Origin: Escherichia phage T4_ev151
Direction: 5' to 3' (one strand)
Sequence record: LR597660
Length of the DNA: 64,000 bases
The notes beneath the pieces were generated by a model. That model did no database searches and had not been told where the DNA came from. It saw nothing but the letters and a program-made list of their open reading frames with translations. The position numbers and the translations under genes were made by a program. Positions 1 to 64,000 of this stretch are shown piece after piece (positions within the stretch are counted from its first letter, which is position 1; every line of letters begins with the position of its first letter).

Positions 1-279
1 TCCTCTTTTGATATAGTATTTTTTCTCATCATATTCCATCCACAGTTCAACTAAAAGTTCTTTCTTATTTGTGCTGTTTATTAATTGACCTTTCTTTACA
101 TCACGAAATGGCTTGCCAAAAAGCCCAAATGTGATGGCTTCTAGCATAGTAGACTTACCACCGCCATTTCGTCCAGTAATAAGAGTTTTTTGAACCTTAT
201 CTAATTGAATGTCAATCCCATTTTGACCAACTGACATTATATTTTTATATTTTACTCTATTAAGTTTAAAATTCTTCAC
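1..279 (-). CDS. 46: Recombination exonuclease subunit gp46 (SbcC/Rad50-like), N-terminal fragment; gene continues past window start
   Basis: Minus-strand translation from 279 gives VKNFKLNRVKYKNIMSVGQNG...TGRNGGGKS (Walker A); start is GTG at 279-277 overlapping upstream stop, or ATG at 237. Confidence 0.85.
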   Translation of the reverse strand, partial: MKNFKLNRVKYKNIMSVGQNGIDIQLDKVQKTLITGRNGGGKSTMLEAITFGLFGKPFRDVKKGQLINSTNKKELLVELWMEYDEKKYYIKRG

Positions 280-491
280 AAAAGATTCCTTTTAATGTAT
301 CTTTTAGACCATTCTATCATATCATCATAATCTAAAAAGTATTCATCAAATTCAGCCATGCAAACAACGCCTTGTGCTGTTTTTGATGTAATATAAATTA
401 TTCCAACATATCTAGAATCTTCTTCGGTATAATCAATGTTTGCTATGAATTCATCATTAATGTCAAATGTCGAAAACTTCACAGTATGCAT
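276..491 (-). CDS. Hypothetical small protein (46.1-like position); start uncertain (track gives 539)
   Basis: ORF ending in TGA at 278-276; ATG at 491 or GTG at 482 avoids most overlap with upstream ORF. Confidence 0.4.
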   Translation of the reverse strand: MHTVKFSTFDINDEFIANIDYTEEDSRYVGIIYITSKTAQGVVCMAEFDEYFLDYDDMIEWSKRYIKRNLL

Positions 492-726
492 CCTTAATAC
501 AAGATACGGCCATATCTCGTAATGATTTAGGTGTGTCATTATCTAAAATGTTGAAGTTAAAGGATACAGCCCAGTCAGTGCAGACCGTAACCTTTTTAAT
601 ACAATTATCTTCAACCTCTAGCGGTTCAAACCAATATTCAATAATTTCTTTATGCCCAATATCATCTTTTACTTCGCATTCAAAATGCTGACTCATCATA
701 ACATTTTTAAATTCATCAAAAGTCAT
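463..726 (-). CDS. Hypothetical protein (46.2-like position)
   Basis: 87-aa ORF, ATG at 726 with AGAGG SD, ATGA overlap with gene 47 stop. Confidence 0.5.
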   Translation of the reverse strand: MTFDEFKNVMMSQHFECEVKDDIGHKEIIEYWFEPLEVEDNCIKKVTVCTDWAVSFNFNILDNDTPKSLRDMAVSCIKDAYCEVFDI

Positions 727-1742
727 TGTGTTGCCTCTACATATAGCTGATTTGCATATTGAATAAGTGCTTCACGGTCAGAATCGGTGATGTCTGGAAT
801 TGCATTAATGTATTCTTCCATCAACGTCTGAAGAGATTGAACTTCAACCTCTTCGCTGTCATCTGACTCGACAGAGTTATCAATCTTTGACACAACTCGT
901 AATGAATGCACAACTTTCTCTAGTTCAGATTCGAACTTCGTCAGATTTTTGTCTACTTCAGTTACTATAACACGTACTGATAGATTTGTAAAATCTTTAT
1001 AGTCAATTTTTCCTTTAAATGGATAATGAATTCTACGATGCCAGGTAGTATTATTTGGAATAAATTCCATTCGTTCTGTTTCTGTATCAAACATCCAGAA
1101 CCCACGAGGGTCATTCTCGTCACCTGCTGTTAGTGTCCATGGTGTCCCAATATATCTGACGTTAGCAGCCTCAGAAATAGTATGGAAGTGACCAGACCAC
1201 ACTTCTTTATAAGTCTTAAGGAAATCAGGTTCAAGACCATGAGATTTCATTCCTTTATAAAAATAAAATCCATTCAGTTCCCAGTGACCAACACAAAAAG
1301 AAGCAGATGAAGTTTTGATATGCTCAAGAATTTCACCAGTATTTTCTTCACACATCCAAGGAATTAAATCAATTAAACATCCTTCAAAATCTACTGTAGT
1401 AGGCTTATCATATACTTTAACATTAGGATATTTAGCCAAAAGCTCAGTAGAGGCATTTGGATGCATTACATTTTTATAGTGGAGATCGTGATTTCCTACA
1501 ATAGTATGTAATGTGATTCCAGCACCATCAAGCATTTGAACTATTTCACGGGCAAACTCCATAGTTTTATGCGTGATTGCTTTTCGCACATCAAAAATAT
1601 CACCATATTGAATCCATACAGTAATTCCATTTTTCTTAGAATATTCTATCGCTTGTTTAATTCCATCAATTTGAATACCGCGAATCCACTCATCATCAGC
1701 TTTAACGCCTAAATGCCAATCACCTAAATTTAAAATTTTCAT
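723..1742 (-). CDS. 47: Recombination endonuclease subunit gp47 (Mre11/SbcD-like)
   Basis: 339 aa; calcineurin-like phosphoesterase motifs GDWHLG, GDIFD, GNHD; T4 gene order. Confidence 0.95.
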   Translation of the reverse strand: MKILNLGDWHLGVKADDEWIRGIQIDGIKQAIEYSKKNGITVWIQYGDIFDVRKAITHKTMEFAREIVQMLDGAGITLHTIVGNHDLHYKNVMHPNASTELLAKYPNVKVYDKPTTVDFEGCLIDLIPWMCEENTGEILEHIKTSSASFCVGHWELNGFYFYKGMKSHGLEPDFLKTYKEVWSGHFHTISEAANVRYIGTPWTLTAGDENDPRGFWMFDTETERMEFIPNNTTWHRRIHYPFKGKIDYKDFTNLSVRVIVTEVDKNLTKFESELEKVVHSLRVVSKIDNSVESDDSEEVEVQSLQTLMEEYINAIPDITDSDREALIQYANQLYVEATQ

Positions 1743-1879
1743 ATATCAAGAACCGTCATTGAAATGCAAAATAAAATTATTGAAATAAACCCATCTGGTG
1801 TGCTAAAGAAACCAATCCAGCATGCTCTAGTGAATAGATAAAATGCAAGAAAAAGTATCACATATCCAAGAAATATCAT
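1739..1879 (-). CDS. Small hydrophobic protein (47.1 position), not in ORF track
   Basis: 46 codons MIFLGYVILFLAFYLFTRACWIGFFSTPDGFISIILFCISMTVLDI; GGAG SD 9 nt upstream; stop overlaps gene 47 ATG (ATGA). Confidence 0.45.
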   Translation of the reverse strand: MIFLGYVILFLAFYLFTRACWIGFFSTPDGFISIILFCISMTVLDI

Positions 1880-1902
1880 TATATCAAACTCCGTATAAAG
1901 CT

Positions 1903-1920
1903 AAAGGGCCGAAGCCCTTT
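1903..1920 (-). terminator. GGGC-UUCG-GCCC tetraloop hairpin just downstream of a-gt stop
   Basis: Inverted repeat aaagggc/gcccttt with CGAA/UUCG loop; U-rich flank is interrupted. Confidence 0.4.
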
Positions 1921-3121
1921 ATTTTGTAATAATGTCAAACTGTTCTTTAAAGCAGAAGCTTGAATCTTGATGCTGATACAAAAATTCATATGCTTTTTCT
2001 CGCTCACGGTCATAAAGAGCTCGGTCAGATGACAGTTCTTTAATACGTTCAAATGTTGATTCCATATCATTTTCATCAAACCAAATGATACCGCTATCAT
2101 GCGAGGTCAAAGGAGTATTATCAACACGGAATTTTAAATTTTCGCCAGTAGATTTCCAAAATACCGGAATTGTTCCACATGCACCAAGCTCGAGATGAGT
2201 ATATTCTAAAGAGCGCTGTAGATATTTTTTATCCAACTTACTCAGCTGATAACCAAATCCGGATTTACTCATGCGTTCAAGCATTTCGCTATTTACATAA
2301 CGGTCAAGAATTTGCGTTGGCAAATTAGGAGCAATTTTAATTTGGTCTACTTGATGAAGACGATAATACTCATATGGAATTCCTTTTTCTTTAATAGGAA
2401 TGAACGCTGGAGAACGTTCCAGACCTTCCATAATAGTACTTAGTCCTGCAGGTTTAAGATGTTTTTCGTGAAAATCAAACATCTGATAAAAACCTTTCCA
2501 TGTAGTCGTACGACCAATCCAACGGTTGATATTCATGTTAATTTCAGAAACATCTTTCCAGTAGGTTGATCGAACCTTCGCAATATCCATAGGAGGCTGA
2601 AAGTTATATACGGTCGGTGCTTCTTCAATATCATCAAACAGAGAAACAGTTTCCGGATACCATTCTTTCATCAGAACTTTATTAAAATCACCATTATCAG
2701 AATGGCTAAAAATAACATCAGCTCGACGAACAGTTTCTTCTAATCCCAAATTTCGACGCAAAGAAAGAGAAGAATGGTCATGTTGATAAACTACAACACG
2801 AACCGAAGGTTTAATGTTATCAATAATTTTTTTATAGTTATTAATAGTGTCTTCTTCAACCGAAGTAGCAGGAACTGAATTGATAATTAGAATATCACAA
2901 TCATTTACCAGCTTAAGTGTTTTATCATATTCTTTTGCCAATAAAACCGGAATTGAAAATGATTTATAATCATGCGCGCAATTACGAGTAAATGATTTAT
3001 CTTTAGCATAAACCAAAGTTACTTCATGACCATTCTTAATAAACCAATCACGTTGCTCAAGAGAAAATTTAGTTACACCACAACCTTCAAGACCTCGAGC
3101 CATAAAAATACATACTTTCAT
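1919..3121 (-). CDS. a-gt: DNA alpha-glucosyltransferase
   Basis: 400 aa, near-identical to recalled T4 AGT (MxxCIFMARGLEGCGVTKFSLEQRDWFIKNGHEVTLVYAKDKSF...). Confidence 0.95.
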   Translation of the reverse strand: MKVCIFMARGLEGCGVTKFSLEQRDWFIKNGHEVTLVYAKDKSFTRNCAHDYKSFSIPVLLAKEYDKTLKLVNDCDILIINSVPATSVEEDTINNYKKIIDNIKPSVRVVVYQHDHSSLSLRRNLGLEETVRRADVIFSHSDNGDFNKVLMKEWYPETVSLFDDIEEAPTVYNFQPPMDIAKVRSTYWKDVSEINMNINRWIGRTTTWKGFYQMFDFHEKHLKPAGLSTIMEGLERSPAFIPIKEKGIPYEYYRLHQVDQIKIAPNLPTQILDRYVNSEMLERMSKSGFGYQLSKLDKKYLQRSLEYTHLELGACGTIPVFWKSTGENLKFRVDNTPLTSHDSGIIWFDENDMESTFERIKELSSDRALYDREREKAYEFLYQHQDSSFCFKEQFDIITK

Positions 3122-3144
3122 TTAATATCCTCTTTGTTTTGGTT

Positions 3145-3169
3145 TATTTTACCAAAAATTTATAAAGCA
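3145..3169 (-). promoter_or_regulatory. Putative MotA-dependent middle promoter for a-gt
   Basis: Minus-strand TGCTTTA (MotA box) followed 11 nt later by TAAAAT, about 25 nt upstream of a-gt ATG. Confidence 0.35.
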
Positions 3170-3172
3170 ATA

Positions 3173-3190
3173 TAGGAGCCGAAGCTCCTA
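3173..3190 (-). terminator. UUCG-tetraloop hairpin (terminator-like)
   Basis: taggagc-cgaa-gctccta, 7-bp stem; contains the stop codon of the small ORF upstream. Confidence 0.35.
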
Positions 3191-3301
3191 TCCACATAAT
3201 ACGCCATACAGAGGCTCGTTAGAACTTTTAAATTTTATGCGCTTATATTTTATAGTTCCTTCTGCTTTAGCTTTATCATGAGACGCTTTAAAGAGTCTCA
3301 T
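3188..3301 (-). CDS. Small ORF (about 37 aa), not in ORF track
   Basis: ATG preceded by GAGGAA; MRLFKASHDKAKAEGTIKYKRIKFKSSNEPLYGVLCG; low confidence. Confidence 0.3.
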   Translation of the reverse strand: MRLFKASHDKAKAEGTIKYKRIKFKSSNEPLYGVLCG

Positions 3302-3364
3302 CATTTCCTCTTTAGAGGAACGAATTTTATTATAATCTATTTCAGAAGTCTGGGTGTTCATCTT

Positions 3365-3568
3365 TCACAGTTGCCACCATTTTTTGACTTGATAAGAATC
3401 AACCCACACTTTCATATTAGGGTCTGCTCTTACAATAGGAGGATTAACTTCTTTAATTGAACTATCATGGTATTCTTTTTCAGAAATTTTCACACAAAGA
3501 TGACCATTCAAAGATTCAGTAAATCCTGCATTAATTTTAAGACGCTTGAATTTTACGTGTGTAAGCAT
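3365..3568 (-). CDS. Hypothetical protein
   Basis: Track ORF trimmed to ATG at 3568 (track start 3571 is TTG); GAGGA SD. Confidence 0.5.
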   Translation of the reverse strand: MLTHVKFKRLKINAGFTESLNGHLCVKISEKEYHDSSIKEVNPPIVRADPNMKVWVDSYQVKKWWQL

Positions 3569-3854
3569 CAATCATATCCTCAATTTGCGATCTAGTAGTC
3601 TTCCAAAGAATACTGATGAGTTCATCGTTATATGGCTGTTTTAGAATATCCCGACTTTTCTTGATAGCATATTCGTATTGAGCAAAATTATTGTTTTCAG
3701 CTGCAATCTGAGCGTGCTTATAAAGACGATTCAGTTCGCGTTTGTTTTTAGACAATAACTTATTTGCTTTTCTTTCTGCTTCAAGACGGTTCTTTTCTTC
3801 AATAGAAGAAATAAGCTTTTCCACTTCATCATTAATTTCGGGTTTATCAGTCAT
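3537..3854 (-). CDS. Hypothetical coiled-coil protein
   Basis: 105-aa ORF, ATG start, charged helical composition. Confidence 0.55.
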   Translation of the reverse strand: MTDKPEINDEVEKLISSIEEKNRLEAERKANKLLSKNKRELNRLYKHAQIAAENNNFAQYEYAIKKSRDILKQPYNDELISILWKTTRSQIEDMIDAYTRKIQAS

Positions 3855-3855
3855 A

Positions 3856-4074
3856 TTATTTCTCTAATATAAAATAAAAATCATCATCTGTTAAATGATA
3901 CCGATAGTTTAATTCTACACCATTAGATTTAAAAGCGGTATCATACGGATTTTCTGGATCAATATCAATGTCAAGAGCTAAAACTTCCCTGAGATACATT
4001 TTAAGTAAATAGGGAATAGCTTCAACTTCAGGTATTTCTTCCAAGAATCCGGAGAGGTTAATCGTTAGCCTCAT
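3856..4074 (-). CDS. Hypothetical protein
   Basis: 72-aa ORF, ATG start, 17-nt overlap with gene 55 3' end. Confidence 0.5.
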
Positions 4075-4615
4075 ATAAAAAATCCAAACTAGGAGAATCG
4101 TCTACAACACTTTTCTTTTCAGCCCCCGGTGTTCTATAGGTTGATTCTTCGTAATGCGTCATTTTATCGTAGATGTCTTGAATAAAAGTTTCATCTACTA
4201 ACGCAACCATATCGTCGTCACGGCTGTCATAGACATTGTGAACGAAGTAACTATATTTCTTTGCAACTTCCTTACGTTCTTTTTTAATACGTTGGACGAA
4301 TGCATTAAAACAAGCTTGAGTTATATATGCATGTGGGTTTTTATATTTCGTTTCATCAAAATTATGAAGCCCCTTAATAGAAGCTTCTATACCATCTGCA
4401 ATCATTTCTTGTTTCCAAGACTGGGTGTATCCTGAAAAGTTGAAACGTTTAGATAAGCCTTCTGCAATAAGCATAATGGCTAATCCGATAGTATCATTCT
4501 GACGAACTACTTTATTTGGGTCTTTATTATTTGCTAATTCTGTTTTCCAATCAATAATAGCTTGTAAAAGCTCTTTATTGTTTACGTAATTATATTTAGG
4601 CTTAGTTTCTGACAT
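4058..4615 (-). CDS. 55: Late sigma factor gp55
   Basis: Begins [25 protein letters not shown] from ATG at 4615 (track start 4621 is GTG); 185 aa as T4 gp55; AGAGGTGA SD. Confidence 0.95.
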
Positions 4616-4693
4616 TTTCACCTCTTAGCTCAATTCATAGATCTATTATATCATAATATTTGAAGATCTATCTTAAAGCATAGAGGATATCAG

Positions 4694-4963
4694 TTATCTA
4701 AGTAAACAGTATGCTTGGAATACTTTTTCCATCATCTTTTTAAATTCATGAATATCTATATAATGACTAGTTAAATCAGCATGATATAAAAAGTCTAAAA
4801 ACTTTTCATGTGTATTAACATATTCACTTTCATTTAATTCAGAAACATGGCTTTCCCAATATCCAACACCAGTCTTATTTGGGAAAAATGAAATTTTCAT
4901 GTATTGGTCAACATAGAAAATGCCATAATTTTCAATAGTAATAGAAATATTAATAAATTTCAT
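4694..4963 (-). CDS. Hypothetical protein
   Basis: 89-aa ORF, ATG start, ATGA overlap with upstream gene. Confidence 0.5.
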   Translation of the reverse strand: MKFINISITIENYGIFYVDQYMKISFFPNKTGVGYWESHVSELNESEYVNTHEKFLDFLYHADLTSHYIDIHEFKKMMEKVFQAYCLLR

Positions 4964-5175
4964 ACATTCATCAACTTAGCCGCTTCAAGAGCTGCATCTA
5001 GTGAATCAAATTGGTCAACATATTCAATCAATTCGCCATAATTGGCATATAACCACCATTGGCTAAATTCATACTCAAGGATGAATCCGTTTCCTTCAAT
5101 TTGAGTTAAACCAATGCCATTTGTATTTACTTCATATCCAGCAAGACGTAAATCGTTAATAAGAGCTTCGTTCAT
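4960..5175 (-). CDS. Hypothetical protein
   Basis: 71-aa ORF, ATG start. Confidence 0.5.
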   Translation of the reverse strand: MNEALINDLRLAGYEVNTNGIGLTQIEGNGFILEYEFSQWWLYANYGELIEYVDQFDSLDAALEAAKLMNV

Positions 5176-5177
5176 AA

Positions 5178-5504
5178 TTATACCTTAGTAATTTTCAGGT
5201 CTGCAAATTTTTTCTTACGTTGATTTTTCATGCGACGAATAGTTTTATCGGAAATTTCATGCTTTTGATAAGCTTTAGATTCTACACCAAAAGCTTTAAC
5301 ATCAAATTCTGACAAGATATATTGAACCAGCAATTCACGGATAGTATTGCGTCCAATCTTCTGATCATTCTGTTTCATCGTCTGATGAAGCTCTTTTTCC
5401 CATTTATCCAAAATTTGAGGAGTTACAATATCGCCTTTTTCTAGCAAAGAAACTACTTTATCATATGCGTAAGAATTAATGACGTTTTTAATTTGAATAG
5501 TCAT
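5178..5504 (-). CDS. Hypothetical protein
   Basis: 108-aa ORF, ATG start with GAGGATAATG upstream. Confidence 0.55.
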   Translation of the reverse strand: MTIQIKNVINSYAYDKVVSLLEKGDIVTPQILDKWEKELHQTMKQNDQKIGRNTIRELLVQYILSEFDVKAFGVESKAYQKHEISDKTIRRMKNQRKKKFADLKITKV

Positions 5505-5539
5505 ACATTATCCTCAATTACGTTAAAATTTTATTATCC

Positions 5540-5556
5540 AAAAAGGGCCGAAGCCC
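5540..5556 (-). terminator. Rho-independent terminator (UUCG hairpin plus U5)
   Basis: Minus RNA reads GGGC-UUCG-GCCC-UUUUU right after the stop at 5557. Confidence 0.6.
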
Positions 5557-5757
5557 TTAGCTAAACTTTTTGGCACCCTTCCAGCCTTCATACATCATTG
5601 CGACTGATATTAATATTGCTCCTGAGCAACTTGAATATTTGTGGTTCCAAAACCAGTTTAGAAAAACTTCGTCATCAATACCTTGGGCTATCATATTTTC
5701 AAAGAACTGACGACGAGCTTCGGCAATTCGCTGCGATAATTTAGATTCAGGATTCAT
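5557..5757 (-). CDS. Hypothetical protein
   Basis: 66-aa ORF, ATG start. Confidence 0.5.
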   Translation of the reverse strand: MNPESKLSQRIAEARRQFFENMIAQGIDDEVFLNWFWNHKYSSCSGAILISVAMMYEGWKGAKKFS

Positions 5758-5889
5758 TTAAATTTCCCAATTACCATTTTCATCAATAAATTTAATCCAG
5801 TCATTTACTGACCACTTAGTTGTATCGCCTTTTGGAGTAGCATTTAAAGTATATAGCCCTTGCTTAAAAAGCATTCGTTTGATATTCAT
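5758..5889 (-). CDS. Hypothetical small protein (start trimmed from track 5973)
   Basis: ATG at 5889 with GAGGAAAAT SD; removes overlap with upstream ORF. Confidence 0.4.
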   Translation of the reverse strand: MNIKRMLFKQGLYTLNATPKGDTTKWSVNDWIKFIDENGNWEI

Positions 5890-5896
5890 ATTTTCC

Positions 5897-6190
5897 TCAG
5901 CTGTAACGATAACACTCGTTTGATTTGCGTTTAGCAACTCGTTGAGAAATATTATAATCAAAATCATCGTCAATGTAAACTGATTTTTTCAACTTTCTTA
6001 CTTCACCACGTAATTGGTGGTTCAATTCATTCTTAACCTCTGAATCAACACCTCGCATACGTCGCCATTTATCTGAGCGAAAAATGTTTTCAACCATATC
6101 TTTATGACTTACACCGTCTGGAGCTTTACGCTTTCCGAAATAGTCATAATCACGCACTTTTAAGTCTTTACGACGATACGTTTTACCCAT
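5897..6190 (-). CDS. Hypothetical basic protein
   Basis: Track ORF trimmed to ATG 6190 (MGKTYRRKDLKVRDY...); Arg/Lys-rich. Confidence 0.45.
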   Translation of the reverse strand: MGKTYRRKDLKVRDYDYFGKRKAPDGVSHKDMVENIFRSDKWRRMRGVDSEVKNELNHQLRGEVRKLKKSVYIDDDFDYNISQRVAKRKSNECYRYS

Positions 6191-6246
6191 GGAGTTTAAT
6201 TTCCTTAGCAACTGAACTAAATGTAGCACGATCGCAAATCATGCGT

Positions 6247-6366
6247 TTATGTAACTTGAGTAATAATATAGCAAACTTCAAAACTATTTACATGAGTAAC
6301 ACGAACAGCATTACCATTAATAAAATAATATTGTCCCTTTTTAATTTCTTTATCAACCACAACCAT
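6247..6366 (-). CDS. Small ORF (39 aa), not in ORF track
   Basis: ATG with GAGGAA SD; MVVVDKEIKKGQYYFINGNAVRVTHVNSFEVCYIITQVT; just downstream of an early promoter. Confidence 0.35.
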   Translation of the reverse strand: MVVVDKEIKKGQYYFINGNAVRVTHVNSFEVCYIITQVT

Positions 6367-6406
6367 ATTAATTCCTCAAAGGCAATTCATATGTTAATAA
6401 TACCAC

Positions 6407-6436
6407 AGTTTGAACTTGTTGTAAACAACTTTGTGA
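6407..6436 (-). promoter_or_regulatory. T4-type early promoter
   Basis: Minus strand GTTTACA, 18-nt spacer, TGGTATTAT extended -10. Confidence 0.5.
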
Positions 6437-6500
6437 AAAATATTTTAGGGAATGATAAGAAAGGAACGATAGCTTAGAATGGTAATATACAGAATGTGAG

Positions 6501-6521
6501 AAAGAAAGGCCCAGAGGGCCC
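6501..6521 (-). terminator. Rho-independent terminator after nrdH
   Basis: Minus RNA GGGCC-UCU-GGGCC hairpin followed by UUUCUUU. Confidence 0.55.
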
Positions 6522-6524
6522 GTC

Positions 6525-6833
6525 TTAATCTTCTATGATATCTCTATCATATCCAAGTGAAATGAGAGTTTCTTTGAAGTGTTTAATGTTCTTTTGTCTA
6601 GAATCATTAATGAAAATGACTGGATAACGAATGTTAAGAGATGTGAATCCAGCGCGTTTAGCAAGAGATACAATCAGCGGACGATCATACTCAATCTTAC
6701 CATTATTTGTAAGAACTTTATAGAAAGTAAAAGGAGCATTAAGCTCCTTTAGAAGTTTTGTAACTGATTGACATCCAGGACAACGACCTACTTCATCTGG
6801 AATTCCATAGACTTCAATCTTATTTTGTTTCAC
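6525..6833 (-). CDS. nrdH: Glutaredoxin-like protein NrdH
   Basis: 102 aa with CPGC redox motif; T4 synteny next to nrdG/nrdD; apparent GTG start with AAGGAA SD. Confidence 0.85.
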   Translation of the reverse strand: MKQNKIEVYGIPDEVGRCPGCQSVTKLLKELNAPFTFYKVLTNNGKIEYDRPLIVSLAKRAGFTSLNIRYPVIFINDSRQKNIKHFKETLISLGYDRDIIED

Positions 6834-6835
6834 AA

Positions 6836-7048
6836 CTATTCCTTACTAAGAGCAGCATTCAGCTTGTTAGTAATTTTATCCAGACGCTCATTGAACTCAC
6901 TGGAAGATAAGCCCTTTTCTGGAGAAATTAAACTAATCACGAAAAATATAGCAATAAAAGGAATAAGGAAAATAGCTCCAACTGCCATAAACAGAAAGAA
7001 TGTTACAGTTGTAAGAAAATCAGCCAAACCTTTACGAAATTTATACAT
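6836..7048 (-). CDS. Small membrane protein (one TM helix)
   Basis: 70-aa ORF, ATG start, hydrophobic core FLFMAVGAIFLIPFIAIFFVISLI. Confidence 0.55.
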   Translation of the reverse strand: MYKFRKGLADFLTTVTFFLFMAVGAIFLIPFIAIFFVISLISPEKGLSSSEFNERLDKITNKLNAALSKE

Positions 7049-7163
7049 ATTTTACCCTTAATTGATTAACCAAGCATTGATAAGCACTAAACTATACTGC
7101 GAATAAAATTCTGGACCAAAATGAAAAATCATATCATTTATAGTATCCATAATGTAATTCAAT

Positions 7164-7634
7164 TTAATCATGTTTCCACACCCCATCGGTATTTGACCAA
7201 AGTCGCTGATTATCTGATCCTCGCCACAGCTTTTTAGTCGGAAGATTTTTCTCATACTTCCCATCAATAATAACATCAACATATTTAAGCATTTCTAGTT
7301 GTTTAATATCTTCAAACTTATATCCTGTCCACAACCAAATGCTTTTATTGGGATAAAGATTTTTTACTGTTTGAACAATGCAATGAATAACATCTCGATT
7401 GTCAGGATAGAGAGGGTCTCCTCCAGTTATAGTCAATCCTTCTATATAATCATTATTCAAACATTCAATTAATTGCTCTAGTGTTTCGCCAGTGAATGGA
7501 ATACCATTTCTAGCATTCCATGTTGATTTATTATAACACCCTTCACATTTATGCAAACAACCTGTAACGAAAAGAACGACCCTGCAACCAGGGCCATTCA
7601 CAAAATCGCAAGGATAAAATCTATCATAATTCAT
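7164..7634 (-). CDS. nrdG: Anaerobic ribonucleotide reductase activating protein (radical SAM)
   Basis: 156 aa; CxxxCxxC cluster motif GCLHKCEGCYNK; ATGA coupling to nrdD. Confidence 0.9.
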   Translation of the reverse strand: MNYDRFYPCDFVNGPGCRVVLFVTGCLHKCEGCYNKSTWNARNGIPFTGETLEQLIECLNNDYIEGLTITGGDPLYPDNRDVIHCIVQTVKNLYPNKSIWLWTGYKFEDIKQLEMLKYVDVIIDGKYEKNLPTKKLWRGSDNQRLWSNTDGVWKHD

Positions 7635-9448
7635 TGGTGTTTAACCCTATGCATGATTTCTTTGTTTTTACCGAGATTAAATCCGCGTTCGTTCGGATTT
7701 CCCAAATAACCACATGTTCTTCTTATGGTATTCATCTTTTTAGGATCAGTTTCTCCACAAATAGAACAAACAAATCCGTTTTCAGTAGGAGTCATTTCAT
7801 GGGTACTTCCACATGTAAAACATTTATCTACCGGCATGTTAACACCAAAATAATCTAAATGTTGTGCAGCATAATCCCATACGGCCTCAAGGCCTTTTAA
7901 GTTATTTTTCATATCAGGAAGTTCAACATAAGAAATGTGACCACCTGTCGCAATGAAATGATATGGCGCTTCACGAGAAATCTTTTCAAACGGAGTAATA
8001 TTTTCTTCTACTGAAACATGGAAACTGTTAGTGTACCAACCTTTATCGGTAACATCTTTTACGCTTCCATATTTTTCTGTATCTAGTTTACAGAAGCGAT
8101 AACAAAGGTTTTCAGCAGGAGTCGAATATAAACTAAAAGCAAATCCGGTTCTTTCAGTCCACTGTTTAAGATGAGCATTCATTTTAGTTAAAATTTCCTG
8201 TCCAATATCACGACCGACAAGAATATTCAATTCGTGAATACCAATGTATCCTAAAGACACTGAACTTCTGCCGTTTTTAAATAACTCAATTATATCGTCA
8301 TCAGGTTTAAGACGAACCCCGAATGCACCTTCTTGGTAAAGAATAGGAGCAACAGTCGCTTTAACTCCTTTTAAGGAACTAATTCTACACATCAAAGCTT
8401 CAAAACATAAATCCATTCGTTCATTGAACAATTCAACAAATTTCTGTTCATTGAACTGTGTTCCAATATAAGAATCTAACGCGATGCGAGGAAGATTCAG
8501 TGTTACAACACCAAGATTATTACGTCCATCAAGAATTTCATTACCAGTCGAATCTTTCCATACGCTCAAGAAACTACGGCAACCCATTGGAGAAACAGGA
8601 ACAGATGAACCAGTGATAGCTTTATTGTTCTTAGCTGAAATAATATCAGGATACATCCTTTTGCTTGCACACTCTAGAGCAAGCTGCTTAATATCATAGT
8701 TCGGATCGTCTTTGTAAAGATTAACGCCTTCTTCGACGAACATAACAAGCTTAGGAAAAATAGGAGTTATCCCATCACGACCGAGACCTTTAATACGATT
8801 TTTCAGAATTGCTTTCTGAATCATTCGTTCAGTCCAGTCAGTTCCCGTACCAAATGTAATTGTTACAAAAGGAGTTTGTCCGTTTGAACTAAAGAGAGTA
8901 TTTACTTCATATTCATAAGCTTGGAATGCATCGTATACGTCTTTTTCTGTTTTAGATTGAGCATAATTCAACGCATCGGCGATTTGCCATTTTTCTGCAT
9001 CCTCAATATGTTTTGCATAGGTGCGTTTAACATAAGGAGAAAGTACTTTATCTACATTAGCAAAAGTCGTTCCGCCATATTGGTGAGAAGCAACCTGTGC
9101 AGTAATTTGTGCCATAATTGCAGTAGCAACACCGATTGATTTAGGAGTTTCAATCTGCGCATTACCAAGCTTAAATCCGTTCTCAAGCATTCCTTTTAAA
9201 TCTACTAAACAGCAATTAGTAAATGGAAGAGCAGGGGAATAATCAATATCATGGAAATGGATAATTCCGCTTTCATGCGCTTTCATAATAAAAGACGGGA
9301 CCATATTTTTGGCAATGTGTTTAGACACAATACCAGCCATAAGGTCCCGTTGAGTTGGAAAAACACGAGAATCTTTATTAGCATTCTCGTTTAAAAGGTC
9401 TTTATTAGTTTTATGAATCAATCCTTCAATTTCTTTTTCAATTGTCAT
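7631..9448 (-). CDS. nrdD: Anaerobic ribonucleoside-triphosphate reductase (glycyl radical), uninterrupted
   Basis: 605 aa continuous ORF; C-terminal glycyl-radical motif RRTCGYLG; C-terminal Cys cluster. Confidence 0.95.
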   Translation of the reverse strand: MTIEKEIEGLIHKTNKDLLNENANKDSRVFPTQRDLMAGIVSKHIAKNMVPSFIMKAHESGIIHFHDIDYSPALPFTNCCLVDLKGMLENGFKLGNAQIETPKSIGVATAIMAQITAQVASHQYGGTTFANVDKVLSPYVKRTYAKHIEDAEKWQIADALNYAQSKTEKDVYDAFQAYEYEVNTLFSSNGQTPFVTITFGTGTDWTERMIQKAILKNRIKGLGRDGITPIFPKLVMFVEEGVNLYKDDPNYDIKQLALECASKRMYPDIISAKNNKAITGSSVPVSPMGCRSFLSVWKDSTGNEILDGRNNLGVVTLNLPRIALDSYIGTQFNEQKFVELFNERMDLCFEALMCRISSLKGVKATVAPILYQEGAFGVRLKPDDDIIELFKNGRSSVSLGYIGIHELNILVGRDIGQEILTKMNAHLKQWTERTGFAFSLYSTPAENLCYRFCKLDTEKYGSVKDVTDKGWYTNSFHVSVEENITPFEKISREAPYHFIATGGHISYVELPDMKNNLKGLEAVWDYAAQHLDYFGVNMPVDKCFTCGSTHEMTPTENGFVCSICGETDPKKMNTIRRTCGYLGNPNERGFNLGKNKEIMHRVKHQ

Positions 9449-9918
9449 TTTAAACTCTTTCTAAGCTGCTTCTTAAATGAAGCTATTAACTGTGTTTTGG
9501 TGTCAGATTCATTATATTCAAATCCTCTTTGAAGCATCTCGGCCATCATTTCCTCTTTTCCTAAACGAGAAAATTCCTTTGATTTATCTCCAACAAAGTT
9601 AGGGTGAATATTATTTTGGGTGTAATCGGATTTTAAGTAAGTAAGTAAATTTTCTAACCATTCAAGATAATCAACACCCTGTCCCTTTAAGCCAGAACGA
9701 TTAAATTTATGCTTCATTTGACCTTCTGCGGCATTGCAGAGATTACAAAGCAATCCACGTACCTTTCCTGCTTTTGGTCCATTTAATTCATGGTCATGAT
9801 CAAGGTGATTAGCTTGAACATCAGGATTTAGTTCTCGTTGGCAAATTAAGCATTTACCGTTTTGTGCATCATAAAATTTCTGTTTTTCTTCTTTATATAA
9901 TTTGCCAGTCAATAACAT
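9445..9918 (-). CDS. 49: Endonuclease VII (Holliday junction resolvase) gp49
   Basis: 157 aa, matches recalled T4 endo VII (MLLTGKLYKEEKQKFYDAQNGKCLICQREL...). Confidence 0.95.
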   Translation of the reverse strand: MLLTGKLYKEEKQKFYDAQNGKCLICQRELNPDVQANHLDHDHELNGPKAGKVRGLLCNLCNAAEGQMKHKFNRSGLKGQGVDYLEWLENLLTYLKSDYTQNNIHPNFVGDKSKEFSRLGKEEMMAEMLQRGFEYNESDTKTQLIASFKKQLRKSLK

Positions 9919-9924
9919 AATAAA

Positions 9925-9947
9925 CCCTTACCTTAAATAGATAAGGG
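9925..9947 (-). promoter_or_regulatory. Stem-loop sequestering the gene 49 ribosome-binding site
   Basis: Inverted repeat ccctta/taaggg 7 nt upstream of gene 49 ATG; the SD (UAAGGG) lies in the 3' arm. Confidence 0.45.
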
Positions 9948-9959
9948 TATTTATTATTT

Positions 9960-10445
9960 TCAAGTATTGTAAAACATTTGATTCAATCGCTTATATTGCC
10001 GAATCTTTTGGTCAGAAAAAGAAATTTGGGTTTCAAGCCATTCAATATATTCTGCCGCAGCTTGCATCAAATTTCCTTCATAGCCATCGTTATTTTCTTG
10101 TGCAGCTAATTTAGCTAATGCGTATGAAATACGTTCACCTTGAAAATCGGCTTTAGGCTTCTGAACAACTTGATTAGTTCGCTCTACAACTTCTTCAATT
10201 TCGCCATTTTCAACGGATTCAGTATTCCATAAGCACCAATACGTAATTGGCTTATCATAGATATTAATAATCTTTCCGTCGGAAAGTTCAATTTCAATAA
10301 TTCCAGTATCAGGTTCTATATCATCTTCACATTCTTTTGCAAGTTCACGAACTTTAAAGACAGTACCTGCACTAAGTTCCGGCCAGTAATTACACAGCCC
10401 TGTATCAACACGATTAATTCTAAACCACTTATCTACTGTAATCAT
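9960..10445 (-). CDS. pin: Pin-like protein (Lon protease inhibitor position)
   Basis: 161 aa from ATG 10445 (track start 10463 is TTG); GGAG SD; size and position match T4 pin. Confidence 0.55.
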   Translation of the reverse strand: MITVDKWFRINRVDTGLCNYWPELSAGTVFKVRELAKECEDDIEPDTGIIEIELSDGKIINIYDKPITYWCLWNTESVENGEIEEVVERTNQVVQKPKADFQGERISYALAKLAAQENNDGYEGNLMQAAAEYIEWLETQISFSDQKIRQYKRLNQMFYNT

Positions 10446-10485
10446 GTCCCATCTCCATATCAATTAAGTCATTTATCGTTGGTTC

Positions 10486-10515
10486 ATTATATACTGTTTC
10501 TTCATCAGTGTAAAC
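10486..10515 (-). promoter_or_regulatory. T4-type early promoter upstream of pin
   Basis: Minus strand GTTTAC, 18-nt spacer, TATATAAT. Confidence 0.5.
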
Positions 10516-10568
10516 CGGTTCTTCCGGCTCTGGCTCTACAGTTTCCCATCTAGCCGCCCACCAAGGTT

Positions 10569-10889
10569 TTATAGCGTAATCCATTCTCGTACTATCTGAG
10601 TTACTACACGTTCTCGAAGCTCAACCAGTTCAACGGTAGGAACTGCATAATACCAGTCAGAATGGTAAGAACCTGAGCGAGATTCATTTACAGCCACATG
10701 TACATTATGTTTTGGACTAAAATAAACACACTGACGATATTGGCATTTACCATCTTGCACCCAGTCTTCTATTTCGATAGGTTTAAGATAGTCGGAAAAA
10801 TCGAAATCATAGTTTTCCGAAAATGCATCATGGTCTTCGATGATTTCACTCAGAACTGCATCAACATCTAATTTATTTTCAATAGTCAT
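10569..10889 (-). CDS. Hypothetical protein (49.1 position)
   Basis: 106-aa ORF, ATG with GGTGA SD. Confidence 0.55.
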   Translation of the reverse strand: MTIENKLDVDAVLSEIIEDHDAFSENYDFDFSDYLKPIEIEDWVQDGKCQYRQCVYFSPKHNVHVAVNESRSGSYHSDWYYAVPTVELVELRERVVTQIVREWITL

Positions 10890-10900
10890 TTTTTCACCAA

Positions 10901-11071
10901 TTAATTTCGCAATTTATTAAGTTCTTCATAATCAATCCAGGATTCTAATCCTGATGGCAAATCAGATTCAATTTCCCACAGAAGTTCTTCAATTTTATGA
11001 AGACGATCTAATTCTTCAACAGGAATAGTAACCATTGATGGAGCTCTTGCTGCACTAATATCGTATATCAT
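10901..11071 (-). CDS. Hypothetical small protein
   Basis: Track ORF (GTG at 11110) trimmed to ATG 11071. Confidence 0.4.
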   Translation of the reverse strand: MIYDISAARAPSMVTIPVEELDRLHKIEELLWEIESDLPSGLESWIDYEELNKLRN

Positions 11072-11073
11072 AT

Positions 11074-11289
11074 TTACCCCAGTTTGACCATGCAATCGCC
11101 GTATTTCCACTTAGAAATAGACTTTTCACCATTAGAATAATAAACTTCGAGTTTAGCACGATTATTTTTAATTTGAATAACCTTGGCTGTCATCAAAGTT
11201 CCATACCCATAATAAACTGCAACCTCATCACCTACATATACCGCGCTTCCGCGGTAATCATGGATATAATCAGTTCCTTCGAGAATCAT
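11074..11289 (-). CDS. Hypothetical protein
   Basis: 71-aa ORF, ATG start, ATGA overlap with nrdC stop. Confidence 0.5.
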   Translation of the reverse strand: MILEGTDYIHDYRGSAVYVGDEVAVYYGYGTLMTAKVIQIKNNRAKLEVYYSNGEKSISKWKYGDCMVKLG

Positions 11290-11549
11290 TTAAAGTATTC
11301 TCGCAATTGGTCAAATCCACCAATATGACTTCCATCAGGAGCAAATACCTGAGGCATTGTTAAGCCGATTTGAGTATCACGACCTAGTTTCGTCAGAAGC
11401 TCAGCGATTTTCTCATCATCAAAAACACCTTTTTCCGGCATAATATTGATAAATTCAAACGGTTGTTTCTTAACAGTCAAAAGACGTTTTGCATTATCGC
11501 AATACACACATTTGTGGATGTTGCTATCATAACCATATACTTTAAACAT
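11286..11549 (-). CDS. nrdC: Thioredoxin NrdC
   Basis: 87 aa, CVYC active site, matches recalled T4 thioredoxin. Confidence 0.9.
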   Translation of the reverse strand: MFKVYGYDSNIHKCVYCDNAKRLLTVKKQPFEFINIMPEKGVFDDEKIAELLTKLGRDTQIGLTMPQVFAPDGSHIGGFDQLREYFK

Positions 11550-11550
11550 A

Positions 11551-11793
11551 TTATTCCTTAATTCCTAGTACTTGTTTAAAAGTCTCGTCGTAATCAAGAC
11601 TTTGGCCCGTTTGTTCTTTATGTTTGTATATAATATCACTTACTTCTGATAGCATATTTTTATATGAACGAGTTAAAGCAGATTTAAGCACGCTGTATCT
11701 ATCAGGAAATTTACCATGTTCATTATAATAAGCTATTGCTAATTCACGGACTGCCTTTTCAGCAGTCTCCATATATTCTTTACGCTTTGTCAT
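11551..11793 (-). CDS. Hypothetical protein (nrdC.1 position)
   Basis: ATG at 11793 with GAGAAGAA SD (track start is TTG). Confidence 0.5.
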
Positions 11794-12094
11794 TTTCTTC
11801 TCGGTCAAATCGGTGTTTACAATGGCGACATTTATAACGAAGAATACTAGTCTGCCAATGAATCAATTGAACCTGTTCAGTTCCACATTCAGGGCAATTA
11901 GGAACGTTTTTAGAAGCCCTTTCACGACGTTCAACCATGACCATTACAGAATCCCAATTAACAGGAGGGCTATAATCATCACAACCATAAATCTTTCCAC
12001 GCATTTCCAAATTGTCTTCTTCACCAGCCATAATAATTTTAATTAGACTAGAATTACTTGAAGCTACAATGTCTTCTAATAGACGCTTTTTCAT
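11780..12094 (-). CDS. Hypothetical zinc-ribbon protein
   Basis: 104 aa; CPECG...CRHCKH Cys pairs at C-terminus. Confidence 0.5.
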
Positions 12095-13020
12095 TTCAAT
12101 ACCTCAATAGCATTGCGTAAACCATTTGCTTTTGCATTAAGAGCTTTTAACAATTTGGTGTGTTCTGCAATTTGGGCTTCAACTTCAATCAAACGAGCAT
12201 TGAGATATTCGCGTTCTTCGCTCAAGTTATCAACCTTTTCTACTTTAGGCTCTTTTACAACTGTCTTATATGTATTAGGGTTCTTCAGTTTAATTAGAAT
12301 GCGTGAACTGTATAACATTGAACCATTATCTTCGGTTTCGTCATACATTTCCACTACGTCCATCATCTCCACCATCGTGCAGAGTTTATAAGACAACGAA
12401 CGAATAATTTTGTTGTGCTTATTAATTTCTCTAGCTGTCATGGTGCCGAGATTACGTGAGTAATAATAAGGAACCTGGATATTAATTAATACTGATGAAC
12501 CACCTGGCTTGTGTGTTACTTCATCAGCAATAACCCAATCCTTAACATGAACTGTATTTGTACGGTCATCGCCCGCGGTAAATAGTTTACGAGCATGCTT
12601 AAAAAGCATATTCACTTGGTCATTGAATTGACAAGCGAATTTATCAGCAAATTTAGTTTCGGGAATGGTAGATAACCAATCAGCCAAATGGGTCTTTTTA
12701 ACATCGTTAACAATAGTAAATTCAACCAAATCGGTTATAGATGTCGCAGTTTTAATGAATCTCGGCTTCATAAAGTTTTTAATGTTATCGCGAGCTACAG
12801 TAGAAGATAACATACGAGAACGTTTAAACCATTCAAGTAAATTGCCTAACGAATGAGAATAAGCGTTCTGAGTATCTTTACAGATATGATTTTCCTGGCC
12901 AACATACTGAAGGAAATCACGAAGAATATTATTGATTACTGCTCTGTGTCCTATCTGATAATCACGATGTTTAGTAATAAGACTGTCAAAATAATCAATA
13001 TAATGTTTACGAGTTTTCAT
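12091..13020 (-). CDS. Hypothetical protein with C-terminal coiled coil
   Basis: 309-aa ORF, ATG start; C-terminal heptad-rich region. Confidence 0.6.
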   Translation of the reverse strand: MKTRKHYIDYFDSLITKHRDYQIGHRAVINNILRDFLQYVGQENHICKDTQNAYSHSLGNLLEWFKRSRMLSSTVARDNIKNFMKPRFIKTATSITDLVEFTIVNDVKKTHLADWLSTIPETKFADKFACQFNDQVNMLFKHARKLFTAGDDRTNTVHVKDWVIADEVTHKPGGSSVLINIQVPYYYSRNLGTMTAREINKHNKIIRSLSYKLCTMVEMMDVVEMYDETEDNGSMLYSSRILIKLKNPNTYKTVVKEPKVEKVDNLSEEREYLNARLIEVEAQIAEHTKLLKALNAKANGLRNAIEVLK

Positions 13021-13074
13021 GTTCTTCTCACTTGGTTAATGGTTTATACTCCGAGCCATCCTTGGCTTTAAATT

Positions 13075-14076
13075 TTACTTAATTAACTGTAAAGCTTGTT
13101 CAAGACGATCCAGGCGATTAACAGATTCTTCCCAAATCCTTTTAGCCTGCTCATATTCTTTCTGTGCTTTATTAGAAATTTCTAGAACTTCTTTATAAGC
13201 TTTTTCTAATGCAATAACTTCTGGACGAATTTCTACCGGTTCAGGTGAATCATCAAGATTATCCATTAGTTCCTCAAGGGTAGTTTCTTCTTTAGGAGTA
13301 TTCACAATTTCATCACATTTTTGTTGGTAAATTTCTTTATCAGTCGGTGAGTACGCACACTTTACTTCACGAAGACTAACTACAATTTTATATCCTTCCC
13401 AACCGCATATATTCTTAAAAGGATAAGTATGAATATTTTCTACCGTTTCCATACAAAGTAATGCAGTCTCTAACTGACGAGTTGTATCACTAGCAATTGA
13501 GAAAAATTTATTAATGTTCTTTTGATTAGCTTCTGGTGTAAAAAATTCGTAATTCACAAAAACAGCTGCTTTATTTTTATCAAGTTCATATTCTTTTATG
13601 ATAATCATATCAGAAGCCAAAGGATGAATTTGACGATAATCGCCATAACATAATTTAGAAGCTGATTTTAGAATTTGCTTCTTGAAAAGTCTAAAATTAC
13701 TAATCCAACGACGAGTAAAAATATTCTCAGGGTCTTCTTTATTATTAAGATGATAAGAATTAACATCACCGAACCAACTGTATCCTACTACATCTTTGGT
13801 TCGTTTAATTTCTTTCCCAAAATTACTAAGAATATCTTGATTAACTAAATATGAAAGAAGACGAGACCCTTTAAAGGTTTCCTTAATATCATCTTTATCT
13901 ACACGACTAGAAATTTTATGAACTTCATGAATAAATTTGCTGGAAGAAACAATACTTGCATCAGTATTGTTGAGCCACTGATTGATAATAGAAAGAACAC
14001 TATTCTGACTAGACATAGGTTTAACTTTATCATCAATAACGCTATTGAATGATTTGATATATTCGTTACGAGTCAT
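13075..14076 (-). CDS. Hypothetical protein with C-terminal coiled coil (paralog family)
   Basis: Start moved to ATG 14076 (GAGGAG SD); track extension overlaps promoter; motif RRWISNFRLFKKQILKSASKL. Confidence 0.6.
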   Translation of the reverse strand: MTRNEYIKSFNSVIDDKVKPMSSQNSVLSIINQWLNNTDASIVSSSKFIHEVHKISSRVDKDDIKETFKGSRLLSYLVNQDILSNFGKEIKRTKDVVGYSWFGDVNSYHLNNKEDPENIFTRRWISNFRLFKKQILKSASKLCYGDYRQIHPLASDMIIIKEYELDKNKAAVFVNYEFFTPEANQKNINKFFSIASDTTRQLETALLCMETVENIHTYPFKNICGWEGYKIVVSLREVKCAYSPTDKEIYQQKCDEIVNTPKEETTLEELMDNLDDSPEPVEIRPEVIALEKAYKEVLEISNKAQKEYEQAKRIWEESVNRLDRLEQALQLIK

Positions 14077-14105
14077 ATTAATCTCCTCAGTAGAAAGTAA
14101 GAACA

Positions 14106-14134
14106 TTATACCACATCCTTGTGGCAAAGTAAAC
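14106..14134 (-). promoter_or_regulatory. T4-type early promoter
   Basis: Minus strand GTTTAC, spacer, TGGTATAATG. Confidence 0.55.
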
Positions 14135-15156
14135 TAGTTCAGTGCATTTAGTGCATTGTTCAATTTAGAACGTTGCTTCGTGAGATTTTTGACTTTTTCT
14201 TGAGCTTTTTCTAGCATCTTTTCAGCTTCTAGCACTTCATTAGTTGCTTTAACGAGTTCATCATCTACTGCCTTGATAGACTTCTCAATCGCATCCGCGT
14301 GCCATTTTTCAACAGGTTTAAGACTCGGATTTTCAGTAGGAAGAAAATTCACTTTATTGAATTTCCATGCATCTTTATTACCTGAGCTATACATCCAAAA
14401 TTTAGGATCGTTTGATGAGCAATTAGATAAATTTAAGTTATCTTGCACTTCCTGCTTTTTCTCTTGCGGGACTTCATCCTTTCTCAAAAAATCGTATTTA
14501 AATGAAACGATCATATCAAGTTCATACGTTGTTGTATGTTCCCAATTTCGCTCAAAATGAGGTAAAATCTTAGACTGAACAGCGGCAACAACATCCATAT
14601 ACTTAAATGCTTCTGTCAACTGTGATTTAAGGCATTCACAAATTGAAAGAGAATTTTTTGTATTAGGTTTAAAGCTAATTCGTGCAGTTCTATTATTTTC
14701 TTTTAATGGTCTTACTTCCATCTGAAGAGTATAACCATCAAATTTCAGGTTCTTTAAGTTAATATCAGAGCCTTTTAATCGACTAGCAGTAGACAAAATT
14801 TGCTTTAATTGTCTACGGAACAGAGCAATAAATCTCCATTCAATACGATAATGATTTGGATTGAAAAATCCAGATGATAAATCGACCTTACTTTGACCAA
14901 CGCCTTGAACAAATAGAGGATTTTTATAATCAATAGTTTTACAGAAATCGGTGAGCTGCTCACGAGCAGTCATTTGTGTAATATACCCTGCTTCATTAAA
15001 ATTACGCACCCATTCACTGCTATTCTTATACTTAAAGTGATGAATAGCATGATTAACTTTACCAAGGTCTAAATTATTTTCACACAAAAATGTCATAACA
15101 TCACGAGTATAGCTGGCATTACGAACCATATCTTCAATTTGAGAACGAGTTTTCAT
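14134..15156 (-). CDS. Hypothetical protein with C-terminal coiled coil (paralog family)
   Basis: 340 aa; motif RIEWRFIALFRRQLKQILSTASRL shared with neighbour; AAGGAA SD. Confidence 0.6.
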   Translation of the reverse strand: MKTRSQIEDMVRNASYTRDVMTFLCENNLDLGKVNHAIHHFKYKNSSEWVRNFNEAGYITQMTAREQLTDFCKTIDYKNPLFVQGVGQSKVDLSSGFFNPNHYRIEWRFIALFRRQLKQILSTASRLKGSDINLKNLKFDGYTLQMEVRPLKENNRTARISFKPNTKNSLSICECLKSQLTEAFKYMDVVAAVQSKILPHFERNWEHTTTYELDMIVSFKYDFLRKDEVPQEKKQEVQDNLNLSNCSSNDPKFWMYSSGNKDAWKFNKVNFLPTENPSLKPVEKWHADAIEKSIKAVDDELVKATNEVLEAEKMLEKAQEKVKNLTKQRSKLNNALNALN

Positions 15157-15164
15157 GGTGTTCC

Positions 15165-16052
15165 TTAAGATTTAAGTAAATCAACAATTTTAATTAACTT
15201 TTCACGCTCAGATTTAGCTTTACTACTCAGTCCAGATAGTCTGAAAATTTCATCATCATATTGTTGAATAGAAATATTCAGCTCTTCAATTTGCTTATTA
15301 AAATAATCAATTTGCTCAGAATGTTTTTCATTACTACGAACTGGTACAGGTTTTGTAGGCAATTTAGTTGAACTGGATTCATCCGGGCGATAAATTAAAA
15401 TACAACTTGAACCAATAGGGCATTTTGCACCAGATGAATATTCTAATGTTCCGGATTCTTTTAAAACTTCAAAAGCTAAACAGAGATGATGCCCCATATT
15501 AACATAATCTGTAGAGTGAGCTCTGATATAATAATCATCGCCACGAATACTAAATTTAAAGCATTTAAGGTCTTCTGTATTATTGGTCTTAAAAATCATT
15601 TGTTTATCTAGACCTTTAGCTAATCGAGCGCCTAATGCTAATAATCGTCGTTGATTTTCCCACAAATCTGCGATCATTTGGTCAAATGATAATTTCGGCA
15701 TTAGTCGACCATAAAGGTCATATCCTTTATTATAATTGCGAAGGATTTCACTCGCATTAATACGAGACAACGCTCCAATTTTATTAAGGGCTTTCATGAT
15801 GCGATTAGATAAACCCATTCCAGACCCATTTGTTCGTTGTAAATGTTTTTCTAATCCAAATCCAATATCAACTTTAAATTTATCTAAAATTTCAGCATGA
15901 ACATCTCTGTCAATAACATTCAAATCCAAAGTTGGGTTAAATCTATGAAAAAATTTATCTGGCTCTCCACGACGAAGTACAGTCCATTCATTTAATTTTT
16001 TATTAACTAAAGATTTAATTACTGCATTGACATTATTAATTACTACTGACAT
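15165..16052 (-). CDS. Hypothetical protein (possible third paralog)
   Basis: ATG at 16052 (track TTG at 16067); motif WENQRRLLALGARL. Confidence 0.55.
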   Translation of the reverse strand: MSVVINNVNAVIKSLVNKKLNEWTVLRRGEPDKFFHRFNPTLDLNVIDRDVHAEILDKFKVDIGFGLEKHLQRTNGSGMGLSNRIMKALNKIGALSRINASEILRNYNKGYDLYGRLMPKLSFDQMIADLWENQRRLLALGARLAKGLDKQMIFKTNNTEDLKCFKFSIRGDDYYIRAHSTDYVNMGHHLCLAFEVLKESGTLEYSSGAKCPIGSSCILIYRPDESSSTKLPTKPVPVRSNEKHSEQIDYFNKQIEELNISIQQYDDEIFRLSGLSSKAKSEREKLIKIVDLLKS

Positions 16053-16063
16053 ATTTTTCTCAC

Positions 16064-16468
16064 TCAATTTTCAATTTTACTAAATACACAGAATATGATG
16101 GAAAAGACTATATAAGCACCGCATACAGATTGAACTAATACCATTCCAAAGAACCAAACAATATTATCAAACAATGTCTGTTTTACGTCGAAAGGACGTA
16201 AACTTACAGTAATATTATCGCCTTTTTCTATTGATGAATACATCTCTGGTGAAATATATTCACTAAATCTATAACCGTCTTTGAGTTCATATACAGCAAT
16301 AAACGATAAACTAGACCCCTTTCCTTGAGTTCCTGTAAAGGTATTAACTACAGTAACATCATAATCTTTATAATGCATATAATCATTAATAGCATAATAA
16401 CCATATGCAATTATTATACATAAACAACATATCAATAAATTCAATCTTTTAATTATCAACTGTTTCAT
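16064..16468 (-). CDS. Membrane protein (two predicted TM helices)
   Basis: 134 aa; N- and C-terminal hydrophobic segments; ATG start. Confidence 0.55.
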   Translation of the reverse strand: MKQLIIKRLNLLICCLCIIIAYGYYAINDYMHYKDYDVTVVNTFTGTQGKGSSLSFIAVYELKDGYRFSEYISPEMYSSIEKGDNITVSLRPFDVKQTLFDNIVWFFGMVLVQSVCGAYIVFSIIFCVFSKIEN

Positions 16469-16495
16469 AATAATCTCAATTAAAAGGGCTTAGAA

Positions 16496-16520
16496 CCATT
16501 ATACCATCCTTGGTATAAAG
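16496..16520 (-). promoter_or_regulatory. Putative early promoter (extended -10)
   Basis: Minus strand TGGTATAATGG; -35 weak. Confidence 0.4.
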
Positions 16521-16523
16521 CGG

Positions 16524-17051
16524 TTATGCGAGTACCGTCTTTAACCGTTCTTCAAACTTCCGAAGAGTATTTTGGCGTTCAGCTCTTTGCTTTTTGTAAG
16601 TTTCAATACGCTCTGAAATGAGAGTGTATCGTTCATTTACTGATTCTTTCATAAAATCAGGAATTTCACGAGAAGCTTTAATCTCGTCAAATTTATCAAT
16701 AACAGCTTGCTCTTCAGCAATTAAGTTATCATACATCAAAATATCTTTCTTGATGAACTCAATATCTTCTTGAGTTACACGAGATAATTTAGATGCTTTA
16801 TCCTTTTTGTACTGTTCGTTAGTATCACGAGACCAGTGTAATGTACGATTTTTATTCGTATTTTTGTAAATTTCTACAATACCAATCTCATCGATAATAA
16901 CGATCCAATTCCAACGAGATTTGTAAATTTGTCCTCCATCAACCGTGATTTCACCTCCGATTGAGATGTCATTAAAGAACTTGCTTTGTGCTTCTGATTT
17001 AAATTTACCATCATTGTAATTTACCAGGTTGAAAATATCTTTAGCGTTCAT
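16524..17051 (-). CDS. Hypothetical protein
   Basis: ATG at 17051 with GGAGGAACAGAAA SD; track N-terminal extension translates the promoter. Confidence 0.55.
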   Translation of the reverse strand: MNAKDIFNLVNYNDGKFKSEAQSKFFNDISIGGEITVDGGQIYKSRWNWIVIIDEIGIVEIYKNTNKNRTLHWSRDTNEQYKKDKASKLSRVTQEDIEFIKKDILMYDNLIAEEQAVIDKFDEIKASREIPDFMKESVNERYTLISERIETYKKQRAERQNTLRKFEERLKTVLA

Positions 17052-17079
17052 TTTCTGTTCCTCCGTAGTTGATAGTTGT

Positions 17080-17109
17080 ATAGTACCACAGAGGAACGGT
17101 CTTGTAAAC
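17080..17109 (-). promoter_or_regulatory. T4-type early promoter with conserved leader
   Basis: Minus strand GTTTACA, 18 nt, TGGTACTAT, then conserved ACAACTATCAACTAC leader. Confidence 0.55.
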
Positions 17110-17111
17110 AA

Positions 17112-17414
17112 CTAAAAGAAACTTCTTTCACAATTTTTTCCACTGAACCACGCGCTCACTGCTTTCTTAGTCTCAGGAGCAGTGTTATCCATAAACCATT
17201 CAAAGGCAGCCTTTTTATGATTCTGGAGGGCTTCTCGGGCTTTAATCTGCTCACGGTCTATTAACACTAACATATGAGCCTTTCTTGTCACCATGGGCTT
17301 CTTATGATTCTTGGAGTATTCCCAGTCATTTGTCCAACGCATTGTCGTTGCGAACTGATGAACCGCGTCTTTAATTTTAGTTTCGTAAATTTCACGAGCC
17401 TTTGAGTATAACAT
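17112..17414 (-). CDS. Hypothetical protein
   Basis: ATG at 17414 after GGAGG; track 17426 possible. Confidence 0.5.
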   Translation of the reverse strand: MLYSKAREIYETKIKDAVHQFATTMRWTNDWEYSKNHKKPMVTRKAHMLVLIDREQIKAREALQNHKKAAFEWFMDNTAPETKKAVSAWFSGKNCERSFF

Positions 17415-17496
17415 CATTACCTCCATTTACCAGTTTAATTCTAGTCATCTTTTTGATGGCAGTCCATATAATCTATTTCTGAACTGCCTTTTTGTC

Positions 17497-18216
17497 TTAG
17501 GATTCTTCTAAATGTCTTTTCTGAAAAGTTGATACCATACTACGATACGGTTCATTTGGATACCCGTGTTTTATAGCTTCCTTTGTAAATTTTCTCCATC
17601 CATATTTAGTTTCTTTCCAAAGCTCGAATAATTCATCTTCATATTGCCATATAGTTAAATGAGAACGCTTTGCAGCTTTAATTCCATTAATATGCTTTTC
17701 TTTTACTACAGGATTGCTTAGTTTCTTTTTAATAATATTACTAACTTTTCTAACAAAAACTGGGTCCTTATATCGTTGCGAAGTTTTTATTGAAGTGTTT
17801 AATTTAGCTTCCGGCGTGGATGTGACCTCTTTCATCTTTTTCTTCATATGCTGTATATGATTAGGATTTTTCCATAAATTTATAGAATGCTTTTTGCATT
17901 TTATCCTAGTTTCATCTGCAACCTTTCCTCCTTCACCCCCGTATGACAGGTTAACACAGTTTTTTCCATATTTCAATTTACCTGCCATGATATATAATAT
18001 TTCAGCTTGTACCATTTTATCATAATTATCAAAAACTTCTAAAACCGTTTTTGATAATATGTGGTCATTTGACACTTTTACACGTTCTATATAATTTCCA
18101 CTACCAACATACGAATCATTGATGTTATTAGTTATATGTCGACCATAATAATATTTCTTAATACCTGTCTTTAAATTTAATATTTCAGTTTTATAGATAG
18201 TAAAATATTTTTTCAT
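17497..18216 (-). CDS. GIY-YIG homing endonuclease (Seg-like)
   Basis: 239 aa; KKYYYGRH...SYVGSG GIY-YIG core near N-terminus; lysine-rich C-terminal region. Confidence 0.75.
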   Translation of the reverse strand: MKKYFTIYKTEILNLKTGIKKYYYGRHITNNINDSYVGSGNYIERVKVSNDHILSKTVLEVFDNYDKMVQAEILYIMAGKLKYGKNCVNLSYGGEGGKVADETRIKCKKHSINLWKNPNHIQHMKKKMKEVTSTPEAKLNTSIKTSQRYKDPVFVRKVSNIIKKKLSNPVVKEKHINGIKAAKRSHLTIWQYEDELFELWKETKYGWRKFTKEAIKHGYPNEPYRSMVSTFQKRHLEES

Positions 18217-19181
18217 TTTAATAATACCGTTTCAGCGATTTCTTCCCAACCGTTTTTGTCGGTCATAATAAAGTCAGCAAGATAAAGAGCAGTACGCAGT
18301 GAAACATTACGTAAACGATTAACATTGACTTTCATCCATGATAATGCTTTATAAGTTTCTTCATCAGAAAGACCGCGCTTTTGCATCATGTCAGTTGAAA
18401 GAATAACATCTTCAACCCTGACCATAATTTCTTCATTAGTGTGAACACCCAAATCCAAATAAACTGAGCGGGACACTAATGCTTGTAAATGTGGAGCAAG
18501 TTTAGTACCACGGTCTAATTCGCGGTCAATGTCAACGTTTGTGATAAAAACAATCGTTCCTTTAAATTCAAACTCACGCTCAATGCCTTTTTCTTCTAAG
18601 TAAGAAGATGCGGTGCTCCAGCAGACTTTACGGGTCTCTCCAGTGTCCAGAGCAGCTTTCAGAAGATTAAGAATGTCCATATCAGAGAAAACATCCACAT
18701 CATCAATCAAAAGGACAGAATTCTCTTCACGATTATTCCAAAGCTGCTCATAAAGACCAATACCAGAGATTTTACCATTAATGCTTTTATACTCAATGTA
18801 TCCAATATCATTTGCTTTATTTAAAGCTTTATCTAAAGAATACGTTTTACCAATACCCGCCGCACCAGAGATAATTAATGAACGAATATTTCCGTTAATA
18901 ATACCGTTCGTCATCATTCCCATAACATTAAATCTTTTATTAATGCGGGTTTTCATATCTTCATATGATTCTTTAACTTCTTCAACTTTTACACCATCAT
19001 ATGAAATGTCTGATTTGTAAACCCAAACACCGCGACGCTTACCGTCAATTTCAACAAAAACTTTACCATCTCCTTGTGCATCTATCGGAGCATTATCTGG
19101 GAACCATTCGCCCAAGAGTTCAAAAGTTCCAGAGATTTCTTTACCGAAGTAGATACCCTTATTGATAGTTACAGTTTTCAT
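18213..19181 (-). CDS. P-loop NTPase
   Basis: Walker A GAAGIGKT, Walker B LLIDDVD; ATG 19181 with GGAGAATAAA SD (track TTG 19193). Confidence 0.65.
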   Translation of the reverse strand: MKTVTINKGIYFGKEISGTFELLGEWFPDNAPIDAQGDGKVFVEIDGKRRGVWVYKSDISYDGVKVEEVKESYEDMKTRINKRFNVMGMMTNGIINGNIRSLIISGAAGIGKTYSLDKALNKANDIGYIEYKSINGKISGIGLYEQLWNNREENSVLLIDDVDVFSDMDILNLLKAALDTGETRKVCWSTASSYLEEKGIEREFEFKGTIVFITNVDIDRELDRGTKLAPHLQALVSRSVYLDLGVHTNEEIMVRVEDVILSTDMMQKRGLSDEETYKALSWMKVNVNRLRNVSLRTALYLADFIMTDKNGWEEIAETVLLK

Positions 19182-19215
19182 TTTATTCTCCAAATCCGTA
19201 TCAGTTGATAGTTGT

Positions 19216-19245
19216 ATAGTACCATAAAGCTTTATGCTTGTAAAC
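19216..19245 (-). promoter_or_regulatory. T4-type early promoter with conserved leader
   Basis: Minus strand GTTTACA, 18 nt, TGGTACTAT plus CAACTATCAACTG leader. Confidence 0.55.
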
Positions 19246-19269
19246 AGTTTTGTGAAAAATTTTTGAAAT

Positions 19270-19293
19270 AAAAAAGGAAGCCCGAAGGCTCCC
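19270..19293 (-). terminator. Rho-independent terminator
   Basis: Minus RNA GGGAGCC-UUCG-GGCUUCC then U7, right after the stop at 19296. Confidence 0.65.
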
Positions 19294-19295
19294 TA

Positions 19296-20309
19296 TCATT
19301 TATAATAACTTCGGTGGTTTTCAAGATAGACCTTCTCAAGGAAGTCATCCCAGAAACTCATGTCTACTTTTTGCTGCATACCGTTCTTAGAAGCTTCAGT
19401 AGATGCTGCTTCTACTTGATCGACCACATCTTCCAAAAACTCTTGAACCGTTTTAAATGGATGTTTACCCAACTTCACGTCGAGAATAAATGGAGCATCT
19501 TGGAGTGGATAAACCAAGTCACCAGTTTTGTAAATTTCCAATAGTTGGAGTCCACCACGACAAGCATGACTCTGTGCTTTCCAGTCAATGCCCTCATTCG
19601 CTTCAGCCTTACGAGCGCGTTCACCGTATTCAGCATCTAATTTGTTCAGTGACTGCTTAAGCTCAATAAGAGAAAGCGTTGTCTGATATTTACGACCCAA
19701 CACTGTGTAAAACGTTTGTGGGCCTGTTTTCTCATGATTATGGAACACCCATTCACAGAATTCGTTTTCTGGAAGACGATGCTTAATATCTTCAACTTTA
19801 GTGCGACGCTGCTTAATAGAACCATCTTCTTGGTAATCAACCCATTGCTCGGGGATTTGATTAACTACTTTCAATACATCACGTAATGCAGCCAAACGAG
19901 AACCCTTGACACCGTATTTAGAAGCTTGCTTGCGGACATATCCTAAATAGGATTTCATGTTAGTCGTATAAAAACGAGAACGATTGTCTTGAATAAACTT
20001 CCACACATCAGGCAAATCAGATTTAACCACTAACTCAGGTGGAGTATGAAGCATATCTAATGCTACGGTTTCACCATCTGCTGCTAATTTAAAGAAATAC
20101 TTAAGACTGTATAGTTCATGGTCAATATCATCTTTAGTGTTTTTAGATGATGTGTTGTTGGTGTTTTTACTCATGTGCTCTTTGACGTTTCCGATAAGAA
20201 TATCGCGAGCAGGAGGAACAAAGATTTCTTTAAAATCTACATCAGATTCTGGGGTAGAAGTTCCATAAAGATGACTACCAAAATAGCTTTTCATTACTGT
20301 TTTCATCAT
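19296..20309 (-). CDS. Putative nucleotidyltransferase (Pol-beta superfamily fold)
   Basis: 337 aa; N-terminal GSHLYGTSTPESDVDF (G[GS]x9-13Dx[DE]) and downstream DMLH. Confidence 0.55.
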   Translation of the reverse strand: MMKTVMKSYFGSHLYGTSTPESDVDFKEIFVPPARDILIGNVKEHMSKNTNNTSSKNTKDDIDHELYSLKYFFKLAADGETVALDMLHTPPELVVKSDLPDVWKFIQDNRSRFYTTNMKSYLGYVRKQASKYGVKGSRLAALRDVLKVVNQIPEQWVDYQEDGSIKQRRTKVEDIKHRLPENEFCEWVFHNHEKTGPQTFYTVLGRKYQTTLSLIELKQSLNKLDAEYGERARKAEANEGIDWKAQSHACRGGLQLLEIYKTGDLVYPLQDAPFILDVKLGKHPFKTVQEFLEDVVDQVEAASTEASKNGMQQKVDMSFWDDFLEKVYLENHRSYYK

Positions 20310-20767
20310 TCAACCTTATATTCAATAACAGGACATACTTTAGCTTTACGAGCTTTTAAAAATTCAACAATAATCGATTTCTTGGGTTGAATAGGAGGTA
20401 AACCTTTATACGCCCTATCAATATTTTCTACGTGTAAAGCATAATCCTTTTTCCATTTATAATCTTTATATTTTTCACGCAAATGTGCAGGAATAACAAA
20501 TGAACCGATAATAAGTAAAACAACCAAAAGCGCAAGTATAAATGCCGATGGAAGAAGAGTCCATAAACTACCGAAAATAAGCCAACGTTGTAGGCTTTCT
20601 GCACAAATAATTGTTAGCCCTACGAGTATAGCACACCCAAAAATAGAAACGAAAAATGTAGGAATGGCAATAGACCAAAAATATGCGCATAGTGTCTTAG
20701 GTCGTTGCCATTCATCGTTAAACAATTTGAATAATTTATAGTGCCAAGAGTTTTCATTAATAATCAT
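20306..20767 (-). CDS. Integral membrane protein
   Basis: 153 aa, three or four hydrophobic helices. Confidence 0.55.
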   Translation of the reverse strand: MIINENSWHYKLFKLFNDEWQRPKTLCAYFWSIAIPTFFVSIFGCAILVGLTIICAESLQRWLIFGSLWTLLPSAFILALLVVLLIIGSFVIPAHLREKYKDYKWKKDYALHVENIDRAYKGLPPIQPKKSIIVEFLKARKAKVCPVIEYKVE

Positions 20768-20769
20768 AA

Positions 20770-21291
20770 CTATCCTTTCATTGAAGGCGTAACAGTTGTT
20801 AAATACTTAATCATAGCTTCAGCTTCTGATTTTGATAGTGAAATTTCTCCATTGTTTTGACGAATAGAAATAAAATCCGGATGACGGTCACCACCAGCTT
20901 TTAAAACACACATATAAGTATCAGTTTCATCTTCAATATCTGAAATGATTGAAGCAGTTCCACATGAATGTGGTTTTTGATAAATCAATACAGCTTTTCT
21001 TCCACCGTTTGACTGTTCATAAACTTTTAACACATCAAACAAATCACTTCTTTTATCAATAGCTAAAATGTTATTTTCATCTTCAATGTTAAATCCTTCG
21101 GATACTTCATAAAGTGTCACCCATAAATCGCCAATATCAATAACAGCGTTCACTTTTCCATGACTTTCAAGAGAATGACAAATTTTCTTGATTTCGTCAT
21201 AACTCATTTTAATAATATCATCTCCTTGAATAAGAAAGATGTCATTTTTAAATTCAACACGAATTAAACCACTTCCACTTGAAATAAACAT
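20770..21291 (-). CDS. Hypothetical protein (tandem paralog A)
   Basis: 173 aa; C-terminus SEAEAMIKYLTTVTPSMKG resembles neighbour. Confidence 0.55.
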   Translation of the reverse strand: MFISSGSGLIRVEFKNDIFLIQGDDIIKMSYDEIKKICHSLESHGKVNAVIDIGDLWVTLYEVSEGFNIEDENNILAIDKRSDLFDVLKVYEQSNGGRKAVLIYQKPHSCGTASIISDIEDETDTYMCVLKAGGDRHPDFISIRQNNGEISLSKSEAEAMIKYLTTVTPSMKG

Positions 21292-21297
21292 ATTTCC

Positions 21298-21855
21298 TCA
21301 CTTTGAAATCATAGTTGGAATGACAGAATCAAGATAAGTCTTTAGCGCAATAGCTTCGTCTTTGGTAAATGTGACAATATGTGATCGAAAATCGTCGATT
21401 TGGCGAATAGTTAAGACATCTCCCTCTTCATAACATTTTGATACATTTAAAAGAGTTTCATCATTCTGATTGCAAGAGTTAGTAATAATAGCATTGCAAT
21501 TTTTGAGCCATTTTAAACTATGTTTTCTTTCATTAGAATAATAAAAATATTTAATCTTAGCTATAAAACTATCCCAATGGATAACTGATAAACACATTGA
21601 CTCACTTTGAATATTAAATCCTGGGCATGAAGAATAAAAATGAATTTTGTGCTCATCATTGATGCTTACTATTTTATCAGTATAAGGATATTCAATTTGG
21701 GTTAAATGAATGATTTCACTAGGCGTAAAATATAGCATATCGTCTTCTTGCGTCAAACGATACATGTTATTTACTTTTTCTATAGCCAATTCACCAAAAA
21801 GCGGACTAACTTCTAATACTAATCGTTTCATATTGATTCTCTTCGACTCACTCAC
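21298..21855 (-). CDS. Hypothetical protein (tandem paralog B)
   Basis: 185 aa; C-terminus DEAIALKTYLDSVIPTMISK; GTG start with strong AAGGAG SD. Confidence 0.55.
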   Translation of the reverse strand: MSESKRINMKRLVLEVSPLFGELAIEKVNNMYRLTQEDDMLYFTPSEIIHLTQIEYPYTDKIVSINDEHKIHFYSSCPGFNIQSESMCLSVIHWDSFIAKIKYFYYSNERKHSLKWLKNCNAIITNSCNQNDETLLNVSKCYEEGDVLTIRQIDDFRSHIVTFTKDEAIALKTYLDSVIPTMISK

Positions 21856-21990
21856 AATTACATACTCCTTTGAATAATATCAATAATGTTGTTCACCAGA
21901 TTATAAGTAAACATTGGGTAATTATATTGAATCATTACATACACAACAAACAAAACTTTCATTCTCTTCTCCTTGACAGTTGACAAGATT

Positions 21991-22020
21991 ACTATACCAT
22001 AACCTTGCCAACTTGTAAAC
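21991..22020 (-). promoter_or_regulatory. T4-type early promoter
   Basis: Minus strand GTTTACA, 18 nt, TGGTATAGT. Confidence 0.5.
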
Positions 22021-22185
22021 CGTTAAATGTTGTTTTCAATAAAATTTTGAAGCTTTGTGTGAGCATCAACCATGATTTTCATTTCTTCTTTGGCGAAAGC
22101 TGTACCTCTTTCCCGAGCAGAATACTCATAGTCAGAAACTGCATTAGCATATTCTTCAATTAGCTTCATTAAAAACATCTGCTTT

Positions 22186-22380
22186 TCAGTTTTCATTATT
22201 CCACCTAATCATTTCAAGATATTGAACTAACTTAGCTTTAGATTTATCCAAATCCCTTTTAGCTGATTCTATACCATCGTATGAATATCCTTCACAATGC
22301 TCAACTGCTAATTGGTATGAATCTATTTCAATATCATGCGCTAATTTAATGATTTTTTCAAACTGTTCGCGTGTTAGCAT
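22186..22380 (-). CDS. Hypothetical protein
   Basis: 64-aa ORF, ATG start. Confidence 0.5.
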   Translation of the reverse strand: MLTREQFEKIIKLAHDIEIDSYQLAVEHCEGYSYDGIESAKRDLDKSKAKLVQYLEMIRWNNEN

Positions 22381-22382
22381 AA

Positions 22383-22586
22383 TTAAACTCTCGTATTATG
22401 ATCGATAATTTCATCAAGAAACATATCTAACGCTTCTAAAGCATTATCAACTTTAGTTTCAAGTTCATCAATGCCTTTATTTGCAATGCCTGATGAAAAC
22501 CAAGCAAAGTCACTAAGTTCCTCGTCTGCTTTACGAATTAAAGCTACCAATTCCTTAATTTTATCAGCTTGTTCGATACTAATCAT
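22383..22586 (-). CDS. Hypothetical protein
   Basis: ATG 22586 with GGTGGAATA SD (track GTG 22622). Confidence 0.45.
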   Translation of the reverse strand: MISIEQADKIKELVALIRKADEELSDFAWFSSGIANKGIDELETKVDNALEALDMFLDEIIDHNTRV

Positions 22587-22774
22587 TATTCCACCACATA
22601 TGAAAGAGAGAATATTGCACACGCCATGTGAGTTGCAGCTTCATCACACATATTATAACGTTTCTTAAGAAATTCTACAAGTTCTTCACTAGTAACTTCA
22701 TCCATGTCGACGAAAAAATCACCATTAATGATGACGTAGATATTTCCTTCTTGATTGAGTGCTTCAATTTTCAT
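22586..22774 (-). CDS. Hypothetical small protein
   Basis: ATG 22774 with GAGGAG SD; track extension translates promoter. Confidence 0.5.
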
Positions 22775-22802
22775 GATGTTCTCCTCTTTATCCGATAGTT
22801 GT

Positions 22803-22832
22803 ATAGTACCACAGCTCAAACGTAAAGTAAAC
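22803..22832 (-). promoter_or_regulatory. T4-type early promoter with conserved leader
   Basis: Minus strand GTTTAC, 18 nt, TGGTACTAT plus ACAACTATCGG. Confidence 0.55.
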
Positions 22833-22842
22833 CGGTAAAATG

Positions 22843-22864
22843 AAAAAAGTCTCCCGAAGGAGAC
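22843..22864 (-). terminator. Rho-independent terminator
   Basis: Minus RNA GUCUCC-UUCG-GGAGAC then U6, after the stop at 22870. Confidence 0.65.
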
Positions 22865-22869
22865 TAACG

Positions 22870-23256
22870 TTATTCGAGGGAAAGAAGATATTTACTCTGG
22901 TAAAACATCCCAGTAATATCATCTATCGTGCTTTGAATGGCTGGAGGCATTTCTTTATAAATGCTGTTAGATTGGTCTAGTATGCGATCAATCATTTTAA
23001 TTGTGTCGGTAGGAAGTTTACTGGCATCTGGAATAGAAGGCGTGTATTTTCTACCAGAATACCCCAAATATTGCTCACCAAATTTATCAATCAAATCTGG
23101 CAACTCAGAGAAAATAAAATCGTATGCTTTGTGTCTAGCATAACTTTTAGTTTCAAAATGCGCAGAATGAAAATAAGCTTGTGCAGCCATTAATAAACCT
23201 AAGTATTCATCTGCCTTTGAAGGTTTTCCACTTTGTGAAAAGTCGCTGAATTTCAT
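22870..23256 (-). CDS. Hypothetical protein
   Basis: 128-aa ORF, ATG start. Confidence 0.55.
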
Positions 23257-23546
23257 TCAGTCTCCAATTTAATGTTCATAATTCTAGCGTATGATTGTGC
23301 CATCTCCGCGCCTCGTTCTATACATTCAAAATCAGAAGAGCACGGGTCATTTTTATAGGTCGTTCTCATAAAACTATAGAACTGTTCAGACGATTCTACG
23401 CTTTTATTTTCAAAAAGCATATAAACGTGCCTAATACCAGATTCCATAAATTTATCAAAATGAGGATCGACATTCGCTTCAATCGATGGAGATAAAACAA
23501 ACGACAATCCTAGCATGGCAAATAGTGCCGTTGCTTTTAAGGCCAT
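23253..23546 (-). CDS. Secreted/periplasmic small protein (signal peptide)
   Basis: 97 aa; N-terminal MALKATALFAMLGLSFVLSPSIEA; AGGAGG SD. Confidence 0.55.
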   Translation of the reverse strand: MALKATALFAMLGLSFVLSPSIEANVDPHFDKFMESGIRHVYMLFENKSVESSEQFYSFMRTTYKNDPCSSDFECIERGAEMAQSYARIMNIKLETE

Positions 23547-23558
23547 AAAGGCCTCCTA

Positions 23559-23771
23559 TCATTTTTGTCCTGTATTTACTTTATGCCGATGCACGGCCTT
23601 AACTTTATCAAGGTATTTTTCAAAATTTCGCAATCTAGTATAGTCTGCCGGAGATTGGTTGAGTGATACTTCTCGACGCAAAGCTGAAATGATATTTCCA
23701 ACTTCCCTACGAATTTCATCTAATTGAAGCACAGTAAGATTGCGAAGTTGCTTTTCAGTTAATTGTAGCAT
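23559..23771 (-). CDS. Hypothetical basic protein
   Basis: 70-aa ORF, ATG start. Confidence 0.5.
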
Positions 23772-23813
23772 ATATACCCCTTTAGTTAGATAAACCTATT
23801 TATAACTTTTGCA

Positions 23814-24395
23814 CTAACCGAGCTTTTTAGTTAATTCGTTCCAATGTTTTCTACACAAAGAAACATAAATTTCATCACCAATACAGATTTGATTACCTTC
23901 TTTAACTGGTGTTCCATCTTCCATTAATCGAGCTGTCATAATAGCTTTTTTACCACAATGACAAACTGCCTTTAGTTCAATAAGTTTATCTGCAATCGCC
24001 AAAAGTTCTTTAGAACCTTCAAATAATTTTCCAGCGAAATCAGTCCTTAGCCCATAAGCCATAACAGGAACATTATATGTATCAACAATTCGACTTAATT
24101 GATGCACCTGTTCAGTTTTTAAAAACTGAGCTTCATCTACAAATACACAATGAATATCTTTTTGTGCTTCAGCCCATTTATAGAACTCAAAAATATCCAT
24201 ATCATCCGTAATAATATTCGCTTCCTGCTTAATTCCAATGCGAGAAACGACTTCACAGACAGAATCGCGAGTATCAATAGCAGGCTTAAGAACTAATACA
24301 CCCATTCCGCGTTCTTTATAATTATGTGCAGCAGTCAAAAGAGAAGCAGATTTTCCAGCATTCATTGCTGCGTAAGTAAAAATTAAACTCGCCAT
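23814..24395 (-). CDS. tk: Thymidine kinase
   Basis: 193 aa; P-loop AMNAGKS; C-terminal Cys pairs; matches recalled T4 Tk. Confidence 0.95.
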   Translation of the reverse strand: MASLIFTYAAMNAGKSASLLTAAHNYKERGMGVLVLKPAIDTRDSVCEVVSRIGIKQEANIITDDMDIFEFYKWAEAQKDIHCVFVDEAQFLKTEQVHQLSRIVDTYNVPVMAYGLRTDFAGKLFEGSKELLAIADKLIELKAVCHCGKKAIMTARLMEDGTPVKEGNQICIGDEIYVSLCRKHWNELTKKLG

Positions 24396-24404
24396 ATCAC
24401 CTTC

Positions 24405-24590
24405 TTAAAGCATATTCACATAAGCTATTAATTCGTTTTCTTTCTTATCAAACCGATCAGCAAATTCTTCTTGCTGTTCTGGAGATAGCGGGCCGTATTC
24501 ATCATAAAAGGTGTTTGCTTCTGTATGCTCATCTAGAAGTTCATGGATAAGCTCAAACAATTTATCTTTTTGTTCTTTACTCAGACTCAT
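24405..24590 (-). CDS. Hypothetical acidic small protein (tk.1 position)
   Basis: 61-aa ORF, ATG start. Confidence 0.5.
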   Translation of the reverse strand: MSLSKEQKDKLFELIHELLDEHTEANTFYDEYGPLSPEQQEEFADRFDKKENELIAYVNML

Positions 24591-24760
24591 ATATTAATTT
24601 CCAGGAGTTTTAAAATAATTCGCTTTTGCTTAAATATTTCCATAGTTAAATGACCAGTATCTTTTTGACCGATTCCAATGGCAAAACCTTTATTGACAGC
24701 GAGTTCAATTAAATTATCAAGCTCACGTAACACTTCATACTGTAACTCAAAACTATTCAT
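24587..24760 (-). CDS. Small ORF (57 aa), not in ORF track
   Basis: MNSFELQYEVLRELDNLIELAVNKGFAIGIGQKD...; ATGA overlaps on both sides. Confidence 0.4.
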   Translation of the reverse strand: MNSFELQYEVLRELDNLIELAVNKGFAIGIGQKDTGHLTMEIFKQKRIILKLLEINI

Positions 24761-24969
24761 TTCGGTTTACCTTCTTTAACGAAATCTGGATAAGGATAAA
24801 ATCCCGAATAAAATCCTTCACCTTTATGATTGATGCATCCTTTATTAGAACAATAGCACCAATAATCGAAATCACAAGCCATTTCATCGTTGCATAAAGC
24901 AAAAACAACTGGCCATTTACACTTTTCACAATGGGCATTTTTAAGAATACTAGTTTGGCTCATAACCAT
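24757..24969 (-). CDS. Cys-rich small protein
   Basis: 70 aa with several CxxC/CxC pairs. Confidence 0.5.
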   Translation of the reverse strand: MVMSQTSILKNAHCEKCKWPVVFALCNDEMACDFDYWCYCSNKGCINHKGEGFYSGFYPYPDFVKEGKPK

Positions 24970-25172
24970 GTAACCTTTAAGCAGTATTCTTCTACATGCT
25001 GTTTACGACCTTTCTTATCAATAAAGGTATATTCAACGAATGTTCCAATGTAGTCTTTATCTACATCATGCGGACTATTAATTGGACATTTAGTACGGCA
25101 AATGCGTTCCCATTGACGAATAATTACTGCCTTATTCTTTGGGTCATATGGATGTGGATAATGTATATTCAT
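24960..25172 (-). CDS. Hypothetical small protein
   Basis: ATG 25172 (track TTG 25187); ATGA overlap with upstream stop. Confidence 0.45.
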   Translation of the reverse strand: MNIHYPHPYDPKNKAVIIRQWERICRTKCPINSPHDVDKDYIGTFVEYTFIDKKGRKQHVEEYCLKVTWL

Positions 25173-25636
25173 AATAACGGTTCCCAATCAACAATCACAA
25201 TTTCTAATTTAGAGGAATATGTATCTAAAATCCCCTCAATAATATCCCAGTTCCCTTTACCTATGCCTGCACCAATCCTAGGCATATAGATTGTAGGTTT
25301 AATCAGTTTATTTTCACCAAACTCATTTAATTCTAACATACAATTCATTAAAGCGGAATACTCAAAATTTGGCCCTGGTTGAAATTGAGTATAAAGGTTG
25401 AAGCAATACGCTTTATGAGTCCTAAAGTATTTTTCATAGACTGAGTAAGAACCGAGTTTAGTTACATCACCCCATTCAGTCTGTAATTTATCAGCTTCCA
25501 AAATTTTAGGGAAAGCTTTGGTTAATTGACCCGCTACGCCTGAACCCATAGTATGAAAACAATTGCATCCATGCGCAATAATATTACCTTGAAGAAATAG
25601 GGCGACAATATCGCCCTTGATATATTTTACAATCAT
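25169..25636 (-). CDS. Macrodomain protein, TARG1/OARD1-like
   Basis: 155 aa; YIKGDIV...IIAHGCNCFHTMGSGVAGQL and IYMPRIGAGIGKGNWD match recalled TARG1 motifs. Confidence 0.6.
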   Translation of the reverse strand: MIVKYIKGDIVALFLQGNIIAHGCNCFHTMGSGVAGQLTKAFPKILEADKLQTEWGDVTKLGSYSVYEKYFRTHKAYCFNLYTQFQPGPNFEYSALMNCMLELNEFGENKLIKPTIYMPRIGAGIGKGNWDIIEGILDTYSSKLEIVIVDWEPLL

Positions 25637-25974
25637 CTAGTACTCAATCCTCGATTATAAGAATCTACCAAACGGTCAACCATTGAATGACAAGCGGCTT
25701 TATCTTTCTCCTCCGCAACTGAACATTCTAAGGTATTCCACTTTTTAGCATATCGTTTTAACAATGTATCATTTTTGTATCTGCTTGATTTATCTCTTTC
25801 TCCGTCTTTATATGCATATATTAATTTCTGCGCAAATTCAGCTTGGCATGCTTTATTTTTCCCGCAATAATCCGCTGCAGTACGGTTTACATACTCTCTA
25901 ATTTCAGTATATGATGTATCTGCTAACGCAGAAAATGAAATTAATCCTATACATAAAACCAAAATTTTAGTCAT
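25633..25974 (-). CDS. Secreted small protein (signal peptide; vs position)
   Basis: 113 aa; N-terminal MTKILVLCIGLISFSALA; several Cys. Confidence 0.5.
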   Translation of the reverse strand: MTKILVLCIGLISFSALADTSYTEIREYVNRTAADYCGKNKACQAEFAQKLIYAYKDGERDKSSRYKNDTLLKRYAKKWNTLECSVAEEKDKAACHSMVDRLVDSYNRGLSTR

Positions 25975-26512
25975 TTACTATTTCCAAAAGTTTATTATTT
26001 TTAAGGTAATTAGCCTTTTCTAGGACTTCAGAAGCATATTTAGAACCTGCTTTAACATTCCATCCCGAATTATAAGAGGATATTGCTTTTCTTATATCGC
26101 CCTTATGTATATTTAACCAATAAGAAAGTTCAATGTACGCCCAGGAAGCTGAATTGGATCGTTTATTCAACATTCTTTTTATTTCAGCATCGGTCATATT
26201 ATAACCAAGTTCCTTAACTCTTGCTCGCATAGTAGGCAAATAATTTTGGAACATTCCATAAGCGTGATGCTTTGGTTTAGATTTTAAATTAACTCCGCCA
26301 GAGCTTTCTTGCCATAAAATGGCTGCCATTATATGGCCTAATCCGCTCTTGTGGATGTTTTTGTGTGTTTTATATTTTCCATCCTTAGAAAATTGTTCCC
26401 CGAATTGATACGCGTAACGCATGTTATCGAGTTGGACATTACTGAAAGTATGCTCGGAGCTATGTGCCATCATTGAAATGGCCAATAGACCAGCGAGTAG
26501 TGCTTTTCTCAT
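25967..26512 (-). CDS. Secreted protein, possible lytic transglycosylase-like (vs.1 position)
   Basis: 181 aa; signal peptide MRKALLAGLLAISMMAHS; LWQESSGG motif. Confidence 0.5.
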   Translation of the reverse strand: MRKALLAGLLAISMMAHSSEHTFSNVQLDNMRYAYQFGEQFSKDGKYKTHKNIHKSGLGHIMAAILWQESSGGVNLKSKPKHHAYGMFQNYLPTMRARVKELGYNMTDAEIKRMLNKRSNSASWAYIELSYWLNIHKGDIRKAISSYNSGWNVKAGSKYASEVLEKANYLKNNKLLEIVND

Positions 26513-26519
26513 GCTTACC

Positions 26520-26981
26520 TCATTGAGTTTTAATTACTGCTTTAGAAGCCTTTCCTGGTAAACGACGACTGTTGATAATTGCCATCCTGCATTGAAGTGA
26601 CGGGTTTTTGAACTTCTCATTAGGCTTACAAACCGTAAATCCAAGCCAAAGATTTCCATCTGTGATTTCTAAACGTCCAGGACGATATTCAACCCCATCA
26701 ATAAAATCCTCGTCAATGTCAGGACGCGGAGGCATACTCAGGAATTCATTAACTTCTAAAACATGGTCTTTTATTTTATGGAATAATTCAAAAACATATG
26801 TCTCATCAATCTCCCGTTGAATTGCACGATCAAGAAGATGTTGAGAATATTTTAGATGAAACGATGAGACTCCTGCTGCTTTTGATGCCTCACGAATCTC
26901 ATTGTTAATTTGACGAAACTCCGACTCAAAATGACGACGAAGCTTATTTCGACGGATAAAAACTTCTGTATTGATAGTCAT
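26520..26981 (-). CDS. regB: Endoribonuclease RegB
   Basis: 153 aa, size and position as T4 RegB; early promoter immediately upstream. Confidence 0.8.
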   Translation of the reverse strand: MTINTEVFIRRNKLRRHFESEFRQINNEIREASKAAGVSSFHLKYSQHLLDRAIQREIDETYVFELFHKIKDHVLEVNEFLSMPPRPDIDEDFIDGVEYRPGRLEITDGNLWLGFTVCKPNEKFKNPSLQCRMAIINSRRLPGKASKAVIKTQ

Positions 26982-27009
26982 GTTGTTCTCCTCTTAACTG
27001 ATAGAAAAA

Positions 27010-27038
27010 TTATACCACAGTCAAGAGGAAAAGTAAAC
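27010..27038 (-). promoter_or_regulatory. T4-type early promoter upstream of regB
   Basis: Minus strand GTTTAC, 17 nt, TGGTATAAT. Confidence 0.6.
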
Positions 27039-27040
27039 AG

Positions 27041-27319
27041 TTATTCTTTAAATCTAATCAATTTATTCATAGACTTTGAAACTTCTGCACGGACCTCATG
27101 TAGATTTTTGAGCTGTTCAAGACGCTGCGTATAGTAAGCAATTTCATCTTCTTCGAGACAGTCCTGCGAATCTTCTTTAAGATAACGTGCATAGTCCTGG
27201 AAAGCGTTACGGACTACTTCCTGGAAGTCATCAAGACTTTGAATTTTCTTAGGAGCAGTAGATACACGACGAGGGGCAGTATAATACTCATAACCAAACC
27301 CTGCGCTTAATTGAGCCAT
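27041..27319 (-). CDS. Hypothetical protein (vs.3 position)
   Basis: ATG 27319 (track GTG 27361). Confidence 0.45.
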
Positions 27320-27585
27320 TAGTATTTTTCCTCTGGTTGGAACACTGCGCGACAAGCCCACATACTGGCTTCTTTGAGTTTCGTTTTAGCAATAGTTAAC
27401 TGATCGAGGCTTTCAGCATAATTCTTCGCGAATTCACAGTCTTCGCAATTATCTAGTGCTTCCCAGAATTCATCGTATAAAGCATCAAAGATAAGTCCTA
27501 AACGAACTTCAGCGTCTTTGATAGCATTCACTTTACCGATTTTCTCTTCAGTATGCGGCTTATAACCTTTAATGTCTTCAATCAT
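27319..27585 (-). CDS. vs.4: Acb2-like cyclic-oligonucleotide sponge (vs.4 position)
   Basis: ATG 27585 with AGGAAG SD (alt ATG 27615, track TTG 27621); small helical protein; identity rests on synteny. Confidence 0.55.
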
Positions 27586-27799
27586 ATTTGACTTCCTCAC
27601 CAGTACATAAATCATATTCAACTAAACGAATAGGTTCATGAATGCCATATCCCTGAACAGAAATTTCTGTCGTAGGATAAATTCCACTAATATCACCCAT
27701 ATTCCACGCTTCATTAAATTGCTGTTCGCCTGAATTACTAAACCATTCTGCGAAAGCATTTAGCACATCTTTAGAACCTTCAATAATTATCTTTGCCAT
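27578..27799 (-). CDS. Hypothetical protein (vs.5 position)
   Basis: 73-aa ORF, ATG start. Confidence 0.5.
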   Translation of the reverse strand: MAKIIIEGSKDVLNAFAEWFSNSGEQQFNEAWNMGDISGIYPTTEISVQGYGIHEPIRLVEYDLCTGEEVKYD

Positions 27800-28161
27800 T
27801 ACAGACTCTCAGTAAAGGTACGAGCGATAACGTCGCGCTGCTGTTCCGGAGTCAGAGAGTTAAAGCGAACTGCATAACCTGATACACGGATGGTCAGCTG
27901 CGGATATTTTTCCGGATGCTTAACTGCATCTTCCAGAGTTTCACGACGCAGAACGTTAACGTTCAGGTGCTGACCACCTTCAATTTTAACTGTAGGTTGT
28001 GGCTCAATTTCAATTTCACGGGCATGCAAACCATAGAAAATTTCTGGGTCTACAAAAGAGTCCTCTTTAAAGGTTTTAGAAACAATAATTCGTGCTTGAA
28101 TACCATCTTCAAAATAAATAGTACCTTTATGCGTGCCTTCAAGAATTTGATATGCTTTCAT
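27799..28161 (-). CDS. Autonomous glycyl radical cofactor (GrcA/YfiD homolog)
   Basis: 120 aa; C-terminal half matches recalled E. coli GrcA incl. RVSGYAVRF glycyl-radical motif. Confidence 0.85.
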
Positions 28162-28168
28162 ATAAACC

Positions 28169-28498
28169 TCAATTAGAAAATAAATTTATCCAAGATTGTT
28201 CTTTAATTAAAAATGGCTCAGAATCATATGCCATTAAACTTTGCGTAATTAATCCTTTAAAAGGTCCATCAATAAATTCCATGGTAAAATATGGAATTTT
28301 ATTCATTAGCCGTGCATTAGGAGCAGTGCACAAAACTCTGCATCCTTTGAATACACCTTTTTGTAATTTGTATTGCTTGGGATAAAATTCGCTTAAAATG
28401 TTGTTATTTGCCAAAATTTCAAAATGATTCACCAATTTATTTTTAATAGTTTTTGGCGAAAAATAAAGATATTCGAAAAGCTGAGTGTCTGTCATCAT
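28169..28498 (-). CDS. Hypothetical protein (vs.7 position); start uncertain
   Basis: ATG at 28498/28495 or 28549. Confidence 0.45.
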
Positions 28499-29031
28499 TG
28501 CATTCCGATTACGAAAAACTGTGGACGAGTAATACCACCAATACAACATTTAATATTACAGCAGTAGTGTACAGTGTCAATATGGACGCTATAAATCTTA
28601 TCCATATCAGGAGATTTGACAGGCTCATCAATTATATACAAAATTCGCGAAAGCGATAAACCTCTGAACTTGCTTCCTTTATTACCAATAAAACTGCGCA
28701 CAGAATCAGTAAATAAACGAAAACGTATATCATTAGAATAACGCGAAAATTCCTTTTTAATGTTATTTGCAGAAATTTTAGCGTAAGCTGAAGTATTAGA
28801 AAGAACAATAACTGTTCCGCCATCATACAACCAATTAGCGGCAAAATTAGTTACTGCGGTTGATTTACCGGATTGACGTCCACCATCTAGTCGAAGTGTG
28901 CAATACTGCTTAAGTAAGTCTTCAAATGGTGGGATATATTCGTTTTTACAAATTTCTTCTACTCTAGCATCAGAATGGTGTGTAAAAGCATTCATCAGGG
29001 ATAGATAAGGACCAGTTAAAAATGTTCTCAT
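28495..29031 (-). CDS. Small P-loop NTPase (vs.8 position)
   Basis: Walker A GGRQSGKST, Walker B ILYIIDEP; start ATG 29031 preferred (track 29079). Confidence 0.5.
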   Translation of the reverse strand: MRTFLTGPYLSLMNAFTHHSDARVEEICKNEYIPPFEDLLKQYCTLRLDGGRQSGKSTAVTNFAANWLYDGGTVIVLSNTSAYAKISANNIKKEFSRYSNDIRFRLFTDSVRSFIGNKGSKFRGLSLSRILYIIDEPVKSPDMDKIYSVHIDTVHYCCNIKCCIGGITRPQFFVIGMQ

Positions 29032-29184
29032 TTTATTCTCTCTAAATTTGGGCCATTCCATGGCGCATGAATTGTCCATTTCTGTATTTACCCATTACCG
29101 CACTTGGGCTCGACCTTATTACAGGTTGGCGGGAATCCCTCATAGAATCATGAGGTCCAGCTTGTTCCCATATTTCTTATTTGC

Positions 29185-29658
29185 TTATTTGAATGATTTG
29201 ACGTACTGAATAGAGCCTTTGCTATTCACAAAGGCAATTTTACCATTTTTATTATACATGGTAGCAGTACGCTGATAACCATAAGTTTGTTTACCAGATT
29301 GATAACCAACTAATGCAAAATTATCTTCGCCCATTTTATTCTGTTTAGCGCGGATGCGTTCATGGCCATGTGCCATAAGAACCTTAGCATCACCAGTTGC
29401 AATGGATCGACGAGTTTTTTCATCTTCAACTGTATTAACAAAGTCGTCAAATGAATCAAATTTAGCATGAGATTTATTATACAGTTTTCCATCTACTGCA
29501 TAATTATATCCCTGTACATCCATCTCAACTTCTGTACCATCATCCAATACAGCAGTGATTTTTTGACCTTTTTTAAATTTCAAAAGATCAGTAAAAGATT
29601 CAGCAATAATTTGAGAATTAATAGCTGCTTCAGTAATAAATTCTTGATATGTTTTCAT
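29185..29658 (-). CDS. Internal protein family member (capsid-targeting sequence MKTYQEFITE)
   Basis: 157 aa; N-terminus MKTYQEFITEAA with LxE gp21-protease site; AAAGGAAA SD. Confidence 0.65.
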   Translation of the reverse strand: MKTYQEFITEAAINSQIIAESFTDLLKFKKGQKITAVLDDGTEVEMDVQGYNYAVDGKLYNKSHAKFDSFDDFVNTVEDEKTRRSIATGDAKVLMAHGHERIRAKQNKMGEDNFALVGYQSGKQTYGYQRTATMYNKNGKIAFVNSKGSIQYVKSFK

Positions 29659-29667
29659 ATGTTTCCT

Positions 29668-30084
29668 TTAAATGTAAATATTTTTGCCGTAATACTTGTA
29701 CCAGTGTGGCTTCATTAAAATTTTTTCATCAAGTCGTTGTTGACTCAATTTAATAGCTGATTTGCATGGATTATAATCATTTTTCCATTCTGCTGGAATA
29801 TCGCTGATGTCAGGAACTTCAGTATCTTTTATACTGAACCCGCGTTTTAAGCATTCCGTTATAATGTCTGATTGACGCTTTCGCAAAAATTCTAACTTAT
29901 CGTAAAAGAAAGTAACATGACCAGAACCTAAAATAAACTCGGAAGATATTTTAAAATCTTTAACCCGCTTACCATTTGCAACATGTTTACGAACTATACC
30001 AAAAACACGCGGCAATTCACGGTATTCTGCGATTAAATGTTGATCAGCAAGTTCAGATACTAAAGTCAAATTAATACGAGTCAT
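29668..30084 (-). CDS. denV: Endonuclease V (pyrimidine dimer glycosylase)
   Basis: 138 aa, [17 protein letters not shown]...; diverged from recalled T4 DenV; GGAGGG SD. Confidence 0.9.
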
Positions 30085-30109
30085 TTTATCCCTCCAAGTA
30101 ACTGTGAAT

Positions 30110-30139
30110 ATACTATCACAATTCTAGGAGAAAGTAAAC
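30110..30139 (-). promoter_or_regulatory. T4-type early promoter upstream of denV
   Basis: Minus strand GTTTAC, 18 nt, TGTGATAGTATA. Confidence 0.5.
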
Positions 30140-30143
30140 AACT

Positions 30144-30674
<531 letters not shown>

Positions 30675-31115
30675 TTAAAAGAGGTTGTTCATTATTCGGT
30701 AAAGTGAAGGACCCATCACATATTGCCACTGAGTACGAGGAATAAGAGCAAAAGCATCCATCTCTGGAATCATAACGCCATCTTTATTTTCAAAATAAGA
30801 CTCACAATAGCAATTTCTGAACATCTCATGCTCTACTGGAATCGTATAATAAAATAACTGTAAGTCTTTATTACTAGAATATTTAAATACACCTAGGTCT
30901 TCTAGAAGGTCTGGATTATAATTGCTAAAACCAGTCTCTTCTAAGCATTCTCTTCGTGCTGCATCTAGTGCGCTTAAATCAGAATTTTCTACACGGCCCT
31001 TTGGAATATCCCAGCGATGTGCCATCATTCCAGGCTTACGAGAACCAGTAACACGACCCATAAATAAATCTTTATCTTCTGTCATAAAGATAATACCAGC
31101 TGATAGTGTTTTCAT
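30675..31115 (-). CDS. nudE: Nudix hydrolase NudE
   Basis: Nudix box GRVENSDLSALDAARRECLEETG; ATG 31115 with AGGAAA SD (track TTG 31130 gives 151 aa). Confidence 0.85.
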   Translation of the reverse strand: MKTLSAGIIFMTEDKDLFMGRVTGSRKPGMMAHRWDIPKGRVENSDLSALDAARRECLEETGFSNYNPDLLEDLGVFKYSSNKDLQLFYYTIPVEHEMFRNCYCESYFENKDGVMIPEMDAFALIPRTQWQYVMGPSLYRIMNNLF

Positions 31116-31474
31116 TTTAATTTCCTGCAATCACTCACAAACTCTTTCATTGACTCATTTTCAATATAAGACATGTAGCTATTATATTCCTTTAATTGTA
31201 TTTTGTAATCCTTTTTTCTTTGCCAATTTATTTTAAAATTATCATAATGAAAATATAAAATGATACCAAAGAATGAAAACAATGAAATAATTTTAGTATA
31301 ACAAAGCTCACTCCAAACTTCTGTTATATTTACTGTGCCGTCGATGTTTAAAATAAGACAGTCAATTAACAATCCAAAAAGACTACCCGCAAGAGCTGCA
31401 GCCAACGCCACAGCAAAAATTAAAAATGACTCAGGAAACGAATATTTGACTTTATTTAGTTTTGGCTTTTGCAT
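31112..31474 (-). CDS. Membrane protein
   Basis: 120 aa, two hydrophobic helices. Confidence 0.55.
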   Translation of the reverse strand: MQKPKLNKVKYSFPESFLIFAVALAAALAGSLFGLLIDCLILNIDGTVNITEVWSELCYTKIISLFSFFGIILYFHYDNFKINWQRKKDYKIQLKEYNSYMSYIENESMKEFVSDCRKLK

Positions 31475-31848
31475 CGTGATTCCTTAACAAATTTCATAAT
31501 TTCATTAAATTCATACGCAGCAAGTTTAAGCTGATGTTCCTTTTTAATCTTTTTACACTGAGCTTTCCATTCGCGTACGCGTTTACGATAGTGTCTTCCT
31601 TGATACCAGTATCCTACCCAATTTACAGGTACTAATAAAAATGGAACTACTAATGGAAGAATTAATACTAACAGAAATACTGCGTCTGATTCAATATCAG
31701 TAGTAACATCTATAACTATTCCAATAATCATTAGGATTATAAATGATACAGCTGTCACAGGACCTACTAATACATCAGTAGGAATTAGCTGGCGCTTTAA
31801 TTCATACTTCAACGGTTTACTTGGAAGGTATAGTGATGGTTTTGACAT
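31456..31848 (-). CDS. Membrane protein
   Basis: ATG 31848 (track TTG 31869); two TM helices, basic C-terminus. Confidence 0.5.
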   Translation of the reverse strand: MSKPSLYLPSKPLKYELKRQLIPTDVLVGPVTAVSFIILMIIGIVIDVTTDIESDAVFLLVLILPLVVPFLLVPVNWVGYWYQGRHYRKRVREWKAQCKKIKKEHQLKLAAYEFNEIMKFVKESRCKSQN

Positions 31849-32425
31849 ATTCTCTACATTCCTTAACAAATTTTTCTAGTAATAAATCGCTTTCAAAATT
31901 GGGATTTTCTACGAATTTATCAAAAAGATCATCAACAATAGTTAAGATATTCTTTTTACTAAGAATACGTTTATTTTCATGCTTCGTTTCAGAATCAACT
32001 ATAAGAGTAAAGAAATATTTCTTGCCCTGAAATTTTACCGTAGTATCAATATAAAATAAATTTGATTTTTGTAAATTACGTTTAAACCATGCATCACTTA
32101 AACTATAAACGCCAAGATAATCATAATCGTCGTTTAAATAACAGACCGTCCATTCAGGAGAAACAAAATCAGTAAATTCAACATCAAAATCGCATGTTAA
32201 TAAATGAATTGATTCAATACTGTTAATAAGTATTCCAGGACGTATTAAAGACTTTTTACCTCTAGAAAATCTTCCAGAAAGACTTTCATCAGTTTCATAT
32301 GAAGAACCCCAATAATAATTACGTCCTTCTGCCATACGTTTAAGAGCATTTAATAATTGGTCTGGAACATCAACTTGTCTTTGGAATTCTTCAAACATTG
32401 AATTGAAATCACTTTGCATTTTCAT
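31817..32425 (-). CDS. Hypothetical protein
   Basis: 202-aa ORF, ATG start. Confidence 0.55.
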   Translation of the reverse strand: MKMQSDFNSMFEEFQRQVDVPDQLLNALKRMAEGRNYYWGSSYETDESLSGRFSRGKKSLIRPGILINSIESIHLLTCDFDVEFTDFVSPEWTVCYLNDDYDYLGVYSLSDAWFKRNLQKSNLFYIDTTVKFQGKKYFFTLIVDSETKHENKRILSKKNILTIVDDLFDKFVENPNFESDLLLEKFVKECREYVKTITIPSK

Positions 32426-32446
32426 TCCTATTTACTCCAAGTAATA

Positions 32447-32460
32447 GGGGCCGAAGCCCC
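32447..32460 (-). terminator. UUCG-tetraloop hairpin (terminator-like)
   Basis: ggggc-cgaa-gcccc immediately after the stop at 32467; weak U tract. Confidence 0.4.
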
Positions 32461-32466
32461 TTATCA

Positions 32467-33060
32467 TTATTTCAGAGAATTAATGTATTCCTGAACATCG
32501 GCAGAGGTAGTTTCAACCCCAGAAATATTACCGTTAAAGGTTTCAACTCGAGCAAGGGTATCTTCAATATCAACCTTAGTCAGTGCTGCAATTTCAACTA
32601 CATCATCGGCAGTACTAATTCCAAGGGCATTTGCTGCACGAGTTTCACGGATATATTCCAATTTAACCGCAAGTTCTTGACGAGCATCATCTAACTCAAC
32701 TACTTTCTTGGCGATTTCAATTCGCATTTCAGCATAACCGTCAGCCTTAGTAGTCAACTGCTCAGCTGTTCGACGATATAGTAAACCGAGTTTAGCATGC
32801 ATTGTTACATCTTGGCCTTCGGAAAGAAGTTTACGAATTTCACGCTCTTTTGATTCGGCCTGTCGATTCTTTTCGATAACAAGTTCACGAATACGTTTTT
32901 CTTCGTTAATAGATTTAACAGAAGCAGTTTTTAGATCTTTAATTTTATCAAGTAGTTTTGCTGCTGCAGCAGTATACTGTTCTTCGACAGATAGATTTTT
33001 AGCCATAGCAGAACCAAGTTTAGTGCGAATAAACTCAACAATTTTCTTCAGTGTGTTCAT
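32467..33060 (-). CDS. Hypothetical alpha-helical coiled-coil protein
   Basis: 197 aa, AAGGAAA SD, heptad-rich. Confidence 0.55.
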
Positions 33061-33161
33061 AGTATTTCCTTAGGTTAATTGAGATTTAAAATCCGTAGGA
33101 GTATAATACTCTATCGTCAAATTATAGGCTCATAATATCTCAATCATGAGCCTGCGTAAAC

Positions 33162-33425
33162 TTATTTCATATTATTGAAATATTCTTCTGCGATTTCGTC
33201 GTTATCATGGTAAACTTTAGAAGACAGTTTAACATAACCTTCTGCTGTGAACATATTAATCACAACTTTTACAGTATACCACTGACCGTCTTCATTACCC
33301 ATTACTGCGTAAGTTTCAAACATCGGATGATCAGGACCGATAACTTTAATATCATTCACTGTACGACCGAAATCTTCTGAAACGCATTTCATAAAGAAGT
33401 TGAACAGTTCGCCGTAATTATCCAT
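33162..33425 (-). CDS. Hypothetical protein
   Basis: ATG 33425 with GGAG SD; track extension translates promoter/leader. Confidence 0.5.
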   Translation of the reverse strand: MDNYGELFNFFMKCVSEDFGRTVNDIKVIGPDHPMFETYAVMGNEDGQWYTVKVVINMFTAEGYVKLSSKVYHDNDEIAEEYFNNMK

Positions 33426-33468
33426 TTCATTCTCCAAGTTGTTTTCTGTATCAGTAGTTGATAGTTGT

Positions 33469-33499
33469 ATAGTACCATGGAAGAACAGAGATGTAAACA
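33469..33499 (-). promoter_or_regulatory. T4-type early promoter with conserved leader
   Basis: Minus strand GTTTACA, 19 nt, TGGTACTAT plus ACAACTATCAACTACTGATACAG. Confidence 0.55.
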
Positions 33500-33621
33500 G
33501 TTTTGTGAAAAAATTTTTAGGGAATTCTAGGGCAGGGATGGGCAATTAAAGGATAGGATAATATATTATAAAGGGTATAAACTAAATGATGCCTAGAGAG
33601 GTCCAGAAAGGCCTAGATACC

Positions 33622-33646
33622 AAAAAGCCCTATCATTTAGATAGGG
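33622..33646 (-). terminator. Rho-independent terminator
   Basis: Minus RNA CCCUAUC-UAAAU-GAUAGGG then CUUUUU, after the stop at 33655. Confidence 0.55.
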
Positions 33647-33654
33647 ATTTAAAA

Positions 33655-34218
33655 TTATTTACCTAGTTTAGTTATTATAGCTTCTGCAGCAGCTTTTAGC
33701 TTAGATGCAGTGTTAATACGATTTTTAATTTCAGTATACGCATCGCCAAGAACATCAAGGCTATCAGAATAAACACTTACACTATTGCGTTCGCTATTTG
33801 AAATAGAACCTTTAGTTTTACGATCAAAATCGGTGTACACGTCTTGAAGATCGCGGGCTGCCTTCTTTGCATCATCCAATGCATCAAGAGCTTTATTCAA
33901 AGCATTAACGTATTTTTTGGTGTCGAACATATTCTTAGAAATTTTAACAGGTGCACGTTCAGGAGTAGCTAATACAGATTTAGGAACCTGAGCGCCAGAT
34001 GCCAATTTCTTAGAAATTTTGAAAAATGCTTTATTGAATTTATTTTCTTGACTCATTGTAAAAGAACTATTATCGATGTTGTACATTTCAATAGCTTTAG
34101 CTTTCCACTTAAGAAAATCGCCGCGGTCTTTTGGGTCCAAGTGGAAGAATACTTTAGTAAGATCTGCTTCAGATGGTAATTTTGCTGCTTCGGTTAAAAA
34201 TTCTGCATAGGTTTTCAT
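33655..34218 (-). CDS. Internal protein family member (capsid-targeting sequence MKTYAEFLTE)
   Basis: 187 aa; N-terminus MKTYAEFLTEAA; AAGGA SD. Confidence 0.65.
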   Translation of the reverse strand: MKTYAEFLTEAAKLPSEADLTKVFFHLDPKDRGDFLKWKAKAIEMYNIDNSSFTMSQENKFNKAFFKISKKLASGAQVPKSVLATPERAPVKISKNMFDTKKYVNALNKALDALDDAKKAARDLQDVYTDFDRKTKGSISNSERNSVSVYSDSLDVLGDAYTEIKNRINTASKLKAAAEAIITKLGK

Positions 34219-34308
34219 TTAAAATCCTTGAAATAATCTATCGGTTGGTTATTAATTATTTATTACTTTGTTATTATCCGTAACAGCGTTATCCGAGTGA
34301 TTCAAACT

Positions 34309-34336
34309 AAAAAGCCCCAACCTTTCGGTCGGGGCT
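34309..34336 (-). terminator. Rho-independent terminator ending the tRNA/stable-RNA transcription unit
   Basis: Minus RNA AGCCCCGACC-GAAA-GGUUGGGGCU then U5. Confidence 0.65.
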
Positions 34337-34652
34337 AAGCCTTGCGGCAACCTTGTCGGGGTTCCACCTGCTAAGGCAAGTGTTTGTACGAAACGCCGGG
34401 ATTCGAACCCGGTTATCAAGCAGTTGACGCTACTCAATATTTTTAAAAGGCCATATCTCGACCATATCCGAACGTTCCGTCAAAAACGCTACTCGGCTTA
34501 CGGCAAAGATATTTCCTCGAATCGATAATTCGGTGCGCCGTTTCTGCTGTGATATAAGGGGGCATTAACAAAACATAAAGATTTATTAATGCCAGTCCTT
34601 AAACAGGGAACATCAGTCCGACGACTTGCCGGTAGCGACCCGGCTTCTTGTC
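34337..34652 (-). ncRNA. Stable small RNA region (T4 species 1/2 position), with a tRNA-like T-arm
   Basis: No ORF; between tRNA-Arg and terminator; GGTTCGAATCC T-arm at 34392-34410 without a full cloverleaf. Confidence 0.4.
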
Positions 34653-34729
34653 TGGTCGAGGCAGAAGGATTCTAACCTTCAACCTACGGATTAGAAATCC
34701 GTTGCTCTATACAATTGAGCTATGCCCCG
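34653..34729 (-). tRNA. tRNA-Arg (anticodon TCT), CCA encoded
   Basis: Cloverleaf read by eye: acceptor cggggca/tgcctcg, anticodon loop tTCTaa. Confidence 0.8.
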
Positions 34730-34732
34730 TAA

Positions 34733-35398
34733 TTAAAATTTCATTTTTCGACCTTTAAACCATCCTTCTGGAATTGGGTCAGTTTTCTTAATACGTTTAG
34801 AAACTTTTTCATCTAATGAATGAATCCACATCATACCAAATTGGGAATTCTTTTCGCCCTGTTGATGTTTATTTCTGGCGTGAGATTCTTTCATTTTATT
34901 AATAGTTTCAGGAGTATGGGTCTTACCCAAGAAAGATTTAGTATTTAAAAATTTCTCTCTATACTTAGGATTATCCCAAAGCCGTTTAAACCTTTCTGAA
35001 CCCATTTTACGATATTTTTCTTTAAGGTCTGGGTCGTTCTCAAATCTGGTTTTAAAAGCGGCAGCTCCTTTTAAGGAAGCTTCTTTCTTTTTATCCAAAT
35101 ATTCTTTAGTGTTTAAATGGTCCCAACCACCTTCACCACCTAATTTCAAATTATAAACATCAGGGCGCTTTAAAAACTCTTCAGTCACAATATTCTTTTC
35201 TGACTCAAACATAGAGGTTTTATCGTCAAAGAACTCTAATATTTCTTTAGAAAAATTTTCTATACCATACTTATCTTGGGCTCTTTTTAATAATTTACCA
35301 GAACCCATATATCCATCATCTAAATTTTCGGTAGAATGAGCGCCTATATAGATTTTATTATTAATTTTATTTGTTATTTTATAAATGTAATGGAACAT
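34733..35398 (-). CDS. segB: GIY-YIG homing endonuclease SegB
   Basis: 221 aa; MFHYIYKITNKINNKIYIGAHS GIY-YIG core; sits inside the tRNA cluster as in T4. Confidence 0.85.
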   Translation of the reverse strand: MFHYIYKITNKINNKIYIGAHSTENLDDGYMGSGKLLKRAQDKYGIENFSKEILEFFDDKTSMFESEKNIVTEEFLKRPDVYNLKLGGEGGWDHLNTKEYLDKKKEASLKGAAAFKTRFENDPDLKEKYRKMGSERFKRLWDNPKYREKFLNTKSFLGKTHTPETINKMKESHARNKHQQGEKNSQFGMMWIHSLDEKVSKRIKKTDPIPEGWFKGRKMKF

Positions 35399-35439
35399 AA
35401 ATATCTCCTATTTCTAAGAGTATTTATGTTCTCAAAATA

Positions 35440-35511
35440 TGGCCCTGGGTGGAATTGAACCACCATCTGGCGATTATGAGTCGCTTGCTTGAACCTTCCA
35501 GCTACAGGGCC
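35440..35511 (-). tRNA. tRNA-Ile (anticodon CAT, lysidine-type)
   Basis: Acceptor ggccctg/cagggcc, T-loop ggttcaattcc, anticodon loop cTCATaa; assignment by T4 order. Confidence 0.7.
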
Positions 35512-35517
35512 TTGATA

Positions 35518-35590
35518 TGCTGATTGACGGAATCGAACCGCCGACATCCTCATTACAAGTGAGGTGCTCTACCTACTGAGCTAAATCAGC
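35518..35590 (-). tRNA. tRNA-Thr (anticodon TGT)
   Basis: Acceptor gctgatt/aatcagc, anticodon loop cTTGTaa, T-loop ggttcgattcc. Confidence 0.8.
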
Positions 35591-35597
35591 GAAATTA

Positions 35598-35684
35598 CGG
35601 AGGCGATAGGATTTGAACCTATGAGTCGCCGGAGCGACTGCCGGTTTTCAAGACCGGTGCATTAAACCACTCTGCCACGCCTCC
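35598..35684 (-). tRNA. tRNA-Ser (anticodon TGA), long variable arm
   Basis: 87 nt; acceptor ggaggcg/cgcctcc, anticodon loop cTTGAaa. Confidence 0.8.
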
Positions 35685-35686
35685 AG

Positions 35687-35760
35687 TCTCCGTGGCAGGA
35701 TTTGAACCTACGACATTCTGCTCCCAAAGCAGACGCTCTACCAAACTGAGCTACACGGAG
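35687..35760 (-). tRNA. tRNA-Pro (anticodon TGG)
   Basis: Acceptor ctccgtg/cacggag, anticodon loop cTTTGGGa, T-loop ttcaaat. Confidence 0.8.
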
Positions 35761-35772
35761 TAAATTAAATTT

Positions 35773-35844
<72 letters not shown>

Positions 35845-35850
35845 AAACTT

Positions 35851-35937
35851 TGGTACGAGAAGTGGGACTCGAACCCACAAGGAAATCATTCCGCAGCATT
35901 TTAAGTGCTGTGCCTTTACCAATTTGACCATTCTCGC
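35851..35937 (-). tRNA. tRNA-Leu (anticodon TAA), long variable arm, CCA encoded
   Basis: 87 nt; acceptor gcgagaa/ttctcgt, anticodon loop cTTAAaa. Confidence 0.8.
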
Positions 35938-35943
35938 GCTATA

Positions 35944-36552
35944 TTATTTATTACGTGAAAAAGACTGTTCTATCAATTCTGGACACTTTCGTTCTATCCA
36001 TTTTCTAGCTTTTTGTGGGCTTATACCTATTATTTTAGCAGCTTTACTAACCCATCCAAATTTAGAATAATCGATTTTAACTAATTCTTCGTAAATTTCA
36101 TCAGTTAAAATCTTTTCATTAATATTTACCAGTAAATGATATAATTTATTATCATTAGCAATTTTAATGAATCTTTTATAGTTTCCGCCTTTACTTAAAC
36201 CTAATGAAGTAATTGCAGATGATATAGTAGCCGAATTTAATAGTGCGTTTAAAATTTCTTCATCACTAACATTATAACGCTTTCTATTATTTTTAATATT
36301 TTTACCAGCAAAAGTATCAGTTTGCGAATGGCAATTTGGGCATAATAATCTTAAATTTGATTTAAGATGATTTTTGTTATTTCCATCAATATGGTCTAAT
36401 TGTAGAACAATATGCTTATTTTGCCATTTTGAAATTTTACAAATTGCACACTCATATGGAAAAATATTTTCTTTTATTATTTTGTCTTTCAGCTTTCCTG
36501 TACTAAAATTTGGATGTTTTCCTTCAAAAATTTCAGCTAATTTAGTATCCAT
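35944..36552 (-). CDS. HNH homing endonuclease
   Basis: HNH motif LQLDHIDGNNKNHLKSNLRLLCPNCHSQTD; ATG 36552 (track TTG 36576); stop 6 nt from tRNA-Leu 5' end. Confidence 0.75.
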   Translation of the reverse strand: MDTKLAEIFEGKHPNFSTGKLKDKIIKENIFPYECAICKISKWQNKHIVLQLDHIDGNNKNHLKSNLRLLCPNCHSQTDTFAGKNIKNNRKRYNVSDEEILNALLNSATISSAITSLGLSKGGNYKRFIKIANDNKLYHLLVNINEKILTDEIYEELVKIDYSKFGWVSKAAKIIGISPQKARKWIERKCPELIEQSFSRNK

Positions 36553-36634
36553 AATATGATTCCCAATTATTAACAAAGGCTCTCAAACAAGAACCCTTGA
36601 TGATAGAGGGTATTAATCAGTGCGGTATGAGTTA

Positions 36635-36660
36635 ATAATAACAAATAATTCTTAAAGCAT
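36635..36660 (-). promoter_or_regulatory. Putative MotA-dependent middle promoter driving the HNH gene and tRNA array
   Basis: Minus strand TGCTTTA, 12 nt, TATTAT; early-type -10 TGATTAATACCC just downstream. Confidence 0.4.
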
Positions 36661-36662
36661 AT

Positions 36663-36950
36663 TTACCATTTATGATGATACATACTTACGATGCATTCAA
36701 GACCCAAAGAATTCTTGAAAATATCATATTCAAGAGGACCTTTTTCTGTTTCAATAAAGAAATCAAAATTTACTGTGTTAAATTTACGGTCTTCCTTCAC
36801 CAATTTAACTTGAGAAGATGAACGGTCAATATAAACCTTTTCAACTTCAAAATATGTTAAAATGCCATAATCATCAATCAAGGCTTTAGCTGCTTCTTGA
36901 TCATATTTATATCCATTTTCAATGGACGATACTTTAGCATAAAGAATCAT
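36663..36950 (-). CDS. Hypothetical protein
   Basis: 95-aa ORF, ATG start. Confidence 0.5.
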   Translation of the reverse strand: MILYAKVSSIENGYKYDQEAAKALIDDYGILTYFEVEKVYIDRSSSQVKLVKEDRKFNTVNFDFFIETEKGPLEYDIFKNSLGLECIVSMYHHKW

Positions 36951-36952
36951 TA

Positions 36953-37336
36953 TCAGCCTTCATCAACAATAGTATGAGTGTGGGCATTTACAATTTGCCA
37001 CCAATCAAAGCGATTAGAACCATACATCGGTTTGTTTTCATTTTCTTTGATAATATCACGGAGTTCATCTTCAGTAGCGGCTTTCGCGATTAAATCAGCA
37101 TATCCACCACAAGGATAATAATTATCACCTGCAAAAAGTAAAAAATTTGGTGTAATATTATTGAACTCTTCAAGAGTAATAACTGTTCCTGATGGTAGTT
37201 GAACAATCTCTACATAGTTATATCCTAATTTTTGAGCAGCATCTACTGCTTCAAGCAGGGTATCATGAGCCCGTCCTATTTGGCAATTTGGCTTTTTAGA
37301 TGGATTAGCCTGATAATCCGCGTACACTTTATACAT
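36953..37336 (-). CDS. Hypothetical protein
   Basis: ATG 37336 with AAGGTGA SD (track TTG 37369). Confidence 0.5.
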   Translation of the reverse strand: MYKVYADYQANPSKKPNCQIGRAHDTLLEAVDAAQKLGYNYVEIVQLPSGTVITLEEFNNITPNFLLFAGDNYYPCGGYADLIAKAATEDELRDIIKENENKPMYGSNRFDWWQIVNAHTHTIVDEG

Positions 37337-37337
37337 T

Positions 37338-37523
37338 CTATTCACCTTTAGAAATTTTATCCATAACAATAGCGATTAAACCAATTAAAAATGCTACTAC
37401 AAGTGAAAACACATTTTCTGCTGTAGTCAATAATCCACATATAAATCCAACAAACATTGAAAAACTAAAAGCGGAAGCAGAAATTGCAATAGCAACATTT
37501 CGAATTAATTCACAACGTTTCAT
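37338..37523 (-). CDS. Small membrane protein
   Basis: 61 aa, two hydrophobic segments, GAGGAG SD, own early promoter. Confidence 0.55.
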   Translation of the reverse strand: MKRCELIRNVAIAISASAFSFSMFVGFICGLLTTAENVFSLVVAFLIGLIAIVMDKISKGE

Positions 37524-37551
37524 TTTATTCTCCTCAGTAGTTGATAGGGTA

Positions 37552-37581
37552 ATAATATCACCACCCTATCTAAAAGTAAAC
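37552..37581 (-). promoter_or_regulatory. T4-type early promoter
   Basis: Minus strand GTTTAC, 18 nt, GGTGATATTATT; -10 flanked by 8-bp inverted repeat gatagggt/accctatc. Confidence 0.5.
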
Positions 37582-37815
37582 TTATTTTTTACGAAAAATT
37601 GATTTATATTTATCAGCCCATTTCTCGATGACTTTTTCTGGTCCATAGATAACAAAATAATCACCAAACTCTTCACCACCGAGCTGACCGAAATTATCTA
37701 ATGCATCACGAAGAACTCCATGAGGCATTTCGCCCATTTTATCTTTCTTACCAATGTAAATAAACTCAACTTTTACATCAGCAGCTTCAGCAATAAATTC
37801 TTGATACGTTTTCAT
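37582..37815 (-). CDS. Internal protein family member at the ipI locus (capsid-targeting sequence MKTYQEFIAE)
   Basis: 77 aa from ATG 37815 (GGAG SD); N-terminus MKTYQEFIAEAA; adjacent to 57B as T4 ipI. Confidence 0.65.
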   Translation of the reverse strand: MKTYQEFIAEAADVKVEFIYIGKKDKMGEMPHGVLRDALDNFGQLGGEEFGDYFVIYGPEKVIEKWADKYKSIFRKK

Positions 37816-37851
37816 TTTATTCTCCAATTTCACATTTGTTTTGATAGGGTA

Positions 37852-37881
37852 ATAGTATCACTACTAAAACCCCGTGTAAAC
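37852..37881 (-). promoter_or_regulatory. T4-type early promoter
   Basis: Minus strand GTTTACA, 18 nt, GTGATACTATT. Confidence 0.5.
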
Positions 37882-37893
37882 AACTTTGTGAAA

Positions 37894-38578
<685 letters not shown>

Positions 38579-38579
<1 letters not shown>

Positions 38580-39304
38580 TATAGTACCTTTAGTGTATTT
38601 TTAATTTTAGAAAAAAGTTCTTCAAGAGAACCATCGTTTGTAATTACTAAATCGCCATCACGAATTGGCAATCCAGCTTCTGTAATATGTGTATCATTGG
38701 ATTTTTGACCAGGACGAACTACATGAATTACTGTAGCACCCATCGCCCTAGCCGCATCCATTTCATGATCTTGACGAGTATCAGGAACGATATAATAATC
38801 ATAACCTGAGTTAAATTTATCAAGATAATCTAAAGCAAATAATTTTACCCAATACATGCGGTCGAAGTTATTAACAATCAAATCCGTACCTAGGGCTTGC
38901 ATCAGACGACGGACTGACCATTGATCTTCAATATTATTTATAACGTCAATAATCTTGTTAAATGCTACGGAATTAACTGATTCTTGTCCTTCGTCATCAA
39001 AAACAAACACATCCTTAATTGGGCTTTTACCATTAAGATAGCAAAATGCTTGTTCCATAATCGTGATTACTTCTGATTTAGTCAGATTTAAATTAGTCTC
39101 ACGATCATAGTCAATTCCTTCAAACTCTTTACGAGTTAAGCAAGGATAGTCAGTGTTTGCTGCAAATACTCCCCATGCATAAGCCAATGCATCCTTAATA
39201 GGACCAGCAAGTTGGTATTTAACTGCAGAATAATTGCTCATGATAAAATCAGCAGTAGTATCTTTTCCACTACGCTTTACACCGCTTAAAAAGATTAGTT
39301 TCAT
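38579..39304 (-). CDS. 1: Deoxynucleoside monophosphate kinase gp1
   Basis: 241 aa from ATG 39304; MKLIFLSGVKRSGKDTTADF P-loop; matches recalled T4 gp1. Confidence 0.95.
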
Positions 39305-39353
39305 GTGTTTCTCCTCAAATTTAATTAAGATTATAACACACAAAACTGAAGCA

Positions 39354-39884
39354 TTAAACTTCTGCTATAATTTTTCCATCTTTTTCTACTTGAAAATAGG
39401 TGTAAGGAATCGTTGCTGTACATACTAAAGCCGGATCTGAATCTTCTGTGTAGCTAAATTCTACTTCAGATAGGTCAGAAACCCAAGGCTTATAAAAATT
39501 TATTGACATCACGATTTCAGTTTTGCTATTATCTAAAATGTAAAGCGTAATGTACTCAGGACCTGTTTTTTGGGCAGTATTTTCACCTGTAAGATAGTTA
39601 CTAGTTCCTAGCATCCATTCATACATTCCTATCCATGATTTAAGTTCTTCATCAACTATAAATCTCACAATGAGTGGATCATACTCGAATGTAACACCTG
39701 GACGTTGTGCTCGGCCCAGTCCAAACGGCCCAGTCACGGTATCAGTAACAGGTATTCTAATTCCTGGAATAGGAACTGACTGAGCATTTAAAGTAAAAGC
39801 AGATGTAGTATTACTATGTGGTATTGATACTACAAAGTTAGTTGTATTTGCTTGGTTAAAAATTTGTTGCAGAGCTTGCGACAT
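39354..39884 (-). CDS. 3: Tail completion / sheath stabilizer gp3
   Basis: 176 aa from ATG 39884 (MSQALQQIFNQANTTNF...); GAGGAA SD; track TTG extension rejected. Confidence 0.9.
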   Translation of the reverse strand: MSQALQQIFNQANTTNFVVSIPHSNTTSAFTLNAQSVPIPGIRIPVTDTVTGPFGLGRAQRPGVTFEYDPLIVRFIVDEELKSWIGMYEWMLGTSNYLTGENTAQKTGPEYITLYILDNSKTEIVMSINFYKPWVSDLSEVEFSYTEDSDPALVCTATIPYTYFQVEKDGKIIAEV

Positions 39885-39990
39885 ATATTCCTCATAATGC
39901 TTTATAACTGTTAGTGGTATAATGGGTCTAAGTCCCTTCCATTCAATTCCATTTAGAACAAACAACAGAAAAGAATGGAAGATAATAGAA

Positions 39991-40815
39991 TTAGATATTT
40001 GACCAGACTTTGTTTGCAGAGAAACGTTTTCCTTTTGAGTAGAAGCTTTGGAGTGGCATCAACACAACGTTCGCCCAGTCTTTCGGGGCGATTTCAACAA
40101 GGCTACCCATAATATTACCAGGTATATATGCCTTAATCATTTGGTCTGCACCCCTAAATCCTTTCACTTGACTCCAATCAATTTTTAATTTCGTTTTATT
40201 AGTAATAGTAGGTGTATTTGCATATTGCTTTAAAAGCTCTTCTAGAAACTGTTGACGAGCTTTAGGTGGAATATAGTGCAAGTTTAATCCGTACATTAAA
40301 TTATGCTTACCTAAACCAAGGTAAATTATCAAAGGAAATTTATCCCAGTAAGGAAGAGTTTCCTTGTGTTTAGCATCATAAGCAAAAGCATATATTCGTC
40401 CCGGCTGCGGGCGAACAACTTTATGTCCTTTTACTTGCTTAATAGTTTCAGCAAACCACTTTCTGGTTTTATTATTAATTGCTGCACCTTCATTACGAAT
40501 TTTATCACGCAATGTTTGTCTGAATGAATTTATCATAAGCAGTTGTCTTTCTTGCTTATTGAGTTTATTCATTGGTTTTGATTCAAGCTTTTGAATCTTT
40601 TCAGCTGTTTTAATTCCTGAAGCATATTTTGACATTGCTGAAGTAAACGTAGAGTATTTGATTCCTCTTTCTTCAGCAAATTGCTTTCCTGTCATTCCTT
40701 TTGCTTTGGCCTTTTTATATTCAAGACCTATCTGAATCCATTTCTTTTCGTTTAATGATTGCTTAACCTTTGGAACTTGGGGAGTGCTTTCATTAATTAT
40801 TTGAAAAATAGCCAT
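39991..40815 (-). CDS. 2: DNA end protector gp2
   Basis: 274 aa, size and position as T4 gp2. Confidence 0.9.
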
Positions 40816-41267
40816 TATGCCCCCTTAAAGCCAAGAGCTCGTAATCCATCTTCTGTTAGAATTCTAAATTTTATTCCACGCTTTTCAGCTAAAGATTGCG
40901 CTGCTTTCCATTTGTCAGTATTAACTGAATATGTATAAATTTCATTCATAAATCTTTTCTTCGCTGCGGTTGTTAGATGTGCTGGTTTAACTGGTGGTTG
41001 TGTTTCTTTTTTAGGTTTTATTTCAATAAAAAATTCTTGTCCAGAAGAATCTTTCATCCAAATATCCATGAAGTATCTACGTTTTTTCCCTTCTGCATTA
41101 CAAAAATAAGGAATTACTGCTGTTTCACTACCCCATGCAATAATTTCTGGATTTTTATCTAACCATTCAAAAAAGAATTTTTCCCAATTTGATCTATACG
41201 TAATTTTTTTAGGGTCACCTCTATACTTTGATATATTTTTAGGAACCCATTTTCCAGAATATGCCAT
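40815..41267 (-). CDS. 4: Head completion protein gp4
   Basis: 150 aa, AAGGAGAATCCA SD, position as T4 gp4. Confidence 0.9.
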
Positions 41268-41278
41268 TGGATTCTCCT

Positions 41279-41286
41279 TATAAATA
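41279..41286 (+). promoter_or_regulatory. Late promoter (TATAAATA) for gene 53
   Basis: Exact TATAAATA 28 nt upstream of gene 53 ATG. Confidence 0.65.
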
Positions 41287-41293
41287 GATAATA

Positions 41294-41301
41294 TATTTAT
41301 A
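41294..41301 (-). promoter_or_regulatory. Late promoter (TATAAATA) for genes 4-2-3, divergent from P53
   Basis: Exact TATAAATA on minus strand 27 nt upstream of gene 4 ATG. Confidence 0.65.
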
Positions 41302-41314
41302 AACAGGAGGGACC

Positions 41315-41905
41315 ATGCTCTTTACATTTTTTGATCCGATTGAATATGCGGCCAAAACGGTGAATAAAAACGCGCCGACTATTCCTATGACAGATATTTT
41401 TAGAAACTATAAAGACTATTTTAAACGCGCTCTTGCGGGATACCGCTTACGTACTTATTATATCAAAGGTTCACCACGTCCGGAAGAATTAGCAAATACT
41501 ATATATGGAAATCCACAGCTGTATTGGGTTTTATTGATGTGTAATGATAATTATGATCCATATTATGGATGGATTACTTCACAAGAAGCTGCTTATCAAG
41601 CATCTATACAAAAATACAAAAATGTGGGTGGAGACCAAATAGTATATCATGTGAATGAGAACGGTGAAAAATTTTATAATTTAATATCATACGATGATAA
41701 TCCATATGTTTGGTATGATAAAGGCGATAAAGCTAGAAAATATCCTCAATATGAAGGAGCACTTGCTGCGGTCGATACGTATGAAGCTGCTGTTCTTGAA
41801 AATGAAAAACTTCGTCAAATAAAAATAATAGCAAAATCAGACATCAATTCATTTATGAACGACCTTATACGTATAATGGAGAAATCTTATGGAAATGATA
41901 AGTAA
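41315..41905 (+). CDS. 53: Baseplate wedge protein gp53
   Basis: 196 aa, size and synteny as T4 gp53. Confidence 0.9.
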   Translation: MLFTFFDPIEYAAKTVNKNAPTIPMTDIFRNYKDYFKRALAGYRLRTYYIKGSPRPEELANTIYGNPQLYWVLLMCNDNYDPYYGWITSQEAAYQASIQKYKNVGGDQIVYHVNENGEKFYNLISYDDNPYVWYDKGDKARKYPQYEGALAAVDTYEAAVLENEKLRQIKIIAKSDINSFMNDLIRIMEKSYGNDK

Positions 41906-43619
41906 TAACCTTAATTGGTTTGTTGGTGTTGTTGAAGATAGAATGGACCCATTAAAATTAGGTCGTGTTCGCGTTCGTGTGGTTGGTCTGCATCCACCAC
42001 AAAGAGCACAAGGTGATGTAATGGGTATTCCAACTGAAAAATTACCATGGATGTCAGTTATTCAACCTATAACTTCTGCAGCAATGTCAGGAATTGGAGG
42101 TTCTGTTACAGGGCCAGTAGAAGGAACTAGAGTTTATGGTCATTTTTTAGACAAATGGAAAACTAACGGAATTGTCCTTGGCACGTATGGTGGAATAGTT
42201 CGCGAAAAACCTAATAGACTTGAAGGATTTTCTGACCCAACTGGGCAATATCCTAGACGTTTAGGAAATGATACTAACGTATTAAACCAAGGCGGAGAAG
42301 TAGGATATGATTCCTCTTCTAACGTTATTCAAGATAGTAACTTAGACACTGCAATAAATCCCGATGATAGACCACTATCAGAGATTCCAACCGATGATAA
42401 TCCAAATATGTCAATGGCTGAAATGCTTCGCCGTGATGAAGGATTAAGACTAAAAGTTTATTGGGATACCGAAGGATATCCGACAATTGGTATTGGTCAT
42501 CTTATCATGAAACAGCCAGTTCGTGATATGGCTCAAATTAATAAAGTTTTATCAAAACAAGTTGGTCGTGAAATTACTGGAAACCCAGGTTCTATTACAA
42601 TGGAAGAGGCGACGACTTTATTTGAGCGTGATTTGGCTGATATGCAACGGGACATTAAATCACATTCTAAAGTAGGACCAGTCTGGCAAGCTGTCAACCG
42701 TTCTCGTCAAATGGCGTTAGAAAATATGGCATTTCAAATGGGTGTTGGTGGTGTAGCTAAATTTAACACAATGTTAACTGCTATGTTAGCCGGAGATTGG
42801 GAAAAAGCATATAAAGCCGGTCGTGATTCATTGTGGTATCAACAAACAAAAGGCCGTGCATCCCGTGTTACCATGATTATTCTTACCGGAAATTTGGAAT
42901 CATATGGTATTGAAGTTAAAACACCAGCTAGGTCTTTGTCGGCAATGGCTGCTACTGTGGCGAAGTCTTCTGATCCAGCTGACCCTCCTATTCCAAATGA
43001 CTCGAGAATTTTATTCAAAGAACCAGTTTCTTCATATAAAGGTGAGTATCCTTATGTGCATACGATGGAAACTGAAAGTGGGCATATCCAAGAATTTGAT
43101 GATACTCCTGGGCAAGAACGATATAGATTAGTTCATCCAACTGGAACTTATGAAGAAGTATCACCATCAGGAAGAAGAACAAGAAAAACTGTTGATAATT
43201 TGTATGATATAACCAACGCTGATGGTAATTTTTTGGTAGCCGGTGATAAAAAGACTAACGTCGGTGGATCAGAAATTTATTACAACATGGATAATCGTCT
43301 TCACCAGATAGATGGAAGTAATACAATATTTGTACGTGGCGATGAAACTAAGACAGTTGAAGGTAATGGAACTATCTTAGTTAAAGGTAATGTTACTATT
43401 ATAGTTGAAGGTAATGCTGACATTACAGTTAAAGGAGATGCTACCACTTTAGTTGAAGGAAATCAAACCAATACAGTAAATGGAAATCTTTCTTGGAAAG
43501 TTGCCGGGACAGTTGATTGGGACGTTGGTGGTGATTGGACAGAAAAAATGGCATCTATGAGTTCTATTTCATCTGGTCAATACACAATTGATGGTAGCCG
43601 TATAGACGTAGGTTTATAA
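41889..43619 (+). CDS. 5: Baseplate hub / tail lysozyme gp5
   Basis: 576 aa; central T4-lysozyme-like domain (MAEMLRRDEGLRLKVYWDTEGYPTIGIGHL) and C-terminal VxGxxxxx beta-helix repeats. Confidence 0.95.
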   Translation: MEMISNNLNWFVGVVEDRMDPLKLGRVRVRVVGLHPPQRAQGDVMGIPTEKLPWMSVIQPITSAAMSGIGGSVTGPVEGTRVYGHFLDKWKTNGIVLGTYGGIVREKPNRLEGFSDPTGQYPRRLGNDTNVLNQGGEVGYDSSSNVIQDSNLDTAINPDDRPLSEIPTDDNPNMSMAEMLRRDEGLRLKVYWDTEGYPTIGIGHLIMKQPVRDMAQINKVLSKQVGREITGNPGSITMEEATTLFERDLADMQRDIKSHSKVGPVWQAVNRSRQMALENMAFQMGVGGVAKFNTMLTAMLAGDWEKAYKAGRDSLWYQQTKGRASRVTMIILTGNLESYGIEVKTPARSLSAMAATVAKSSDPADPPIPNDSRILFKEPVSSYKGEYPYVHTMETESGHIQEFDDTPGQERYRLVHPTGTYEEVSPSGRRTRKTVDNLYDITNADGNFLVAGDKKTNVGGSEIYYNMDNRLHQIDGSNTIFVRGDETKTVEGNGTILVKGNVTIIVEGNADITVKGDATTLVEGNQTNTVNGNLSWKVAGTVDWDVGGDWTEKMASMSSISSGQYTIDGSRIDVGL

Positions 43620-43622
43620 ATA
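43615..43622 (+). promoter_or_regulatory. Late promoter (TATAAATA) overlapping gene 5 stop
   Basis: Exact TATAAATA 17 nt upstream of the Seg-like gene ATG. Confidence 0.55.
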
Positions 43623-43638
43623 ATTCCAGAGGTGAATT

Positions 43639-44505
43639 ATGAAAAAATCTAACACAGTTCAATTTAGATACATATATAAAACAACCGTTACTAATCCGAA
43701 AGGATTAGTACGGGTTTATATTGGTAAACATGAATCTAGATATTTTGATTTAGAAAATGATAAGTATAGAGGTTCCGGTGATTATATTAAAAAGATACGT
43801 AATAAACCTGGTTATAAAATAGATTTTGAAATAATTGAATTTGTTTCTACTTATGAAATTCTCAATTCAAGAGAAAGATATTGGATTTCGAAATATAAAT
43901 CATCTGATATTCTATGTACCAATATAAAATCCGGCGGTGATGGTTTTTCATCCGAAGATTTGAAGAGAATGTGGTCTAATCCTGAATATAGGAAAGCTCA
44001 ATTGAAGGCATTAGCTAAATCAACGTCAACTAAAGAATTTTCAGAGAAAATATCTAAAATAAACAAAGAAAGATGCGCATCGCCAGAATATCGAAAGAAA
44101 ATGAGTAATGCGATGAAAACTGCTTTTGAAAATGATCCAACATTAAAAATTCGTATTTCTAATACCGTTAAATCTTTATGGAAATCCGATGAATATAGAA
44201 ACAAATTAATCAATCATCCAGGAAAAATAGAAGGAACGAAACAATCATGGAATGATCCTTTGATAAGAAAATCGAGATTAGATGCTAGAAATAAAAAACT
44301 AAGATCAGTTGAACCTTGGATTAGTATAGAAAAAGTCAAAAAACTTTGGGAGGATTTGGGAAAACCACATCCACAGAAATACAAATGGTTTAGAGAAAAA
44401 GCAATTGAACACGACCTCCCGGATGTAAGTTATAACGCAATTTTAAAAGCGTTGAAAAAATGTGATTATAAATTTACATCATTAGAGAATTCAACAATTG
44501 GCTAA
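43639..44505 (+). CDS. GIY-YIG homing endonuclease (Seg-like) with NUMOD-type repeats
   Basis: 288 aa; FRYIYKTTV...VRVYIGKH core; repeats WSNPEYRK, ASPEYRKK, WKSDEYRN. Confidence 0.75.
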   Translation: MKKSNTVQFRYIYKTTVTNPKGLVRVYIGKHESRYFDLENDKYRGSGDYIKKIRNKPGYKIDFEIIEFVSTYEILNSRERYWISKYKSSDILCTNIKSGGDGFSSEDLKRMWSNPEYRKAQLKALAKSTSTKEFSEKISKINKERCASPEYRKKMSNAMKTAFENDPTLKIRISNTVKSLWKSDEYRNKLINHPGKIEGTKQSWNDPLIRKSRLDARNKKLRSVEPWISIEKVKKLWEDLGKPHPQKYKWFREKAIEHDLPDVSYNAILKALKKCDYKFTSLENSTIG

Positions 44506-44539
44506 TATACTTCCAATGAGCGCTGATTTAGGAGAATCC

Positions 44540-45034
44540 ATGGAAGGTTCTTCTATCGACGTCACCTTTACCGCTCAATTAGAAACAGGTGAAACGTTAG
44601 TATCTATAAATATAACTAGTTACGAAGAAACTCCTGGGGTTTTAGTAGAAGAAAATCGCTTATATGGAACATATGAATCTGTATTTGGTTTCGGAAATGA
44701 CGCGTTGAAATATCGTTTAGGCGATGAATTTAAAACTGCTGCTTCATGGGAAGAACTTCCTACTGATTCTGATACTCAGTTGTATTTGTGGAAAGCTCCT
44801 CAAAATCTCCAGAAGACATTCACTTACGAAGTAACATTAATATATGACTACCAAGAACAAAGTGAATCTGGAGGTTCTGGCAGTAATTCTAGGTCATCTT
44901 CTGATACTACTGAACCAACGGATCCTCCTGCTCCAGTAAGAAAAACTCTCGTTAAAAATTATACTAAAACTATAGTTGGAAATTGGAGTCGTTGGGCTAA
45001 TAAGCTGAGAGAATATGTCTATGCAAGACCATAA
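44540..45034 (+). CDS. Hypothetical acidic Ser/Thr-rich protein
   Basis: ATG 44540 with GGAG SD (track TTG 44498). Confidence 0.5.
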   Translation: MEGSSIDVTFTAQLETGETLVSINITSYEETPGVLVEENRLYGTYESVFGFGNDALKYRLGDEFKTAASWEELPTDSDTQLYLWKAPQNLQKTFTYEVTLIYDYQEQSESGGSGSNSRSSSDTTEPTDPPAPVRKTLVKNYTKTIVGNWSRWANKLREYVYARP

Positions 45035-45611
45035 ATATTTTTATTTGTATTCAATAACTAATAAAACAACAGGAAAAATTTATGTAGGCGTCCACAAAAC
45101 TTCAAATTTGGATGATGGGTATATGGGTTCTGGCGTTGCCATTAAAAATGCCATTAAAAAATATGGCATAGATAATTTTTATAAGCATATTATAAAATTC
45201 TTTGAATCTGAAAAAGCTATGTATGACGCAGAGGCAGAAATAGTCACAGAGGAATTTGTTAAATCTAAGAAAACTTATAATATGAAACTAGGCGGTATCG
45301 GTGGCTTCCCAAAACATAACACAGCGGGTGCTAAAAATGGATTTTACGGTAAATCTCATTCGCGTGAAACTAGATTGAAAATTAGCATTAAATCGTCTAG
45401 AAAAAGAGGGCCTAGAGGGCCTAGAGGTAAAACTCTGAAGATGTGTGGCGCCAATAACCCAAGGTATGGCAAAATAGCCCCTAATGCTAAATCTGTTATT
45501 ATCAACGGCGTTTTATATAAAAGTATTAAAATCGCAGCTAAAGCTCTTAATATAAATTATAGTACCTTAAAGGGGCGAGTTAAAGCGGGGTATTATAAAT
45601 GTCAGGATTGA
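45015..45611 (+). CDS. GIY-YIG homing endonuclease (Seg-like)
   Basis: 198 aa; [21 protein letters not shown] and NGFYGKSHS motifs. Confidence 0.75.
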
Positions 45612-45892
45612 GTTATGATAAGTGTGTTACTGCTGGCCATGAAGCGTGGCCTCCAACAGTTGTGAATGCTACGCAAAGTAAAGTATTCACTGGAGGAATT
45701 GCTGTTCTAGTAGCAGGCGATCCAATTACAGAACATACAGAAATTAAAAAGCCATATGAAACACATGGCGGAGTGACACAACCTAGAACTTCTAAGGTAT
45801 ATGTCACTGGAAAGAAAGCTGTTCAAATGGCTGATCCAATATCATGCGGTGATACTGTGGCTCAGGCATCATCTAAAGTATTCATTAAATAG
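45599..45892 (+). CDS. 5.4: gp5.4 PAAR-like spike tip protein
   Basis: 97 aa, Gly/Val-rich beta repeats with conserved His/Cys; position before gene 6. Confidence 0.8.
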
Positions 45893-45900
45893 GATTTAAA

Positions 45901-47883
45901 ATGGCAAATACCCCTGTAAATTATCAATTAACAAGAACAGCAAATGCTATTCCCGAGATATTCGTCGGGGGTACGTTTGCTGAAATAAAACAAAACCTCA
46001 TTGAATGGCTTAATGGCCAAAATGAATTTTTGGATTATGATTTTGAAGGCTCAAGATTAAACGTTCTGTGCGACCTTTTGGCTTATAATACATTATACAT
46101 TCAGCAGTTTGGTAATGCTGCTGTGTATGAAAGCTTTATGCGTACTGCTAACTTACGAAGTTCAGTTGTTCAAGCTGCACAAGATAATGGATATTTACCT
46201 ACTTCAAAATCCGCTGCGCAGACCGAAATTATGTTAACATGCACCGACGCATTGAATAGGAATTACATTACTATTCCTCGCGGAACTCGCTTTTTAGCAT
46301 ATGCAAAAGATACTTCTGTTAATCCATATAACTTCGTTTCTACCGAAGACGTTATTGCTATTCGTGATAAAAATAACCAATATTTTCCGCGTTTAAAATT
46401 GGCCCAGGGACGTATAGTAAGAACTGAAATCATTTATGATAAATTAACACCTATTATCATTTATGATAAAAATATTGATAGAAACCAGGTTAAATTATAC
46501 GTTGATGGAGCAGAATGGATTAACTGGACAAGAAAGTCAATGGTTCATGCTGGTTCTACATCGACAATTTACTACATGCGTGAAACTATTGATGGAAATA
46601 CTGAATTCTATTTTGGTGAAGGTGAAATTTCTGTTAATGCTTCTGAAGGAGCTTTGACCGCTAATTATATCGGAGGTCTTAAACCTACTCAGAACTCTAC
46701 GATTGTTATTGAGTACATCAGTACTAATGGTGCTGACGCGAACGGAGCAGTCGGATTTTCATACGCAGATACATTAACAAATATAACTGTCATCAATATT
46801 AATGAAAATCCAAACGATGACCCAGATTTTGTTGGGGCAGATGGTGGCGGTGATCCAGAAGATATTGAGCGTATTCGCGAATTGGGTACTATTAAACGCG
46901 AAACCCAGCAACGCTGCGTAACTGCGACTGACTATGATACATTCGTTTCAGAGAGATTCGGTTCTATTATTCAGGCAGTTCAAACTTTCACTGATTCTAC
47001 TAAACCTGGGTATGCATTTATTGCTGCTAAACCTAAATCAGGTCTGTATTTAACTACTGTACAACGTGAAGATATTAAAAATTATCTCAAAGACTATAAT
47101 TTAGCTCCTATTACGCCATCAATTATTTCTCCTAATTATCTTTTTATTAAGACTAATTTAAAAGTCACATATGCTTTAAATAAACTGCAAGAATCCGAGC
47201 AGTGGCTTGAAGGTCAAATAATTGATAAAATTGATCGCTATTATACCGAAGACGTAGAAATTTTTAACTCGTCTTTCGCTAAATCTAAGATGTTGACATA
47301 TGTAGATGATGCAGATCATTCTGTCATTGGTTCATCAGCGACTATTCAAATGGTTCGTGAAGTACAAAACTTCTATAAAACGCCTGAAGCGGGTATTAAA
47401 TACAATAATCAAATAAAAGATCGTTCTATGGAATCTAATACGTTTTCATTTAATTCTGGACGAAAGGTTGTAAATCCTGATACTGGTTTAGAAGAAGATG
47501 TATTATATGATGTTCGTATAGTATCAACAGACCGAGATTCTAAAGGAATTGGTAAAGTTATTATTGGTCCATTTGCTTCTGGCGATGTTACAGAAAATGA
47601 AAACATTCAGCCATATACAGGCAATGATTTTAATAAATTAGCAAATTCTGATGGACGCGACAAATACTATGTTATCGGTGAAATAAATTATCCGGCTGAC
47701 ATGATTTATTGGAATATCGCTAAAATTAATTTAACATCTGAAAAATTTGAGGTTCAGACTATTGAATTATATTCTGACCCAACCGATGATGTTATCTTTA
47801 CCCGTGATGGTTCACTGATTGTATTTGAAAATGATTTACGTCCGCAATACTTAACTATCGATTTGGAGCCTATATCACAATGA
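45901..47883 (+). CDS. 6: Baseplate wedge protein gp6
   Basis: 660 aa as T4 gp6; ATGA coupling to gene 7. Confidence 0.95.
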   Translation: MANTPVNYQLTRTANAIPEIFVGGTFAEIKQNLIEWLNGQNEFLDYDFEGSRLNVLCDLLAYNTLYIQQFGNAAVYESFMRTANLRSSVVQAAQDNGYLPTSKSAAQTEIMLTCTDALNRNYITIPRGTRFLAYAKDTSVNPYNFVSTEDVIAIRDKNNQYFPRLKLAQGRIVRTEIIYDKLTPIIIYDKNIDRNQVKLYVDGAEWINWTRKSMVHAGSTSTIYYMRETIDGNTEFYFGEGEISVNASEGALTANYIGGLKPTQNSTIVIEYISTNGADANGAVGFSYADTLTNITVININENPNDDPDFVGADGGGDPEDIERIRELGTIKRETQQRCVTATDYDTFVSERFGSIIQAVQTFTDSTKPGYAFIAAKPKSGLYLTTVQREDIKNYLKDYNLAPITPSIISPNYLFIKTNLKVTYALNKLQESEQWLEGQIIDKIDRYYTEDVEIFNSSFAKSKMLTYVDDADHSVIGSSATIQMVREVQNFYKTPEAGIKYNNQIKDRSMESNTFSFNSGRKVVNPDTGLEEDVLYDVRIVSTDRDSKGIGKVIIGPFASGDVTENENIQPYTGNDFNKLANSDGRDKYYVIGEINYPADMIYWNIAKINLTSEKFEVQTIELYSDPTDDVIFTRDGSLIVFENDLRPQYLTIDLEPISQ

Positions 47884-50800
47884 CAGTAAAAGCACCTTCA
47901 GTCACTAGTCTCAGAATTTCCAAGTTATCCGCAAATCAGGTGCAAGTACGCTGGGATGACGTTGGTGCTAATTTCTACAAAATAGTAGAAATCGCTGAGA
48001 CAAAAACAGACTCGGGGGAAAATCTCCCGAGTGATCAATATCGTTGGATTAATTTAGGATATACAGCAAACAATAGTTTCTTTTTTGATGATGCTGATCC
48101 ACTAACATCATACATCATTAGAGTAGCTACAGCTGCACAAGATTTTGAGCAATCTGATTGGGTTTATACGGAAGAGTTTGAAACTTTTGCTACGAATGCT
48201 TACACATTTCAAAACATGATTGAAATGCAATTAGCCAATAAATTCATTCAGGAAAAATTTACTCTTAACAATTCTAATTATGTCAATTTTAATAATGACA
48301 CTATAATGGCTGCATTGATGAATGAATCGTTCCAATTCAGCCCATCATATGTTGATGTTTCATCAATCAGTAATTTTATTATTGGTGAAAATGAGTATCA
48401 TGAAATACAAGGTTCTATTCAACAGGTATGTAAGGATATTAACCGAGTTTATTTGATGGAATCAGAAGGGATTCTATATCTTTTTGAGCGTTATCAACCC
48501 GTAGTTAAAGTATCTAATGATAAAGGACAAACCTGGAAAGCTGTGAAGCTCTTCAATGACCGTGTAGGATATCCTTTATCTAGGACAGTATATTACCAAT
48601 CTGCAAACACAACATACGTTCTAGGATACGACAAGATTTTCTACGGCCGCAAATCTACTGATGTTAGATGGTCAGCTGATGATGTGAGATTTAGTTCACA
48701 GGATATAACATTCGCTAAACTTGGTGACCAATTGCATCTAGGATTTGATGTAGAAATTTTTGCCACTTACGCGACTTTACCAGCTAATGTATACCGCATT
48801 GCAGAAGCTATTACTTGCACCGATGATTACATTTACGTTGTCGCCAGAGACAAAGTTAGATACATAAAAACGAGTAATGCACCTATAGATTCTGATCCAT
48901 TATCTCCAACATATTCGGAAAGACTTTTTGAACCTGATACCATGACTATAACTGGAAATCCTAAAGCAGTATGCTATAAAATGGATTCTATCGATGATAA
49001 AGTTTTTGCTCTTATTATTGGAGAAGTTGAAACATTAAATGCCAATCCGAGAACTTCAAAAATAATTGATTCTGCTGATAAAGGAATATATGTTTTAAAT
49101 CATGACGAAAAAACATGGAAAAGAGTTTTCGGTAATACCGAAGAAGAAAGAAGACGTATTCAACCCGGATATGCGAATATGTCAACTGACGGTAAATTAG
49201 TTTCTCTGTCTTCGAGTAATTTTAAATTTTTAAGTGATAACATTGTTAATGACCCTGAAACTGCAGCAAAATATCAGTTAATCGGTGCTGTTAAATATGA
49301 ATTTCCTCGTGAATGGTTAGCTGATAAGCATTATCATATGATGGCATTTATAGCGGATGAAAAATCTGATTGGGAGACTTTTACTCCTCAACCAATGAAA
49401 TACTACGCAGAACCGTTCTTTAACTGGTCTAAAAAATCTAACACACGTTGTTGGATAAACAACTCTGATAGAGCTGTAGTAGTTTATGCTGATTTAAAAT
49501 ACACCAAAGTTATAGAAAATATTCCGGAAACATCACCAGATAGATTAGTTCATGAATATTGGGATGATGGTGATTGCACTATAGTAATGCCAAATGTTAA
49601 ATTCACTGGATTTAAAAAATATGCGTCTGGGATGCTTTTCTACAAAGCCTCCGGTGAAATAATTTCTTACTATGATTTTAACTATCGTGTGAGAGATACA
49701 GTAGAAATTATTTGGAAGCCGACTGGAGTATTTTTAAAAGCATTTTTACAAAACCAAGAGCATGAGACTCCTTGGTCACCAGAAGAAGAGCATGGATTAG
49801 CTGATCCTGATTTAAGACCATTAATTGGCACAATGATGCCTGATTCTTATTTGTTGCAGGATTCGAATTTTGAGGCATTTTGCGAAGCATATATTCAGTA
49901 TCTTTCTGATGGATATGGAACTCAGTATAACAATTTACGAAATTTAATTCGTAATCAGTATCCACGAGAAGAGCATGCATGGGAATATTTGTGGTCAGAG
50001 ATATATAAAAGAAACATTTATTTGAACGCGGATAAGCGAGATGCTGTTGCAAGATTTTTTGAATCACGTAGCTATGATTTTTATTCTACTAAAGGAATTG
50101 AAGCATCATACAAGTTTCTTTTTAAAGTTCTTTATAATGAAGAAGTTGAAATTGAAATTGAATCTGGGGCTGGTACTGAATATGACATAATCGTTCAATC
50201 TGATTCTTTGACTGAAGATTTAGTAGGACAAACGATTTATACGGCAACAGGAAGATGTAATGTTACTTATATAGAAAGAAGCTATTCTAATGGTAAATTG
50301 CAATGGACCGTAACTATTCATAATCTTTTGGGACGATTAATTGCTGGTCAAGAAGTTAAAGCAGAAAGACTCCCTAGTTTTGAAGGCGAAATTATTCGTG
50401 GCGTTAAAGGAAAGGATTTGCTTCAAAACAATATAGACTATATTAATAGAAGTAGATCATACTATGTAATGAAAATTAAATCCAATTTACCTTCTTCCCG
50501 TTGGAAATCTGACGTTATTCGTTTTGTTCATCCAGTAGGATTTGGATTTATAGCAATTACCCTTTTAACGATGTTTATTAATGTTGGTTTAACTCTTAAA
50601 CATACAGAGACTATAATTAATAAATACAAAAACTATAAATGGGATTCTGGATTGCCTACTGAATATGCTGATAGAGTAGCTAAATTAACTCCAACCGGTG
50701 AAATTGAACATGATTCAGTAACAGGCGAAGCAATTTATGAGCCTGGCCCAATGGCTGGTGTAGAATATCCTCTTCCTGATGACTATAATGCTGAAAATAA

Positions 50801-50978
50801 TAATTCAATATTTCAAGGTCAATTGCCGTCTGAACGACGTAAATTAATGAGTCCTTTATTTGATGCATCTGGAACAACATTTGCGCAATTTAGAGATTTA
50901 GTTAATAAACGTCTAAAAGATAATATAGGAAATCCAAGAGACCCTGAAAATCCAACACAGGTTAAAATAGATGAATGA
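47880..50978 (+). CDS. 7: Baseplate wedge protein gp7
   Basis: 1032 aa as T4 gp7. Confidence 0.95.
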   Translation: MTVKAPSVTSLRISKLSANQVQVRWDDVGANFYKIVEIAETKTDSGENLPSDQYRWINLGYTANNSFFFDDADPLTSYIIRVATAAQDFEQSDWVYTEEFETFATNAYTFQNMIEMQLANKFIQEKFTLNNSNYVNFNNDTIMAALMNESFQFSPSYVDVSSISNFIIGENEYHEIQGSIQQVCKDINRVYLMESEGILYLFERYQPVVKVSNDKGQTWKAVKLFNDRVGYPLSRTVYYQSANTTYVLGYDKIFYGRKSTDVRWSADDVRFSSQDITFAKLGDQLHLGFDVEIFATYATLPANVYRIAEAITCTDDYIYVVARDKVRYIKTSNAPIDSDPLSPTYSERLFEPDTMTITGNPKAVCYKMDSIDDKVFALIIGEVETLNANPRTSKIIDSADKGIYVLNHDEKTWKRVFGNTEEERRRIQPGYANMSTDGKLVSLSSSNFKFLSDNIVNDPETAAKYQLIGAVKYEFPREWLADKHYHMMAFIADEKSDWETFTPQPMKYYAEPFFNWSKKSNTRCWINNSDRAVVVYADLKYTKVIENIPETSPDRLVHEYWDDGDCTIVMPNVKFTGFKKYASGMLFYKASGEIISYYDFNYRVRDTVEIIWKPTGVFLKAFLQNQEHETPWSPEEEHGLADPDLRPLIGTMMPDSYLLQDSNFEAFCEAYIQYLSDGYGTQYNNLRNLIRNQYPREEHAWEYLWSEIYKRNIYLNADKRDAVARFFESRSYDFYSTKGIEASYKFLFKVLYNEEVEIEIESGAGTEYDIIVQSDSLTEDLVGQTIYTATGRCNVTYIERSYSNGKLQWTVTIHNLLGRLIAGQEVKAERLPSFEGEIIRGVKGKDLLQNNIDYINRSRSYYVMKIKSNLPSSRWKSDVIRFVHPVGFGFIAITLLTMFINVGLTLKHTETIINKYKNYKWDSGLPTEYADRVAKLTPTGEIEHDSVTGEAIYEPGPMAGVEYPLPDDYNAENNNSIFQGQLPSERRKLMSPLFDASGTTFAQFRDLVNKRLKDNIGNPRDPENPTQVKIDE

Positions 50979-51975
50979 TTCAAGTGTTATCTATCGTGCG
51001 ATAGTTACTTCAAAATTTAGAACAGAAAAAATGTTGAATTTTTATAATTCAATTGGGAGTGGTCCGGATAAAAACACTATCTTTATCACATTTGGAAGAT
51101 CAGAACCGTGGTCATCAAATGAAAATGAGGTGGGCTTTGCCCCACCTTATCCAACCGATTCTGTATTAGGCGTAACTGACATGTGGACGCATATGATGGG
51201 AACAGTAAAAGTTCTTCCATCAATGCTTGATGCAGTTATTCCTCGTCGAGATTGGGGAGATACTAGATATCCGGATCCGTATACATTTAGAATTAACGAT
51301 ATTGTAGTGTGTAACTCAGCTCCTTACAATGCTACTGAATCAGGCGCAGGCTGGTTAGTATATCGTTGTTTAGATGTTCCTGATACTGGAATGTGTTCAA
51401 TAACATCTTTAACTGATAAGGATGAATGCCTCAAATTAGGTGGAAAATGGACACCTTCTGTTAGGTCAATGACTCCTCCTGAAGGCCGAGGAGATGCTGA
51501 AGGAACAATTGAACCTGGAGACGGATATGTTTGGGAATATCTATTTGAGATTCCGCCTGATGTATCTATAAATAGATGCACAAATGAATATATCGTGGTT
51601 CCTTGGCCTGAGGAATTAAAAGAAGACCCGACTAGATGGGGGTATGAAGATAATCTCACTTGGCAGCAAGATGATTTTGGATTGATTTACCGAGTTAAGG
51701 CAAATACTATCCGTTTTAAAGCATATTTAGATTCAGTTTATTTTCCTGAAGCTGCATTGCCAGGAAATAAAGGATTTAGACAAATATCAATAATCACGAA
51801 TCCTCTTGAAGCTAAAGTTCATCCAAATGACCCAAACGTTAAAGCTGAAAAGGATTATTATGACCCAGAAGATTTAATGAGGCATTCGGGCGAAATGATT
51901 TATATGGAAAATAGGCCACCTATTATTATGGCAATGGATCAAACAGAAGAAATCAATATTCTGTTTACATTTTAA
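50971..51975 (+). CDS. 8: Baseplate wedge protein gp8
   Basis: 334 aa as T4 gp8. Confidence 0.95.
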   Translation: MNDSSVIYRAIVTSKFRTEKMLNFYNSIGSGPDKNTIFITFGRSEPWSSNENEVGFAPPYPTDSVLGVTDMWTHMMGTVKVLPSMLDAVIPRRDWGDTRYPDPYTFRINDIVVCNSAPYNATESGAGWLVYRCLDVPDTGMCSITSLTDKDECLKLGGKWTPSVRSMTPPEGRGDAEGTIEPGDGYVWEYLFEIPPDVSINRCTNEYIVVPWPEELKEDPTRWGYEDNLTWQQDDFGLIYRVKANTIRFKAYLDSVYFPEAALPGNKGFRQISIITNPLEAKVHPNDPNVKAEKDYYDPEDLMRHSGEMIYMENRPPIIMAMDQTEEINILFTF

Positions 51976-51980
51976 ATTAA

Positions 51981-52003
51981 GGGAGCCCATGGGCTCCCTT
52001 TTT
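51981..52003 (+). terminator. Rho-independent terminator after gene 8
   Basis: GGGAGCC-CAUG-GGCUCCC hairpin followed by UUUUU. Confidence 0.75.
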
Positions 52004-52006
52004 CTT

Positions 52007-52014
52007 TATAAATA
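52007..52014 (+). promoter_or_regulatory. Late promoter (TATAAATA) for gene 9
   Basis: Exact TATAAATA 25 nt upstream of gene 9 ATG. Confidence 0.65.
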
Positions 52015-52038
52015 TTATAAACTCATAAGGAAACCGCT

Positions 52039-52905
52039 ATGTTCATTCAAGAACCAAAGAAATTGATTGATACCGGCGAAATTGGTAACGCTTCTACTGG
52101 TGATATCTTATTCGACGGTGGTAATAAAATTAATAGTGATTTTAACGCAATTTATAATGCGTTTGGCGATCAGCGTAAAATGGCAGTAGCAAATGGCACT
52201 GGAGCTGATGGTCAAATTATCCATGCTACTGGATATTATCAAAAACACTCTATTGCTGAGTATGCAACTCCAGTAAAAGTTGGCACTAGACATGATATTG
52301 ATACCTCTACTGTAGGTGTTAAAGTTATCATTGAAAGAGGAGAACTTGGCGATTGTGTTGAATTCATTAACTCTAATGGATCAATATCAGTTACTAATCC
52401 TTTAACGATTCAGGCTATTGATTCAATTAAAGGTGTTTCAGGTAATTTGGTAGTAACTACTCCATATAGTAAAGTTACTTTACGCTGTATTTCATCTGAT
52501 AATTCTACGTCGGTTTGGAATTATTCTATTGAAAGCATGTTTGGTCAAAAGGAATCACCGGTTGAAGGTACGTGGAATATTTCTACATCTGGATCAGTTG
52601 ACATTCCATTGTTTCATCGCACTGAATATAACATGGCTAAATTGTTAGTTACATGCCAGTCAGCAGATGGAAGAAAAATTAAAACAGCAGAAATAAATAT
52701 TCTTGTGGATATTGTTAATTCAGAGGTCATTTCTTCTGAATATGCTGTCATGCGAGTTGGGAATGAAACCGAAGAAGACGAAATCGCTAATATTGCATTT
52801 AGTATTAAAGAAAATTATGTAACGGCGACTATAAGTTCTTCAACTGTCGGTATGAGAGCAGCAGTTAAAGTTATCGCTACGCAGAAAATCGGGGTGGCTC
52901 AATAA
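52039..52905 (+). CDS. 9: Baseplate wedge protein gp9 (long tail fiber socket)
   Basis: 288 aa as T4 gp9. Confidence 0.95.
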   Translation: MFIQEPKKLIDTGEIGNASTGDILFDGGNKINSDFNAIYNAFGDQRKMAVANGTGADGQIIHATGYYQKHSIAEYATPVKVGTRHDIDTSTVGVKVIIERGELGDCVEFINSNGSISVTNPLTIQAIDSIKGVSGNLVVTTPYSKVTLRCISSDNSTSVWNYSIESMFGQKESPVEGTWNISTSGSVDIPLFHRTEYNMAKLLVTCQSADGRKIKTAEINILVDIVNSEVISSEYAVMRVGNETEEDEIANIAFSIKENYVTATISSSTVGMRAAVKVIATQKIGVAQ

Positions 52906-54710
52906 TGAAACAAAATATTAATATCGGTAATGCTGTAGATGATGGTACCGGTGACTACCTGCGTAAAGGTGGTATAAAAATAAATGAAAACTTTGATGAG
53001 CTTTATTACGAGCTTGGTGACGGTGATGTTCCATATTCAGCTGGTGCCTGGAAAACTTATAATGCTTCATCAGGACAAACACTAACAGCAGAATGGGGAA
53101 AATCATATGCCATTAACACTTCATCTGGAAGAGTAACTCTACAACTTCCTAAAGGAACCGTTAATGATTATAATAAAGTAATTAAAGCTAGGGATGTATT
53201 TGCAACATGGAATGTTAATCCAGTTACTCTAGTAGCCGCTTCTGGTGATACTATTAAAGGATCATCGTCATCAGTTGAAATTAATGTTCAATTTAGCGAT
53301 TTAGAATTAGTTTATTGTGCTCCAGGACGTTGGGAATATGTCAAAAACAAACAAATTGACAAAATTATTAGTTCAGATATTAGTAATGTAGCACGTAAAG
53401 AATTTTTAGTCGAAGTTCAAGGACAAACAGACTTTTTAGATGTTTTCCGTGGAACTAGCTATAATGTTAATAACATCCGAGTAAAACACCGCGGTAATGA
53501 ATTATATTATGGCGATGTATTTAGTGAAAACAGTGACTTTGGTTCTCCTGGGGAAAATGAAGGCGAATTAGTTCCTCTTGATGGATTTAACATTCGATTA
53601 AGACAGCCTTGTAATATTGGTGACACTGTTCAAATTGAAACATTTATGGATGGTGTATCACAATGGAGAAGTTCATATACAAGACGCCAAATAAAAGTAC
53701 TGGATTCAAAACTAACATCAAAGACTTCTTTAGAAGGAAGCATTTATGTTACTGATTTATCAGCGATGAAATCAATTCCATTCTCTGCATTTGGATTAAT
53801 TCCTGGTGAACCCATTAATCCTAACTCTCTTGAGGTTCGTTTTAATGGAATTTTACAGCAGCAGGCTGGAACAGCTGGATATCCTCTGTTTTTGTGTGAA
53901 GGCGCTAATTCAGATACGCAAGCAGGATGTATATCTCTTGGTGGTGAATGGAAAGAATCAAACACCGATTATTCTATAGAATATGAAGACGGAAAACCTA
54001 TCAGTCTTTTATTTGATAGAAAATTTGAATCCGGTGACATTATCGTTATAACATGGTTCAATAATGATTTAGGAACTCTTTTAGAAAAAGATGACATCAT
54101 TGAATTGACTAATGACCGTTATGTTAGTAAAGGATCATCTACTGAAGTTACTGGTGATGTAGCCTTAACAGATTTTGATAAAATCGGTTGGCCAAATGTT
54201 GAAAAAGTTGATTCTTATACTAGAACGTATAATTCAATATCATCTATTTTCGACAGCATTTATCCTGTTGGTTCAATTTATGAAAATGCTATAAATCCGA
54301 ATAATCCAGCGACTTATATGGGATTTGGTTCATGGAAATTATTTGGTAAAGGGCAGGTTTTAGTAGGATGGAATGATGATGTTACAGATCCAAACTTTGC
54401 ATTAAACAATAATGATTTAGATTCTAGCGGAAATCCTTCACATACCGCCGGTGGAACAGTTGGTACAACATCAGTAACGCTTGAAAACGCAAATCTTCCT
54501 GCGACTAAAACTGATGAAAGAGTTTTAATTGAAGACGAAAATGGATCGGTTATTATTGGAGGTTGCCAATATGACCCAGATGAAACTGGTCCTATATATA
54601 CAAAATATCGTGAAGACTACGCAATAACAAACTCTTCACATACTCCTCCTGCTAATATTAGTAATATTCAACCGTCTATTACTGTATACCGTTGGATAAG
54701 GATTGCATAA
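52905..54710 (+). CDS. 10: Baseplate wedge protein gp10
   Basis: 601 aa (T4 gp10 is 602 aa). Confidence 0.95.
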
Positions 54711-55369
54711 TGAGTTTACTTAATAATAAAGCGGGAGTTATTTCCCGCTTAGCAGATTTTCTTGGTTTTAGAACTAAGAAAAATGATATTTCGGTTATGA
54801 ATAATCAGCCAGTAGGTGCTGTAACAATTTCACAAATAGCAAAAGGTTTTTATGACCCAAATGTAGAATCTGCTATTAATGATGTTAGAAATATGGCAGA
54901 GCAACAGGTTGGAGCTGTATTAGTTAATATAAGTGGCGTATCTCCTACTGGCGTGCAGCAAACAGACTATTGGTCATTTGAAGGAACTGTTACTGATACT
55001 TCAGCCAAACCAGGTGACCCAGTTATTGTTAATATGTTTGGCATTCCTGTTAAAGCTACTAATGGAATGACTTCAATCGAATTTACCAGTGCCGTTAGAA
55101 CAGCTCTGCAGGAAATGGTTGCAAAATTTATTGCAATTGATTCATTTGAAGACCATCCTACTATAGGGAATAAAATACAAGTTAAGTATTTAGATAACCA
55201 AGAACATATCTTAGAGCAATACTCTGATAAAGGAATTACTTTCAAACAAGAAATAATTTCTCCTTCTAAACCTGGATATGGAACTTGGCAATTATTAGGT
55301 GCGCAAACTGTCACGTTAGATAGTCACACACAACCTACAGTATTTTATTATTTTGAGAGAATAGCATGA
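54710..55369 (+). CDS. 11: Baseplate wedge protein gp11
   Basis: 219 aa from ATG 54710 ([20 protein letters not shown]); track TTG extension rejected. Confidence 0.95.
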
Positions 55370-56916
55370 GTAATAATACATATCAGCACGTATCAAATGA
55401 ATCAAAATATGTTAAATTCGATCCAGTGGGATCGAATTTTCCTGACACTGTTACGACGGTGCAGTCTGCATTATCAAAAATAAGTAATATCGGCGTAAAT
55501 GGTATTCCTGATGCAACTATGGAAGTTAAAGGAATAGCAATGATTGCATCAGAGCAAGAGGTTTTAGATGGAACAAATAATTCTAAAATCGTTACACCAG
55601 CTACATTAGCAACAAGATTATTGTATCCAAATGCTACTGAAACTAAATATGGTTTAACGCGCTATTCAACAAATGAAGAAACATTAGAAGGCTCAGATAA
55701 TAATTCATCAATAACACCGCAAAAACTGAAATACCATACTGATGATGTGTTCCAAAATAGATATTCGTCTGAGTCATCAAACGGGGTTATTAAAATATCA
55801 TCTACGCCTGCAGCTTTGGCTGGTGTCGATGATACTACAGCGATGACTCCGCTGAAAACCCAAAAACTTGCAATAAAATTAATTTCACAAATAGCTCCTT
55901 CAGAAGACACTGCAACAGAATCTGTGAGAGGAGTAGTTCAATTATCTACTGTTGCACAAACTCGTCAAGGAACTCTCCGCGAAGGATATGCAATTTCCCC
56001 GTATACCTTTATGAATTCTGTTGCAACACAAGAATATAAGGGTGTTATACGTCTAGGAACACAAGCAGAAATTAATAATAATTTGGGGGATGTTGCAGTA
56101 ACAGGTGAAACACTAAATGGTCGAGGAGCTACCGGTTCTATGCGTGGGGTAGTAAAATTAACGACGCAAGCTGGTATTGCTCCTGAAGGTGATAGCTCTG
56201 GGGCATTAGCCTGGAACGCAGATGTAATTAATACTCGTGGTGGACAAACTATTAATGGTTCTTTAAATTTAGATCATCTCACAGCAAATGGAATTTGGTC
56301 GCGCGGCGGAATGTGGAAAAATGGCGATCAACCTGTTGCCACTGAAAGATATGCGTCCGAAAGGGTTCCGGTTGGAACTATTATGATGTTTGCGGGAGAT
56401 TCAGCACCTCCGGGTTGGATTATGTGCCACGGTGGAACAGTGTCAGGAGATCAATATCCTGATTATAGAAACACAGTTGGAACAAGATTTGGTGGTGATT
56501 GGAATAACCCTGGCATTCCTGATATGAGAGGTCTTTTTGTTAGAGGAGCTGGCACGGGCGGTCATATTTTAAATCAACGTGGACAAGATGGTTATGGGAA
56601 GGATAGACTTGGTGTAGGATGTGACGGAATGCATGTTGGTGGTGTTCAAGCGCAACAAATGTCATACCATAAACATGCTGGTGGTTGGGGAGAATATAAC
56701 AGAAGTGAAGGTCCATTTGGCGCGTCTGTTTATCAAGGATATCTTGGAACTAGAAAATATGCCGACTGGGATAACGCTTCATACTTCACCAATGATGGAT
56801 TTGAATTAGGTGGACCGAGAGATGCCCTTGGTACACTTAATCGTGAAGGATTAATTGGTTATGAAACTAGACCATGGAATATATCATTAAACTATATTAT
56901 TAAAATTCATTACTAA
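55366..56916 (+). CDS. 12: Short tail fiber gp12
   Basis: 516 aa; ATGA coupling with gene 11. Confidence 0.95.
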
Positions 56917-58383
<1,467 letters not shown>

Positions 58384-58386
58384 CAT

Positions 58387-58402
58387 GGGGCCGCAAGGCC
58401 CC
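58387..58402 (+). terminator. GC hairpin after wac (weak terminator or stability element)
   Basis: ggggcc-gcaa-ggcccc; poor U tract. Confidence 0.4.
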
Positions 58403-58414
58403 AAAGGATTTTAA

Positions 58415-60923
<2,509 letters not shown>

Positions 60924-60925
<2 letters not shown>

Positions 60926-60939
60926 TAAATATTATAAAC
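60924..60939 (+). promoter_or_regulatory. Probable late promoter for gene 15 (near-consensus)
   Basis: AATAAATAttATAAACT; one mismatch from TATAAATA in each half. Confidence 0.4.
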
Positions 60940-60966
60940 TAATTAAAGCCCAGATTAGGAGAAGTC

Positions 60967-64000
<3,034 letters not shown>

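Follow-up and report, generated by a model that had tools for sequence, protein, structure and literature searches.

Introduction

The closest described systems to the gene analyzed here are the Seg endonucleases, SegA to SegG of phage T4 and SegH of phages T6 and U5. Like the gene in question, theirs stand free between other phage genes and are distributed patchily among the T-even phages. In T4, those free-standing Seg and Mob enzymes that have been characterized cleave DNA at a distance of hundreds to thousands of bp from the genes encoding them (PMC2988022). Two seg-like genes each have been described in RB14, RB32 and RB51, with their locations not stated (Petrov et al. 2010, PMC2993671), and no endonuclease appears at the nrdC.10-nrdC.9 site of T4 in Table 1 of a review on the mobile elements of that phage (PMC2988022).

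A stretch of 64,000 nucleotides from Escherichia phage T4_ev151 (LR597660), called the window below, includes an ORF that an earlier note had described as a Seg-like GIY-YIG endonuclease gene. Here, this locus was compared with its counterparts in other phages and in metagenomes. The comparison indicates that the ORF very probably encodes a homing endonuclease of the free-standing Seg type known from T-even phages, and that this enzyme would spread by cutting the end of nrdC.10 in seg-less genomes.

Results

The gene and its neighborhood

The window phage belongs to Tequatrovirus and shares 95-97% identity with its closest public records over 22 kb. The ORF, as found in the ORF listing of the window, lies on the minus strand, starts with ATG and encodes 239 amino acids followed by a stop codon (Table 1). 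As the earlier note had it, the ORF is located between two nrdC.x genes, nrdC.10 upstream and nrdC.9 downstream, and its start codon (18216-18214) overlaps the TGA of nrdC.10 (18215-18213), forming the ATGA that had been pointed out before. The upstream gene had been taken for a P-loop NTPase and its translation does include a Walker A (GAAGIGKT) and a Walker B (LLIDDVD) motif; its Pfam AAA/STAND matches are below threshold. The start of nrdC.10 is a TTG at 19193 in the mechanically defined ORF, as opposed to the annotated ATG at 19181. The seg-like gene stands alone, with no intron or intein, and both neighbors are complete. The insertion left nrdC.9 untouched, and the native intergenic sequence is kept from position 17500 downwards.

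Other features of the region were recorded. The gene nrdC.11 (19296..20309, minus strand) matches the RlaP nucleotidyltransferase family (3.5e-11). In many public records nrdC.11, nrdC.10 and their neighbors are labeled 'thioredoxin', which looks like a carry-over from nrdC. Upstream of nrdC.11, where T4 has the HNH endonuclease gene mobD, the window has a hydrophobic ORF of 153 amino acids (20306..20767, minus strand), and the RB32 equivalent, ORF096c, is annotated as 'replaces mobD'. This replacement is a second optional-gene swap less than 3 kb from the seg-like gene. The nrdC.11-nrdC.10 spacer of HY03, slur08, SH7 and 303Ecol101PP contains one to three extra small ORFs (49-87 amino acids; L003 1623-2032, L004 1623-2304, L056 724-924), which are absent from the window and from T4. 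Finally, the 5′ part of nrdC.9 (17310..17385) has a dense cluster of substitutions with respect to RB32 and T4 that also occurs in a minority of phages, some of them seg+ and some seg-. This cluster is the result of mosaic recombination and is unrelated to the cassette described below.

Table 1. Location of the features of the seg-like locus in the window
Feature	Coordinates	Strand	Basis or remarks
Seg-like GIY-YIG homing endonuclease ORF (RB32ORF093c)	17497..18216	-	ORF listing, nucleotide identity, RB32 annotation, PHROG, PADLOC
N-terminal GIY-YIG domain, aa 1-97	17926..18216	-	TIY8, Y23-Y24-G25, H27, D34-x-Y36-x-G38-S39-G40, E72, N89, G93-G94
Helical linker, aa 98-170	17707..17925	-	Least conserved part; most amino acid polymorphisms
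C-terminal helical module, aa 171-239	17500..17706	-	Presumed DNA-binding/target-recognition domain
Mobile cassette, ~731 nt	17501..18231	-	Comparison of 9 seg+ and 14 seg- Tequatrovirus loci
Recoded last six codons and stop of nrdC.10	18213..18233	-	GAA ACG GTA TTA TTA AAA TGA (ETVLLK-stop); holds the seg start codon; part of the cassette
nrdC.10, P-loop NTPase	18213..19181	-	RB32/T4 annotation, Walker motifs, weak AAA_14 match (6e-5)
nrdC.9 (DUF7203), downstream neighbor	17112..17426	-	Pfam DUF7203 (1.9e-15), annotation
Early-type promoter-like site upstream of nrdC.10, TTTACA-17-TACTAT with TG	19216..19244	-	Consensus scan
Terminator-like hairpin after nrdC.11, preceding the 19244..19216 promoter-like site	19275..19294	-	
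Weak sigma-70-like match upstream of nrdC.9, TGGACT-17-TAGAAT	17438..17466	-	9/12 match
Conserved 9-bp hairpin in the native nrdC.10-nrdC.9 spacer	17458..17488	-	RNA fold

Family, motifs and predicted fold of the protein

The query protein gave no Pfam match even at E=10, PF01541 (GIY-YIG) and PF19835 (SegE_GIY-YIG) included, and no NCBIfam model match; PDB sequence searches were empty both with the single protein and with a profile of 40 sequences. Because these direct family and structure searches were empty, the family was assigned through PHROG and PADLOC, the homologs, the motifs and the predicted fold. The protein matched PHROG 314 'homing endonuclease' (1.8e-30) and the PADLOC HEase model (5.5e-8). 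By tblastn it shares 31% identity with T6 SegH over 151 amino acids (residues 1-151) and 27.5% with T4 SegB (residues 21-186). A full HMMER scan was needed to reveal the family, with 1419 homologs at E<=1e-3, whereas a word-indexed protein search found only two clusters. Among 40 aligned homologs, Pfam assigned SegE_GIY-YIG to 14, GIY-YIG to 10 and NUMOD3 to 12. The NUMOD3 matches of the homologs fall in the linker region, and the query has no such match.

Nine residues are invariant in the alignment of 40 sequences (A2): Y8, G25, D34, Y36, G38, G40, E72, N89 and G93, with E72 and N89 also invariant in alignment A3. Y23 (>=90%), H27 and S39 are nearly invariant in A2. Besides the GIY, YIG, Glu and Asn signature, these positions include the Seg-type 'DxYxGSG' insert. 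The GIY motif corresponds to T6-I7-Y8, on the strand formed by residues 4-14 of the predicted model, and the YIG motif to Y23-Y24-G25, on the strand of residues 20-29. In the AlphaFold model (mean pLDDT 83), a strand-strand-helix-strand-helix domain at the N terminus is followed by a helical linker and then by a three-helix bundle at the C terminus; the N-terminal domain is predicted to have the alpha/beta fold of GIY-YIG nucleases. Judging by their positions in this fold, E72 and N89 would be the counterparts of I-TevI Glu75 (catalytic, metal-binding) and Asn90. The candidates for the equivalent of I-TevI Arg27 are R45, in the helix of residues 42-47, and R26, beside G25; neither column is invariant in A2. 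The designation of the protein as a Seg-like GIY-YIG endonuclease is, then, backed by profile matches, motifs and fold, without a direct Pfam match.

The nine Tequatrovirus copies compared have 16 synonymous and 9 nonsynonymous variant codons (pN/pS ~0.13), and eight of the nine nonsynonymous variants are located in the linker, at residues 122-170. This ratio, together with the ORF being intact in 9/9 copies, indicates that the protein is under purifying selection. The empty Pfam, NCBIfam and PDB sequence searches could be taken as a sign that no nuclease is encoded here and that the variable spacer merely holds a reading frame that arose by chance or was misannotated. The probability of such a reading is practically nil: it is refuted by the conservation of the ORF in 66 phage genomes, the pN/pS value, the number of homologs, and profile, motif and fold evidence that all indicate GIY-YIG. 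The ORF that the earlier note had singled out is real.

Distribution and previous annotation

The gene was found in 66 of ~505 Tequatrovirus records, the latter number being those with the flanking genes at 95-99% identity. It is present in a single copy with 95-99.9% nucleotide identity, always between nrdC.10 and nrdC.9. Carriers include T6, RB32, RB14, RB51, RB68, RB5-10, RB33 and AR1, and the closest copy is that of phage 132 (99.9% nucleotide identity). The full length of the 77-nt filled junction is matched in the 66 seg+ records and in no other record, and the empty junction was found in 294. T4 (AF158101.6) has nrdC.10, a 94-bp spacer and nrdC.9, with nothing between them; T2, RB27, HY03, pSs-1, teqhad and others are also seg-less. 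The doubt expressed in the earlier note that T4 has an endonuclease at this position was therefore justified. The same note had proposed a synteny comparison with T4 and its relatives, in which an ortholog at the same place would count against the idea. The ortholog is absent from T4, but ~13% of the close relatives carry the gene at the site. Since patchy presence is what is predicted for a mobile endonuclease gene, this outcome strengthens the interpretation.

Beyond Tequatrovirus, a homolog with 46% identity was found in 7 of ~143 Jiaodavirus records, including Klebsiella phage ValerieMcCarty03, and the gene is absent from all 33 nrdC.10 loci of other genera from IMG/VR. A different seg-like gene, ~29-30% identical over nearly its full length, adjoins tk in other T4-like genera, as seen in Klebsiella phage Roth19, IME540 and vb_EcoM-VR5 (H113, H115, H116).

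The RB32 record names the gene ORF093c and describes it as a 'putative site-specific intron-like DNA endonuclease; similar to seg'. RB32ORF093c and the copies in T6, RB14, RB51, RB68 and AR1 are the same gene as that of the window, with 99-100% protein identity and with matching length, position relative to nrdC.10 and nrdC.9, and junctions. The window phage differs from these carriers in being another mosaic, with flanks 96-98% identical to any record and the gene 99.9% identical. A literature search for RB32ORF093c, nrdC.9 and nrdC.10 found no study of the gene. The gene is not new but an already annotated, uncharacterized member of a well-known class.

Borders of the cassette

Nine seg+ and 14 seg- Tequatrovirus loci were compared to locate the borders of the insertion. 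All fixed differences between the two classes are found either at 18231..18219, in the last six codons of nrdC.10, or at 17516..17501, at the 3′ end of the seg-like gene. As the differences are confined to these two short stretches, the mobile unit must be a block of ~731 nt. It replaces ~30-40 nt of the empty site (GAGGTTACTCTTCTGAAATAAATTCATAAGAGGMCTTCTA), and its borders are identical in the 9/9 copies examined. No cassette-linked polymorphism was found left of 18232 or right of 17500, across nrdC.10 and nrdC.9. In a comparison over 1.6 kb of each flank, which contain 233 and 205 polymorphic columns, none of these was linked to the cassette and the largest frequency difference was 0.64.

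The cassette is carried by several flank haplotypes; AACGGTTGG and AACCATTGG, located 20 nt from the junction, each occur in both classes. In the same genomes, nucleotide diversity (pi) was 0.009 in the cassette and 0.017 and 0.031 in the flanking genes. The low diversity combined with the several haplotypes fits repeated transfer of the cassette between backgrounds. The absent linkage with flank markers could, however, also be due solely to the general recombination that T-even phages undergo.

These comparisons bear on where the enzyme would cut. A Seg-type homing endonuclease could act on a distant site, as SegF, SegG and SegE do, in which case the altered end of nrdC.10 would be a hitch-hiking remnant of the donor lineage. 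Distant action agrees with the behavior of the T4 free-standing endonucleases described above. A carrier that protects its distant site by a sequence difference should show seg-linked polymorphism there, and with none in 1.6 kb on either side the protected site would have to be further out, or else the protection would not be in the sequence. The true cleavage site could indeed be outside the flanks compared.

The recoded end of nrdC.10

In empty sites nrdC.10 ends with GCT GAG GTT ACT CTT CTG AAA TAA (AEVTLLK-stop), and in filled sites with GCT GAA ACG GTA TTA TTA AAA TGA (AETVLLK-stop). Between the two, 11 of 20 bases are changed and the peptide is nearly unchanged. The six terminal codons read GAGGTTACTCTTCTGAAATAA in the empty allele and GAAACGGTATTATTAAAATGA in the filled one. 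All 21 seg-less loci examined outside Tequatrovirus, which come from many genera, have the tail EVT(L/M/Q)L(K/R)-stop, as does HY03. The tail ETVLLK-stop was found only beside seg, that is, in the Tequatrovirus copies and in the metagenomic T4-like contig L057. The nrdC.10 of L057 is 77% identical and its seg homolog 43% identical to those of the window; nonetheless, the DNA at the junction is nearly the same (GAAACGGT(T)TTATTAAAATGA(G)AAATAT) and the ATGA overlap is kept. A scan of the IMG/VR and JGI metagenomes with the 21-mer of the recoded tail found no T4-like case without seg; it returned one known and one new seg+ locus, as well as three chance matches in unrelated contigs.

Two phages have tails of their own. 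That of T4 is frameshifted with respect to the consensus (GCTACGGGTTAC..., at about 2565-2600 of the AF158101.6 locus, equivalent to window position ~18233) and encodes ATGYSSEINS-stop in place of AEVTLLK-stop. The tail of the IMG/VR phage L008 encodes ATVTLLK-stop. Both changes are exactly at the left border of the cassette; they may be either scars left by repair or alleles by which the presumed target escapes.

The preservation of nearly the same amino acids in the recoded tail is also what would be expected of a homologous tail acquired from another phage, and the tail could be such a donor-lineage relic and not an immunity allele. Judging from the junctions, recognition or cleavage would most likely take place in the conserved region around the stop codon of nrdC.10, and the recoded tail would be the allele that confers immunity; we consider this proposition to be about evenly balanced.

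Homologs at the same site in other phages

The homologs in ValerieMcCarty03 (Jiaodavirus) and in the metagenomic contig SRR25011262_2357 are 43-46% identical to the window protein, colinear over their full length and encoded directly after nrdC.10. The copy in the contig has the same ATGA overlap and ETVLLK tail as the window. Unlike these, the Jiaodavirus cassette has the tail EVTQLRG-stop and a 12-nt spacer before the ATG. Comparison with the empty relatives ValerieMcCarty04 and JD18 placed the left border of the Jiaodavirus cassette after GCTGAAGTAAC, inside the last codons of nrdC.10, where it replaces ...ATGCTGAAATAA as the Tequatrovirus cassette does.

Two of these observations weigh against a distant cut. 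In two genera, different cassettes have their left border in the same few codons and have removed the same CTGAAATAA core, and the DNA of the tail is almost unchanged between cassettes whose endonucleases have diverged to 43% identity. Taking all the points together, cleavage at a distance with a hitch-hiking tail appears unlikely, although it deserves to be kept in mind.

Identity among the three same-site homologs is 24.7-42.5% in the linker and 52.6-57.6% in the end domains, the C-terminal module being the best conserved part. The strong conservation of the end domains fits a DNA target shared by the three proteins.

In Jiaodavirus phages with an empty site, the next gene is preceded by a stem-loop (GGGAGGAGAAATCCTCCC) and a GAGG ribosome-binding site, both of which are lost where the cassette is present (L059/L060 at about 1290-1330 versus L042 at about 3990-4000 and 4715-4725). 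Expression of the downstream gene may differ in the Jiaodavirus carriers.

Expression signals

No Shine-Dalgarno-like sequence precedes the ATG of the seg-like gene (...GAAACGGTATTATTAAAATG). Because of this and of the ATGA overlap, translational coupling to nrdC.10 is plausible. A hairpin masking the ribosome-binding site was looked for around the seg start, and the region folds like shuffled sequence (z -0.58). A search for a late promoter (TATAAATA) that could serve separate expression of seg found none within several kb. The early-type promoter-like site upstream of nrdC.10, whose hexamer pair also precedes nrdC.8 at 17080..17108 (minus strand), is the likely source of a transcript including nrdC.10 and seg.

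The earlier note had also placed an early promoter immediately downstream of the seg-like gene. The only candidate there lies upstream of nrdC.9, and its match is not above the rate expected by chance, as the promoter scan found 17 such sites versus 12 +/- 3.3 expected. It is without the GTTTAC and TG features of the clear early-type promoters at 19244..19216 and 17108..17080. The candidate belongs to the native spacer, outside the cassette, and is identical in T4 and other seg-less phages. A promoter at this location is a possibility with weak support.

The candidate overlaps a 9-bp hairpin (GGCAGUUCA...UGGACUGCC) that is also outside the cassette and kept in seg-less phages; the RNA fold of 17415..17510 has an energy of -18.1 kcal/mol (z -2.87). 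As it is not followed by a T-run, the hairpin is not an intrinsic terminator.

Intact and decayed copies

Some copies of the gene have decayed. The one in RB3 is split into 159 and 96 amino acids, and those in AR1 and vB_EcoM-G157lw (G157lw) are reduced to 165 and 104 amino acids. The gene matches in RB10 and FL12 come as two pieces. In a metagenomic copy, L065, the A-run that directly follows the ATG is one A short, which causes a frameshift (about 1101-1110). Homing endonuclease genes are expected to show such a mixture, with some copies intact and others in decay.

The same mixture could be read as that of a former homing endonuclease that is now immobile, either an inactive relic or a DNA-binding or nuclease protein domesticated by the phage, for instance for competitor exclusion or regulation, its patchiness being due to ordinary recombination and loss. 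The truncated or split copies of RB3, AR1 and G157lw and the frameshifted start of L065 agree with this idea, as do the lack of a clear equivalent of I-TevI Arg27 and the failure of the protein to match any Pfam GIY-YIG model; furthermore, Table 1 of PMC2988022 gives no demonstrated activity for SegD of T4. Nevertheless, an immobile gene is quite improbable when the other catalytic signature residues are invariant and when every one of the nine copies examined has an unbroken ORF that is subject to purifying selection. A cassette that is less diverse than its flanks and found on several flank haplotypes, and three diverged homologs that keep the same genomic site, also speak against immobility.

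Discussion

The comparisons described above can be arranged into a model of how a mobile Seg-type endonuclease would spread at this locus, in which we infer nuclease activity, cut position, immunity and mode of expression from the sequences. The gene would probably be co-transcribed with nrdC.10 from the early-type site at ~19244..19216 and translated at a low level, probably by ribosomes that terminate and reinitiate within the ATGA overlap. When a carrier and a seg-less relative, for instance T4 or T2, infect the same cell, the enzyme would break both strands of the relative's nrdC.10 at or close to its 3′ end, the likely region being ...GAGGTTACTCTTCTGAAATAA..., which encodes EVTLLK and the stop codon. 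Recombinational repair with the seg+ genome as the template would then provide the cut genome with a copy of the 731-nt cassette. The six recoded codons brought by the cassette (ETVLLK) would keep nrdC.10 whole and at the same time destroy the presumed recognition sequence, and as a consequence the carrier would be immune.

A more general form of this model can be put forward tentatively, at slightly less than even weight: that this Seg lineage behaves as an intron endonuclease without an intron, which cuts its own insertion point, EVT(L/M)LK-stop, and whose cassette provides a tail that both completes nrdC.10 and gives immunity. If this were true, the target would be predictable from genome comparison alone, and the enzyme would depart from the distant-cleavage rule of the T4 Seg and Mob enzymes that have been studied. 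A cut at the insertion site would be atypical, since the known T4 free-standing enzymes cut at a distance. Taken alone, one more optional selfish endonuclease gene among the many of the T-even phages carries little weight. The practical value of the locus is in the exact borders of the cassette and in a prediction about cleavage and immunity that can be tested on the last six codons of nrdC.10.

In comparison with known systems, I-TevI is encoded in the td intron of T4 and the window gene is not located in an intron. HMMER detected no sequence similarity between the two proteins, their C-terminal domains are different, and the linker of the window protein has no evident zinc finger. The likeness to the Seg enzymes is closer. 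The window protein resembles them in its N-terminal GIY-YIG domain, which includes the 'YxGKHS...DxYxGSG' elaboration, and in the helical region after it, which is presumed to bind DNA. However, identity to them is only ~27-31% and confined to the N-terminal two thirds of the protein, the insertion site is another one, and the C-terminal module is common only to a subset of uncharacterized homologs. Finally, the Seg enzymes studied so far cut at a distance, whereas the borders of the cassette in the window suggest a target at the insertion site itself.

Follow-up and report, generated by a model that had tools for sequence, protein, structure and literature searches.

Two adjacent minus-strand genes in the 64,000-nucleotide stretch of Escherichia phage T4_ev151 analysed here (LR597660, referred to as the window) are almost certainly a paralog pair of the y05I/MobD.1 family. 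In the reading preferred here, their products of 173 and 185 aa may be non-enzymatic, dimerising accessory factors of a PC4/PUR-like kind, which would give the phage a conditional advantage.

A tandem pair of full-length paralogs

A sequence-only reading of this DNA had proposed a tandem paralog pair from the similar C-terminal tails of the two ORFs. Both ORFs are present as claimed and the quoted tails are right. Pairwise alignment by BLASTP gave 26% identity and 46% positives over 175 columns (E=5e-8, single comparison), indicating that the similarity is full-length and far beyond chance. The alignment spans the whole proteins instead of being confined to the terminal 20 residues, and the same two-domain architecture is found in both, so that paralogy is better supported than first proposed. 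Pfam assigns T4_y05I_N (PF24449, gathering cut-off 24.9 bits) and T4_y05I_C (PF24448, 27 bits) to the 173-aa protein with 118.3 and 82.7 bits, and to the 185-aa protein with 132.3 and 76.0 bits; the respective E-values are 2.5e-34 and 1.1e-38 for the N-domain, and 2.5e-23 and 2.9e-21 for the C-domain. Both proteins also match phrog_1502 (6.5e-67 and 3.9e-80). The tail is the best-conserved signature of the family, [FL][TS]K.EA.AL..YL..VIP[ST]MK. The two genes thus show each of the properties by which we define a tandem pair: they are adjacent (6 nt apart), on the same strand, homologous over their full length, intact and under selection. No further y05I copy was found in the 64-kb window by six-frame hmmsearch with the full, N-domain and C-domain profiles.

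The window comes from a T4-like phage (Tequatrovirus), and the pair lies in the nrdC-to-tk early region, where every gene is on the minus strand. The gene order of RB32 at this position is nrdC.11, RB32ORF096c, RB32ORF097c, mobD.1, mobD.2, mobD.2a, mobD.3, mobD.4 and mobD.5, followed by rI.-1, rI, rI.1 and tk. Based on the corresponding genes in this annotation, the upstream ORF is mobD.1 and the downstream ORF, hereafter copy 2, is RB32ORF097c (Table 1). The GenBank notes of RB32 describe RB32ORF096c as 'replaces mobD' and RB32ORF097c as 'similar to mobD.1'. Paralogy of the two genes is therefore already on record, in the RB32 and RB14 GenBank annotations and in the Pfam and PHROG families. 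The new details are the mobD cassette scar in T4, the T2 frameshifts, a rare fusion and a three-unit architecture with a weak PUR match. The genes mobD.2, mobD.1, copy 2 and the membrane-protein gene are tightly packed, each with a separate Shine-Dalgarno (SD) sequence. The membrane-protein gene, which is not a y05I family member, begins 2 nt past the stop codon of copy 2 (TAG-TT-ATG).

Table 1. Features of the y05I locus, in positions of the window
Feature	Position	Strand	Remarks
mobD.1 orthologue (y05I family)	21298-21855	-	185 aa from GTG 21855; alternative 177 aa from ATG 21831
mobD.1 orthologue domains	N-domain about 21532-21822; C-domain about 21310-21519	-	Pfam PF24449, PF24448
Second y05I paralog (copy 2)	20770-21291	-	173 aa from ATG; = RB32ORF097c and bas37_0208
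Copy 2 domains	N-domain about 21007-21288; C-domain about 20779-20988	-	Pfam PF24449, PF24448
GAGG upstream of copy 2	21299-21296	-	Overlaps mobD.1 stop codon
AAGGAG SD of mobD.1	21870-21865	-	9 nt before GTG 21855-21853; within mobD.2 3' end
mobD.2 small ORF	21858-21962	-	34 aa from ATG; = RB32ORF099c mobD.2
AAGGAG of mobD.2	21974-21969	-	Sequence read
Predicted membrane protein gene, 153 aa	20306-20767	-	= RB32ORF096c; phrog_944 'membrane protein'
Candidate promoter (G)TTTACA, 17 nt spacer, TGgTATAGT	22019-21991	-	Upstream of mobD.2/mobD.1; consensus scan

Many orthologues carry the RefSeq product name 'molybdopterin-guanine dinucleotide biosynthesis protein MobD'. This name is most likely a mislabel caused by a gene-name collision: searches for a molybdopterin-biosynthesis or HNH domain in the y05I proteins returned none, Pfam finding the y05I domains only, and NCBIfam gave nothing for the two proteins. 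The mobD gene of the T4 literature, which codes for an HNH homing endonuclease, is a neighbour unrelated to them. A single paper has 'mobD.1' in its main text, where it labels an insertion site, and 'y05I' occurs in nothing relevant. The analysis thus exposes a widespread mislabel, in addition to arguing for an upstream start codon of mobD.1.

The start codon of mobD.1

The sequence-only reading had placed the start of the upstream gene at a GTG codon preceded by a strong AAGGAG SD, which conflicts with the internal ATG annotated as the mobD.1 start in RB32, Bas36 and Bas37. Comparison of the aligned 5' ends of 14 loci revealed four configurations. The window, RB32, L007 and L008 share AAGGAGTATGTAATT-GTG-AGT-GAG-...-ATG-AAA-CGA. 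The T2 configuration is like that of the window, with ATG exactly at the GTG position. In T4 the 5' end reads ATG ATG AGC GAG GCG AAA CGA, where GCG replaces the internal ATG; its N-terminus M-S-E matches that of the window, and the official gene has 546 nt (181 aa). Where another gene, a 'Phage_tudor' ORF, lies upstream, the 5' end reads AAAAAGGATTAAT-ATG-AAA-CGA and the start is at the internal-ATG position. These configurations suggest that the core protein begins at KRLVLEV and that the N-terminal extension is variable. T2 and T4 have the same SD ahead of the ATG with which their mobD.1 begins. The comparison with T2 and T4 therefore favours the proposed GTG, which appears to be the better-supported start for the configuration of the window.

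Distribution and history of the locus

Megablast with positions 20200-22100 as the query matched 508 phage records, of which 363 cover at least 80% of it; nearly all are Tequatrovirus, with Shigella phage SHFML-26 at the top (98.8%). The pair itself, sought in related genomes, was found in about 430 sequenced phages. Genes of the mobD.1 type occur in 728 phage records, RB69-like and JS10/Dhaka-like phages among them, and a divergent allele (P0010) is 57% identical. A profile search of 1.84 billion representative proteins returned only 30 clusters at E<=1e-3; those traced to their source belong to T4-like phages of enterobacteria, and many consist of the C-domain alone, with 67-87 aa. One cluster, the 1572-aa Bacteroidetes-type repeat protein P0056 with 13 matched stretches, was judged a spurious match.

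T4 carries a single copy, and its alignment with the window suggests how the second was lost. Homology extends across mobD.1 and the intergenic SD into copy 2, where it takes in six codons (ATG TTT ATT TCA AGT GGA) before it stops; it restarts about 10 nt upstream of nrdC.11. The gap is filled by the 259-aa HNH gene mobD, known as a free-standing HNH homing endonuclease gene between nrdC.11 and mobD.1 (PMC2988022). The aligned ends indicate that the mobD cassette replaced the equivalent of positions 20318-21272, comprising codons 7-173 of copy 2 and the whole membrane-protein gene. Since a remnant of copy 2 was left behind, the two-copy state predates the T4 arrangement. In neighbour-joining trees (midpoint root, low resolution), the mobD.1 orthologues of several genera form a clade that excludes copy 2, a placement suggesting that the duplication is old or that copy 2 evolves faster; a recent duplication was rejected on the same placement.

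The two copies have also been fused in nature. The 179-aa protein P0011 joins the mobD.1 N-domain to the copy 2 C-domain, with the crossover at the shared GATGAAACT, and is the sole y05I gene at the locus in four metagenomic contigs. Among 491 matching phage records, the fusion was found in one piece only in Shigella phage SP21535. The locus documents a history in which a homing-endonuclease cassette erased the second paralog of T4 and short-homology recombination fuses the copies.

The T4 arrangement bears on a further reading, in which the pair and the downstream 153-aa membrane protein act together as a module, for instance to exclude superinfection or to modify the envelope, with the y05I proteins as regulators or adaptors. 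In its favour, copy 2 and the membrane gene are tightly coupled, at a spacing of two nucleotides; the chimera loci likewise have the membrane gene behind the fusion; and T4 lost copy 2 and the membrane gene together. However, this joint loss is one event, a single cassette replacement, and is therefore not evidence of co-dependence. In addition, T4 retains mobD.1 without the membrane protein, and C-domain genes stand alone in other genera. Reading of the y05I sequences gave no evident signal peptide or transmembrane segment, and the AlphaFold2 (AF2) models of both paralogs are soluble beta/alpha folds. A common membrane module is thus quite improbable.

Selection, expression and dispensability

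Both genes are real and under purifying selection. Among intact copies, pooled pN/pS from Nei-Gojobori counts is 0.16 for copy 2 (n=7) and 0.20 for mobD.1 (n=6). These values bear on the reading of copy 2, or of both genes, as a decaying and functionless remnant whose tail reflects recent common ancestry or chance. Decay does occur: in T2, mobD.1 and copy 2 are both frameshifted, with three gaps each at 90-95% nucleotide identity, and the annotation splits the pair into five small ORFs; mobD.1 of RB14 is truncated by a 1-nt gap and annotated with 127 aa; copy 2 is replaced in T4, and a laboratory phenotype is absent. Against this stand the pN/pS values of the intact copies, the 433 phage records that carry the 173-aa type with at least 90% identity, and the detection of the T4 MobD.1 protein. 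Moreover, retention of both domains and of the motif by paralogs with just 26% identity requires long-term selection. The remnant reading is effectively refuted by the selection analysis, and we give it hardly any weight.

T4 MobD.1 (P39240, Y05I_BPT4) belongs to the early-RNA and early-protein class, and its mass-spectrometry intensities climb from the first minutes (PMC9697503 supplement). The site upstream of mobD.2 in the window has 10/12 consensus matches and an extended -10 TG, in keeping with reports that T4 mobD.1 is transcribed in the 'early' class. It is called only a candidate promoter because the count of promoter-like sites in the region was not above shuffle expectation in the consensus scan.

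Both copies are dispensable on laboratory E. coli. Knock-down of T4 mobD.1 by CRISPRi-ART was scored 'Not Fit' (PMC11879866 supplement). In the supplementary HIDEN-SEQ transposon maps, T4 mobD.1 is classed 'Non-essential' with 58/59 TA sites hit, as are bas37_0208 (36/39) and bas37_0209 (54/56), whose products are 97.7% and 97.2% identical to those of the window (bioRxiv 10.1101/2025.11.20.689424). Two comparisons of K-12 with a clinical isolate from that supplement gave log2 fold changes of +0.18/+0.06 and +0.05/-0.07, each at an adjusted p of 1 (bioRxiv 10.1101/2025.11.20.689424). In these two comparisons neither paralog is depleted and the single knock-outs show no phenotype. Redundancy between the paralogs may mask phenotypes in single-gene phage fitness screens.

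Predicted three-unit structure and internal duplication

The AlphaFold2 model of mobD.1 (alignment A2) has a mean pLDDT of 91.1 and a pTM of 0.65, and shows three units: beta4-alpha at residues 3-45, beta4-alpha at 53-101 and beta5-alpha at 105-173. By DSSP, unit 1 consists of strands 3-9, 13-20, 23-28 and 31-35 followed by helix 37-45; unit 2 of strands 53-56, 62-65, 72-75 and 80-83 followed by helix 86-101; and unit 3 of five strands followed by helix 157-173. Units 1 and 2 are thus predicted with high confidence to form the N-terminal domain, and unit 3 the C-terminal domain with the conserved helix at its end. The copy 2 model has the elements in the same order, with a weaker C-domain.

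Profile-profile comparison by hhalign of unit 1 (..VNNMYRLTQEDDMLYFTPSEIIHLTQ..) with unit 3 (..GDVLTIRQIDD..VTFTKDEAIALKTYL..) gave a probability of 93.5 and E=2.4e-7, and the score of 34.2 exceeds the maximum of 19.9 in 400 column shuffles. The homology was repeated with independently built alignments (E=3e-5). Units 1 and 3 are therefore detectably homologous, suggesting that the y05I protein arose by internal duplication; similarity of unit 2 to either was undetectable by the same comparison.

Resemblance to the PUR/PC4-like fold

In the PC4-like class, a type I domain is composed of bbbba-linker-bbbba, whereas a type II domain is a dimer of one bbbba unit with swapped helices, and a lone repeat is considered unlikely to fold (PMC7549692). 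The topology of the mobD.1 model fits this definition, with one extra strand in unit 3. Foldseek matched the model to Pur-alpha repeat III (5fgo) with a probability of 1.00, TM values of 0.69-0.77 by target and E=0.06-0.12, superposing with an rmsd of 1.3-1.6 Å over 52 columns. Further matches were human PURA repeat III (8chw; probability 1.0, TM 0.66) and Pur-alpha repeats I-II (3k44; probability 0.97, with E=0.028 and TM 0.38 for 3k44_B). The Pur-alpha matches were the only ones with good superposition in this PDB search, in which no match reached E<=1e-3 and the Pur-alpha E-values were 0.03-0.12. For copy 2, whose model is of lower confidence, PUR structures were absent from the best 50 Foldseek matches.

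The best Foldseek E-values went to the C-terminal domain of Ctf4 (E=1.3e-3), which was discarded on TM values of 0.18/0.08 and an rmsd of 18 Å; these matches look like propeller blades aligned to the serial beta4 units. LolA, CRABP, the Polo-box domain, Spt5 and Mediator, matched by the weaker model, were rejected on the same grounds. The BFVD search recovered members of the y05I family and, as weak matches, unannotated proteins of Bacillus phages.

Sequence profiles did not recover the relationship. A Pfam scan of 23 y05I members at E<=10 found no PurA, PC4 or Whirly family HMM, the only matches being y05I_N, y05I_C and a weak one to DUF7189. PDB profile searches with the whole protein and each domain found no PUR, PC4 or Whirly chain at E<=10; hits to CsoS1D, an antitoxin and a superantigen (E 0.2 or worse) were taken as noise. 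Judged from the models, the chances that the y05I proteins have a PC4/PUR-like fold appear evenly balanced. Such a topology probably explains the Pfam name of PF24449/PF24448, 'y05I-like putative transcription factor'.

Proposed function

We propose a layout resembling that of Pur-alpha and other PC4-like proteins, with the N-domain as a PC4-like domain of the intramolecular 'type I' and the single C-terminal unit as one half of a 'type II' domain, which would need a second copy. The C-terminal unit, including the tail helix, would then serve as the dimerisation element. Its pairing would produce homodimers or heterodimers of the two paralogs; for Pur-alpha, co-immunoprecipitation has led to the suggestion of heterodimers with its paralogs (PMC7549692). 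The dimer would bind a single-stranded nucleic-acid intermediate or a host protein, non-enzymatically, and the outcome would be a host- or defence-specific conditional advantage. The C-unit is modular, given the small stand-alone proteins of other T4-like phages and the natural N/C-domain fusion of the paralogs, and dimerisation through it, argued by analogy, is tentative and less likely than not. A nucleic-acid ligand, also proposed by analogy, seems rather unlikely. Family members are acidic, with a pI of 4.1-5.8 and, where both domains are present, a net charge between -3 and -22; the polar positions that are conserved mostly carry Asp, Glu or Gln. Such a composition is unusual for a nucleic-acid binder, and the acidity speaks for a protein ligand or for mimicry of nucleic acid rather than for plain nucleic-acid binding.

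The same acidity suits a different reading, in which the proteins are protein-binding host-takeover or anti-defence factors, acting as inhibitors or decoys of a host protein, and the PUR likeness is that of a generic small fold; duplication would give two specificities against target variants. Early expression of T4 mobD.1, non-essentiality on K-12 and repeated loss in laboratory phages agree with it. So does the faster divergence of the N-domains, which are 23% identical between the paralogs and 37-42% between genera, compared with 31% and 59-66% for the C-domains. The same hyperplastic region carries nrdC.1 (anti-Septu) and bas37_0203 (anti-Druantia III), as reported, each with a 99% orthologue in the window; by association only, these neighbours favour an accessory or counter-defence role for the y05I pair. 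However, this argument is guilt by association. PADLOC assigned the paralogs to 0 families, and they are neither depleted in the two HIDEN-SEQ clinical-isolate comparisons given above nor highlighted in that paper. As for the Druantia III inhibitor bas37_0203 itself, it was rejected as one of the paralogs: it lies at the nrdC.8 position and is unrelated to the y05I family (hhalign probability 0.3%). We regard the anti-defence reading as possible but not probable, and prefer dimerising PC4/PUR-like accessory factors.

A bolder version of the preferred reading makes y05I/MobD.1 a virus-specific counterpart of Pur-alpha, whose paralogs would heterodimerise through their C-units, bind or mimic ssDNA or RNA intermediates early in infection and could act as a conditionally required counter-defence or replication accessory. 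We consider this version speculative and improbable. Pur-alpha is the only protein reported with domains of the two types (I and II) in a 2020 review (PMC7549692). If the idea held, y05I would be the second protein type combining both PC4-like domain types in one chain, and redundancy of the paralogs would mask single-gene phenotypes. The analysis offers a testable structural hypothesis for one of the many early T4 genes that lack an assigned function: its product would be PC4/PUR-like, built of three units and dimerising through the C-unit.

Comparison with known systems

The closest known relative is T4 MobD.1 (phrog_1502), to which the mobD.1 product of the window is 87.5% identical (tblastn); the two domains are shared, and the gene likewise sits between mobD.2 and the nrdC.11 side. 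Copy 2 has the same two domains as well. Unlike T4, which has one copy only, the window has two, and its mobD.1 differs in the GTG start and five extra N-terminal codons. Copy 2 corresponds to RB32ORF097c and its counterparts in RB14, RB51 and Bas37 (bas37_0208), with 95-98% identity, the same place beside RB32ORF096c and no material difference. Proteins of phrog_7763 and phrog_10804, which match Pfam DUF7189 weakly and come from Klebsiella, Salmonella and Yersinia T4-like phages, have the C-terminal unit in common with the pair, including the motif ...FTK.EA.AL..YL..VIPTMK, but are without the N-terminal two-unit domain.

Comparison with the Pur-alpha/PC4-like class (PC4, Whirly/p24, MRP1/2, T5 PC4-like, YdbC) is at the level of predicted architecture. 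PUR repeats have about 60-70 aa, whereas the y05I units are shorter, at about 45-55 aa, and y05I unit 3 is five-stranded. The y05I proteins also differ in being acidic, in having no sequence similarity to the class and in Foldseek E-values that are not significant. Similar to Pur-alpha, they are predicted to have three beta4-alpha units, of which the first two are joined, and the third is separable and exists alone elsewhere. The likeness to Pur-alpha is a resemblance in possible working and not family membership.

A natural fusion and decayed copies of the y05I paralogs

A single gene that joins the two y05I paralogs was found in four metagenomic contigs (L002-L005) and in a Shigella phage. 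The fused protein, P0011, combines the N-domain of mobD.1 with the C-domain of the second paralog, and the crossover lies at GATGAAACT, a sequence common to both paralogs. The fusion is the sole y05I gene at these loci and is rare, being found in 1 of 491 matching phage isolates. Both paralogs are frameshifted pseudogenes in phage T2, and mobD.1 of phage RB14 carries a 1-nt gap. T4 retains a remnant of the 173-aa paralog directly before the mobD cassette: its Shine-Dalgarno sequence and its six opening codons (MFISSG). Window 20318-21272, which holds the remainder of this paralog and the 153-aa membrane-protein gene, is replaced there by mobD.

Coordinates of the features at the y05I locus, in its neighbourhood and in related phages
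Feature	Location	Strand	Remarks
P0011 fused gene, metagenomic contig	L002:4001-4540 (also L003-L005)		179 aa
P0011 fused gene, Shigella phage SP21535	PQ615101.1, 85961-86500
y05I paralogs, phage T2	L013 (PV648364) 940-2019		frameshifted; annotated as five small ORFs
mobD.1, phage RB14	L011 762-1294		1-nt gap; annotation gives 127 aa
Remnant of 173-aa paralog, T4	L006 (T4 GT7, KJ477686, reverse complement) about 3538-3556		equals window 21273-21291
mobD.2a	window 22023-22196	-	Pfam DUF7438
mobD.3	window 22186-22380	-	Pfam DUF7438
mobD.4	window 22383-22622	-	Pfam DUF7438
Terminator-like hairpin	window 22848-22865	-	AGTCTCC-TTCG-GGAGACT, then T-run
bas37_0203 orthologue	window 16527-17051	-	99.4% identical
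NrdC.1 orthologue	window 11554-11793	-	98.8% identical
seg-like homing-endonuclease ORF, RB32	L001 298-1017		between nrdC.9 and nrdC.10

Conservation and naming of mobD.1

Family alignments A1 and A2 revealed that the C-terminal ~45 residues of mobD.1 (window about 21301-21435), reading IRQIDD.R.HIVTFTKDEAIALKTYLDSVIPTMISK, are nearly identical between Tequatrovirus and RB69-like phages, versus just 37-42% identity in the N-domain. This near-identity could reflect either very strong constraint or mosaic recombination. Orthologues of mobD.1 (window 21298-21855) are named 'molybdopterin-guanine dinucleotide biosynthesis protein MobD' in many RefSeq genomes, such as NC_027983, NC_031011 and NC_054925. 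Neither Pfam nor NCBIfam gave any support for this name, which appears to stem from a clash of gene names with T4 mobD, a mobile HNH endonuclease.

The neighbouring region

The products of mobD.2a, mobD.3 and mobD.4 matched Pfam DUF7438 with E-values of 6e-16 to 5e-18, and a PHROG search gave weak matches to a 'helicase loader' family. The three genes constitute a second tandem paralog set in the window. Further DUF7438 genes occur in related loci on either side of tk (the tk.1/tk.2 positions) and upstream of mobD.1. The terminator-like hairpin sits between rI.-1 and mobD.5, right behind the rI.-1 stop (22870). The seg-like ORF of phage RB32 is one more endonuclease insertion within this hyperplastic region. 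The window also encodes close orthologues of bas37_0203 of phage Bas37, a reported Druantia type III inhibitor, and of NrdC.1, a reported Septu inhibitor (bioRxiv 10.1101/2025.11.20.689424).

Follow-up and report, generated by a model that had tools for sequence, protein, structure and literature searches.

The closest described counterpart of the gene analysed here is tk.4 of phage T4. In a T4 transposon library on a DarTG2-expressing host, tk.4 was the sole significant hit, and a clean tk.4 knockout, in plaque assays done at 30 C, was found to sensitise T4 to DarTG2 (bioRxiv 10.1101/2025.11.20.689424; preprint, November 2025). The preprint introduced the name adfM, from "anti-DarT factor Macrodomain", and went no further than writing that enzymatic removal of ADP-ribose by AdfM "seems likely" (bioRxiv 10.1101/2025.11.20.689424). 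A separate group used the name AdfM for gp104 of phage PhiKZ as well, which removes DarT2-made ADP-ribose from DNA in vitro (PMC13309987) and is impaired by the N23A mutation (Cell Rep 2026, PMC13309987). According to a 2026 preprint, RIL-seq data show pairing between the tk.4 transcript of phage T2 and ArcZ, a small RNA of the host, and the protein was detected in infected cells. We found no link to Tk.4 in the CmdTAC paper and no biochemical assay of Tk.4 among the papers retrieved. Published work has already shown that the erasers of DNA ADP-ribosylation in T-even phages come in layers, each specific to one chemistry: the NADAR protein AdfN for the guanine marks of DarT1 and the macrodomain AdfM for the thymine marks of DarT2.

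In a comparison of three enzymes, SCO6735 of Streptomyces coelicolor was faster than DarG and TARG1 at clearing thymidine-linked ADP-ribose from DNA, and it rescues E. coli from DarT. Both Gln85 and Asn27 are needed, the Q85A and N27S mutants being dead or nearly so. Mutation of the equivalent Asn is also reported to lower the activity of DarG, which naturally lacks the Asp of the TARG1 type, and TARG1 removed DarT-made marks from DNA in a published assay. The catalytically dead SCO6735 Q85A, DarG K80A and TARG1 K84A proteins nevertheless retained inhibition of DarT in vitro, by binding, so that protection alone is no proof of hydrolysis. The SCO6735 subclass is defined by a mobile loop that is five residues longer than in DarG and TARG1 and carries Lys89 and Lys94; this longer Lys-bearing loop has been proposed to bind DNA.

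We examined how one locus of Escherichia phage T4_ev151 (LR597660) compares with these systems. In the window, which is the whole stretch of 64,000 nucleotides that was analysed, the ORF listing contains a 155-aa ORF running from ATG to stop at 25169..25636 on the minus strand. A sequence-only reading had given exactly this ORF, leaving the strand unstated, and its placement of the gene in the tk-vs region also holds: the ORF lies between the thymidine kinase gene tk (23814..24395) and vs (25633..25974). All three motif blocks that it had quoted are present in the translation. GDIV occupies residues 8-11. AHGCNCFHTMGSGVAG occupies residues 21-36 (25529..25576, minus strand) and, by alignment, comprises strand beta2 and the first Gly-rich, phosphate-binding loop, with His22 and Asn25. 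MPRIGAGIGKGNWD occupies residues 118-131 (25244..25285, minus strand) and aligns with the second Gly-rich loop, which binds substrate and diphosphate. A further motif, NLYTQ, lies at residues 80-84 (25385..25399, minus strand), at the end of the central beta-strand; in the AlphaFold2 model this strand is E75-84.

The ORF is orthologous to tk.4 of T4, the gene lately named adfM. The two proteins are identical at 151 of 155 residues (97.4%), and both this identity and the location of the gene, flanked by tk.3 and vs in a genome of Tequatrovirus, place the protein in the T4 Tk.4/AdfM orthologous group. In the T4 RefSeq record the gene at this location bears the name tk.4 and is described as "phosphatase; Tk.4; contains A1pp phosphatase motif". 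The order tk.3, tk.4, vs is the same here as in T4 and in the Escherichia phage vB_EcoM_DalCa, with which the window is colinear and in which tk.4 has identical coordinates. A 1-kb stretch containing the ORF is 99.3% identical to DalCa and has matches in 661 phage records, mostly of Tequatrovirus, and tblastn finds relatives of the protein in 2778 phage records. The gene is thus a known one with a recently published function and is ordinary in a T4-like genome.

The differences from the nearest phages are concentrated in one place. The four substitutions relative to T4 Tk.4 (A15L, E16Q, K18N and N19I) fall in a single surface turn between helix 1 and strand 2, residues 15-19 (25580..25594, minus strand), which reads LQGNI here and AEGKN in T4 and DalCa; outside this loop all six nucleotide differences from T4 are synonymous. 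Relative to DalCa, the seven differing nucleotides all lie within gene nucleotides 39-56, an 18-nt stretch just 3' of a hairpin described below, and the rest of the 468-nt gene is identical. Homologues vary at the same turn (LEGNI, SKGNN, LSGKN and others). The patch has the appearance of a short conversion tract or of a surface turn that is diversifying.

The surroundings of tk.4 suggest how it may be expressed. The stop codon of vs and the start codon of tk.4 share an ATGA at 25633..25636, and the stop codon of tk.4 and the start codon of tk.3 share another at 25169-25172, both on the minus strand and both evident from the ORF coordinates and the sequence; these overlaps suggest co-transcription and possibly coupled translation with the neighbours vs and tk.3. 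The best consensus match to a sigma-70-type promoter in the region (TTTACT-17-TATAAT with an upstream TG) lies ahead of regB at 27009..27037 on the minus strand and coincides with the promoter annotated in DalCa. It is likely the early promoter for regB, vs.1, vs, tk.4 and tk.3. Within the gene itself, a scan for terminator-like elements found a G+C-rich 8-bp hairpin, AGGGCGAT ATT GTCGCCCT, followed by a T-rich run, at 25599..25617 on the minus strand. This hairpin lies about 20 nt into the coding sequence, within codons 7-13; it is identical in T4, and the DalCa annotation calls it a rho-independent terminator. In RNA folding, the Shine-Dalgarno sequence and start region of tk.4 are paired with upstream sequence. 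Attenuation or an effect on mRNA stability is a possible role for the hairpin.

On the other side of tk.4, tk.3 is 100% identical to its T4 counterpart. The block of small ORFs between tk and tk.3 (24405-24969) differs from T4: the ORF at 24405..24590 is the counterpart of T4 tk.2, T4 tk.1 is absent here, and none of T4 tk.1, tk.2 and tk.3 corresponds to the ORFs at 24587..24760 (57 aa) and 24757..24969 (70 aa). The 70-aa product is Cys-rich (CEKCKW...CNDEMACDFDYWCYCSNKGC). About 5 kb upstream of tk.4, at approximately 30186-30626 on the minus strand, lies a gene annotated in DalCa as a Nudix hydrolase, which is probably the counterpart of T4 e.1/NudE. The e.1/NudE protein is reported to hydrolyse ADP-ribose. 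If the Nudix gene is indeed NudE, the phage has one enzyme that would release ADP-ribose and another that degrades it.

The fold of the protein was assessed with profile searches, sequence comparison against the PDB and a structural model. The Pfam Macro profile (PF01661) covers residues 22-132 with an E-value of 2.9e-6 and 27.7 bits, where the gathering score is 22, and the protein matches PHROG 335, labelled "phosphatase", at 2e-66. Such a signal is well above what chance would give. The best sequence matches in the PDB were BT1257 (3e-9), yeast Poa1p (9e-7) and SCO6735 (3.5e-4), followed more weakly by T. aquaticus DarG (7e-4) and human TARG1 (1e-3). An AlphaFold2 model built from 85 sequences had a mean pLDDT of 95.9 and a pTM of 0.91; when it was compared with the PDB by Foldseek, TARG1 was the top match (4.5e-10), and Poa1p (TM 0.81), BT1257 and DarG came next. 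The protein, a single macrodomain, has the three-layer alpha/beta/alpha macro fold with two Gly-rich ADP-ribose-binding loops. Its nearest structural neighbours belong to the ALC1-like class rather than to the MacroD, viral or PARG types. Fold and profile searches place Tk.4 in this class together with TARG1, DarG and SCO6735/BT1257 and close to Poa1p. The earlier proposal of a macrodomain of the TARG1/DarG kind, for which a Foldseek and profile comparison with macrodomain families had been suggested as a check, is therefore borne out.

To compare the catalytic residues, we aligned Tk.4 and 117 homologues with TARG1, SCO6735, BT1257, two DarG macrodomains, PhiKZ gp104 and the ALC1 macrodomain using MAFFT. 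All comparator sequences except that of TARG1 were taken from program output and a paper. As a second method, a profile HMM of the Tk.4 family was aligned separately to each reference, and it gave the same placements. Gln84 of Tk.4 stands in the column of Lys84 in TARG1, Lys80 in DarG and a Lys in PhiKZ gp104, and of Gln85 in SCO6735 and a Gln in both BT1257 and ALC1. Asn25 corresponds to Asn27 of SCO6735 and Asn23 of PhiKZ gp104, Gly124 to Gly128 of SCO6735, and Gly126 to Asp125 of TARG1. A pairwise HMMER alignment that set Cys78 opposite the BT1257 Gln proved to be an ungapped artefact, since the homologue-bridged MAFFT alignment and the family profile both place Gln84 there. Within the family, Gln84 is invariant (117/117), Asn25 is kept in 116 of the 117 homologues, the surrounding HGCNC motif is nearly invariant, and P119, I121 and G124 are invariant. 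The active site of Tk.4, as aligned, is thus of the Asn/Gln type found in SCO6735 and not of the Lys type of DarG and TARG1.

We also asked where else this family occurs. In a scan of one genome per bacterial or archaeal species, relatives of Tk.4 were found at 527 loci or more, in Roseobacter-group bacteria, Desulfobacter, Calothrix, Hymenobacter, Vibrio and many others. The best 80 of these at least 527 loci are stand-alone ORFs, mostly of about 150 aa, and they carry NxYTQ in 78 cases and HGCNC in 72. A single-sequence phmmer search with P. aeruginosa DarT2, whose sensitivity is limited, detected no DarT2 homologue within 4 kb of these 80 loci, and no recurring partner gene was found around them. 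The commonest cluster of apparent neighbours seems to be an antisense shadow ORF, because the cluster's representative and the macrodomain gene overlap on opposite strands. The stand-alone loci suggest that the origin of Tk.4 lies in a family of free-standing macrodomains and not in a DarTG2 operon. The organism labels of close homologues are unreliable, because one homologue assigned to a "Bacilli bacterium" sits on a T4-like phage contig with Rnl1, a Dda-like helicase, PNK and a spanin. On this contig, from the "Bacilli" metagenome-assembled genome, the Tk.4 homologue (41-343) lies two genes downstream of Rnl1, and Rnl1 adjoins a gene for DUF4326, which we take to be related to NADAR. If it is, this contig has ADP-ribose erasers of two kinds near each other.

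Phage T5 has served as the DarTG2-sensitive control in published assays. As a falsification test, we scanned the first 86 kb of T5 with the Tk.4-family profile and found no ORF of the family, the best score being 9.8 bits; the remaining 36 kb holds late genes and the terminal repeat. One gene of the scanned piece, T5.105 (7789-8295), is annotated "Sir2 (NAD-dependent deacetylase)" and does not match the family profile. Its DxDGVLN motif near the N-terminus has a HAD-phosphatase-like look, for which reason the Sir2 annotation is probably wrong.

Taken with the published genetics, these observations lead us to read the protein as T4 AdfM, an ADP-ribose-binding and most likely dT-ADP-ribose-cleaving macrodomain of the Gln type that counters DarTG2, with a probability of roughly 0.7. 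That this macrodomain reverses ADP-ribosylation made by DarT was the central idea of the sequence-only reading; it finds support, and it is not new, because the requirement of the 97.4% identical T4 orthologue for DarTG2 resistance has already been published. That genetic evidence is a preprint on the T4 orthologue rather than on T4_ev151. The present analysis establishes the ORF, its fold and class and its orthology with T4 Tk.4, as well as which residues stand in its active site and how well they are conserved, and others have established that T4 needs tk.4 against DarTG2 and that SCO6735, with Gln, and PhiKZ AdfM, with Lys, hydrolyse dT-ADP-ribose in vitro. We infer that Tk.4 itself is a hydrolase with thymidine-ADP-ribose in DNA as its substrate. 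In the proposed mechanism, tk.4 would probably be transcribed early with regB, vs.1 and vs from the site upstream of regB, and its translation may keep in step with that of vs through the overlapping stop and start codons. The protein would bind the ADP-ribose that host DarT2 puts on thymidines of single-stranded phage DNA, its two Gly-rich loops holding the diphosphate and the distal ribose. If the site works as in SCO6735, Asn25 would position Gln84 against the distal ribose, and the bond between ribose and thymine would most likely be cut by water-mediated catalysis, releasing free ADP-ribose. DNA that can be replicated would thereby be restored, and the phage would escape the abortive defence of DarTG2.

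The alternative raised by the earlier reading was that Tk.4 binds without hydrolysing; it would then protect by binding and blocking DarT2 itself or by shielding ADP-ribosylated sites. Its starting point was sound: two independent alignment methods agree that the catalytic Lys and Asp of TARG1 are not conserved, the Lys84/Asp125 dyad being replaced by Gln84 and Gly126. The ability of the dead SCO6735, DarG and TARG1 mutants to inhibit DarT in vitro would also suit a binder, as would the Gln that the ALC1 macrodomain, a non-catalytic binder, has in the same column. The step from these losses to binding is, however, a weak one, because DarG also lacks the Asp and because SCO6735 lacks both residues and yet hydrolyses with Gln and Asn. 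ALC1, moreover, has Asp in the column where Tk.4 keeps the positioning Asn. The near-perfect conservation of Gln84 and Asn25 in the 117 homologues, with the Gln motif kept in 78 of 80 bacterial relatives, also speaks against a pure binder. Tk.4 is furthermore without the C-terminal domain by which DarG binds DarT. The family is also common among bacteria, and the single-sequence search around 80 of its loci detected no DarT2 homologue within 4 kb, which argues against a toxin-specific binder. We therefore consider pure binding unlikely, although, by analogy with the dead mutants, binding may contribute to the protection.

Two other activities deserve weighing against cleavage of dT-ADP-ribose. 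Tk.4 might act mainly on small molecules, as Poa1p does, and be either an ADP-ribose-1''-phosphate phosphatase or an O-acetyl-ADP-ribose deacetylase that cleans up NAD-derived metabolites during infection, as the older "phosphatase" labels imply. Yet those labels are transferred by domain similarity and do not come from an assay, and Poa1p apparently has Ser where Gln is invariant in Tk.4, by eye in an approximate alignment. We also know of no source of ADP-ribose-1''-phosphate in T4 infection. Together with the fact that the sole phenotype found is specific to DarTG2 (bioRxiv 10.1101/2025.11.20.689424), this makes a metabolic role quite improbable. Less probable still is that Tk.4 erases the marks of the phage's own Alt, ModA and ModB and so tunes or times the take-over of the host. 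T4-type phages do have these three ADP-ribosyltransferases and, to our knowledge, no other ADP-ribose eraser, and tk.4 sits among other early-type genes. Alt and ModA, however, are described as arginine modifiers, and although macrodomains of the ALC1-like class act on Glu/Asp esters and on linkages to nucleic acids, we know of none that cleaves Arg-ADP-ribose. It is because of this arginine linkage that the earlier suggestion of reversing the phage's own ADP-ribosyltransferases seems very unlikely to us. The transposon screen, too, reported tk.4 only under DarTG2 (bioRxiv 10.1101/2025.11.20.689424), which fits a gene that is non-essential on plain E. coli K-12.

Cleavage of dT-ADP-ribose by AdfM thus remains the preferred reading, and a wider form of it can be put forward tentatively, as something we think possible and would not bet on. 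Here Tk.4 would represent a large phage and bacterial family of free-standing HGCNC/NxYTQ macrodomains, not a captured DarG, that cleaves dT-ADP-ribose independently of Lys, through Gln and Asn with a water-mediated step and a short loop unlike that of SCO6735. Such proteins would be broad "erasers" whichever toxin made the mark, possibly acting on protein Glu/Asp or RNA adducts too, and would not be specific to DarT2.

The comparison with the known systems shows both what Tk.4 shares with them and where it departs. With T4 Tk.4/AdfM it shares the gene itself, the neighbours tk.3 (on the downstream side) and vs (on the upstream side) and the hairpin near the 5' end, and it is distinguished by the substitutions in one turn and by the small ORFs between tk and tk.3. 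With SCO6735 and BT1257, the latter from Bacteroides, it shares the Gln-type site, in that Gln84, Asn25 and Gly124 answer to Gln85, Asn27 and Gly128. Their identity to Tk.4 is only about 25-29%, however, and in place of their H(V/I)CND and NMIGQ motifs Tk.4 has HGCNC and NxYTQ. Its loop QFQPGPN has the length seen in DarG and TARG1, the SCO6735 and BT1257 loops being 6-7 residues longer in the alignment. With this short third loop, and no longer Lys-bearing mobile loop, Tk.4 was not assigned to the SCO6735/BT1257 subclass in the strict sense; the lack of the loop proposed for DNA binding also counts against the preferred reading.

Human TARG1/OARD1 resembles Tk.4 in class, size, the PRIGxG loop and the GD motif. 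The label "TARG1/OARD1-like" given by the sequence-only reading stands as regards the shared ALC1-like class and falls as regards family membership, the catalytic dyad being absent. Membership of the DarG family was likewise rejected. The NCBIfam equivalog model NF048014 scores 30.4 bits against a cut-off of 250 and is matched only at positions 2-146 of 338, and the PADLOC DarG model matches only its macro part. DarG has the catalytic Lys (FPTK; K80 in T. aquaticus), a second, DarT-binding domain and darT alongside, whereas Tk.4 has Gln84, ends at 155 aa and has no adjacent toxin. Poa1p shows strong similarity only over the N-terminal ~96 residues, a second, C-terminal stretch being below significance, and acts as an ADP-ribose-1''-phosphate phosphatase on a small-molecule substrate. 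Of the positions mutated in deposited Poa1p structures (H23, S30 and F152), Tk.4 has His22 and, roughly at S30, Thr29, by eye in a pairwise alignment.

PhiKZ gp104 is a stand-alone phage macrodomain that defeats DarTG2 and in which the Asn is important (PMC13309987). It is nevertheless of the DarG-like Lys type (FPTKDNW), matching M. tuberculosis DarG at 9e-25, and its relationship to Tk.4 is only remote, the pairwise match amounting to 8 identities in 33 positions (E 0.003), with 36.9 bits to the Tk.4 profile. It belongs to a different lineage and is imported into the phage nucleus (PMC13309987). Because one has a Gln-type and the other a Lys-type site, and because the relatives of the T4 type are macrodomains that stand alone, the two AdfM proteins represent independent solutions. 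To the layered erasers already described in T-even phages, the present comparison adds that AdfM of the T4 type has a Gln-type site like that of SCO6735, unlike the Lys-type sites of DarG and PhiKZ AdfM, and that it belongs to a widespread stand-alone family.

Follow-up and report, generated by a model that had tools for sequence, protein, structure and literature searches.

The vs.4 locus and its genomic setting

The stretch of DNA analysed here (64,000 nucleotides of Escherichia phage T4_ev151, sequence record LR597660; hereafter the window) carries on its minus strand, at 27319..27585, an open reading frame of 267 nt comprising 88 codons and a TAA stop codon. Neighbouring genes were located by searching the window with the T4T proteins (tblastn), the coordinates including the stop codon, and the features referred to below are as follows.

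26520..26981, minus strand: regB, endoribonuclease; 99.3% identical to T4T RegB; PHROG 1323 endoribonuclease
27041..27319, minus strand: vs.3, 92 aa, downstream neighbour; 98.9% identical to T4T Vs.3; PHROG 2037
27319..27585, minus strand: vs.4 / acb2 coding sequence; TAA stop codon at 27321..27319; product identical to Vs.4 of PDB entry 7UQ2 and to T4T Vs.4
27583..27585, minus strand: ATG assigned as the true start of vs.4; conserved across related loci and homologues and used in the published numbering
27592..27598, minus strand: Shine-Dalgarno-like GAGGAAG, inside the 3' end of vs.5; purine-rich, with the same spacing in nearly all related loci
27613..27621, minus strand: rejected starts TTG (27621..27619) and ATG (27615..27613), both within the vs.5 coding sequence
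27578..27799, minus strand: vs.5, 73 aa, upstream neighbour; 97.3% identical to T4T Vs.5; PHROG 1986
27799..28161, minus strand: vs.6; 100% identical to the T4T protein
37894..38352, minus strand: acb1 (gene 57B), cyclic-oligonucleotide phosphodiesterase; 100% identical to T4T gp57B, 152 aa; PF23474

The T4T annotation of the aligned stretch reads regB, vs.3, vs.4, vs.5, vs.6, vs.7 and vs.8, in the same order and on the same strand as in the window, and the order regB, vs.3, vs.4 is reproduced by this annotation and by tblastn alike, which agrees with the placement of the gene in the original prediction as the second open reading frame past regB. The vs.4 stop codon shares one base with the vs.3 start codon (TAATG), and the start of vs.4 at its ATG shares 8 nt with the end of vs.5 (ATGATTGA). 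A Pfam search of vs.3, vs.5, vs.7 and vs.8 returned no matches, and the neighbours therefore provide no functional context.

At the nucleotide level the region 26500..28600 of the window is matched at 95-99% by several hundred Tequatrovirus records, with T4 and T4T at 97.9%, while for a 24-kb stretch around vs.4 the best record shows approximately 97% identity over approximately 91% of the length. The surrounding genome represents a different Tequatrovirus mosaic, approximately 97-98% identical to T4 locally and with another arrangement of internal protein genes and denV.

A number of other features were observed in this part of the window. The vs.6 gene (27799..28161, minus strand), a known T4 feature, specifies a GrcA-like autonomous glycyl-radical cofactor (Pfam Gly_radical, E 2.8e-18), its score against TIGR04365 being 153 bits and under the cutoff of 170 for that model, and tk.4 (25169..25636, minus strand), also a known T4 feature, encodes a macro-domain protein (PF01661, E 2.9e-6). 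The vs.8 region (28495..29143, minus strand) contains a 1-nt insertion relative to T4T near 29036..29046 (GAGAATAAAATG as against GAGAA-GAAATG), which splits the annotated 216-aa Vs.8 of T4 into an open reading frame of 33 aa (29042..29143) and one of 194 aa (28495..29079). As the PHROG 1488 profile begins only at about MRTFLTG, the conserved core of Vs.8 is intact, and it may be that the annotated N-terminus of T4 Vs.8 is over-extended or that this part of the protein is dispensable. Between vs.8 and the lysozyme gene e the window differs from T4 (29185..30084, minus strand): a 157-aa internal virion protein (PHROG 3155, Pfam DUF7412) occupies the slot of the annotated 157-aa 'ipIV' of T2, followed by a denV whose product is just 78% identical to T4 DenV, and tblastn of T4 ipII and ipIII against the window returned no match. 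Other members of the Tequatroviruses commonly show this arrangement, one of them being Shigella phage Sf21 at 97.9%.

Identity and predicted activity of the gene product

The protein encoded at 27319..27585 agrees with chain A ("Vs.4") of PDB entry 7UQ2 in 88 residues of 88 (E 1.9e-57 in a PDB sequence search), and tblastn with T4T Vs.4 gave 100% identity over 88 aa. It matches the Pfam family PF24729 (Acb2_Tad1_hairpin) across the full profile (1-58 of 58) with an E value of 7.1e-20 and 71.4 bits, the curated cutoff being 27 bits, and it also matches PHROG 717 (E 2.3e-32), the family named for Vs.4 homologues by Jenson et al. 2023 (PMC10097602); NCBIfam contains no model for Acb2 or Acb1. The proposal that the gene in the vs.4 slot encodes Acb2 is borne out by the identity to 7UQ2 together with the PF24729 and PHROG 717 matches. 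It had been stated that this identification rests on synteny and size, which proved too cautious, as a product identical to the characterised Vs.4 can be named without leaning on either. The pairwise comparison with T4 Vs.4/Acb2 suggested at that stage returned 88 identical residues of 88, and not the lack of similarity that had been named as contrary evidence.

The coding sequence differs between the window and T4T at 9 nucleotides, and all nine differences are synonymous third-position transitions (P ~5e-5 for all 9 being synonymous, given their type); comparison with a metagenomic relative (L002) gave 5 synonymous and 0 non-synonymous differences. That every difference in these two comparisons is synonymous indicates purifying selection rather than a chance open reading frame. 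Every feature of Acb2 that can be looked for in a sequence was found, namely the family models, a characterised member, the pocket and interface residues, size and synteny, the length of 88 aa falling within the approximately 85-95 aa typical of Acb2. The 27319..27585 open reading frame is almost certainly vs.4 (acb2) of a Tequatrovirus resembling T4, its product being a cyclic-dinucleotide sponge by identity with that of T4, and none of the results speaks against this assignment. In all respects this is a known gene, and it presents no new biology.

The function of the identical T4 protein has been established elsewhere. The vs.4 gene came to light when T4 was screened for mutants with heightened sensitivity to CBASS with an inactive Cap2, on which a T4 vs.4 knockout plates approximately 50-fold worse, and purified Vs.4 binds 3',3'-cGAMP with a Kd of 31 nM (Jenson et al. 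2023, Nature 616:326, PMC10097602). Its fold and oligomeric state were determined by crystal structure and ultracentrifugation. In the 2.0 Å structure the hexamer binds three cGAMP molecules, and each ligand occupies a pocket formed by a pair of monomers; base stacking is provided by Y8 and F82, and hydrogen bonds or salt bridges to the ligand by Y8, H11, K23 and R79 (PMC10097602). Vs.4 prevents cGAMP from activating the CapV phospholipase, an ability lost in mutants of the pocket and of the interface, and Y8/F82 mutants are inactive (PMC10097602). A second study reported a Kd of 84 nM of T4 Acb2 for 3',3'-cGAMP and no binding of cA3 or cAAG, which was explained by a smaller, unkinked second pocket formed by Y37, A57, L60, D61 and T64 (Cao et al. 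2023, PMC10312549). T4 Acb2 also sequesters 2',3'-c-di-AMP, the decoy made by OptS of the Panoptes system; this capture sets the toxic effector OptE free, which is why mutants that have lost acb2 function evade the defence (PMC12657218).

The residues to which these activities were ascribed are present in the window protein. With the residue lists taken from PMC10097602, the protein contains all of the pocket residues Y8, F82, H11, K23, R79 and S74, all of the hexamer-interface residues L29, F33, A66, A73 and A77, and the helix cap T12; the second-pocket residues Y37, A57, L60, D61 and T64 are all present as well. Among 120 database homologues the ligand-contact residues are conserved in 120 (Y8), 120 (K23), 119 (H11), 118 (F82) and 117 (R79), and L29, A66, A73 and A77 show almost no variation (113-118 of 120); the F33 position is occupied by F in 82 of the 120 and by L or I in the remaining 38.

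Given this identity, the 88-aa helical protein of the window would assemble into a hexamer with three dimer-interface pockets, each taking up one cyclic dinucleotide, and it is predicted to sequester, not degrade, cyclic dinucleotides including 3',3'-cGAMP (Kd ~30-84 nM). The sponge would thereby keep the signal of the cGAS-like enzyme from CBASS effectors such as CapV, so that abortive infection does not ensue, and the same activity would be expected to capture the decoy 2',3'-c-di-AMP of Panoptes (OptS/OptE) and so to trigger that defence. The cA3/cAAG gap would be filled by the phosphodiesterase Acb1, to which the T4 literature assigns it and which is also encoded in the window, where gp57B matches Pfam PF23474 (Acb1) with an E value of 2.7e-60. 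With acb1 and acb2 both located in the window, the phage has both known T4 anti-CBASS genes and carries the full T4 pair.

Most of the phage records matched by the 267-nt query label the gene "hypothetical protein"; it can now be annotated by name as an anti-defence gene, and its start codon is defined. What has been published on the identical protein predicts that the phage would be resistant to CBASS systems that signal through cGAMP or other cyclic dinucleotides at modest signal levels, and sensitive to decoy systems of the Panoptes type, which respond to the activity of a sponge. These predictions bear on host-range prediction and on the choice of phages for therapy.

Two readings that retain the Acb2 assignment were considered. 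We regard it as unlikely that T4-type Acb2 has a further, undescribed ligand (bound in the vestigial second pocket, or a Thoeris ADPR derivative), and/or that vs.3 and vs.5 join vs.4 as a small anti-defence cassette, as no observation made here favours either idea. It is less likely again, and in our view very improbable, that the main selective role of the protein is directed against a non-CBASS signal such as the Thoeris 3'cADPR: the accessible part of the literature reports such a role for some Acb2 homologues, but in the same material the only ligands described for T4 Acb2 are CBASS signals and the decoy 2',3'-c-di-AMP, with no report there of Thoeris-signal binding by a T4-type protein, and the genetic evidence on T4 vs.4 concerns CBASS and Panoptes (PMC10097602, PMC12657218). 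The cyclic-dinucleotide sponge of CBASS signals is the reading adopted here.

Translation start and integrity of the coding sequence

Three candidate start codons, ATG 27585, ATG 27615 and TTG 27621, had been proposed for vs.4, and all three are in frame as claimed. The ambiguity that this implied is settled by comparative evidence in favour of ATG 27585, which was already the preferred candidate: the Shine-Dalgarno element is positioned for it, and the comparative evidence and the published numbering agree. The GAGGAAG sequence lies 6-8 nt upstream of this ATG, according to the core counted, and in nearly all related loci a purine-rich GAGG/AAGG/GGA element is found 5-12 nt upstream of the conserved ATG. 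An ATG precedes the G of the GY[KR]PH motif by 6 or 7 codons in 44 of 44 related loci, these being the loci in which the conserved motif was found. ATG 27585 is likewise the start on which the published constructs, spanning residues 1-88, and the numbering of residues such as Y8 and F82 are based (PMC10097602). The literature on T4 proteomics that mentions vs.4 offers a timing statement from an expression atlas alone, N-terminal peptide data not being found in it.

Initiation at TTG 27621 or ATG 27615 would yield a protein of 98-100 aa with an N-terminal extension. Both codons are in frame with no stop codon between them, and a mechanical listing of open reading frames gives a 100-aa TTG product, yet we attach very little credence to this longer form, less than to either of the readings discussed above. 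ATG 27615 is ACG in T4T, whose protein is experimentally active, and the 1-88 construct is fully active with Y8 within the pocket (PMC10097602). An in-frame stop codon 0-4 codons upstream of the conserved ATG is present in many of the 44 loci, making the longer form impossible there. All 120 database homologues have 2-3 residues before E3 (MIE... or MxIE...) and begin M(x)IEDIKGY, none being extended, so that 0 of 120 carry more than 3 residues at this point. The extension would moreover be encoded inside vs.5, close relatives differ in its sequence (LNMIYVLVRKSN, LNMIWERARKSN, LNTIYVLVRKSN), and the Shine-Dalgarno element is placed for ATG 27585. A further in-frame GTG, 11 codons upstream of G7, was rejected as a start on comparative grounds. 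We take ATG 27585 to be the start of vs.4.

The ATG at 27615 is a polymorphism inside vs.5, being ATG in the window and several relatives and ACG in T4T; in the vs.5 frame the change is synonymous (TAT/TAC), and it has no bearing on vs.4.

The gene is thus probably translated from ATG 27585 within the tightly packed minus-strand block that runs from vs.8 to vs.3. The overlap of stop and start codons on both sides of vs.4 suggests translational coupling, and from these codon overlaps only we propose that vs.4 shares a transcript with its neighbours and that its translation is coupled to that of vs.5. In T4 data of the PhageExpressionAtlas, vs.4/acb2 and 57B/acb1 are predominantly middle/late. 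A scan of 26400..29300 with consensus promoter and terminator patterns gave 10 sites as compared to 9.6 expected from shuffled sequence, with no excess over chance. An RNA element in or near vs.4 was rejected, as an Rfam scan of 26400..29300 gave nothing above threshold, the sole match being a sub-threshold chance match to a snoRNA at 29192..29269 (26.9 bits, the gathering score being 88).

That the window might hold an inactivated or specificity-shifted acb2 variant with no working sponge, as found in some relatives under Panoptes-type pressure, has a negligible probability: such variants do exist, both in the T2 reference genome, with a 2-nt deletion in the Y8 codon (remarked on in PMC12657218), and among a few of the 120 database homologues, with R79G/F82V, H11Y/R79C or truncations, but the window protein equals wild-type T4 Vs.4 at 88 of 88 positions and the region of its Y8 codon (GGTTATAAG) is intact, which rules out an inactivation of the T2 kind.

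Comparison with known systems

The closest known system is Vs.4 (Acb2) of T4 itself (7UQ2), with which the window gene shares the same protein (88 of 88 residues), the length of 267 nt, the neighbours, the strand, the overlaps with vs.5 and vs.3, and the start codon, the T4 gene differing in just the 9 synonymous transitions described above. Phage T2 (NC_054931, L050 20772..20912) carries vs.4 at the same locus with near-identical DNA around the start; its 2-nt deletion falls in codon 8 (window ~27560..27565), the original frame reading MIEDIKG followed by a stop codon, whereas the window copy is intact. The annotated T2 product is an 86-aa protein from a shifted start that is without Y8. In T2 the cyclic-dinucleotide site appears to have been naturally lost or altered, which fits the remark made in the Panoptes study (PMC12657218).

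Acb2 of Pseudomonas phage PaMx33 (p26; PDB 8H2J, 8IXZ and others; Huiting et al. 2023, Cao et al. 2023) belongs to the same Pfam family and, like the T4 type, has a published hexamer with three dimer-interface cyclic-dinucleotide pockets, its Y11 and K26 being the equivalents of Y8 and K23 of the window protein. This founding member gave a weak pairwise match to the window protein (phmmer E 0.026), and PaMx33 Acb2 and T4 Acb2 are approximately 24% identical (PMC10312549); owing to this weak similarity the family link rests on the profile match and the published structures. A second pocket, with nM affinity for cA3/cAAG, distinguishes PaMx33 Acb2 from the T4 type, in which D61 replaces R67, the helix is unkinked and the pocket is smaller (PMC10312549). 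A second cyclic-trinucleotide pocket of the PaMx33 type is defined by equivalents of R67 and T74 and by a kinked helix; the window protein has D61 (for R67) and T68, as in T4 Acb2, and the window gene is therefore assigned as a dinucleotide-only, T4-type acb2. A D61R mutant of T4 Acb2 still does not bind cA3 or cAAG (PMC10312549).

The Tad1 and Tad2 Thoeris sponges are likewise small phage proteins that sequester immune nucleotide signals, and Tad1 shares the hairpin domain that defines PF24729; their principal ligands differ (gcADPR), they are not close in sequence to the window protein, and neither matched it in the PDB search at E <= 1. Acb1 (T4 gp57B) serves the same purpose as Acb2, the removal of CBASS cyclic-oligonucleotide signals, yet it is an unrelated protein (PF23474) that degrades the signal where Acb2 sequesters it, and it does not trigger Panoptes (PMC12657218).

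Follow-up and report, generated by a model that had tools for sequence, protein, structure and literature searches.

Nucleotide evidence for a host-derived radical module in vs.6, the spare glycyl radical gene of T4-type phages

Introduction

Recombination between host and phage within single genes has been described for the psbA and psbD genes of cyanophages (Sullivan et al. 2006, PMC1484495). In Escherichia coli, the NMR structure of the autonomous glycyl radical cofactor YfiD (GrcA) revealed that residues 1–60 are disordered and help in binding and activation, and that residues 61–127 fold like residues 693–759 of pyruvate formate-lyase (PFL) (PMC8683613). According to the summary of Wagner et al. 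(2001) given in the same paper, oxygen cleaves PFL at Gly734, and the phage protein Y06I, like YfiD, is activated by PFL activase and restores the oxygen-cleaved enzyme. A comparative paper published in 2006 noted a Gly_radical domain in the product of the corresponding phage gene, vs.6, for which a role in nucleotide metabolism was guessed (PMC1524935).

The gene vs.6 and its biochemical role are already known, and the addition made here is nucleotide-level evidence for host-to-phage transfer. We found no paper on a nucleotide mosaic in vs.6 or on its host-specific recurrence; an earlier mention may nevertheless exist. Our analysis starts from a stretch of 64,000 nucleotides of Escherichia phage T4_ev151 (LR597660), referred to as the window in the rest of the paper, and from a preliminary description made from its letters alone.

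Results

Identity and neighbourhood of vs.6

The open reading frame under study lies on the minus strand at 27799..28161, starts with ATG, ends with TAA and codes for 120 amino acids. Its product is 100% identical to T4 Vs.6/Y06I (UniProt name Y06I_BPT4), which identifies the gene as vs.6 (Y06I) of a T4-type phage (Tequatrovirus) coding for a 14-kDa stand-alone glycyl-radical module, a phage autonomous glycyl radical cofactor homologous to GrcA. The preliminary description had taken the gene for the spare part that T4 carries for oxygen-damaged PFL; the identity with the T4 protein agrees with this, and for the role itself we rely on what PMC8683613 relates of the earlier work.

The protein is matched by Pfam Gly_radical (PF01228, 2.8e-18) and by the NCBIfam GrcA model TIGR04365 (spare_glycyl, 3.7e-45), which aligns positions 25–126 to amino acids 20–120. 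With 153.3 bits against a cutoff of 170, which only proteins with an N-terminal half of the GrcA type reach, Vs.6 falls short of the whole-protein equivalog level of TIGR04365; it is a GrcA homologue that belongs to a diverged phage subfamily and is not an equivalog by the NCBI threshold. Among solved structures, E. coli YfiD (PDB 6OWR, 8.6e-42) ranks first and the PFL C-terminus second, and residues 58–120 align to PFL 697–759. Vs.6 contains the C-terminal glycyl-radical module with its RVSGYAV loop (GrcA/YfiD class, TIGR04365, IPR011140). The predicted radical site in this motif is Gly95 (codon at 27877..27879, minus strand), equivalent to GrcA Gly102 and PFL Gly734; the residue was assigned by aligning the motif to 6OWR and PFL 697–759, and the radical itself is taken from the literature.

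As expected of a stand-alone small protein, the 120-residue reading frame has other genes tight on either side and lacks the PFL catalytic barrel. Full-length PFL was rejected as an identity for the product, given that the ten-stranded barrel of about 750 residues and the Cys-Cys site are absent and that only PFL 697–759 is represented. Many database records label vs.6 'pyruvate formate-lyase', which is a misnomer.

In the sequence TAATG (27797..27801, minus strand), the stop codon of vs.6 shares bases with the ATG that opens the next gene downstream, vs.5 (27578–27799), an overlap that recurs in five other genera. Upstream, a putative Shine-Dalgarno sequence GAGG (28167..28170, minus strand; proposed from the consensus only) lies 5 nt before the ATG and overlaps the TGA stop of vs.7 (28169–28549). 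A scan for promoters and terminators around vs.6 returned counts no higher than in shuffled sequence. The order vs.7-vs.6-vs.5...regB is conserved in six genera, placing the gene in the orthologue group of T4 vs.6, and the neighbourhood in the window further includes RegB (26520–26981), the vs.1 SLT-domain protein (25967–26512) and the thymidine kinase gene tk (23814–24395). NrdG and NrdD (7164–9448), an endonuclease VII gene and a seven-gene tRNA cluster (34653–35937) are encoded in the same window as vs.6. Altogether, the gene is found over at least 80% of its length in 744 phage records, and its phage homologues number about 1,500.

A host-like 3′ half

The C-terminal 60 residues of Vs.6 (EGGQHL...TESL, amino acids 61–120) are identical at all 60 positions to residues 68–127 of E. 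coli GrcA, a match already pointed out in the preliminary description. At the nucleotide level, blastn aligned gene nt 179–363 (27799..27983, minus strand) to grcA with 182/185 identical positions (98.4%) in 5,426 of 5,426 complete E. coli genomes. No match to gene nt 1–178 was found in the same 5,426 genomes, even by blastn with word size 11. The three mismatches in the tail are all synonymous (window/E. coli: TCA/TCC at 27880, GAG/GAA at 27808 and AGT/AGC at 27805). Similarity to E. coli stops exactly at the TAA of vs.6, the flanks being unrelated in pairwise alignment. The block at 27799–27983 encodes almost all of the folded glycyl-radical module, Gly95 included.

The composition of the gene changes along with its similarity. 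GC, GC3 and the fraction of E. coli-preferred codons are 0.339, 0.186 and 0.47 in the 5′ half, 0.492, 0.426 and 0.82 in the 3′ half, and 0.503, 0.443 and 0.87 in E. coli grcA itself. The preliminary description had placed GC-richer DNA with E. coli-like codons at about 27799–27990, which is right within 7 nt, and had called the 5′ half AT-rich and phage-like, a view borne out by its GC3, its codon choice and the phage state of 63 of its 72 informative sites (see below). The two outcomes that it had named as speaking against a host origin, a GC content uniform across the gene and an identity to grcA no higher than that of other phage genes, are both contradicted by these data.

The GC content of the 3′ half is reached by 0.45% of all 183-nt segments of the 64 kb, and the other segments that are as GC-rich lie mostly in the tRNA cluster. 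Since the tRNA cluster has similar GC, we discarded GC content alone as proof of host origin; the argument is carried by nucleotide identity and by the codon-level tests. Megablast of the window against the E. coli genomes gave no match in 1–22000 or 43001–64000, and for 20001–45000, among the matches listed, every best one lies within 27795–27983 and corresponds to grcA or, at about 81% identity, to pflB. Among the matches listed, nothing in the window other than the tail of vs.6 resembles host DNA. Both pflB and tdcE were rejected as donors of this tail, with nucleotide identities of about 76–81% compared to 98% for grcA.

Breakpoint and edges of the tract

When a Karamvirus orthologue represented the phage parent and E. 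coli grcA the host parent, the maximum chi-square method placed a recombination breakpoint zone at gene nt 177–186 (27976..27985, minus strand; maximum chi-square 82.3, Fisher p = 2.5e-22). To the left of the breakpoint, 9 of the 72 informative sites are E. coli-like and 63 are phage-like; to its right, 45 are E. coli-like and a single one is phage-like. In the alignment of vs.6 with grcA, host identity begins at ...ATT|GAAGGTGGTCAG. As in mosaics of the psbA type, a supported breakpoint is thus located inside the gene. It corresponds to GrcA residues 67/68, just inside the boundary between the disordered and folded regions at residues 60/61.

The 5′ edge of the tract is not the same in all phages: the identical block begins differently in the window (CAG), in T4 (CAA) and in the Mosigvirus p000v (CAA CAT TTG). 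At the other end, the last 10 nt or so of the block (27799–27810) are probably residual phage sequence, as judged from the final codons GAG AGT YTR TAA, which are phage-like in nearly all converted phages and have the same state in unconverted ones. This fits a conversion tract resolved within pre-existing homology, and the phage-like final codons may also be due to the ribosome-binding site and start codon of vs.5, with which they overlap.

Donor of the tail

To identify the closest relatives of the tail, we compared it with grcA of 80 species of Enterobacterales and Pasteurellales, plus K. pneumoniae. The core tail of vs.6 is 98.9% identical to E. coli, 97.7% to a cryptic Escherichia species, 91–92% to Citrobacter (C. 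amalonaticus) and 85–87% to Salmonella and Klebsiella (87% for K. pneumoniae). It differs from E. coli at 3 synonymous sites, compared to 17–23 between E. coli and Klebsiella or Salmonella. In a neighbour-joining tree of 171 tail sites, the T4-type phages (Tequatrovirus and Mosigvirus) formed a clade with Escherichia (97% bootstrap) and Jiaodavirus formed a clade with K. pneumoniae (96% bootstrap), and the monophyly of the phages was never recovered (0% bootstrap). As in psbA-type mosaics, the tail nests within a host clade and the heads match only phages. These results argue that vs.6 is a chimera whose radical module derives from E. coli grcA. With only two or three synonymous differences, within the divergence observed between Escherichia lineages, the E. 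coli-type patch is recent.

Recurrence across phage lineages

Between the window and p000v, the flanking genes and the head of vs.6 are 70–88% identical and the tail is 95–100% identical. The tail being far closer than the flanks, the patch is younger than the split of the two genera.

A search of 50,697 phage records with the K. pneumoniae grcA tail returned 77 records at 95–99% identity, almost all of them Jiaodavirus phages of Klebsiella. Over about 155 nt, the tail of KPV15 departs from K. pneumoniae at one position, and it is 87% identical to E. coli; that of Merci has no mismatch to K. pneumoniae over about 130 nt and only 85–87% identity to E. coli. The head of Roth17 is 95–97% identical to that of phages of the KPV15/Merci type, and its tail is only about 90% identical to K. 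pneumoniae, suggesting a different donor or an older event. In the same 50,697 records, no phage exceeded 95% identity to the grcA tails of S. enterica or Enterobacter asburiae, and only three records for each fell in the 90–95% band. Two further candidates from IMG/VR were rejected: contig L125, 91% identical to Yersinia grcA and considered as a third case, carries a complete bacterial grcA with the head MITGIQITKA..., and contigs L165–L175 contain the 3′ ends of pflB. Escherichia and Klebsiella are thus the only tail donors documented here, and the comparisons point to at least two independent host-to-phage events in the same tract, one of the E. coli type and one of the Klebsiella type.

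Conversion is not universal, since the Krischvirus pEJ01, which infects E. coli, and phages of Salmonella and Enterobacter from the same family lack a host-identical tail. In Tequatroviruses whose isolation host was Yersinia, Citrobacter, Proteus or Hafnia, vs.6 is still of the E. coli type, indicating that the patch tracks the history of the lineage and not the isolation host. Only two amino acids, L and E in the Klebsiella type, separate the E. coli tail from that of K. pneumoniae; an adaptive advantage of a host-matched tail can therefore not be taken as proven, and the conversions could be neutral.

The distribution of the E. coli-type patch could also be explained by a single conversion in one coliphage lineage followed by spread from phage to phage through Tequatrovirus and Mosigvirus during co-infection, a possibility that we take seriously even if we lean against it. 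Within coliphages, transfer from the host would in that case be a rare event and not a recurrent one. T4-like phages recombine readily, the tails of nine coliphages show few and scattered singleton differences from E. coli, and some edge states (CAA; GAG AGT) are shared among them. However, the 5′ edge of the identical block is not the same in the window, T4 and p000v. The Klebsiella-type patch of Jiaodavirus cannot be derived from the E. coli-type one, which brings the overall number of host-to-phage events to at least two, and Roth17 and KPV15 combine the same head with different tails.

The 5′ half and the old phage gene

The 5′ half of vs.6 (gene nt 1–178, amino acids 1–59; 27984..28161, minus strand) has the features of an old, phage-type and diverged N-terminal half of GrcA. 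BLASTP aligned it to GrcA residues 28–67 with 33% amino acid identity (E = 2e-5), and the TIGR04365 and PDB alignments both extend through it, indicating that the AT-rich half is a strongly diverged GrcA N-terminal half and not unrelated phage sequence. Its nucleotide identity is 95–99% within Tequatrovirus, 86–89% to Mosigvirus and 72–76% to the Klebsiella phages. The gene has orthologues of equal length and position in Mosigvirus, Jiaodavirus, Slopekvirus, Pseudotevenvirus and Karamvirus and longer ones in Gualtarvirus and Krischvirus; T5-like phages have an analogous gene. The tails of Karamvirus, Slopekvirus/Pseudotevenvirus, Krischvirus, Gualtarvirus and the T5-like phages are unconverted, with 70–85% nucleotide identity to any bacterial grcA, in some cases despite an identical protein sequence. 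This AT-rich form represents the ancestral condition of the gene. Because the 5′ half is homologous to GrcA and the same architecture exists in other genera, an existing module was replaced and not captured for the first time. The simplest history would be a gene conversion in which the host allele replaced the radical module of a grcA that the phages had long carried. The preliminary description had proposed that the radical module was captured from the host: the host origin stands, given the 98.4% nucleotide identity, and the notion of a first capture does not.

We consider it very unlikely that an unrelated phage reading frame gained the host radical module in a first-time domain capture by illegitimate recombination. 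Such an event would account for the absence of nucleotide similarity to grcA in the 5′ half and for a similarity that stops exactly at the stop codon between unrelated flanks. Yet the 5′ half is homologous to the N-terminal half of GrcA at the protein level, and in at least six other genera a 120-residue gene at the same location contains a module that is diverged yet complete, so that the module was there beforehand. The phage state of the last 10 nt or so is also what is expected of a patch laid within pre-existing homology.

The gene conversion of an older phage module also has to be weighed against one ancient capture of grcA whose 3′ half was preserved by purifying or codon-usage selection with no recent exchange with the host, a history that we regard as highly improbable. 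It is true that the tail amino acids are extremely conserved in all phages and bacteria, and that among phages conservation is higher in the tail than in the head. However, the synonymous sites are identical as well, and specifically to E. coli (3 versus 17–23 differences). The tails of IMG/VR contigs L108–L110 are 100% identical to E. coli GrcA in amino acids and only 83% identical in nucleotides, so that selection at the protein level alone cannot explain a tail identity of 98–99%; phages can evidently keep the same tail residues at 83% nucleotide identity. Neither does long preservation agree with a tail identity of 95–100% between Tequatrovirus and Mosigvirus whose flanking genes are 70–88% identical, nor with Klebsiella phages that match Klebsiella and not E. 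coli.

The opposite direction, in which E. coli and Klebsiella would have obtained the 3′ half of grcA from phages, is scarcely credible, being favoured by the shared sequence itself and nothing more. The head and tail identities of bacterial grcA to that of E. coli are 98/98% for Escherichia sp., 89/93% for Citrobacter and 84/85% for Salmonella. Heads and tails thus diverge in step across bacterial species, which indicates vertical inheritance in the hosts and a transfer from host to phage. Moreover, the GC3 and codon choice of the tail are of the host type and not of the phage type, and every one of the 5,426 E. coli genomes carries the block. Finally, host DNA contamination or chimeric assembly has a negligible chance of being the cause, as the same in-frame junction is shared by T4, T2, RB14 and other phages, over 600 genomes in all that were sequenced independently, and is also found in IMG/VR contigs.

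Discussion

Taken as a whole, the comparisons make it very probable that vs.6 codes for a spare part of PFL, that the gene is an old phage grcA with a host-derived patch, and that an independent event of the same kind occurred with Klebsiella. In the mechanism known from the literature, phage Vs.6 would bind host PFL cut by oxygen at G734, the host PFL activase, a radical SAM enzyme, would set a new radical on Gly95, and the repaired PFL would again yield acetyl-CoA and formate. The likely benefit would be to keep fermentative energy flowing at a stage when the infected cell has lost the ability to produce fresh PFL and GrcA, and a phage that shuts off host expression plausibly gains from having its own PFL spare part. 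PFL makes formate, which is the reductant of class III ribonucleotide reductases. The supply of formate, as the reductant of NrdD, could therefore also sustain the NrdD/NrdG of the phage.

As for the origin of the patch, a stretch of about 170 nt was very probably replaced through homologous or homeologous recombination with the grcA DNA of E. coli. The conversion tract begins with the opening codons of the folded radical module, ends some 10 nt short of the stop codon and has conserved codons at both edges. The donor would be fragments of the degraded host chromosome, used by the very active recombination system of T4. T4 has a strong recombination system and recombines with homologous plasmid inserts, a capacity that makes homeologous exchange between host and phage plausible. 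T4 DNA contains modified cytosines (hydroxymethylcytosine) and the phage destroys host DNA; cytosine modification and host DNA destruction could favour or hinder the exchange. Constraint on the protein would maintain in the tail an uncommonly high degree of similarity to host DNA, sufficient for recombination, and every conversion would raise the identity, making the next one easier.

By extension, vs.6 could be a standing hot spot for host-to-phage conversion, in which the module is kept matched to the main host genus. This proposal is tentative, and we would rather bet against it; its rationale is that the module must fit the PFL and activase of the host and consequently stays similar enough for repeated copying. 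Were it true, the patch would be a built-in record of the recent host genus of a lineage.

The case is of broader interest in that strictly virulent phages with modified DNA, which destroy the host chromosome, have yet taken up short pieces of a host gene, and in that a tract of about 170 nt was hit more than once, from different host genera. T4 is the best-equipped phage model, which makes vs.6 a tractable case for measuring host-to-phage gene conversion. The patch may serve as a marker of the recent host genus of T4-like phages, and if the matching were adaptive and not neutral, it would amount to a means by which an auxiliary metabolic gene tracks the host. Annotation and diagnostics call for caution, as the 3′ half of vs.6, a core gene of Straboviridae, is indistinguishable from host grcA. 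We considered a cross-reaction in the Straboviridae 'grcA' qPCR assay (PMC12845203) and dropped the idea, the forward primer being located in the phage-specific head.

Among known systems, the closest is T4 Vs.6/Y06I, which is the same gene. The comparison with the T4 orthologue that the preliminary description had suggested gave 100% amino acid and about 98% nucleotide identity, with the same neighbours (vs.7, vs.5, regB, vs.1 and tk); the two differ at a handful of synonymous positions, among them the codon at the 5′ edge (CAG in the window, CAA in T4), and none of the differences is functional. E. coli GrcA (YfiD) shares with the window protein the stretch formed by residues 61–120 (GrcA 68–127), the size class, a homologous N-terminal half and 98.4% of the 3′ DNA. 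In contrast, the N-terminal half of the phage protein has no more than about 33% identity to that of GrcA and is shorter by 7 residues, the 5′ DNA has another composition, and the phage copy is expressed from an early/middle gene cluster and not from the host grcA promoter. The C-terminal radical domains of PflB (PDB 2PFL, 1H16) and TdcE have the same fold element and motif as Vs.6; however, PflB is not the donor, with about 80% nucleotide identity compared to 98% for grcA, and its catalytic barrel is absent from Vs.6.

The mosaic itself most resembles cyanophage psbA and psbD, which are likewise auxiliary metabolic genes resident in T4-like phages, with segments of host alleles and a patchy host-like composition. 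It differs from them in that the host of vs.6 is an enterobacterium, infected by a phage that has hydroxymethylcytosine DNA and degrades the DNA of its host, and in that the patch consists of one tract with sharp borders, corresponding to one structural module, which recurs in at least two host genera at near-100% identity.

The 3′ end of vs.6 and the start of vs.5

The final four codons of vs.6, the phage GrcA homologue (GAG AGT CTG TAA, window 27799-27812, minus strand), overlap the start of the downstream gene vs.5 (TAATG). Almost all phages with a converted gene, meaning one whose 3′ half (the tail) has been overwritten by host grcA, still have these codons in their phage form. The G at position 27808 creates a GAGAG stretch lying 8-12 nt 5′ of the vs.5 ATG, which is a possible candidate for the ribosome-binding site of vs.5. 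Such a site may restrict how far the converted tract reaches in the 3′ direction.

Orthologues of vs.6 in Klebsiella phages

The phage-type 5′ half (the head) of the vs.6 orthologue in Klebsiella phage Roth17 (locus L002, 578-763) is 95-97% identical to that of other Jiaodavirus phages, and its tail shares only about 90% identity with K. pneumoniae, with a Klebsiella MAG and with Pseudocitrobacter. The RefSeq record of Klebsiella phage KPV15 (NC_055715.1; L093, 424-786) splits the orthologue into two short CDS, its 5′ half having lost the reading frame; the cause is a sequencing error, or else the gene is a pseudogene. In the 288,685-bp record of Klebsiella phage vB_Kpn_AM_K4 (PP355766.1; L096), the neighbours of a Jiaodavirus-type vs.6 are not vs.7 and vs.5 but a reversed gene and three tRNA genes. 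This record exceeds its relatives by about 120 kb and may have been assembled as a concatemer or a chimera.

Annotation of vs.6 and grcA in database records

Orthologues of vs.6 are variously labelled in the phage database as 'pyruvate formate-lyase', '2-ketobutyrate formate-lyase', 'putative acetyltransferase-related protein', 'glycine radical' or 'hypothetical protein'. A 2026 paper (PMC12845203) takes this gene as its qPCR marker for Straboviridae.

Among bacterial records, grcA of K. aerogenes NCTC10006 (LR134122.1; L092, 560-700) has one added A within an A-run, and the annotation gives the gene as truncated. In PLSDB, several 'plasmids' bearing grcA (see also L091, CP125156.1) are megabase-sized chromosomal sequences, such as one of 5.37 Mb. 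Some IMG/VR 'viral' contigs contain something other than phage vs.6: in L125 it is a bacterial grcA of Yersinia type, complete, and in L165-L175 it is the 3′ end of pflB. Such contigs are probably bacterial DNA, either flanking a prophage or wrongly classified.

Other features of the window and related systems

The remaining GC-rich spots of the window are mostly explained by a cluster of seven tRNA genes (Arg-tct, Met-cat, Thr-tgt, Ser-tga, Pro-tgg, Gly-tcc and Leu-taa; 34653-35937, minus strand). The window also encodes NrdG, a radical SAM activase of 156 aa, and NrdD, an anaerobic ribonucleotide reductase of 605 aa with an uninterrupted reading frame and a Gly_radical domain of its own (together 7164-9448, minus strand). 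NrdG/NrdD is a second glycyl-radical system alongside vs.6 within one phage. The formate that it uses is made by the enzyme for which vs.6 is the repair part.

T5-like phages (Demerecviridae; T5 and about 270 Salmonella T5-like records) have a GrcA-like gene of their own, 122 aa long and adjoining tRNA genes; in phage T5 it is T5.056 (L008, 417-785). Its tail shows 72-76% identity to the grcA of every bacterium compared. The T5-like gene seems to represent a separate phage lineage of the same spare part, one that has not undergone conversion.

Follow-up and report, generated by a model that had tools for sequence, protein, structure and literature searches.

The DNA analysed here, a stretch of 64,000 nt that we call the window, comes from a T4-type phage. 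It is 97% identical over the stretch to Escherichia phages slur03, slur14 and FJ1, and its gene order is collinear with that of ime09 (Tequatrovirus). The spacer under study, 29032-29184, is the gap between the genes for the internal protein Ip4 and vs.8, both of which are encoded on the minus strand. The genes of the locus are:

30144-30638, minus strand: e
29668-30084, minus strand: denV
29185-29658, minus strand: internal protein Ip4
29029-29031, minus strand: start codon of vs.8, placed by the PHROG 1488 match and by the annotations of ime09 and JK38

The product of vs.8 is a P-loop NTPase of 178 aa. A start at 29031 had been proposed in the first-pass annotation, and this was borne out by the alignment with PHROG 1488, which covers the full length (residues 3-178 of the protein with positions 2-177 of the 177 in the profile) and in which the profile begins at the MRTF of the protein. 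The same gap between the two genes is annotated in ime09 and JK38. Between T4-like genera the vs.8 proteins share 34-45% identity, and no homologues were found outside the T4-likes. A profile comparison revealed a weak similarity to the terminase ATPase N-domain. A function for the product was sought, and none could be assigned. Seven tRNAs were detected in the window with ARAGORN, and the same seven were its sole Rfam matches at the gathering threshold. No tRNA or tmRNA was found by ARAGORN in 29032-29184. The scan for promoters (on either strand) and terminators likewise gave no site in this interval.

The sequence details that had drawn attention to the spacer were all found. The inverted repeat cctcat-agaatc-atgagg occupies 29138-29155 on the plus strand and is an exact 6-bp palindrome, gggctcgacc lies at 29106-29115 and ggttggcgggaatccc at 29125-29140. 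As described, the GC-rich runs stand out, with a GC content of 0.49 in 29050-29149 compared with about 0.25-0.37 in most flanking 100-nt windows. For the spacer, the minimum free energy (MFE) gave z-scores of -0.5 (minus strand) and -1.2 (plus strand). The palindrome and the folding energy alone are within chance expectation. What exceeds chance is conservation and covariation, and the interest of the spacer rests on these properties of its GC-rich core, not on the palindrome.

Next, the coding capacity of the spacer was considered. The only ORFs in the gap are one of 33 aa (29042-29143, minus strand), which is annotated in one record, and an in-frame extension of vs.8 by 16 codons to 29079. 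Neither is conserved in relatives, so the initial judgement that no convincing ORF is present held. In T4 (NC_000866), vs.8 is annotated with 219 aa from an ATG inside the palindrome hairpin and thus spans the whole spacer. The corresponding frame in the window is the 33-aa ORF, which ends at 29042, before vs.8. What keeps it open in T4 is solely an insertion shortly before the true vs.8 start. In JS98-type phages the hairpin ATG is either absent or followed by an early stop after seven codons. The ORF beginning ATGGAC is in frame with vs.8 in the window, but in JK38 and in locus L010 it terminates with an ATGA overlap, and in L014 and Citrobacter phage Moon its frame is a different one, while the nucleotides of the conserved block GYGCCANGGAAYGGCCC are unchanged where the frame shifts. 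Copies outside the T4-likes are located in unannotated gaps or beneath short, doubtful ORF calls. The coding candidates (the 219-aa Vs.8, the 33-aa ORF and an ATGGAC leader peptide) were rejected, as their frames are inconsistent among relatives. Because frames shift or end in relatives while nucleotides stay fixed, the spacer is shown to be non-coding. The first-pass annotation had allowed that the region might prove to be the N-terminal coding part of the neighbouring ORF; T4 NC_000866 is annotated in this way, but the frame is broken here and in other T4-likes. The annotation is therefore judged to be at fault and the vs.8 gene of NC_000866 over-extended, and the reading as RNA stands.

To turn to conservation, a BLAST search with the spacer matched >1000 phage records, and conservation in related phages, the lack of which would have counted against the first-pass annotation, was thus observed, together with covariation in the fitted alignment. 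A piece of 43 nt, CCCGCCAACCTGTAATAAGGTCGAGCCCAAGTGCGGTAATGGG (window 29133-29091, minus strand), recurred with 91-95% identity in Vequintavirus and Pseudomonas phage PsgM04F. In these phages the copies lie in unannotated gaps in or beside the tRNA cluster, on the tRNA strand. The conserved core is a three-way junction of about 41-45 nt. In the window it reads 5'-GCCA / ACCU GUAAUA AGGU / CGA / GC CCAAGU GC / GGUAA / U G GGU-3', and the family consensus is 5'-P1 / ACCU-G-U-R-R-N-A-AGGU / C-R-A / G-Y-(loop of 3-7 nt)-R-C / GGUAA / N-G-NNN-3'. Its parts are:

29090-29130, minus strand: core three-way-junction domain (covariance model R1, covariation)
29127-29130, minus strand: 5' strand of P1 (G29130 C29129 C29128 A29127), predicted to pair with U29094, G29092, G29091 and U29090
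29113-29126, minus strand: P2 hairpin, with ACCU at 29126-29123, the hexaloop GUAAUA at 29122-29117 and AGGU at 29116-29113
29110-29112, minus strand: J2/3 linker C-G-A (consensus C-R-A, somewhat variable)
29100-29109, minus strand: P3 mini-hairpin with the pairs G29109.C29100 and C29108.G29101 and the variable loop CCAAGU
29095-29099, minus strand: J3/1, GGUAA, invariant in alignment A1
29090-29094, minus strand: 3' strand of P1, U29094, the bulged G29093 and G29092 G29091 U29090 (register from mutual information)

The alignment A1 is ungapped and holds 38 distinct cores. The covariance model R1 was built from the first alignment, and a further alignment, A3, was fitted to the covariance model. 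The register of P1 that we finally adopted differs from the model's own. In the final model, P1 consists of the pair -1.+1, the bulged G and the pairs -2.+3, -3.+4 and -4.+5, while P2 has 4 bp and P3 has 2 bp. In A1 the base before ACCUG always pairs with the base after GGUAA (AU 23, UA 5, UG 4, CG 3, GC 3). The pair types counted in P1 were AU41, UA15, UG7, CG6 and GC3 at -1/+1, CG45, UA8, GC7, AU4 and GU1 at -2/+3, and CG51, GC11, AU2 and GU1 at -3/+4. The bulged G at +2 does not vary in A1 (column G45), and the register skips it on the basis of mutual information. A contiguous 4-bp register of P1 was tried, fitted poorly at the outer pairs and was replaced by the bulged-G register after the mutual-information analysis.

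The stem of P2 is near-invariant, with rare compensatory variants (GCCA-GUGAAA-UGGU in L122; GCCU...AGGC in the second copy of L022). Its hexaloop has the consensus G-U-R-R-N-A, and U at position 2 and the last A were present in 73 of 74 distinct sequences; the exception is the first L140 copy, which has C at the second position. J2/3 occurs as CGA, CAA, CUA, CA or CU in other lineages. The second pair of P3 was never unpaired (CG59, UA9, GC2), with U.A in at least five lineages and G.C in two, and some lineages have a third pair (GCG/CGC in L146, GCC/GGC in L152, A.U in L162). An alternative CC/GG pairing of P3 was ruled out once the U.A and G.C variants appeared, and the G.C plus C.G form was adopted. 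GGUAA is kept in all copies of A3 save one degenerate one. Thus about 20 nucleotides (hexaloop, junction strands and bulged G) are essentially fixed, and the helices covary.

The statistical support for this fold was evaluated in the fitted alignment against 500 shuffles and against slid partners. By these measures, which are not phylogeny-aware, 93.0% of the cells held standard pairs compared with 79.6 +/- 0.9% in shuffles, and the covariation score was 0.341 compared with 0.097 in shuffles, none of the 500 reaching 0.341, and at most 0.049 when the partners were slid. Double (compensatory) changes were found at 7 of the 10 pairs. G.U combinations were counted 34 times and A.C combinations 17 times overall, with counts of 15 and 3 at the two inner pairs of P1, and in every locus the element has the orientation of the neighbouring genes and tRNAs. 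The structure is therefore read as RNA on the transcribed strand. The pattern describing the 32-nt core matched once in the window, with 0 matches expected in shuffles, and the copy in the window scored 72.4 bits with R1. In contrast to these measures, the core fold is thermodynamically marginal. The core alone had an MFE z-score of about 0, and the MFE of six family members was no better than that of shuffles, the predicted structure usually being unlike the covariation fold. Taken together, the covariation shown by the helices supports the proposed fold and assigns it to the gene strand. We consider it very probable that the spacer encodes a conserved structured RNA, an option that the first-pass annotation had listed and that is strengthened here by compensatory changes across many phage lineages and by the strand bias of the wobble pairs.

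In the T4-like phages the core is accompanied by additional parts:

29138-29155, minus strand: hairpin H1, CCUCAU-GAUUCU-AUGAGG (the palindrome), peripheral and T4-like-specific
29131-29169, minus strand: putative stem S1 around H1, GGGAA (29169-29165) with UUCCC (29135-29131), Tequatrovirus
29050-29066, minus strand: 3' block GCGCCAUGGAAUGGCCC, T4-like-specific, consensus GYGCCANGGAAYGGCCC, nucleotides invariant across genera
29075-29079, minus strand: AUGGA (A-N-GGA), with A104, G106, G107 and A108 invariant in alignment A2 (T4-likes)

The CCUCA...UGAG of H1 is kept in 17 of 17 aligned T4-likes, with varying inserts between the arms. The hairpin is missing from the non-T4 lineages, where other 5' hairpins occur. 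Thus the exact repeat is present as noted, but it is merely a peripheral hairpin of the T4-likes, and what had been recorded as GC-rich runs is the core. For S1 a single compensatory variant was seen (GGGAG/CUCCC in L030). Enclosing stems that may be akin to S1 were noticed by eye in Vequintavirus (GGGG/CCCC) and in group F (GGAAC/GUUCC), a suggestion made outside the statistical tests. The 3' block lies 20 nt before the vs.8 start. It is found at +18 to +29 nt after most core copies, those in duplicated units included, and at +42 to +55 in four loci; near the first copy of L022 no such block was found, the nearest being at +135. The AUG of the AUGGA block is no conserved start codon, as AGGGA is found in L030 and AAGGA in L034. 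In the duplications of the element (Klebsiella phage K65, L120), an internal-protein gene is preceded by one copy and vs.8 by a degenerate one.

The distribution of the element was then determined. A search with the covariance model across the loci that had been retrieved by pattern gave 82 copies in 80 loci. Carriers are T4-like phages of several genera, Vequintavirus (rV5-likes), a Pseudomonas phage, a coliphage of 44 kb and numerous uncultivated phages. Further lineages emerged when IMG/VR and metagenomes were scanned with the patterns, among them contigs of 44-47 kb that include relatives of coliphage EcoPhCCP1, contigs of 70, 75, 96 and 117-130 kb and a jumbo contig of 360 kb. Several further groups have no cultured relative; for the uncultivated groups G and E none was found in the phage collection. 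Duplicated or tandem units were present in L140, L022 and L120. In the T4-like copies retrieved, the core was 0-5 positions off the copy in the window, while the vs.8 proteins diverge to the extent given above.

In bacteria, the strict pattern had no match in 185,579 species genomes (one per species). The loose pattern gave 97 matches in bacterial genomes, compared with roughly 120 estimated by chance from its information content. These matches scored 27.8 bits at most, in contrast to 30-75 bits for all phage copies but one. A few of them lie on metagenome-assembled contigs and could be viral. In 5,426 complete E. coli genomes no match was found. Across the genomes searched, the element is thus shown to be restricted to phages, and it has spread horizontally among unrelated virulent phages. 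The first-pass annotation had also suggested a remnant of an acquired element, which is apt in part: the core has plainly moved between unrelated phages, but it is a maintained element and no remnant.

Outside the T4-likes, the element is associated with tRNA clusters. Same-strand tRNA genes were found within about 1.2 kb in 32 of 52 non-T4 loci, and in several of these loci the motif lies inside the cluster. In L152, L126 and L117 its distance to the 3' end of a tRNA is 34-45 nt. The downstream genes differ by lineage and are unrelated or absent outside the T4-likes. In 10 of 16 non-T4 lineages, a gene for the terminase large subunit (TerL) is encountered 1-3.5 kb downstream, and several lineages have genes for HNH endonucleases within 0.3-2 kb of the motif. 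With TerL this close, the tRNA association could partly reflect genome architecture rather than function. An obligate partner protein was sought by clustering the ORFs around non-T4 copies, and only the terminase and HNH families emerged, their distance from the motif being variable. A long stem closes a segment of about 165 nt that contains the core in the 46-kb group.

We compared the element with known RNAs. A scan of the spacer against Rfam 15 (4227 models, including riboswitches, ribozymes, pRNA, drum, skipping-rope, TwoAYGGAY and Y RNA-like), which had been suggested at the outset, returned no family and no overlapping match even at E<=10. At the homologous Vequintavirus and Pseudomonas phage loci, Rfam gave nothing at E<=1. 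A tRNA-like reading also disagrees with the P2 loop, which has 6 nt compared with the 7 nt of an anticodon or T loop. The T4 RNAs rnaC and rnaD (species 1 and 2 RNAs) resemble the element in being small non-coding RNAs that are co-oriented with tRNA genes and probably co-matured with them. Their homologues are located in the window downstream of tRNA-Arg. Both sequences, however, lack the core motif, and the element lies 5.5 kb from the tRNA cluster in T4-likes, between protein genes, and is common to unrelated phage families. Homology to rnaC and rnaD was therefore rejected, with no sequence or motif similarity found.

The PeSL cassettes (promoter-early stem-loops), reportedly described by Arbiol et al. 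in 2010 in plastic regions of T4-type genomes, are likewise conserved intergenic stem-loop cassettes of the variable ip/vs region, and the element is duplicated around an ip gene in K65. In contrast to PeSL, the spacer gave no sigma-70-type promoter in the scan, and the element is a covarying three-way junction common to non-T4 phages. As no promoter or terminator site was found in the spacer, the readings as PeSL, promoter or terminator were dropped. The purine riboswitch and the hammerhead ribozyme likewise have three short helices, a fixed unpaired junction, covarying stems and occasional tandem copies. The element differs from both in its junction (CRA and GGUAA plus the bulged G), in having no Rfam match, in being without coherent downstream genes and in that no bacterial members were found. 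The pRNA of phi29 is also a phage RNA built on a three-way junction, and the motif lies a few kb upstream of terminase in many non-T4 lineages. There is, however, no match to the Rfam pRNA model, the element is much smaller, and the terminase proximity may only reflect gene order. T4 packaging is not known to require RNA.

Some further resemblances were considered as leads only. Like the hexaloop of helix 44 in 23S rRNA, the P2 loop of the copy in the window is GUAAUA, but the helix order differs from that of the rRNA GTPase-centre junction. U2 and A6 of the family's loop follow the pattern of the U...A reverse-Hoogsteen pair of a T-loop. The 3' end of 16S rRNA (GUAACAAGGU), the UGUAAU turn of SRP Alu, the tRNA-Tyr anticodon loop with UGU recognition by TGT, and the GGA sites of CsrA were set aside, as none fits the helix order or loop size. 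The literature searches yielded no description of the element, and the spacer goes unmentioned in the T4 omics paper; the element may be among the ~10,000 candidates of a 2023 catalogue of viral RNAs. With no match in Rfam, to tRNA, rnaC/rnaD or PeSL, and no literature description, the element was therefore filed as a new RNA family, one that by these comparisons is absent from Rfam 15.

What might this RNA do? The core is near-invariant despite the divergence of the neighbouring proteins and is exchanged among phages; it would therefore have to contact something conserved and important in infection. We propose that the spacer is transcribed with its neighbours from the minus strand and would encode a compact, independently evolving RNA domain, the core of which would bind a conserved partner. 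Binding is suggested because it is the nucleotides left unpaired that are fixed, and because the short helices would not be stable by themselves. The low intrinsic stability also fits a fold that needs a partner. This partner may be a host or phage macromolecule of the tRNA or translation apparatus, which we favour over a small molecule. In phages with tRNA clusters, the domain might be released as a small RNA during tRNA processing; the usual home in tRNA operons suggests both this release and a partner in the tRNA/translation machinery. In T4-likes the element lies 5.5 kb from the tRNAs and always before one gene, and there it looks cis-regulatory, unlike a free RNA. The module may here have been recruited, with its 5' hairpin and 3' block, as a leader of vs.8 (or of the ip gene where duplicated), and partner binding would then affect processing or translation of the downstream ORF. 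We hold the partner-binding mechanism tentatively, at somewhat below an even chance. The whole explanation, which blends the structured RNA with this mechanism, we judge to be evenly balanced between right and wrong. The nil thermodynamic signal and the unexplained 3' block of the T4-likes count against it. Alternatively, though improbably, the RNA could be a decoy that neutralises a conserved host tRNA-acting enzyme, an RNA-based counter-defence within phage tRNA clusters.

A riboswitch is a less probable explanation, and we consider it unlikely. In this case, a small-molecule aptamer would control vs.8 through alternative pairing with the 3' block, and elsewhere through terminator read-through. 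The anatomy is aptamer-like, with the covarying stems and fixed junction described above, tandem copies occur, and in T4-likes vs.8 is without exception the gene immediately after the element. RNAalifold predicted 12 pairs, including five G.U, between the 3' block and the strand GGUCG-AG-CC-CAA-GUGCG of the core, and the variation is compatible with this pairing: opposite G, paired sites change only between U and C, and A, U or C occurs at the one unpaired site. The duplex energy, however, was equalled by 18% of shuffles, and a switch between core and 3' block is therefore not confirmed. In group C a competing helix, CUAACCU x AGGUUAG, is found. Inspection by eye showed an intrinsic terminator no more than about 20 nt past the motif in L152 and L062, giving the order motif, terminator, gene. 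On the other hand, a sigma-70-like promoter was also recognised by eye in Vequintavirus and EcoPhCCP1, where it sets the motif apart from the gene that follows, and a stand-alone RNA is therefore favoured in these phages. A coherent set of downstream genes is missing as well, with vs.8 homologues confined to the T4-likes, no Rfam riboswitch matches and no convincing bacterial representative was found. A riboswitch class without a bacterial representative would be unusual.

By analogy, the element might be a small ribozyme of a new kind, the self-cleavage of which would cut polycistronic precursors of tRNA or mRNA at one defined site. Size and design resemble those of small ribozymes (a three-way junction of ~45 nt with ~20 fixed nucleotides, a bulged G and junction adenines). 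Copies lie between genes or tRNAs on the transcribed strand in varying contexts, and some are in tandem. Small ribozymes of other kinds are common in phages and in the vicinity of their tRNAs. Set against this, no Rfam ribozyme family matches, the junction is CRA / GGUAA and has no hammerhead-type CUGANGA/GAAA core as read from the sequence, and the sequence reveals no cleavage site. The argument is thus pure analogy, and we regard such a ribozyme as improbable. The idea that the junction is the catalytic core of a new virulent-phage ribozyme class, which would punctuate the precursors of tRNA operons and early mRNAs, is to be rated just as low.

A passive mRNA element, that is a processing signal or a nuclease block that stabilises transcripts and has at most a host RNase as partner, seems very unlikely. 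The location at the ends of transcription units (after genes and before terminators), or between cistrons in T4-likes, would suit it. Such an element would, however, need shape and not ~20 invariant unpaired nucleotides across unrelated phages, and the fold is weak alone. Still less credible is a site acting at the DNA level in packaging, recombination or homing endonuclease activity. The neighbouring terminase and HNH genes, the weak similarity of the vs.8 product to a terminase domain and the horizontal spread speak for it; the three covarying helices, whose wobble pairs would be A.C mismatches on the other strand, the strict co-orientation with transcription and the distance from terminase genes in T4-likes speak against it. 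Least credible of all is protein coding, either as the Vs.8 N-terminus of T4 or as a small leader peptide, as the T4 start within the hairpin, the single annotation of the 33-aa ORF and the shared frame of the ATGGAC ORF in the window are opposed by frames that break or change over constant nucleotides, by copies in ORF-free DNA and by a PHROG profile that begins at MRTF.

A conserved RNA domain with a binding partner thus remains our preferred reading, and it bears on phage biology in several ways. T4 is, in our assessment, among the best-studied phages, yet its copy of the element is annotated as the N-terminus of a hypothetical protein. The habitual neighbourhood of tRNA genes points to tRNA or translation biology, and the role of phage tRNA clusters is itself debated between codon supply and evasion of tRNA-targeting defences. 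As a small motif that is readily mutated in T4 and readily transcribed, it lends itself to a direct test of function. At a minimum, the element would yield a new Rfam family, a corrected start for vs.8 and a marker with which non-coding stretches in the tRNA regions of phages could be annotated.

Within the window, vs.8 adjoins the spacer that carries the junction RNA.
28495-29031, minus strand: vs.8, encoding a P-loop NTPase.
In the T4 reference (NC_000866.4; 1754-2413 of locus L118), vs.8 is annotated as a protein of 219 aa, with its start codon inside the RNA hairpin; the stretch of the window concerned is 29032-29143. Comparison with relatives favours the start at MRTF, which gives 178 aa in the window. 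A 33-aa ORF in the spacer is also annotated in one record (L003, 2146-2247). The similarity of Vs.8 to AAA domains and to the N-domain of the terminase large subunit is only weak and below threshold, and sequence searches returned no relative of solved structure.

Repeated copies of the motif were observed among the phage loci retrieved for comparison (L-numbers; coordinates are those of each locus).
L120 (Klebsiella phage K65_evo3), 687-741 and 1209-1263: two copies of the unit of core and 3' block.
L140, 825-880 and 912-965: tandem junction motifs.
L022, 5200-5254 and 5089-5141: tandem junction motifs.
In L120, both copies of the whole unit flank an inserted internal-virion-protein gene, and the copy adjoining vs.8 is degenerate, with GUGGCAA replacing GCGGUAA. 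The tandem copies in L140 and L022 are spaced by 30-60 nt, and the two in L022 belong to two distinct T4-like subtypes. A second 3' block lies about 415-425 nt downstream in L023, L128 and L132.

Phage tRNA clusters that carry the motif also contain unusual tRNA calls.
L004 3583-3680, L027 1714-1812, L114 3782-3880 and L149 270-367: Vequintavirus tRNA-like gene of about 98 nt, called with a four-base anticodon (atcc).
L047 9535-9610: tRNA with a CUA anticodon (amber suppressor type).
The cluster of the window itself was compared with that of T4.
34653-35937, minus strand: seven tRNA genes (Arg, Met, Thr, Ser, Pro, Gly, Leu).
34300-34652, minus strand: rnaD and rnaC, homologous to the stable RNAs of those names in T4.
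T4 has eight annotated tRNA genes; its tRNA-Gln and tRNA-Ile calls are missing here, and a tRNA-Met(cat) call is present. The rnaD and rnaC homologues lie directly 3' of tRNA-Arg, as in T4, and are absent from the Rfam scan output.

Outside the T4-like phages, ORF-poor DNA of 500-700 nt surrounds the motif in 46-kb-type phages (L103, 6700-7400) and in Pseudomonas phage PsgM04F (L005, 2372-2866). A long closing stem, UGCUCUUAUC-GUUGUG / CACAAC...GGUAAGAGCA, occurs there, and its 5' arm is repeated further downstream. Immediately after the motif in EcoPhCCP1 (L007, 1545-1740), a sigma-70-like promoter and a strong intrinsic terminator follow, about 60-70 nt apart; together they have the appearance of a small transcription unit of its own. 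The sequence AGAGGGCUUGAWAGUGC is found upstream of the motif RNA in Vequintavirus (L004, 2425-2460) and in group F (flanks in L104 and L109), where a second copy lies directly 3' of the RNA. It may serve as a signal for processing or regulation.
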